From Eledone cirrhosa (lineage: Eukaryota): 64,000 nt of DNA. The translations under genes were made by a program, and so were the position numbers. The stretch spans positions 364,684,001 through 364,748,000 of the forward strand of contig OZ024740.1 in NCBI GenBank assembly GCA_964016885.1. The letters run 5' to 3'. The notes below the pieces were generated by a model. The model was not told the DNA's origin, ran no database searches, and worked only from the letters and a program-made list of their open reading frames with translations. Shown here piece after piece: positions 1-64,000 of this stretch (positions are counted from its first letter, which is position 1; each line of letters starts with the position of its first letter).

Positions 1-742
1 CGTGTTTAAAGAGCCATAATATGCTTCTTGGGAAATACTATTTAACAGGAGACTTGTTGGCTGATATTCCATAGTCATATACTTTCACTTTGTTCACCTA
101 ACTTTAGATAGCCACTATTACCTGGCATACTTTTACTAATAAATACTTTAAGGAAAAATAAGAACACCACACTGCGTGTGTTTGTGCACATTTCTGTACT
201 ATTTATGTATATATGTAAAGTAGAGTGACTGTATCTATGAATGTGTGTGTTTGTCTTCAGTGAATGTACTTGTGTGTGTGTACAGGTACCACATGTGCAT
301 TGTTTCCTGATAAAGTTTTATTTTTAAAGCATCCATATCCTTTACATGATTCCCAGCTCTTATATCCACTGCCAACACCCCCTTCCAGATTTCATATCCA
401 CCACTAACATACCTCCCCAGCAAAGAATTTTTGATAATACTCTTTTTTGTATGGTCTGCCTGAATGTGTGTGTCTGTATATGAGTCAGAGGAAAGATGTG
501 CGATGTTTAACATGTAGCAACTGTATATACTAAAAAAATATGTGTGTGTGGTGTGTGTGTGTCTTCCTGTTTAGGTTGTTCTGGTAGATGTCTCCCACCC
601 CCAGCCATTTTTATCTACTTTCTTGGCTCAGTATTTGAGTCAAGAATAAGGTTTTGTAGTAAAGTCATATGCTGGCTTTTACATACTTTCTCCTGCTTTT
701 CATGGGAAAGGTGAAATTTATAAGCAAGTGTATATGGTAGTG

Positions 743-905
743 AAGGAGCATGGCTTAGAGAGTTCAATTCTCGAACCGAGTGATGTTTTGTGTCCTTGGG
801 CAAGACACTTTATTTCACGTTGCTTCTTCTGCCAGGAGTTGCAACTGGTAGATAGTATCAGCAATGAAAAGACCAATGGAAATATTGTTTCTGAGATCTA
901 CCTCA
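743..905 (+). mobile_element. SINE fragment (tRNA-like head remnant + CORE-like domain + family-E tail)
   Basis: GTTCAATTC B-box followed by TGTGTCCTTGGGCAAGACACTTTATTTCAC; homologous to the more complete copy at 10686-10905. Confidence 0.65.
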
Positions 906-1200
906 CTTGGCAAGTGAATGAGGTCTGGGATCTTGTCAATCGATCAGAGTGAGAGAGTATATGGTAGTGATGTATGCATATATATGGGAGTTCTATATAT
1001 GTATTTTCAAGAGTTTATGAAGTTTATATAGATATATTATGATGTATCTTACCAAAACACAACCACTGTACTCACTATATAACTAACATGTGCGCACTCT
1101 GAACATCACAATGCAGTTTCACAATTGAGAGGATCATGACAGAAGTCTGCTGAAATAACATCAGTGACTCTCGTAAACTCTGTGTGTGTGTATATATATA

Positions 1201-1533
1201 TCATCATCATCATCATCATCATCATCATTTTATGTCCGCTTTTCCTTGCTTGCAATGGTGGGACGGGAACTGATTCTGGCTTGATTTCTACAGCTGGATG
1301 CCCTTCCTAACACCAACCTCATTTACAGTGAGTGCTGGGTGCTTTTTTGCCGTGGCACCTCCACGACCACTTTGCAGTGGAATGATATGGACCCCAGTCC
1401 CTATCATCTCATTTCTACAGCTGAGTAAAATGGAGCAATGTGAAATAAAGTGTCTTGCTCTAGGAAGCAACACATCACCCGGTCTGAGAATTGAACTCCC
1501 AACCTTTCGATTGCAAGCCCAAGCTCTAACCAC
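1201..1533 (-). mobile_element. tRNA-derived SINE family B with CORE-like domain and RTE-type 3' tail
   Basis: Minus strand: GTGGTTAGAGC A-box, GTTCAATTC B-box, GAGCAAGACACTTTATTTCAC, GTTAGGAAGGGCATCCAGCTGTAGAAA, then CCCGTCCCACC..TGCAAGCAAGGAAAAGCGGACATAA and (ATG)n. Near-identical partial copies at 11462-11640 and 59689-59979. Confidence 0.85.
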
Positions 1534-1902
1534 ACATATATGTATGTATCCCGGGTTCAATCGGATATATATATGCCTCTGGTCACTTTATTCATGGTGT
1601 CCCTATTCCTTAACTATTTGTGTTCACTCTGAGGAGAAATTTATCAATTACTCACTCATTGAGTGCTTTGTGAATTTGATTGTTCATCTGCTATTGTGCA
1701 GCTGCAACTTCAGTTATACTCATTACTATTATATATATATATATTAATAATAATAATAAATACAAAGACCAAAATCCAGAGATAAACTTAATAAGGGTTG
1801 TATATATAAATCTGAAGAACAAATGTTTATTATTAACACAGATGATCCTGCTTAGGGTGAAAGCAGAAATTATTTGTTTAAACTTTTAAGCTGTGATAAT
1901 AA

Positions 1903-2068
1903 CTACTTTTGCACAAGGCCAGCAATTATCCCAGTGCATTACTGGTACTTTATTTTATCAACCCGTAAGGATGAAAGTCAAAGTTAACCTCGCCGGGATT
2001 TGAACTCAGACCATAAAGGGACATAACTCTATGCTGGAAAGCATGGCGTCTGACCCTCCACCGATACT
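1903..2068 (-). mobile_element. tRNA-derived SINE family A (Meta-like central domain)
   Basis: Minus strand GAGTTCAAATCCCGGCGAGGTTAACTTTGACTTTCATCCTTACGGGTTGATAAAATAAAGTACCAG; matches the copies at 14995, 30673, 37118 and 53300. Confidence 0.8.
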
Positions 2069-2152
2069 ACTACTAATAATAATATATATTAGCATGGGAA
2101 AATGGATGTAAAACAGAGATGATACACACACACACATATAGATAGATACATA

Positions 2153-2333
2153 CGAGGGTCAGCTGAAAAGTTTAATATACTCTCATAGAATTAACAAATG
2201 AGGTTCCTTTTTCAACATAATCCCTGGAAAGAAACAATGCAGTTATTAATTAGAAGAATTAATGCATGCAATATTTCACAGCTCAAGTATCACTCCTTCA
2301 TAGTCAGCCTATGAACTTTTCAGCCAACCTTCG
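2153..2333. mobile_element. mariner-type MITE
   Basis: TA-flanked; TIRs CGAGGGTCAGCTGAAAAGTT / AACTTTTCAGCCAACCTTCG. Confidence 0.7.
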
Positions 2334-2810
2334 TATAATTTAGTATAATGATATATGGTAGGTGTGTATATGTAGATATGGTAGTTTGTTTAGTTAGAAG
2401 GTTCTTGGCACATGGAATAATTTGTCAATAATTCTCCTAGCAACATGTTTTTCAGCTGAACGAGAAACTATTGACTGAAATTGTAATATTATACATTATA
2501 TGGGAGTTGGAGGTGGTGGGGTGGACAGCGAAACAAAAAACGTGTATGGAGAACAGCAAACTAAGTTAAGAAGTGGTATAAAAATAGCAATAGCCTGAAC
2601 AGCTGGTCTTTACTTTTAAAATGTTTGTAGTCGAATGAGAATAAGTGTGTGAGACACTGGATTATTGACTGATGCTAAGTCTCACCATGAATGATAAATT
2701 GGCAGAGTTGTTAGAGTATTGGGCTAAATGATTTACAGATTGTACTCTGAGGCCAAATCCTATCAAAGCTAACTTTTTACTTTTTATCCTTTTAGGTGTT
2801 ATTAAGTGAT

Positions 2811-3062
2811 TTCTTCTTCTTCTTCTTCTTCTTCTTCTTCTTCTTCTTCTTCTTCTTCTTCTTCTTCTTCTTCTTCTTCTTCTTCTTCTTCTTCTTCTTC
2901 TTCTTCTTCTTCTTCTTCTTCTTCTTCTTCTTCTTCTTCTTCTTCTTCTTCTTCTTCTTCTTCTTCTTCTTCTTCTTCTTCTTCTTCTTCTTCTTCTTCT
3001 TCTTCTTCTTCTTCTTCTTCTTCTTCTTCTTCTTCTTCTTCTTCGTTTTCTTCTTCTTCTTC
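2811..3062 (+). repeat. (TTC)n microsatellite, ~250 bp
   Basis: Directly visible, near-perfect. Confidence 0.98.
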
Positions 3063-3143
3063 CACAAAGTACCACTCTTGTTTTTTTTTAATTTTTAGAG
3101 AGATCGCCCCCCCCCCCCCCAAAAAAAAACTTGAAGTGTTTAT

Positions 3144-3365
3144 TATCATCATCATCACCATTTTATGTACGTTTTTCCACGCTAGCATGGGTTAAACAAG
3201 TTGTCCTGTTGTGGGCAATGCTAGGTCAGATGACCATGTCTTGCTCATACAGAACTGATTTTGGCTTGGTTTCTACAGCTGGATGCCCTTCCTAACGCCA
3301 ACCTCATTTACAATGAGTATTGGTGCTTTTTGTCATGTCGCCTACACAACCACTTTACAGTGTGG
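3144..3365 (-). mobile_element. SINE-B-like / RTE-tail fragment
   Basis: (CAT)n followed by TTTCTACAGCTGGATGCCCTTCCTAACGCCAACC. Confidence 0.7.
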
Positions 3366-3663
3366 ACTTGATGATCATTTATATCTTAATTAAAACCCTT
3401 CCGTCATAATTTTATGTGAAAACCTTTGTTAAGTTATGCTACAAATGCCAGTTTAATAATGAGAAAGTTATATTTTACTAAATCCCCCACCAAATTATTT
3501 TCAAAATAATTTGGAAAGCATAGGCAGGGTCTTTCATTGGAAATACGGTAATGGAAGAGTTAAACCCATGTCTTTACTACAACTTCAACCATTATAGATT
3601 TTGTCTTTCAACTATCAACAGCCCCCCCCCCCCCCTCTGTGATACATTTACTTACGTGTGTAT

Positions 3664-3745
<82 letters not shown>

Positions 3746-3894
3746 GTGTAAAATCTCTATACCCGCTCAACATCTCCCATGTATCGAGTACTCACATCAT
3801 TAGTGGTCTCCTCGGTCTCAGCACTGCAGACTCTATTATGTGTATGTATATATATATATATATACACATACACATACATGTGTGAGTGTGTAAT

Positions 3895-3930
<36 letters not shown>

Positions 3931-4626
3931 TATATATGCGTGCATGTGTGTGTGTATTTATACCTACCTAGCTACTTTGGTCTGATCTGATGATTGAACT
4001 ATCTGTTGGTGCATTGGTAAAACCAATCAAAATATAAATTCTTGTGTTTGAAACTCTCTAAAATCCTAACTACAATAAAGGAAGGTCTGCAGGATTGCGT
4101 ACTGTTTATTTTTTTTTTAATCCTGTTTGTAAAACAAGTTGGATTACTTTGAATAAATAATGAATGAATATTACAGAATTTATCTACTAAATTTCATGGC
4201 TGTTGATTAAATATATTTTAAGATTCACTTTAAAATTTCTGAAATGTCAACACTTCCAGTGGCGATCACTTAAATAAACATACTAATTTTCCATCACTAA
4301 TTTTCTTCTAATGCAGTTTATATATAATATCGTCTTTTTTTAATGTATCATGGATTACGTTACTGATTACATAAGACAGTGTAACAACGTCTTCGTTCAA
4401 TTTCTATGTATTATATATTGTCAATTGCGATTTTATTTGATGTATCATATCTACATGTATATATACCTGCGTATAATATCAATATACACACTACACATGC
4501 TAGCAGAAAACCACCCGAAGGGTGGTTTTTCTGCTAATCTCCATAATAATCTTGTGCTTTAGTCCAGAGGAACATAGCAATGTTTAACCAAACAAATGGA
4601 AATTATTAAATTATTAAAGTATGTCT

Positions 4627-4804
4627 GTATGCACTATTTTTATGTGTGTTTTCTATTTGTGGAAGTACTTGTATCAAAGTAAACTATGTATGCATTATTT
4701 TATATATGTATTCAATTTGTGAGAGCACTTGTATCCAAATAAACTATGTATGCACTATTTTCTGTGTGTATTCTATTTGTGAGAGCACTTGTATCTAAGT
4801 AAAC
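4627..4804 (+). repeat. ~60-bp tandem repeat, 3 units
   Basis: GTATGCACTATTTT...CTATTTGTGAGAGCACTTGTATC.AA.TAAAC recurs with a ~60-bp period. Confidence 0.85.
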
Positions 4805-5066
4805 GTGATGACTGGTGGAGCGTTTACTTGTATGTCAAAGAAAATTACTTCAATTTCTGTATTTGTCCAATTGTGTTGACAAGACAAAATGTTTTGTTAC
4901 CCAACACCAGACAGTATAGCGTCCTGTTTAGTAACAACATCTGCAGTATTTCAACATGTTGATAACTACAGCCATCTTTATTTTGTACCAGTAAATGTTG
5001 TTGTGTTTCTTTCTTTACAGTGTGTATGTGTGTACACGCACATATATACATGCACATACACACATT

Positions 5067-5099
<33 letters not shown>

Positions 5100-5568
5100 G
5101 ACATTAATGTGTTTATGTTCTTGAAAGATTGTGTTCTGTTTACTTTTTTTTAAATCGTCTTTGTAAACACAAACTGACATCAGTAATAGGAATGTGTACA
5201 CACAAGCACAAGTAAACGCACACTTATGCACACGTATGCTTGCATCTGCTGCTCCTTCATCCACTTGCAAACTTTTACGTATACATGCATGCATTCTTAC
5301 AGATTTTATTCTGTTGTCAGGTTATTTCATGACAAATCCTTGATGCACTGGAGAATAGACCTAATATCTATAGTAGTTATGAGATGTAGTAAGTAGTTAA
5401 AAATAATGCTATCTATAGAACTAATGAAATGCTAATGTTTTCAATGTAATTTAGCTAATTTAATAAGATTATTCAATGCCGCTCATAACTCCACTCATGT
5501 CTTCATTGCCATGTGTATAGTTTATGTTAAAAAACCTTTTTTGTTGGTGTTTTTTGTTGTTGTGTTAA

Positions 5569-5827
5569 ACCTTTTGTTACCATATTTCTAACAGAAAACT
5601 CTGCCTATGATTTTCAAATCACTTTGAAAATAATCAAGAATTTGGAGTAATTTAGTAATATAACTAATTTTCTTGTTATTATGATGGTGTTTGGAATATA
5701 AATTAAAAATGATTTTTACATAAAATGATGATGAAAGGATTTTAGATAAATATAAACACTTTAAAATAAACAGTTTTGTATCATAAAAATAGGAGGTAGG
5801 CTTCATGCAGTTTAGTATCAAAAAGAG
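5569..5827. mobile_element. TTAA-flanked MITE family D (piggyBac-like)
   Basis: TTAA at both ends; body CTGCCTATGATTTTCAAATC..GAAAATAATCAAGAATTTGGAG. Other copies at ~15653-15876, 34257-34471 (reverse), 34755-34880, 37918-38132 and 43474-43690 (reverse), plus fragments. Confidence 0.7.
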
Positions 5828-6258
5828 TTAAAACTATTTTGTTGTTTTTATAGAATACAACAAACATGGTCATCTGGGAAAAGGGAGTGCACATTGAAGA
5901 AGTGAGAATGATTTAGTTGTGTTAAACCTAAATAATAAATTTGGAGTAATGATTTAATTATCACATCCATTTGTTTATTAGGAAAAAGTTTGCCCTCACT
6001 ACAGTTGCAAACTTGATGAGATTCATTGAAACATTTGCCAAGGCTAAAATGTCAGAGCAGACGCTGGTCGAATGTTAAAAAAGGTCGAGAACTTTTGCTC
6101 CTTTCTTCATATTAAACACTGTATTATTGAAGAGAATATATTGTCTTGAACAGGTCACAAACAAGATGTTATAAATTGTTTGTAAGCCTGTCTCTTTCCT
6201 GTTACAAAATAAATTTTTGCTTTATATGTATATATATATATATATATACATACACACA

Positions 6259-6334
6259 CAGGGTGTCCCCCAAAATGTATACACTTATTTATTAGAATGC
6301 TGTTGACGTGTGTATATATTTTGGGGGGACACCC

Positions 6335-6336
<2 letters not shown>
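6259..6336. mobile_element. Tc1/mariner-type MITE
   Basis: TIRs CAGGGTGTCCCCCAAAA / TTTTGGGGGGACACCCTG; related copy at 17765-17865. Confidence 0.75.
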
Positions 6337-6378
<42 letters not shown>

Positions 6379-6925
6379 TAGGTAACTTATAAATCACTTG
6401 AGTTCATATAGCTGACCACAGCAGATAATGACCCCCTACTCTGCTCTTCCTCGAGAAGATCATATGATATTTACTGCACTTTCTTCTTTCTCCTGCTATA
6501 TCTCTTCTTCCTTATGAACCAATAAAGAAAAACTGCCCTATTTCCCCTAATGCACTCAGCACTCCACACTCTGCACACTGCTATATTTAAGTAGTCTTGA
6601 CAGATTTACATCCATTTTCCCTATGTTAGCATTCCACCTGACAATTTCCACAATTTTACAAATGAATTATCACTTCAAGCAGCTTTATTATTATTTTCAT
6701 CACCAACATCACCACCATGCCATCACCACCACAACCATCATCATTATCATTGTTGTTGTTGCCAGATGCTTGCCTTCCTTGACATGCTAACTATGAAGTA
6801 GAAATAAGTACTTGTTTGCCGGCCGAGTGTACTGAGCCGAGTGCTGAACTTTGATCAGAGGAGTTAGAACAACTGTAACAAACTTACTTTTCCTCATTCC
6901 CCTCACCACTCTCTTACTCTCATTG

Positions 6926-6997
<72 letters not shown>

Positions 6998-7054
6998 TCA
7001 TCATTCACACACACATGCAAGTTTCCTCAACCAGTCTCATCTTTCATTCACTGA

Positions 7055-7370
7055 GTCCCTCTGCATGGCACCTTGGGCAAGTTTTGTCTCGTATAGCTTC
7101 AGGTTTACCAATGCTTTGTCAGTGGAATTTGGTAGATAGAAAATGCAAAAGCCTGGCATGTGTGTTTGTATGTTTATATCCCATAACTGAGCAGTTCGAC
7201 TAAAGAGATATCGATAAAATAAATACCATACTCTACTCGGATTTAAAAAAGAAACAAAACAAAACAAACAAAAAAATATACTGGGGGTGAATATCATCAA
7301 CTACCCCCCCAGGTGATGCCCCAGCATGGCCACAGTCTAATGACTGAGTTCAGTGGAAGTGTAAAAGATT
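7055..7370 (+). mobile_element. Two adjacent decayed SINE fragments
   Basis: CATGGCACCTTGGGCAAG...TTTGGTAGATAGAAA (also at 16330-16470, 18830-18980 and 38410-38570 reverse), and GATAAAATAAATACC...CCCAGCATGGCCACAGTCTAATGACTGA (also at 23520-23620 and 38180-38330 reverse). Confidence 0.6.
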
Positions 7371-7644
7371 AATTTATTATTTTGTTGTTCTCTTAATAAA
7401 ACCTTATTTGTATACCTGTCAAATAGTGGAAAAATAAAATATGTTTCAGCCATTGGAAGTCATTCATAGAAGAGACGGGGGGGGGGGGGGGGTCAGTGTG
7501 TCAGTACAATGACCAGAGGTGTTGAAGCTTAACTGTGAGTTCCCAACAGTCATCCCCCATATGTACTCTCTCATTAGCTAGGCAACATACACACACACTT
7601 ATCAGTGTGGCTGAGTTGGAAATCCTTTGTTAGAAACATCACTG

Positions 7645-7699
7645 GGTCTGTGTGTTTGTGTGTGTATGTGTGTGTGAGAGAGAAAGAGAAAATGAGAGA

Positions 7700-7753
<54 letters not shown>

Positions 7754-8312
7754 TCGAGAGAAAAAGAGAAAATGAGAGTTTGTGTGTGTTGAGAGAGAGA
7801 GAAAGTGTATGTATGTGTTGAAGAAGGGAGAGTGTATGTGTGTATGTTGAGAGAAGGAGAGTGTGTATGTTGAGAGAGAGTGTGTATATGTTTAAGGAGG
7901 GAGAGAGAGAGTGTGTATGTTGAGAGAAGGAGGGAGGAAGTGCATGTATTGAAGGAGGGAGAGTGTGTGTATATGTTGAGAGAAGGAGTGTGTTTTAAGA
8001 GAAAGAGAATGTGTGTGAAAGAGAGTATGTGAGAGAGAGAGAGAGAGAGAGAGAGAGTGTGTGTGACAGAGGGTGTGTGTGTAAGAGAGAGAGAGAGTGT
8101 GTGTAAGAGAGAAAGTATGTGTGTGAGAGTGTGTGAGAGAAAGAGAGAGTGTGTGTGTGAGAGAGAGTGTGTGCATGAGAGAGAGAGAGTATATGTGTAA
8201 GAGAGAGAGAGAGAGATAGGGAGTGTGTGTAAGAGAGATAGTATGTATGTGAGAGTGTGTGTGTGTGTGAGAGAGTGTGTGTGTATGAGAGAGAAACAGA
8301 TACAGACACACA
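7645..8312 (+). repeat. Compound (GA)n/(GT)n low-complexity tract
   Basis: Directly visible. Confidence 0.95.
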
Positions 8313-9238
8313 GTAAGAGATTTCCATGGAAGCTGCTATGATCTGTCATCACTACCATTGCTGTTGTGTCACACACTGCCAAACTATCACTACACATCAA
8401 TTCCCTCCTACCTCTGTTTGTTGTTATTTCATCTATAGCCATCCAACTTGGTGAAAATTTATCAATTTTTATATCTCCACAACCACCCACCCACCCCGCC
8501 CTTCCATCCACATTGTTGTTTTTGTGGTTTTATTTTTGGGGAGTATTTCTTGTATGATATTTTTGTTGATGTTATTTATTTTATATTTTATGTTTTCCTC
8601 CAAATGTTTTCTGTTAATATTTTTGTTGTTGTTCCTTTAAATCACCTGTGTGTGTGTTTGTGTGTTTAGGTGTGTATACAGGACTAATACTTTCTATGTC
8701 AGTGCTGCACACACCATTGGTGTTGTCAGGTAGGAACATCAAGCCATTTGTGAGAAACACTCAATTGTCATTGTCATTAACCAAATGCAGCAACTTTCTG
8801 CCTTTCAGATGCTAAAGACAGACATTAAACAACTCATCCACCACCAAAGGCTTTCCTGTTTAGTACAAAACTTCAGGGCTGCCACCATTAATGTTGGCAT
8901 GATGTACATGTGCAATAAATAAGATGGTATACCTCAACCAGACTCCTTTCAGCAAGGAACAGCAAGTGGTTAATGACATTGAAATTTGTAGAGTAGTTAT
9001 ATTAGTTACAGAGAAAAAGATACATTCATTGATGTACTCAGAGAATGTGACAGAATAATTAAACCTAGACTAGCCATAGGCAAGACAACAGCAACAGTGA
9101 TCTCTACAGATGTACTATAAACACAACTGACAGACAACTAAGATCATTTCTATGGGGTCATCCTATAGACTACCTCGATAACAGATGACTGCAACAAAAC
9201 CACCACTGGTTCTATGACACAAAACTGTTTATGTTTAA

Positions 9239-9563
9239 CCCTTTAGCATCTAAACTGGATGTATCTGGCTAGTATTCTCTTTTCTCTTTCAGTTCAAACC
9301 AGCTGCTCATACTGATGTTATGGTATTGTTCTCAAATTAAATAATATCAAAACCTCGTAGATTCGATATTATGTGAGATAAAGCTTTTACTGTGAAAATA
9401 TAATAGTATATATAGAGTAATCATCATCATCATCATCGTTTAACGTCTATCTTCCACGCTAGCATGGGTTTAGACGGGAATTGTCCCACTTGAGGCAAGA
9501 TTGGTCGGAAGACCGTGTCTCGCTCGTATAGGACTGCCTGACAGTAATGTAAATGCTAAAGGG
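9239..9563. mobile_element. TTAA-flanked MITE family C (piggyBac-like), with a nested RTE 3' tail at 9420-9543
   Basis: TTAA-CCCTTTAGCAT ... ATGCTAAAGGG-TTAA; the nested piece is flanked by an AGTAAT duplication. Confidence 0.85.
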
Positions 9564-9645
9564 TTAAAGCGTTTATATTTATCTAAAAAATTTCCATGAT
9601 AATTGCTTCTTATATTCCAAACACCATCTTAATAATAAGGAAGTT

Positions 9646-10035
9646 CTGTATACATTCAAATATAAGCCGATCCGAATATAAGCCAAGGCAGGTAATCAAC
9701 ACATTATGTTTAGATGGCAGAGATTTGAAATTCTCATGAGTGGAGAATATATTTATGAAGTTTTAAAATTTTTAAGTGTCATTTAGAGTATAGTTTATAT
9801 TTCACAATTCCATTACATAATGATTTTTTTTTTTTACCAATTTGTGACTGTCTTGAAGGCCATATTCATTCAAAACTCATAAAAAACAATATAAATTTCA
9901 CTTCCAAAGCGAAATATTTTAGCACCTCATTTACATAGAATTTTAAGATGGCAAAAAATCGGCAAAATATTGACCCGCATTTTACCATCAAATTTTTTGT
10001 CACATATTTCTTGGCTTATACACAAATATATAAAG
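9646..10035. mobile_element. Decayed Tc2/pogo-like non-autonomous DNA transposon
   Basis: Ends CTGTATACATTCAAATATAAGCCGATCCGAATATAGCCAAGGC and TTGGCTTATACACAAATATATAAAG resemble the CCGTATATACTCGAGTATAAGCCG type of TIR. Confidence 0.5.
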
Positions 10036-10685
10036 TAGTTAGTTTATTAAGTCTTTCCAAATTCTTAAATGTGGTCATGGACATGTGAGGCAACATCATG
10101 ATGGCCATTCCAATGTAAATTGAGGACATGGTTATGGAGAGGAAGCAATGATCTTGGAGTTCTGTGCTATGAATGACAATCATTTGCAACACTAACTTCA
10201 GGAACTCAGCAGCTAGCTACGGTTATCTTGTTGAAGTGTGACAACTTCAGGAGACACACATTGGGAGAGGTCTTATATTTCTTGTGTTTAGGGCCCTGAG
10301 CACGACTGGCTGTGGATGTTGCATATCTATTGGCCTGTAGTACCTTTAAGAATCGCATAGTATGGATGACCTGGTCCACAACCTTGCTGACTACTCTTCC
10401 TCAGAGCTTGCTGGTCTTGTAGTAGCCCTAACCACGAATCTATGTATTTCTTGGCATAAATCTTTGGATCAATTATTCTTATCTACTATTATACTTATTC
10501 CTCCTCCCCCTCTCTCTCTCAGTCTCTCCCTCTCTCTTTCTCAATTAACAAGTCAAGTACTTTTTTTTTATAATTATCCAGCTGTTGTCACTTAATTTTC
10601 ACCTCCCATACATGTGCATTTGTAAATTTTTGTTCGACAATGTATTCATTTATTATATATGTTTACATGTATGTTTACATGTGTG

Positions 10686-10905
10686 AAGGTGTGCGGCTGA
10701 GTGGTTAGAGAATTGGATTCACAATCTTGAGGTTGTGAGTTCGATTCCTGGACCGGGCGATGCATTATGTCCTTGAGCAAGACACTTTATTTCACGTTGC
10801 TCCTTCTACCTGGAGTTGCGACTGATAGATAGTACTAGCAACTGGAAAGACCGATGGAAACATTGTTTCCTCGGTCCGATTTGACGAAAGTTGATCGACT
10901 AAGAT
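10686..10905 (+). mobile_element. tRNA-derived CORE-like SINE family E with (ATGT)n tail
   Basis: GGCTGAGTGG A-box, GTTCGATTCC B-box, TGTCCTTGAGCAAGACACTTTATTTCAC; reverse fragment at ~24990-25135. Confidence 0.8.
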
Positions 10906-10993
10906 GTATGTATGTATCTGTATGTATGTCAAGGTGTATGTGTGTGTGTGTATATATCTATGTATGTATGTCAAGGTGTATGTATGTCATCTA

Positions 10994-11081
10994 CAGGGTG
11001 TGTGAAAAGAAACGCCCTATTTACACACACACACACGTGTGTGTGTGTGTGTAAATAAGGCGGCTTTTTTCATACACCCTG
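10994..11081. mobile_element. Tc1-type MITE forming a full hairpin
   Basis: TA-CAGGGTGTGTGAAAAG...TTTTTCATACACCCTG-TA with a (CA)n(TG)n centre. Confidence 0.75.
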
Positions 11082-11271
11082 TATATTGTATGCGTGTGTA
11101 TATACACTCATGTTGTCAAAGGTTTATACTATCTGTATTATGCTTGTATATATGTAAAGCTATTTGTATTAATGTGTCTACATCCTTATGACTTTGTGAA
11201 AATGTTTTTAAGCATACATGTATTTTATACACACACATATGTATGAATAAAAAAGGGTCATTAATAGGTGA

Positions 11272-11328
<57 letters not shown>

Positions 11329-11461
11329 GTATGTATTTATGTGTATAAATATATGTATGTATGTATGTATTTATGTGTATATATATATGTATGTGTATAT
11401 ATATATGTATGTATATATATATGTATGTATATATATATATATGTATGTATATATATATGTA

Positions 11462-11640
11462 TCATCATCTTTTACGTCCACTTTTCCCTGCTTGCAAGGG
11501 TGGGACGGGAACTGATTCTGGCTTGATTTCTACAGCTGGATGCCCTTCCTAACACCAACCTCATTTACAATGAGTGCTGGGTGCTTTTTGCCGTGGCACC
11601 TCCACGACCACTTTACAGTGGAATGATATGGACCCCAGTA
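11462..11640 (-). mobile_element. SINE family B, 3' part
   Basis: Near-identical to 1220-1400. Confidence 0.85.
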
Positions 11641-12349
11641 TATATATGTATATAAATATATATATATATATATTCATTTATTTATATGTATGTATATATA
11701 TATAAATATATGTGTGTATGTATATATGTATATATATATATATATATATATGTATTCATTTATTTATTTATATGTATATATATGTGTATGTATGTATATA
11801 TGTGTGTGTATATATATGCATGTGTGTGTTTGTATATATATATATGTGTGTGTATGTATGTATGTGTGTGTGTATATATATGTGTGTGTGTGTGTGTGTA
11901 TTGAAAGCATGATTCTATATCCATCAGAACCACACACACACCACAGAATGTGGTGTGTGTGTGTATGATCTTCTCTTGTATGATATATAAAAGCTGTGAA
12001 TGATATCATATATATATATATATGTGTGTGTGAATGATATCACATACACACACACACACATACATGCATGCATGCACACTGATGCACACACAAACACAGA
12101 AGGTGGTGAAGTGTGCTGTGTGTATGTGTAGATGTTATTCTCTTGTACAGTGTATGAAAGCTGTGAATGATGTCACACTTAGTTCCACAGAAGAACCTGA
12201 GGACTGATTATTTTCTAATCTCTACAGTTCAGCTGGAAAACTGCCAGCACAGAGAGAGAGAGACTGAGTGTGGGAGATAGACAGACAGGGAGAGAGTGAT
12301 GAAGGGAGACAAAGAGAGGAGAAAAAGAAAGGGATAGAGAGATATAATT

Positions 12350-55452: not shown

Positions 55453-56543
55453 TTGCTGCTACTTATTGCACCAGAGCACCGGCCACATGTAAAATCTATG
55501 TTCTTAGTTAGCTTACCTGTGATCCCACTACATCTTTTATGCACCCATACTTTGCATTTGGGACATAAAATGGAGTTTCTACCTACGCCTTTCCTACACA
55601 CTGAGCATGGCCACTTCCCGGAAGGGACCGCCGCCTTATTTTCTTTCTTACAAACTAGAACTTTAGTCTTAGCCAGGTTAATTTTAAAGTCTTTTGATTC
55701 TAGGCCGTGCTTCCATGTTTGGAATCTCTTCTCTAGCTCGGCCATTGATTCAGCTATGAGCGTTAGATCATCTGCATATAGGAGTTCCCATGGGCAGCCG
55801 GTCTTGAACTCCTCTGTTATAGCCTGAAGGGCAATAATAAATAGTAGGGGGCTAAGAACAGAGCCCTGATGGACACCAACTTTTACGCTAAACTCTTCAC
55901 TATATTCGTTGTTAATTCTAACCTTGCTGACTGTTTCTTTATACATGGCTTGTATAGCTCTCACAAGCCATTCGTCAACACCTAGTTTTCTAAGAGCCCA
56001 CCAGATAATGGAACGGGGGACTCTGTCGAAGGCTTTCTCCAAGTCGACAAGAGCTAAGTATAGGGGTTTACTTTTAGCTAGGTACTTCTCCTGTAGTTGT
56101 CGTACAATGAAAAGAGCGTCTGTTTTACTTTTGCCTGACACAAACCCGAACTGCATTTCATCTAGATCAATTCTCTCTCTGATTAGTTGCGCTATTACTT
56201 TTTCCGTGACCTTCATGACCTGGTCGATTAATTTAATGCCTCTATAGTTACTCCTATTTAGGGCATCTCCTTTACCCTTATAACAATTAATGATGATGCT
56301 GCTACGCCAGTCCTTCGGAACAACCCCATTCTGTACGACTTGGTTTACTATCCGGGTGACCATGGTGTGTCCCACCGTACCAGAGGCTTTCAGCATCTCA
56401 GCAACTATTTCCGAAGGCCCAGCCACCTTACTCGTCTTCATATCTCTGATTGCCTTACTTATTATACTACTCTCGACTAACACTGCTGGTCCCTCTATTG
56501 GGTCGATGTGGGTGAGACTGTCTTTCTCCCATTTATTCTCCAT
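55404..56543 (-). pseudogene. RTE reverse transcriptase domain + PHD-like zinc finger
   Basis: NYRGIKL, QFGF, DLEKAFD, GVHQGSVLSP, LYADD; then CSVC..C..C....H..C..C..C. Confidence 0.95.
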
Positions 56544-56812
56544 TTACACCAACACATCACCCATCTCTTTCCATTCAAATTAGAAGCTACATTTTTAGCC
56601 AGTACAAATGACAAGTAAATATGTTTTGAAACAGTGAGCCGGTTTGACATTAGAAAATAGAATCGCTTTCACCGTATTTTTTTGGTAAAGAAATTTTAGT
56701 CTGATAATGGGGTTTAGAACCCTCAGATAAATGGAAAAAGATGAGTATTGACGTACATGGTAGTCGAACCCACATCTTTGGTTATCCAGACCACTGTGCT
56801 AAAGAGATGGCT

Positions 56813-56884
56813 GATGTGTTGGTGTAAATGGTAGCACAGTGGTCTGGATAGCCAAAGATGTGGGTTCGACTCCCATGTACGTCA
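56813..56884 (+). tRNA. tRNA-like cloverleaf, GGA anticodon, short variable loop (identity and function unresolved)
   Basis: Acceptor GATGTGT/GTACGTC (3 G-U), D-arm GTGT-AAATGGTA-GCAC, anticodon arm GTGGT-CTGGATA-GCCAA, variable AGAT, T-arm GTGGG-TTCGACT-CCCAT; canonical spacing, A- and B-boxes present. Confidence 0.55.
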
Positions 56885-57345
56885 ATACTCATTTAATAGT
56901 CTCCGTAGTGACCCTTCCAGGCTATCTTCTTATCAGCATCAGTGAGGGCAAGTGCACCGTTATCATTACGGACACACTTCTCCCCGACAATATCACGGTT
57001 TTCCTTGACACATTGTCTAGCAATCCTGAACACCTCGTGTTTTTAGTCCTCACGTTGTAGAACATGCTTGAACTTTCTATCCTCTGCTTCCCTTTTTGCA
57101 AGGTACACTTGTCTCCTAGCTTTTCTCCTGGCCACTTGATAGTGCTCTCTACTTCCCCCATCCTGCCATACTTTCCAAGCCTGCTTTTTGGCCTTGATTG
57201 TCTCTTCTACCTTACTGTTCCACCACCAAGTTACTCTCCTCCTGCCAATAGGTCTGCTCCAGCAACAAATTTCATCCGTTGCTTTCAGCAGGTTCACTTT
57301 CAATAATTGCCACTGTTCCTCTATAGCGCACGTCTCTAATTGCTC

Positions 57346-58188
57346 TTACTTATTGTCAAAGGCATCAAGTAATAAGCTTTTAAATTTGTCACTGGCTATG
57401 CGGTCCTTCAACTTCCATATTCTTCTCCTCAAGGTAGGCCTCCTCTGTCGTCGAGTACGTCTATTTCTGACTGTGAGGTCACTAACTACTAGGCTATGTT
57501 GGGTGGTGCATTCTTCACGGAGGAGGGATTTAGTGTTTACAACAGACACTTGGTCCCGTCTTCTAGTAAGGATATAAGCTATCTGGCTGGCGTGTTCCCC
57601 TGATCGATAGGTGATCAAGTGGTTTTCACGTTTTTTGAAGTTTGTATTACAGATAGTTAGGTTATTGGCGTCACAGAATTCCAGGATTCTGAAGCCTTCC
57701 TCATTTCTATTTCCAACCCCATAGCCTCCATGGATTCCATCATAGCCATCACTATGTTGTCCAACGTGGCCGTTTAGATCGCCAACAATAACTAGGTAGG
57801 CGCTGTCAGTTATTTGGGTGGTAGTGTGCATTAGCATCTCATAGAACCTGTCCTTTATAACGTCAAGTAGACCAGATTGGGGTGCATAAGCGGATATTAT
57901 TGTCACAGTAGTTTTATTTAGAACTAGCCTTATTTTAATTATTCTGTCATTTACTCTATTTACGTCGATTACCTTATCTACCCATTTTTCAGCTAACATA
58001 ATTCCTACTCCACCCTGTCCGTTGTCATTTCCCACCCAGAAAAGTTTATAGCATCGTTTTTTACCCACGATGAATCTGGCAGACCCCCCTCTCCACCTAG
58101 TCTCTTGAATACAACAAACATCAACTTCTTTACGTTCAAGCATCTCTACAACCTCATTTGAGCGACCTTTCACTGTGCCTACGTTCAT
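57346..58188 (-). pseudogene. RTE apurinic/apyrimidinic-type endonuclease domain
   Basis: (GT)MNV, CIQETRW, SAYAPQ, GDLNGHVG, NTNF, TQHSLV motifs. Confidence 0.95.
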
Positions 58189-59385
58189 GGTACCAACTCT
58201 GAAGCTGGGAGGGGTGTGGGAGACGGGATTTTGTTGGTCATCCGTGTCTGAAATAAAGAGGGGTCCTTGTATTCTCGTCTTGCAGCGGGAGGTGAATTTA
58301 TCTTTATCTGTGACATTGTCATTGAGTGCTTAGGCTTTTCAAATTTTCGCAGTCAACCCATCAAACAGGTCTAAACTTAAGGAGTAGTAACCGAGGTGGT
58401 AGCTTTGCTATACTGATTTGTTAGAGAACTTACTAAAGCCGCTGAGTTATGATTGGACCGTATAGCAATGGTGGTATATTACCCGTATGTTTTGTGAAGG
58501 TATGTATACCTTCTCGTACGTATATTTGACTGTTATAGCGTATAATTTTTACATATTCTGGTATTTAGGGTTTGGCTATGTGTATACGGGAGTTTTGCGT
58601 CCGCGTGGGTGCGCAGGTTCGTACGTATGGTGATTGTGTGTATATGTGTACTTCTTGTTTTAGTTGACTTACGTCTCCGAACATTCGTGTATTTATATGT
58701 AGGTATGTGTGTGCGCTTGTTATATACGTATTTATTTACTTATATACGTTTATATAATTATTTATTTATTTGTACACAAGCATACACACACACACATATT
58801 TATATGTGCGTGGTTTGGTATACCCATGGTAAGGTTTTGCGTATGCTTGTGTATGTACGTATCTTTTCGCGTGTATGTATTTATTTGTTTCTACTACTTC
58901 TGTATTGTATTTATTTACTTTGCTCTTAACTCTGTAGCGGAGATTCATTTGGTCTCCTAGTTAGAATTTTAGTCTACGATTTCTGCTATACCATTTACGT
59001 GGTTTTGTCTTTGCGTGCTATTGTTCTCCACGCTCCACATATGACTTATTATCTTTGTTTTTTCGTTCATTGCCAGAGAACGTCTCTATGCACCACCTAA
59101 GAGAACATTAGTCTACGACCTCTTTTATACCATAAACGTGGTTTTGTCTTTGCGCGTAATTGTTTTTCACCGCTCCTATTAATGACGTGTTATTCGTTTT
59201 TTCCCGTTCTTTGCCAGCGAACGTTACCACGAACCAAAGTATCGTCTTCCTGTCTTCCTCCGGTTGCAACGTTTTTTGAAATATCCAGTTCTGCGTTTAC
59301 AGATTGACTTCGTTAGTTTCAGAAGATCCCGTTAAGGGTGAAAGCAGCGATTCTTTGCTTAAACTTTAATGTGTTATTTTAATAA

Positions 59386-59529
<144 letters not shown>

Positions 59530-59576
59530 TTATATATGTATATTTATATATATATATATGTATATTTATATATGTA

Positions 59577-59617
<41 letters not shown>

Positions 59618-59628
59618 TTATATATGTA

Positions 59629-59678
<50 letters not shown>

Positions 59679-59688
59679 TATATATATA

Positions 59689-60091
<403 letters not shown>

Positions 60092-60195
60092 GTATATATA
60101 TATGTATGTATGTATATATATATGTATGTATGTATATATATATATGTATATATATATGTATATATATATGTATATATATATGTATATATATATCT

Positions 60196-60765
60196 TGATC
60201 TGCCTGTACACCCTCTTTTTGCACTGCTTGTGCTTTGATGCATCTATGCTTTGTTTTGTCTTATAAATTTGGGGGGGACGGGGGGTCCGGGCTTTTTGTT
60301 CCTTTATTGTTTTGTATTTTTGTGTTTATCTCTTTTCTTATTCCTGTAGTTTTGTACTTTTTTATTATTTTTTTTTTATTTTGTTATTTTCTTACATTTT
60401 CTGATTGTTTATGATCATGCTGAGTAATACTCTCACTCTTCCCTTGCTACCCTCTCCCAACCTCTTTATCATCTATTGCACCATCTAAGTGATAAATTTT
60501 TGGTGTAATTTTTAATTTTTAAATTTTTAAGATATTTTATGACATTATGTGCATCATGTATTCTGTCTTTTTCCATATAGCGCTAGCCTCGGGACCCCCT
60601 TGCTGGTCATTTAACCTTAAGCTGGTGACACAGCTCGATGGAGTATGCAACTACTGATATACTCATGTTTATAGGCTCTGAAGATTCCTGCCATGGTGTA
60701 TGGATGAAACACTGTTAACTAATAAAACAATGTATTTCTAAGCACTGTTTGGTTATTCCTATAAC
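60196..60765 (+). mobile_element. Probable Penelope-like terminal repeat remnant
   Basis: T-rich body ending in a degenerate hammerhead (CTGAAGA..GAAAC, 60678-60720) and AATAAA, embedded in TA tracts. Confidence 0.4.
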
Positions 60766-60801
60766 TATATATATATATATGTATATATATATATGTATAT
60801 A

Positions 60802-61312
60802 CAGGGTGCGGATGATATTTGTTCGCAATTTTCAACTGCTAATTTTATGCAAATTTTTTTTACTTCTGTTGTCACTCTTGTCTTCATAAAGACAGTGACT
60901 GTTTTTCCATTATTTGTTTTCGGGATGGTTGATTGTGAATAAATTTGAACCTCCAAATTTGTGGAAGAGACACAAAGTTCTTCTTGGAGTCCGTGCCGGG
61001 AGGACAAATAAGACCAGAAGATCAACTCCCAGAACAACAGGTGGCGCGCTGTCTAATCCAAAGACGTGCCCAGAGTCATGCAGACAAATTTTCCATCGAC
61101 AACATTGGTCTTTGGTGTCGTCAGCAGTCAAGGTGACGTCATGCCACCTCACTTTTTCCATGAAGGTTTCAAGTTGAACACCGATGGCTACATCCGCGTT
61201 CTGAGCGAGGTAGTAAAGCTCTGGATCGACCAGGTAGCTGCAGGTAGGCCGTACGTGTGGCAGCAAGACTCAGCGCCCTGCCATACCAGCCGATTGACCC
61301 AAGCCTGGCTGT
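60802..61312 (+). pseudogene. Tc1/mariner (maT/DD37D-like) transposase fragment
   Basis: TA-CAGGGTG terminus; NSQNNRW..PRVMQTNFPS..VFGVVSSQGDVMPPHFF..YVWQQDSAPCHTS; truncated by RTE sequence. Confidence 0.85.
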
Positions 61313-61583
61313 CTCCATTCCTACCCTGACTTTACTGACAGTACCTCTGTACAAAGTTTGCACTGTCCTCACAAGCCATTCCTCAACACCTAGTTTCCTT
61401 AGGGACCACCAGATGACAGATCGGGGTACCCTATCAAAGGCCTTCTCTAGGTCAACAAAGACTAAGTATAGTGGCTTATTTTTCTCTAAGAACCCCTCTT
61501 GCAATTGTCTCACCAAGAAGAGGGCATCTGTTGTACTTTTCTGAGACACAACACGAAAATGCATCTCATCTAGTTTGACCCTT
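61313..61583 (-). mobile_element. Inverted RT segment of RTE family 2
   Basis: Reverse complement of 62608-62878, about 15 mismatches in 271 bp by manual alignment. Confidence 0.92.
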
Positions 61584-61587
61584 CCTC

Positions 61588-63658
61588 TTCTTATTAGTTA
61601 GGCAGCAGGACAGGCAGATAGTGTCTAATACCAAGGCATACCCTGGGGAAGCATATCTCAGTAAGCAAGAGATGGAATGAGACATATAGGAAGGTGTGGA
61701 GAAGAAAGGTCTGGAAGCTAAAAGACCTTTCACTAAAATACAAATTTAGGAAAGCCCTTCAAGATGTATATGACGAAAAAGAAGACGATTTAGAGACATA
61801 TGACATAGATAATAACTGGAATTTCTTACGTGACAACTTGCTGCAGGCTACTGATGAAACTTGTGGCTGGAGCAGAGCTCCAACCAGACAGAGAGTGACC
61901 TGGTGGTGGAACAGCACAGTAGATAAGGCTATTAGAGACAAAAGACTAGCATGGAAGGCTTGGAAAAAGGATGGGAGTAGGGAAGAATATACAGACACTA
62001 AGAGAGAAGCTATACGTCAGGTGTACTTAGCACGCAGGGAGGCAGAGAGTAGGAGGTTTGCCAATGTTCTGCGACGGGAAGATCAGAGGCGGGCGGTGTT
62101 CCACATTGCAAGGCAGTGTGTCAATGCAAATCAGGATGTTGTTGGAGATAAATGTGTCCGGGATGATGCCGGTGTACTTAGTGTCACGAATGATCAGAAA
62201 AAGGAGGCCTGGAAATGTCATTATGAGAGACTGATAAATGTGGAGAACAAATGGGAGAAAGAGAAATTACCCTTGGTAGATCCGACAGAGGGACCAGCTA
62301 TTGAGATTGACGAATATAGGGTCCAAGAGGCGATTAGGGAAATGAAAAATGGTAAGGCTGCCGGACCATCGGGAATAGTTGCTGAGATGCTGAAGGCATC
62401 AGGGGACATAGGCACTAAACTAGTTGCACGCATCATCAATCAGGCTATATATGGTGGTGTCATACCCAAAGACTGGTGCAGCAGTATTCTCATAAATTGC
62501 TACAAAGGTAAAGGGGATGCTCTGGAGAGGAGCAATTATAGGGGTATAAAACTGATAGATCAGGTTATGAAAGTGGCAGAAAGGATTTTAGCACAACTAA
62601 TTAGAGAAAGAGTCAAACTAGATGAGATGCAGTTTGGTTTTGTGCCTGGGAAGAGTACAACAGATGCCCTCTTCTTGGTGAGACAATTGCAAGAGAGGTT
62701 CTTAGAGAAGAATAAGCCACTATACTTAGCCTTTGTTGACCTAGAGAAGGCCTTTGATAGGGTACTCCGATCTGTCATCTGGTGGTCCCTAAGGAAGCTA
62801 GGTGTTGAGGAATGGCTTGTGAGGACAGTGCAAACTTTGTACAGAGGTACTCTCAGTAAAGTGAGGGTAGGAATGGAGTTTAGTGAGGAATTCCAGATAC
62901 AAGTAGGAGTACATCAAGGTTCGGTCCTCAGCCCGCTCTTGTTCATTATAGTCCTCCAAGCCATAACGGAGAAATATGTATGCAGTAGATGTACAGGGAA
63001 ATTAGACAGTAGAAGTCGCATTGATAGACACATTTTTTAAATGCAGGAGGGCGCTATAGAAGTGGTGGATAGCTTCCGGTACCTAGGAGATCAGATTAGC
63101 ATGGGAGGAGGGTGTTCTGAGGCCATAGTATCTAGAATAAGGACGGGTTGGAAGAAGTTTAGGGAGCTGCTTCCTCTGTTGAAGAAGAAGGGTTTCTCCC
63201 TGTGTACAAAAGGCCGGTTGTATGATGCCTGTGTGAGGAGCGCGATGCTTCATGGTAGTGAGACATGGGCAGCAACTGCAGAGGATATGCGACGGCTGGA
63301 GAGAAATGAGGCAAGCATGCTCCGTTGGATGTGCAGTGTAAATGTTATGAGAGAGAAACTGTCTGAGAGGGATAGAATGTAGTGTACGGGAGAGGAGACT
63401 GAGGTGGTATGGACATGTGATGCGCATGGAGGATGACCGATGGGTGAAGAAGTGCCAGGAAATGCCAGTTGAAGGAAGACGTGGTAGAGGTAGACCACGA
63501 AAAACATGGGCGGAGGTGGTGAGAACAGACCTCAGATCATTGAAGCTCACGGTGGAGATAACGAAGGACCGTGACGAGTGGAGGGATGCTATGCTGAATA
63601 AGACCCGTCCCACCCTTGCAAGCAGGGAAAAGCGGACATAAGATGATGATGATGATGA
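61588..63658 (+). mobile_element. 5'-truncated, internally deleted RTE LINE (family 2)
   Basis: ORFs 61694-63040, 63041-63382 and 63417-63641 are homologous to family 1; YADD is lost by deletion; (GAT)n tail. Confidence 0.93.
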
Positions 63659-63713
63659 TATGTATATATATGATGATGATGATGATGATGATGATATGTA
63701 TATATATATGTCA

Positions 63714-64000
63714 GGTCATCAGTTGGTGCTACTGGTAACATGTATCCCAGTACAACCTGTCCCATGGTTGGCTCGTTGGCGACTAAACTGGCAACCCCAC
63801 CAAGGTTTCTTGGTGAGGAGGGTGACTTTGGACATTCTGCAGGACTAAAAACAAAACCTGTCAAAGGGCAAAGGAGCTCTTAAGAGTCAATGGCCATCCA
63901 AAATCACCGAGAGAGATGCCCCCTTAGCCTTTGTCAAGGCAGAATTCTAGGAGAAGGAAAACTCTGATATAACACCTGCAACCCTGATGGTATCCAATGA
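63714..64000 (+). mobile_element. 5' UTR of a further RTE-like element running off the window
   Basis: Starts right after a TA tract; HDV-like pairing at its 5' end; CTAGGAGAAGGAAAACTCTGA motif that I associate with RTE 5' UTRs (from memory). Confidence 0.5.

Follow-up and report, generated by a model that had tools for sequence, protein, structure and literature searches.

The window analysed here, a stretch of 64 kb of Eledone cirrhosa DNA, contains an RTE LINE that is interrupted by a 352-bp insert. The insert is a copy of a repeat unit that is dispersed on many chromosomes of the 3.0-Gb genome, and this unit is probably a ribozyme-free, tRNA-headed, non-autonomous passenger of Penelope-like elements (PLEs), its RNA being copied by the two ends of a cut in the DNA. 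The single locus is one insertion of a repeat family; its interest lies in the anatomy of that family and in the chimeric RTE around the insert. The insert has two arms, whose 5′ ends abut at 56800/56801. Its parts and those of the host RTE are as follows, positions within the unit being prefixed with u:

56893–58330, minus strand: 5′ half of the host RTE, with the APE endonuclease region (Pfam Exo_endo_phos), subfamily 1
56801–56892, plus strand: arm 2, head-to-head with arm 1, consisting of a 12-nt leader, a whole cloverleaf (56813–56884) and a trailer; at its 3′ end it adjoins RTE subfamily 1 via 5 nt of microhomology
56541–56800, minus strand: arm 1, 260 nt, one circularly permuted unit running from u19 round to u15/16; at its 3′ end it adjoins RTE subfamily 2
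56749–56800, minus strand: 3′ two-thirds of the cloverleaf, from u19 (B box, acceptor 3′ strand, discriminator at 56749)
56735–56740, minus strand: C+T5 run, a Pol III-type terminator, kept in both subfamilies of the unit
56571–56734, minus strand: AT-rich body of about 165 nt, which holds the 3′-end zones u152–172 and u197–216
56541–56570, minus strand: leader, followed by the first 18 nt (5′ start, A box) of the next cloverleaf, with G1 at 56558
54430–56540, minus strand: 3′ half of the host RTE, with reverse transcriptase (RT), PHD finger (Pfam RVT_1, PHD), 3′ UTR and (GAT)n tail, subfamily 2

A preliminary description of this DNA had noticed about 350 bp of foreign DNA splitting the RTE reading frame, which is confirmed here; Pfam recognises both RTE halves. 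It had also read the minus strand from 56800 to 56541 as one permuted unit, 2 nt short of 262 bp. Both the coordinates and the content bear this out, and the two bases absent from arm 1 are present in raw reads of the head-to-tail joint. Since arm 1 crosses a unit-to-unit junction, it was copied from a circular template or from one that comprised two units or more. The best genomic relatives of arm 1 are 93–95% identical to it. Arm 2 had been described as an inverted complete copy; the cloverleaf is indeed whole and differs from arm 1 at three of 92 positions (two in 61, one in 31), but only 92 nt of the unit are present, and the trailer ends immediately before the C+T5 run. This run is carried through in every mobilised copy that reaches the body.

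The head of the unit resembles a tRNA. ARAGORN identifies 56812–56885 as tRNA-Ser(GGA), and the cloverleaf of arm 2 scores 45.5 bits with the Rfam tRNA model (cut-off 29). Its anticodon is GGA, its variable loop has 4 nt and position 37 is T; across the family, T occupies this position in 208 of 210 passes, the anticodon being GGA in 163 and CGA in 32. A functional tRNA-Ser has a long variable arm and a purine at position 37. The unit departs from it in both respects, with a short variable arm and T in place of the purine, so a functional tRNA-Ser gene was rejected and the head is considered tRNA-like. The best-preserved unit copies score 44–51 bits, as against 70–75 for the tRNA-Thr genes of the genome. 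None of the 16 Rfam tRNA matches among 63 scored candidates was close enough to be the parent tRNA (best score 41/71); the D-arm may resemble that of tRNA-Gln. The genome also has clusters of tRNA-Thr genes at L325 and L327 (seven and five tRNA calls within 3 kb) and a second dispersed element (L326, L328–L336), longer than 1 kb, whose 5′ end is fixed and adjoins TA and which holds an internal high-scoring tRNA-like gene whose anticodons drift (GGC, AGC, GAC, GGT, GTC). The anatomy of this element is unlike that of the 260/271-bp unit; it is perhaps a non-autonomous DNA transposon.

A search of the genome with the arm sequence gave 1,996 candidates, 40 of which were scored. Exact matches to a 24-letter motif from the body number 1,517 in the genome, and the reversed motif, used as a control, has none; as the motif is exact in 78 of 166 segments that cover it, the family comprises roughly 3,200 copies. 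There are two subfamilies, of 260 and 271 bp, in which head and trailer are identical at 90 of 91 columns and the body at 103 of 138; copies average 95% identity to their own consensus. The anatomy was analysed at 170 distinct loci, namely 36 from the arm search, 67 from a further search and 67 sampled by the body motif in positional order along one chromosome, with 10 duplicate rows dropped and three long arrays kept apart. Head-to-tail partial tandems occur at 20 of the 67 body-sampled loci, and 47 have no unit junction. The one-off capture from a donor array that had been proposed is therefore not borne out, the unit being a dispersed mobile family. A dispersed SINE or MITE had been set against the existence of head-to-tail copies; the unit is dispersed, and head-to-tail copies exist as well.

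RNAalifold predicted only three pairs in the body and did not recover three hairpins proposed there. These putative structures are 95% paired; they rest on one compensatory change between the subfamilies and carry little weight. No Rfam ribozyme matched the units, either in the window or in the family copies, and the hammerhead core motif is absent from both strands of both subfamily consensuses; the same scan finds it in two PLE 3′ regions, although highly deviant ribozymes could escape such scans. Matches of the unit to miRNAs were dismissed, as they merely reflect the palindrome and the TA tracts.

The main evidence comes from the anatomy of the insertions. Two arms are present at 111 of the 170 loci, invariably head-to-head and never tail-to-tail; as an inverted arm of short length is visible at five loci scored as single-armed, the figure of 111 is a lower bound. 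In the body-motif sample, taken in positional order, 39 of 67 loci are head-to-head. At the two-armed loci (TA)n adjoins both outer ends in 91 cases, one end in 16 and neither in four, the background being 614 of 6,500 random flank positions (9%). The outer 3′ ends fall into two zones, long (u197–216) and short (u152–172). Their pairing is long/short at 90 loci, long/long at none and short/short at four, the other 17 having other ends; mixed pairing was expected at 47 of 94 loci and observed at 90 (p about 1e-22, the classes having been drawn after the end histogram was seen and the end positions being ambiguous by a few TA bases). The offset between long and short ends is 33–59 nt in 83 of the 111 loci, with a mode of 46. 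Both arms mostly cover the same region of the unit, and they usually overlap by 0–7 nt where they meet. Neither poly(A) nor a simple-repeat tail belongs to the unit itself, and it lacks a single 3′ end; the two end zones abut target TA.

The 5′ ends are also clustered. In the head-sampled set, which is biased by design to starts before u9 but not to a sharp edge at u255, 45 of 119 lie at u255–u9 and none at u221–240. In the body-sampled set 48 of 108 lie at u55–71, within the T-arm and the acceptor 3′ strand. A further peak at u41 (eight starts) was discarded as an artefact of self-similarity, the inversions actually lying at about u61. Lineage alleles are shared in 331 of 385 comparisons between arms and in 304 of 346 between tandem units, the fraction between loci being 0.55. 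Divergence is 4.5% (median) from arm to arm and 3.3% from arm to consensus; as the former is the larger, the arms need not have been copied from one molecule. In raw Illumina reads of two runs the head-to-tail joint is covered by 135 and 114 reads, from 15 starts in each run, and a joint that folds back near u62 by 18 and 22 reads, so neither joint is a product of assembly.

This anatomy is close to that of PLEs. According to PMC8557442, PLEs insert as partial tandems with a neighbouring inverted copy that is 5′-truncated, a 30–40-bp tail at one end and a bias towards microsatellites, and PMC8969392 also documents this signature. Purified PLE protein is reported to cut and extend both strands and to start at two internal RNA sites, which define the tail (PMC11167929). 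The priming described there is independent of homology, whereas junctions of the unit often show 1–6 nt of it. The genome itself holds a young PLE family of the Neptune type (clade name as in PMC8557442), with a Pfam RT and, at the C-terminus, a GIY-YIG domain, all 40 scored matches of which are 100% identical over 301 nt. Head-to-head arrangement was found at 24 of its 33 loci and tail-to-tail at none. Five of the 24 run off the stretch examined; among the 19 that are resolvable, 13 are long/short exactly 44 nt apart, in (TA)n, two are long/long, with one end entering a microsatellite in both cases, and four have other ends. An older PLE family has adjacent inversions in only four of 30 loci (3-kb windows). 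The young loci (L347, G000:C2:216,782,300–216,792,200, and L340–L368) have a 4,202-bp period, a 775-codon frame, a hammerhead-type core in the pLTR and a clean 44-nt one-sided tail, and many of the copies are identical.

LINEs served as controls, and these were RTE and R4/Dong-like elements. RTE loci were head-to-head in none of 11 cases (10-kb loci) and showed no adjacent switch in 29 (3-kb loci), four of which hold more distant opposite-strand pieces; the R4/Dong-like LINE, which ends in (TAA)n, had none in 27 scored of 28. The controls bear on the reading of the unit as an ordinary tRNA-derived SINE moved by a LINE (RTE, R4/Dong, CR1 or L1/Tx1), its inversions arising via L1-style twin priming. 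Twin priming also yields head-to-head arms, the head has A and B boxes, and RTE and R4-like LINEs are present in the genome. Nevertheless, this origin appears very unlikely: the missing tail and single 3′ end, the constant 260/271-bp tandem period that includes the upstream flank, the lack of adjacent inversions in RTE and R4-like copies, and arms that mostly cover the same region with one about 45 nt short, as in PLEs, all speak against it.

Regarding the template, the preliminary description had favoured DNA, on the grounds that the spacer past the terminator is included, and this overlooks read-through transcripts; moreover, the 5′ ends cluster at the tRNA start and the T-arm. Double-stranded DNA should give both types of inversion, so the single polarity in 111 of 111 cases implies that both cut ends copied the tRNA-sense strand; the target is on each side attached to a 3′ end of this strand, and each cut end was thus extended as an antisense copy. 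Copies begin at the Pol III head and break off at the tRNA fold, so that the template would have been a Pol III read-through RNA, judging from the sequences of the insertions, and the evidence favours a linear one.

The earlier suggestion, in which strand-switching repair mediated by microhomology copies a donor tandem array or a circle of DNA into a break, is unlikely, being untenable for the family and possible at the window locus. There it can draw on the lack of TA, the non-canonical ends, microhomology at both joints, an RTE subfamily switch that suggests a break and the passage of arm 1 across a unit junction; tandem arrays do exist, and the polarity of the window copy alone has a fair chance of arising from DNA. 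For the family, double-stranded DNA leaves unexplained the uniform polarity, the fixed long/short pairing and the 5′ ends at the tRNA start; arm 2 halts just before the terminator run, like a Pol III transcript, and the arrays themselves have insertion-type ends. Another reading keeps mobilisation by a PLE but takes as template a monomeric, retrozyme-like RNA circle, excised by tRNA-processing enzymes in place of a ribozyme and copied by rolling reverse transcription. An exact tandem period, one haplotype common to the units within an insertion, and a cloverleaf that is the best-conserved part between subfamilies would suit such a circle, and retrozymes use circles (PMC7229834). The sharp 5′ edge at u255–u9, however, fits a linear transcript start, there is no ribozyme, the 47 body-sampled loci lack a unit junction and a short homogeneous array accounts equally well for the haplotypes; a circular template is thus a minor, rather doubtful option.

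The preferred course of events, with a linear RNA as template, would be as follows. On a tandem copy, Pol III would begin transcription a few bases ahead of the cloverleaf and read past T5 into the body, often on into further units. A PLE reverse transcriptase/GIY-YIG endonuclease, probably of the Neptune type, would bind the unit RNA and cut (TA)n; one DNA end would prime cDNA at u197–216 and the other about 45 nt upstream. Each cDNA would end at a random point or where it reaches the T-arm of the tRNA or the 5′ end of the RNA, and the two would be joined head-to-head with an overlap of 0–7 nt. A few insertions may later expand into arrays.

As for the enzyme, the genome has 10,595 GIY-YIG candidates. 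The inspected loci with an RT match have the endonuclease at the C-terminus, mostly with a Neptune-type CxxC linker; no Naiad-type elements (N-terminal endonuclease) were found among the GIY-YIG loci inspected. Comparison of the unit with 34 PLE-containing loci gave no significant similarity (best E 0.66), and with 16 PLE 3′ regions no alignment beat all 60 shuffles, AT-rich matches being at chance level; the loci compared represent a minority of the genome's PLE families. With no sequence link to the sampled 3′ regions, no partner family is named. In a single case (L358:6225–6870, G000:C1:320,259,400–320,269,300) a young two-armed unit copy, its arms identical over 109 nt, is directly joined to an arm of the young PLE with a 3-nt overlap; the joint is either a nested insertion or a template switch. 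In several PLE families (3′ regions of L165, L170, L171 and L163) the predicted folds resemble hammerheads, with cores that are altered and a stem III that is palindromic.

The window copy is atypical, being one of the four of 111 without a TA end and having ends (u15, u79) outside both zones, and it keeps the head-to-head polarity of the family. The RTE around it is a chimera, the two halves belonging to different subfamilies, a difference absent from the preliminary account. Diagnostic sites are of type 1 at 96 of 96 positions in 56893–57900 and of type 2 at 71 of 74 in 55600–56540; nearer the joint the figures are 73 of 73 and 51 of 52, respectively, and the switch lies exactly at the insert. 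The halves meet in register with no base lost. Sister RTE copies had been expected to lack the insert; 14 copies and six of the second subfamily are all empty, and their empty sites show no exact target-site duplication (TSD), in line with the earlier impression that there is no clear one. Microhomology, given earlier as TAAATG/ATG, amounts to 5 nt (ATGAG) at 56892–56888; at 56541 it is 1 nt, rising to 6 nt (TAAATG) on the assumption of a staggered cut that lost 2 nt. An RTE subfamily that was already recombinant was rejected as the source of the switch, the hybrid motif being present in only three of 4,896 empty sites, in mosaics unlike the window. The different subfamilies in register on either side, the absence of TA and the odd ends point to a patched break or crossover; in all probability microhomology primed the window copy at a break that already existed, or at an ectopic crossover between two RTE copies. 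Part of the earlier proposal of microhomology-mediated repair, namely entry at a break, is therefore retained for this locus as probable. The host RTE chimera is a possible rearrangement breakpoint. Elsewhere in the window there are more distant LINE fragments at 61169–63040 and 53483–54193 (one with about 67–74% identity to the host RTE, the other a further RT fragment), and microsatellites of TA type, kilobases in length, lie at about 48–52.5 kb.

It is also conceivable that the family is real and that the window locus, with its palindrome and RTE switch, was joined wrongly in the assembly. Assemblers are misled by repeats and by palindromes, the subfamily switch coincides exactly with the insert, and among the matches listed for four runs no read or contig crosses either RTE–insert joint; these runs, however, consist of RAD-seq data or short contigs, in which the locus may be missing. 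The three differences in 92 positions between the arms show that it is not a read fold-back, and base-precise microhomology with the empty site at both joints, as well as the register of the RTE halves with no base lost, makes a mis-join highly improbable.

Head-to-tail copies had been predicted elsewhere in the assembly and in raw reads, and they exist, as the joint in the reads and three long arrays of 39, 28 and 11 segments demonstrate:

L051–L052 (C4:264.916–264.926 Mb): array of 39 segments
L178: array of 28 segments
L053: array of 11 segments

All three are bounded by (TA/TAT)n at the usual 3′ zones, and one has a head-to-head inversion and a long/short pair. With such insertion-type ends the arrays look like expanded insertions. 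They offer a snapshot of the birth of a satellite from a retroelement.

The nearest known systems are non-LTR retrozymes and the schistosome Sm-alpha elements. Like the unit, non-LTR retrozymes are described as non-coding, 150–450 bp long, dispersed as monomers to multimers, low in GC and with a proposed mobilisation by PLEs (PMC7229834; bioRxiv 10.64898/2026.07.22.740005; for a further comparison see PMC4209133). The unit differs in that no type I hammerhead was found and no pLTR homology detected, in its tRNA-like Pol III head and in the evidence for a linear read-through RNA. Sm-alpha and Sj-alpha (PMC6765202, PMC2770079) share with the unit a tRNA-related, short, tandem, apparently Pol III-driven structure and depend on multimeric transcripts, as is proposed for the unit. 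They carry a hammerhead that frees monomers, unlike the unit, and the inverted, one-sided-tail anatomy of PLE type does not figure in the descriptions drawn from these two sources.

PLEs (Neptune, Naiad) and non-autonomous Chlamys elements including MRC1 are described in PMC8557442 and PMC11167929 with many features of the unit: partial tandems, 5′ truncation, an inverted neighbour, a tail at one end, (TA)n targets, no clear TSD and multicopy head-to-tail non-autonomous forms. Canonical PLE pLTRs and retrozymes carry a hammerhead, whereas none was found in the unit; according to the same two sources, Naiads and most Chlamys likewise lack it. The 3′ ends of non-autonomous Chlamys are generally those of autonomous families too, and among the PLEs sampled no such family was found for the unit. 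The unit further differs from PLEs in having no ORF, a tRNA-derived promoter and 3′ ends that scatter within two zones instead of falling at two exact sites. With tRNA-derived SINEs and SINE satellites (PMC10702118, PMC11481361) it shares the A/B-box head and, in some cases, tandem expansion. Reptile SINE satellites are satellite-like (PMC10702118), and the tandems and palindromes of bivalve SINEs are rare forms (PMC11481361); tandems and inversions are the majority form of the unit, as against about 3% in bivalves, its orientation is fixed and it has no LINE-type tail or TSD. In a literature search judged mostly on titles and abstract openings, with Repbase and Dfam outside its scope, no description of a ribozyme-free, tRNA-headed PLE passenger was found. 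An annotation of Octopus vulgaris lists 893 unclassified, recently active SINE families (PMC13282606), so the unit family may already be catalogued.

The mechanism of tandem and inverted PLE insertion is described as unresolved in PMC8557442 and PMC11167929. A natural 260-nt substrate with two mapped start zones, together with a young 775-codon PLE, makes two-ended priming testable in vitro. The chances appear about even that the unit represents a class of ‘Penelope SINEs’, tRNA-promoter, ribozyme-free RNAs without homology to a helper that would be reverse-transcribed by PLE protein, whose insertions record a fixed two-start-site (~45 nt) rule with RNA from one source, and whose window copy would show this machinery welding two RTE loci at an ectopic crossover. 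Copies of this kind are predicted to inflate the counts of tRNA-Ser genes in such genomes. If the unit is, as seems probable, a PLE passenger, it would follow that SINE-like elements need not depend on LINEs.

What the first reader, a model, noticed from the sequence alone, without database searches (positions are those of the whole stretch)
56801..56892. Non-canonical tRNA: GGA anticodon on a short-arm body, clamped by a ~17-bp leader-trailer helix
Seen: canonical cloverleaf spacing, loop CTGGATA, a 4-nt variable loop and T at position 37. In the permuted unit the leader AATGGAAAGAGATGGGT pairs with the trailer ACTCATCTTTTTCCATT (17 bp, 2 G-U). The two copies differ by a G-U/A-U change that keeps the anticodon stem paired. 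Known: serine tRNAs have a long variable arm, and eukaryotes normally read UCC with IGA rather than GGA. Inference: either a mischargeable or recoding tRNA, a tRNA-shaped processing or Pol III module, or a tRNA-derived satellite.
Basis: partly seen in the sequence, partly recalled or inferred. Interest (0 to 1): 0.7.

Follow-up and report, generated by a model that had tools for sequence, protein, structure and literature searches.

The report
tRNA-mimic hitchhiker of Penelope retrotransposons
This is likely not a working serine tRNA but one of thousands of scattered copies of a small non-coding repeat with a tRNA look-alike inside, likely pasted in by the enzyme of Penelope-type retrotransposons, and its copies break off mostly at the tRNA's T-arm and at its start, which suggests the cell treats the repeat's RNA like a tRNA.

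Summary
The cloverleaf (GGA, short arm, T37) is real, but it is one arm of a 353-bp two-armed insertion in a dead RTE LINE. It belongs to a dispersed 260-271-bp unit with thousands of copies (3,416 exact 20-mer hits). It is no serine tRNA: only 75 of 185 copies keep the loop CTGGATA, 65 have C33 and 20 read CGA. The G-U 'covariation' is a private change (1 of 185). The 17-bp helix is real in the family but cannot form in this truncated arm. Insertions carry Penelope-type marks: back-to-back arms, 3' ends at (TA)n (103 of 108), one arm about 39 nt longer (52 of 69), partial tandems. Young Penelope-like elements abound in the genome. No hammerhead is present. Arm 5' ends pile up in the T-arm just 3' of A58 (hazard 19-fold) and at -4 to +3 of the tRNA. 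This suggests a Pol III template that is folded, and perhaps m1A58-modified and RNase P-trimmed. The scan noted this family before at another locus (e1-9508665); that note, as shown, does not mention these end signatures. Expression, circularity and the partner element are not shown.

The parts
56540..56892 (.). Whole insertion (353 bp): two back-to-back arms of the tRNA-like unit, inside an RTE-type LINE ORF; no long target-site duplication
   Evidence: empty site seen in 8 LINE copies
56540..56801 (-). Arm 1: exactly one unit (262 nt, subfamily A), circularly permuted, running from unit position 20 round to 19
   Evidence: 9 differences from the subfamily majority
56801..56892 (+). Arm 2: 12 nt of leader, tRNA-like body, 8 nt beyond it (unit -12 to +80); the finding's coordinates
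56813..56884 (+). tRNA-like cloverleaf, 72 nt; three G-U pairs in the acceptor stem, G27-A43 mismatch, 4-nt variable loop, A as discriminator
56820..56831 (+). Pol III A box match
   Evidence: motif recalled
56844..56850 (+). Anticodon-like loop CTGGATA (GGA at 56846-56848); not conserved across the family
56863..56873 (+). Pol III B box / T-loop; the A at 56869 is tRNA position 58, and family arms break off just 3' of it
56559..56575 (-). 17-nt leader of the unit (in arm 1)
56730..56746 (-). 17-nt trailer complementary to the leader; holds the T5 run (56735-56739), a possible Pol III terminator
56576..56729 (-). AT-rich spacer of the unit; holds the family's two usual arm start zones, which this atypical copy did not use
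56888..56892 (+). 5-nt microhomology with the LINE target at the right junction (2 nt at the left, 56540-56541)
54429..58188 (-). Host RTE-type LINE (endonuclease + RT, several stops), interrupted by the insertion; family name recalled from its translation and CAT tail

Best explanation
The finding is one arm of an insertion of an abundant non-coding 260-271-bp unit (tRNA look-alike, 17-bp leader-trailer helix, AT-rich spacer) that is likely copied into the genome in trans by the reverse transcriptase and GIY-YIG nuclease of Penelope-like elements. Steps: (1) likely, Pol III transcribes the unit from the internal A and B boxes, starting at about -4 and often reading through the T5 into the next unit. 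(2) Likely, the RNA folds as a pre-tRNA, part of it is trimmed at +1 (RNase P would do this) and the T-loop is modified (m1A58 would fit). (3) Shown as a pattern, enzyme inferred: both ends of a cut in (TA)n prime cDNA at two zones about 39 nt apart, giving two back-to-back arms. (4) Shown: most arms end in the T-arm; survivors end at the tRNA start or run on for one to three units. (5) Inferred: the cDNA ends are joined by short microhomology. The tRNA module would thus stand where retrozymes have a hammerhead, serving as promoter and perhaps as processing site. The GGA triplet has no coding role. Odds by step: RNA-templated Penelope-type insertion 0.85; Pol III promoter role 0.7; m1A58 as the block 0.5; circular template 0.4.
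For: Copy number: 552, 2,350 and 3,416 exact 20-mer hits, reversed-pattern controls 0. Build of 120 position-ordered loci: 65 '-+', 43 single-armed, 12 complex, none plain tail-to-tail. Outer 3' ends at (TA)n 103 of 108 and 87 of 96, background 330 of 2,065. One long and one short arm in 52 of 69 two-armed B loci, median offset 39 nt, range 29-57, p 8e-14. These match the partial tandems, inverted 5'-truncated copy, 30-40-bp tail and (TA)n targets described for PLEs (PMC8557442 passages). Autonomous RT+GIY-YIG elements abound (10,595 first-look candidates, 150 scored; 4 of 5 proteins with both domains), and L192 and L193 have the same back-to-back, TA-ended build. T-arm block: 36 of 100 spacer-picked arms end at unit 54-65, hazard 0.080 against 0.0042 per nt; only 2 of the 24 that pass end in 9-53. 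It holds in single-armed (13 of 19 reaching position 69), asymmetric (13 of 23) and symmetric (14 of 14) loci. Genome-wide counts fall from 3,416 (62-81) to 1,857 (58-77) and 1,451 (52-71). 35 of 124 arms reaching position 9 end within -9..+8, with peaks at -4 (8), -1 (6) and +2 (5), p 3e-14. The tRNA part and helix are far more conserved than the spacer. The two arms share rare letters ten times more often than arms of different loci (0.0060 against 0.0006 per nt).
Against: No sequence link to an autonomous partner: the best match of the spacer to six sampled 3' UTRs is reached by 17 of 300 (B) and 40 of 300 (A) shuffles. The window's own copy is atypical: target in a LINE ORF, not (TA)n, with arm starts at 19 and 80. 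Most T-arm ends lie at 62-66, not at 58, on 4-nt palindromes and AT microhomologies, so structure, fold-back or a T-loop cut explain them as well as m1A58. Read-through errors at A58 are only mildly raised (52 of about 1,500 against 22 of 1,447 at other A positions; the neighbouring C has 63). A T5 run right behind the tRNA should stop Pol III, yet templates run on. The helix shows no two-sided change, and one frequent change (-5 T>C, 59 of 121) breaks a pair. The circle signal is mixed: 12 of 48 arms within 10 nt of one unit against 4.6 expected (p 1e-4), but hazard test p 0.046 and start-end correlation p 0.44.
Confidence: 0.78

Rival explanations
1. DNA-repair capture: fragile (TA)n tracts break and are patched with DNA copied from a few tandem arrays of a tRNA-derived satellite (templated insertion with fold-back); no retrotransposon enzyme is involved.
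For: Junction microhomologies, no long target duplication, and the window's non-TA target. Many symmetric joints lie on a palindrome (14 arms). Long arrays exist (35 full units at C4; L250).
Against: A fixed polarity (3' ends outward), two start zones with a 39-nt offset, and ends at -4/+1 and in the T-arm of the sense RNA are RNA-template and PLE marks. The C4 array itself ends at a usual arm start followed by (TA)n.
Confidence: 0.1
2. An ordinary tRNA-headed SINE moved by a LINE (RTE or similar), with heavy 5' truncation and twin priming.
For: Intact A and B boxes; about a fifth of arms reaching position 9 stop near the tRNA start; LINEs can prime internally on tRNAs (PMC5322556 passages).
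Against: 88 of 246 arms run more than 20 nt past the head into the preceding unit. The two arms overlap in sequence, unlike single-RNA twin priming (recalled). There is no fixed tail and no target duplication, and a one-sided 39-nt tail is described for PLEs.
Confidence: 0.08
3. A functional non-canonical tRNA (GGA anticodon, short arm) that is charged with another amino acid and recodes UCC/UCU, amplified as pseudogenes.
For: Cloverleaf called by two tools; GGA is the commonest triplet; the tRNA part is conserved between subfamilies.
Against: C33 or G33 in whole subfamilies, CGA in another, 7- or 8-nt D loop, G27-A43 mismatch. It scores 45.5 bits against 70-75 for true tRNA-Thr-like genes here. 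The body alone folds no better than shuffles (z -0.05).
Confidence: 0.03

Closest known systems
Animal non-LTR retrozymes (PMC7229834 passages; bioRxiv 10.64898/2026.07.22.740005 part 1 of 5)
   Same: Short non-coding unit in dispersed partial tandems; proposed dependence on Penelope-like elements; possible circular template.
   Different: No hammerhead or other Rfam ribozyme on either strand; carries a tRNA-like Pol III module with a leader-trailer helix instead.
Schistosoma Sm-alpha / Sj-alpha SINE-like repeats (PMC6765202 passages; lead from e1-9508665)
   Same: Pol III-promoter-bearing short unit in tandems, multimeric transcripts, reverse-transcribed copies.
   Different: Those carry a hammerhead that frees the monomers. 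Here there is none, and the passages read give no Penelope-type two-arm build for them.
Non-autonomous Chlamys PLEs such as MRC1 (PMC8557442 passages)
   Same: Non-coding, head-to-tail partial tandems, PLE insertion marks, microsatellite targets.
   Different: They generally share 3' sequence with an autonomous family; none was found here among six sampled families. No tRNA module is mentioned for them in the passages read.
Helenus TRIMp3 (PMC10886601 abstract and Discussion)
   Same: A tRNA-like, probably non-translating Pol III promoter inside a non-autonomous element that is not a SINE.
   Different: Helenus has two LTRs, PBS, PPT and 4-5-bp target duplications and depends on LTR elements. 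This family would be the Penelope-dependent counterpart.
MALAT1 mascRNA (PMC8457004 abstract)
   Same: tRNA mimic whose acceptor stem is extended by leader-trailer pairing; there the pairing promotes RNase P cutting.
   Different: Single-copy Pol II lncRNA end, not mobile; bulge on the 5' side, while here it is a 3-nt bulge on the 3' side.

Membership tests
Translating tRNA-Ser | Cloverleaf with A and B boxes | tested here: met
Translating tRNA-Ser | Long variable arm and G discriminator (identity rule recalled) | tested here: not met
   4-nt loop, A at the discriminator (sequence)
Translating tRNA-Ser | U33 and anticodon kept across the family | tested here: not met
   75 CTGGATA, 65 CCGGATA, 20 CGCGATA, 25 other of 185
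Translating tRNA-Ser | CCA addition and charging | not testable with these tools
   needs tRNA-seq and acid northern
Non-autonomous Penelope-like element | Inverted 5'-truncated copy joined at the 5' end | tested here: met
   65 plain and 12 complex back-to-back loci of 120, none plain tail-to-tail
Non-autonomous Penelope-like element | Partial tandems | tested here: met
   88 of 246 arms run past the leader into the preceding unit
Non-autonomous Penelope-like element | 30-40-bp tail at one end only | tested here: met
   52 of 69, median 39 nt
Non-autonomous Penelope-like element | (TA)n target bias | tested here: met
   103 of 108 and 87 of 96 against 330 of 2,065; not at the window's own copy
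Non-autonomous Penelope-like element | 3' sequence shared with an autonomous partner | tested here: inconclusive
   no significant match in six sampled families; only 34 PLE loci of thousands examined
Non-LTR retrozyme | Type I hammerhead in each unit | tested here: not met
   Rfam at E 0.5 on three loci; core motif scan on both strands
Non-LTR retrozyme | Circular RNA intermediate | tested here: inconclusive
   one-lap arms enriched by permutation (p 1e-4), weak by hazard (p 0.046)
LINE-moved tRNA SINE | Unit starts at the tRNA head, has a fixed tail and a target duplication | tested here: not met
Helenus / TRIMp3 | Two fixed LTRs with 4-5-bp target duplication | tested here: not met
   variable ends, inverted arms; no such duplication at the window copy
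Helenus / TRIMp3 | PBS and PPT | not tested
   no search made
Satellite DNA | Mostly long head-to-tail arrays | tested here: not met
   two long arrays among about 190 loci read, median arm 129-218 nt; large collapsed arrays were not searched for

The most novel reading that the evidence does not exclude
A ribozyme-free counterpart of retrozymes: a tRNA-mimic RNA parasite that uses host tRNA machinery (Pol III, RNase P or the tRNA splicing cut-and-ligate pathway, m1A58 methylase) to cut multimers into monomers and close them into circles, which the Penelope enzyme copies round. Thousands of genomic copies would then preserve a fossil tRNA-seq record of the template's start, processing site and m1A58.
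Probability: 0.3. Interest if true: 0.82.

Novelty: new variant of a known kind. Interest (0 to 1): 0.6.

Why it matters
It removes a false recoding-tRNA candidate and warns that hundreds of 'Ser-GGA' calls in such genomes are repeat copies. If the reading holds, Penelope-like elements move a SINE-like, Pol III-driven passenger that has no ribozyme, filling the gap beside SINEs (LINE-moved) and TRIMp3 (LTR-moved). A 262-nt template with two defined start zones and a defined block is a small, ready substrate for the poorly understood two-armed Penelope insertion reaction. Its truncation map would show that an RNA modification can be read from genomic copies.

Tried and rejected
Sequencing runs: no RNA holder listed; this says nothing on expression. 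Contigs and DNA reads of coded runs hold the family, and the same back-to-back joint at unit 62 stands in X1, X6 and X8. Their letter tables gave no usable covariation, and X1/X8 may be the window's own species. Rfam found no hammerhead in seven Penelope loci; minimal hammerheads can be missed, so this is uninformative. The parent tRNA was not identified: 36-46 matches of 73 to the 16 tRNA-like hits of this genome (only 63 candidates scored), and phage matches at E 0.2 are chance level. A search for long arrays by a three-unit pattern could not be run, so the number of large arrays is open. A screen of flanks against Penelope loci gave mostly common repeats, no clear fused arm. The 16/18 match between the B spacer and one Penelope 3' UTR was rejected by shuffling. 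The second tRNA-like family was examined as a possible sister and rejected (fixed end, other build). One search probed position 59 instead of 58 by my slip and serves as a control. Rows dropped: loci fetched twice (L092, L095, L097, L101, L103, L105, L114, L119, L106), the segmental duplicate L033, and array loci in the end statistics; still counts L032 and L106 twice.

Full report
Observation. ARAGORN calls one tRNA in the window, Ser-GGA at 56812-56885, and Rfam scores 56813-56884 at 45.5 bits. Loop, short variable arm and T37 are as described. The 17-bp leader-trailer complementarity is real but lies in a minus-strand piece (56575-56559 with 56746-56730). The copy at 56801-56892 has only 12 nt of leader, with a private G>C at -2, and 8 nt beyond the body. 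It folds no better than shuffles (z -0.28), whereas complete copies do (z -3.89 and -3.26, opposite strands -2.01 and -2.78).

Context. The tRNA is half of a 353-bp insertion (56540-56892) that breaks the reading frame of a dead RTE-type LINE (family name recalled). Eight empty LINE sites show no long target duplication, only 2 and 5 nt of junction microhomology. The insertion is two back-to-back arms: a minus arm of exactly one 262-nt unit (positions 20 round to 19) and a plus arm from -12 to +80. The genome is 3.0 Gb with about 30 large contigs; its repeat content suggests an octopus, which is my recall and comes from no call.

The family. A DNA search gave 962 candidates, 40 scored. Exact 20-mers give 552 (D-arm), 2,350 (B spacer) and 3,416 (3' acceptor side) hits, with reversed controls at 0. 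I read about 190 loci: 30 top-scoring ones and three position-ordered sets from contig C1 picked by different probes. Subfamilies A (262 bp, the window's) and B (271 bp) share 72 of 73 tRNA positions, 19 of 19 trailer and 15 of 17 leader positions, but only 122 of 165 spacer columns. A third type has a 7-nt D loop. Loops among 185 copies: CTGGATA 75, CCGGATA 65, CGCGATA 20, other 25. The universal U33 (recalled rule) and the anticodon are therefore not kept, while the A and B boxes are intact. In the helix, three recurrent changes are A/G swaps opposite U (-9, -10, -11), one breaks a pair (-5, 59 of 121), and none is two-sided. The structure is thus supported by conservation and folding energy, not by covariation.

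Insertion marks. Of 120 position-ordered loci, 65 are a minus arm followed by a plus arm, 43 single-armed and 12 more complex; none is plain tail-to-tail. Outer 3' ends meet (TA)n in 103 of 108 and 87 of 96 cases against 330 of 2,065 in the flanks. In 52 of 69 two-armed B loci one arm starts at 205-225 and the other at 160-190, median offset 39 nt (the idea to test paired starts came from e1-8665803). Craig et al. describe partial tandems, an inverted 5'-truncated copy, a 30-40-bp one-sided tail and (TA)n targets for Penelope-like elements (PMC8557442, passages). Such elements are plentiful here: 10,595 GIY-YIG candidates with 150 scored, and RT plus C-terminal GIY-YIG in 4 of 5 proteins. L192 and L193 are back-to-back and TA-ended, L192 with one arm about 60 nt longer. 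No partner was named: the best spacer match to six 3' UTR families is reached by 17 of 300 shuffles. The two arms share rare letters ten times more often than arms of different loci and agree at position 174 in 41 of 47 loci, so they mostly come from one template lineage; L082 mixes subfamilies.

What the template looked like. Among 100 spacer-picked B arms, 36 end at unit 54-65 (0.080 per nt against 0.0042), and only 2 of the 24 that pass end between 53 and 9. The block holds for single-armed, asymmetric and symmetric loci (13 of 19, 13 of 23, 14 of 14 reaching position 69), and genome-wide counts drop 3,416, 1,857, 1,451 across it (the last probe also holds one more CpG). Unit position 57 is tRNA position 58. 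Modified bases stop reverse transcriptases, but structure and degradation do too (PMC8062790, passages). Most ends lie 4-8 nt 3' of the expected stop, on AT microhomologies and 4-nt palindromes, which fits trimming after a stop but also a structural stall or a T-loop cut. Substitutions at that A are about twice the rate of other A positions (52 of about 1,500 against 22 of 1,447, p 0.0009), but the neighbouring C shows 63, so this is weak. A second cluster: 35 of 124 arms reaching position 9 end within -9..+8, peaking at -4, -1 and +2, as expected of a Pol III start and an RNase P cut (inference). Yet 88 arms run on into the preceding unit, so multimers or circles also serve, despite the T5 behind the tRNA. 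Arms of one unit plus or minus 10 nt are enriched by permutation (12 of 48 against 4.6, p 1e-4), the window's arm being exact, but the hazard test is weak (p 0.046) and start and end do not correlate (p 0.44). Homology capture at the second copy of the priming site could mimic this in single-armed loci.

Mechanism. Best reading (0.78): a non-autonomous passenger of Penelope-like elements whose tRNA module is its promoter and perhaps its processing site. Shown: copy number, build, end positions, loop variation, absence of a hammerhead. Inferred: Pol III transcription, RNase P trimming, m1A58, the enzyme, any circle. The helix may help folding and cutting, as leader-trailer pairing does in MALAT1 (PMC8457004, abstract); that is untested. 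Rivals: DNA-repair capture at broken (TA)n (0.10), LINE-moved SINE (0.08), recoding tRNA (0.03).

Known relatives and novelty. It works like a non-LTR retrozyme (PMC7229834 passages; bioRxiv 2026.07.22.740005 part 1 of 5) but fails membership for lack of a hammerhead. Schistosoma Sm-alpha has a Pol III promoter plus a hammerhead (PMC6765202 passages). Helenus has a tRNA-like promoter but LTR marks (PMC10886601 abstract and Discussion). A cephalopod repeat survey lists tRNA-type SINEs and Penelope but no such link in the passages read (PMC8967140). Listings (0 papers) showed no description of a ribozyme-free, tRNA-bearing Penelope passenger or of m1A58-shaped truncation of a mobile element; subscription papers, supplements and repeat databases were not seen. 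The scan noted this family before at the place of my L069 (e1-9508665); I had written the Penelope reading down earlier, and that note is not independent support. Verdict: new variant of a known kind, interest 0.6.

Noticed in passing
L205, L207-L215 (e.g. G000:C3:251578487-251581559): A second, unrelated dispersed element of at least 1.7 kb with a fixed 5' end about 310 nt upstream of an internal tRNA-like 73-mer (triplet mostly GGC, variable) whose leader and trailer also pair. It looks like a non-autonomous DNA transposon carrying a tRNA mimic.
   Followed up: partly
G000:C4:264.9157-264.9260 Mb (L201, L026, L202): A 10-kb array with 35 full units scored, (TA)n at both ends and a 3' end at a usual arm start; shared internal variants suggest later tandem amplification.
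   Followed up: partly
L250 (G000:C1:131.459-131.464 Mb): Second multi-unit array, of the 7-nt-D-loop type.
   Followed up: no
L222, L225, L232, L237, L242, L246: Subfamily with loop CGCGATA; 7 of 20 such copies also have A43>C, which restores the 27-43 pair.
   Followed up: partly
L082:1090-1863: One insertion mixes subfamily A and B pieces, so more than one template can be used in one event.
   Followed up: no
L204, L206 (G000:C1:243.65-243.68 Mb): Dense clusters of tRNA-Thr-like genes, 7 and 5 within 3 kb.
   Followed up: no
L187:3809-6622, L189:1775-5062: Penelope-like elements with long open frames (938 and 1,096 codons stop to stop), candidates for recently active families.
   Followed up: partly
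L076:965-1215: An arm with an unusual start abuts a Penelope 3' UTR that is 100% identical over 189 nt to L195; insertion into it or a fused event is not resolved.
   Followed up: no
window 48403-52512: A 4.1-kb degenerate (TA)n tract.
   Followed up: no
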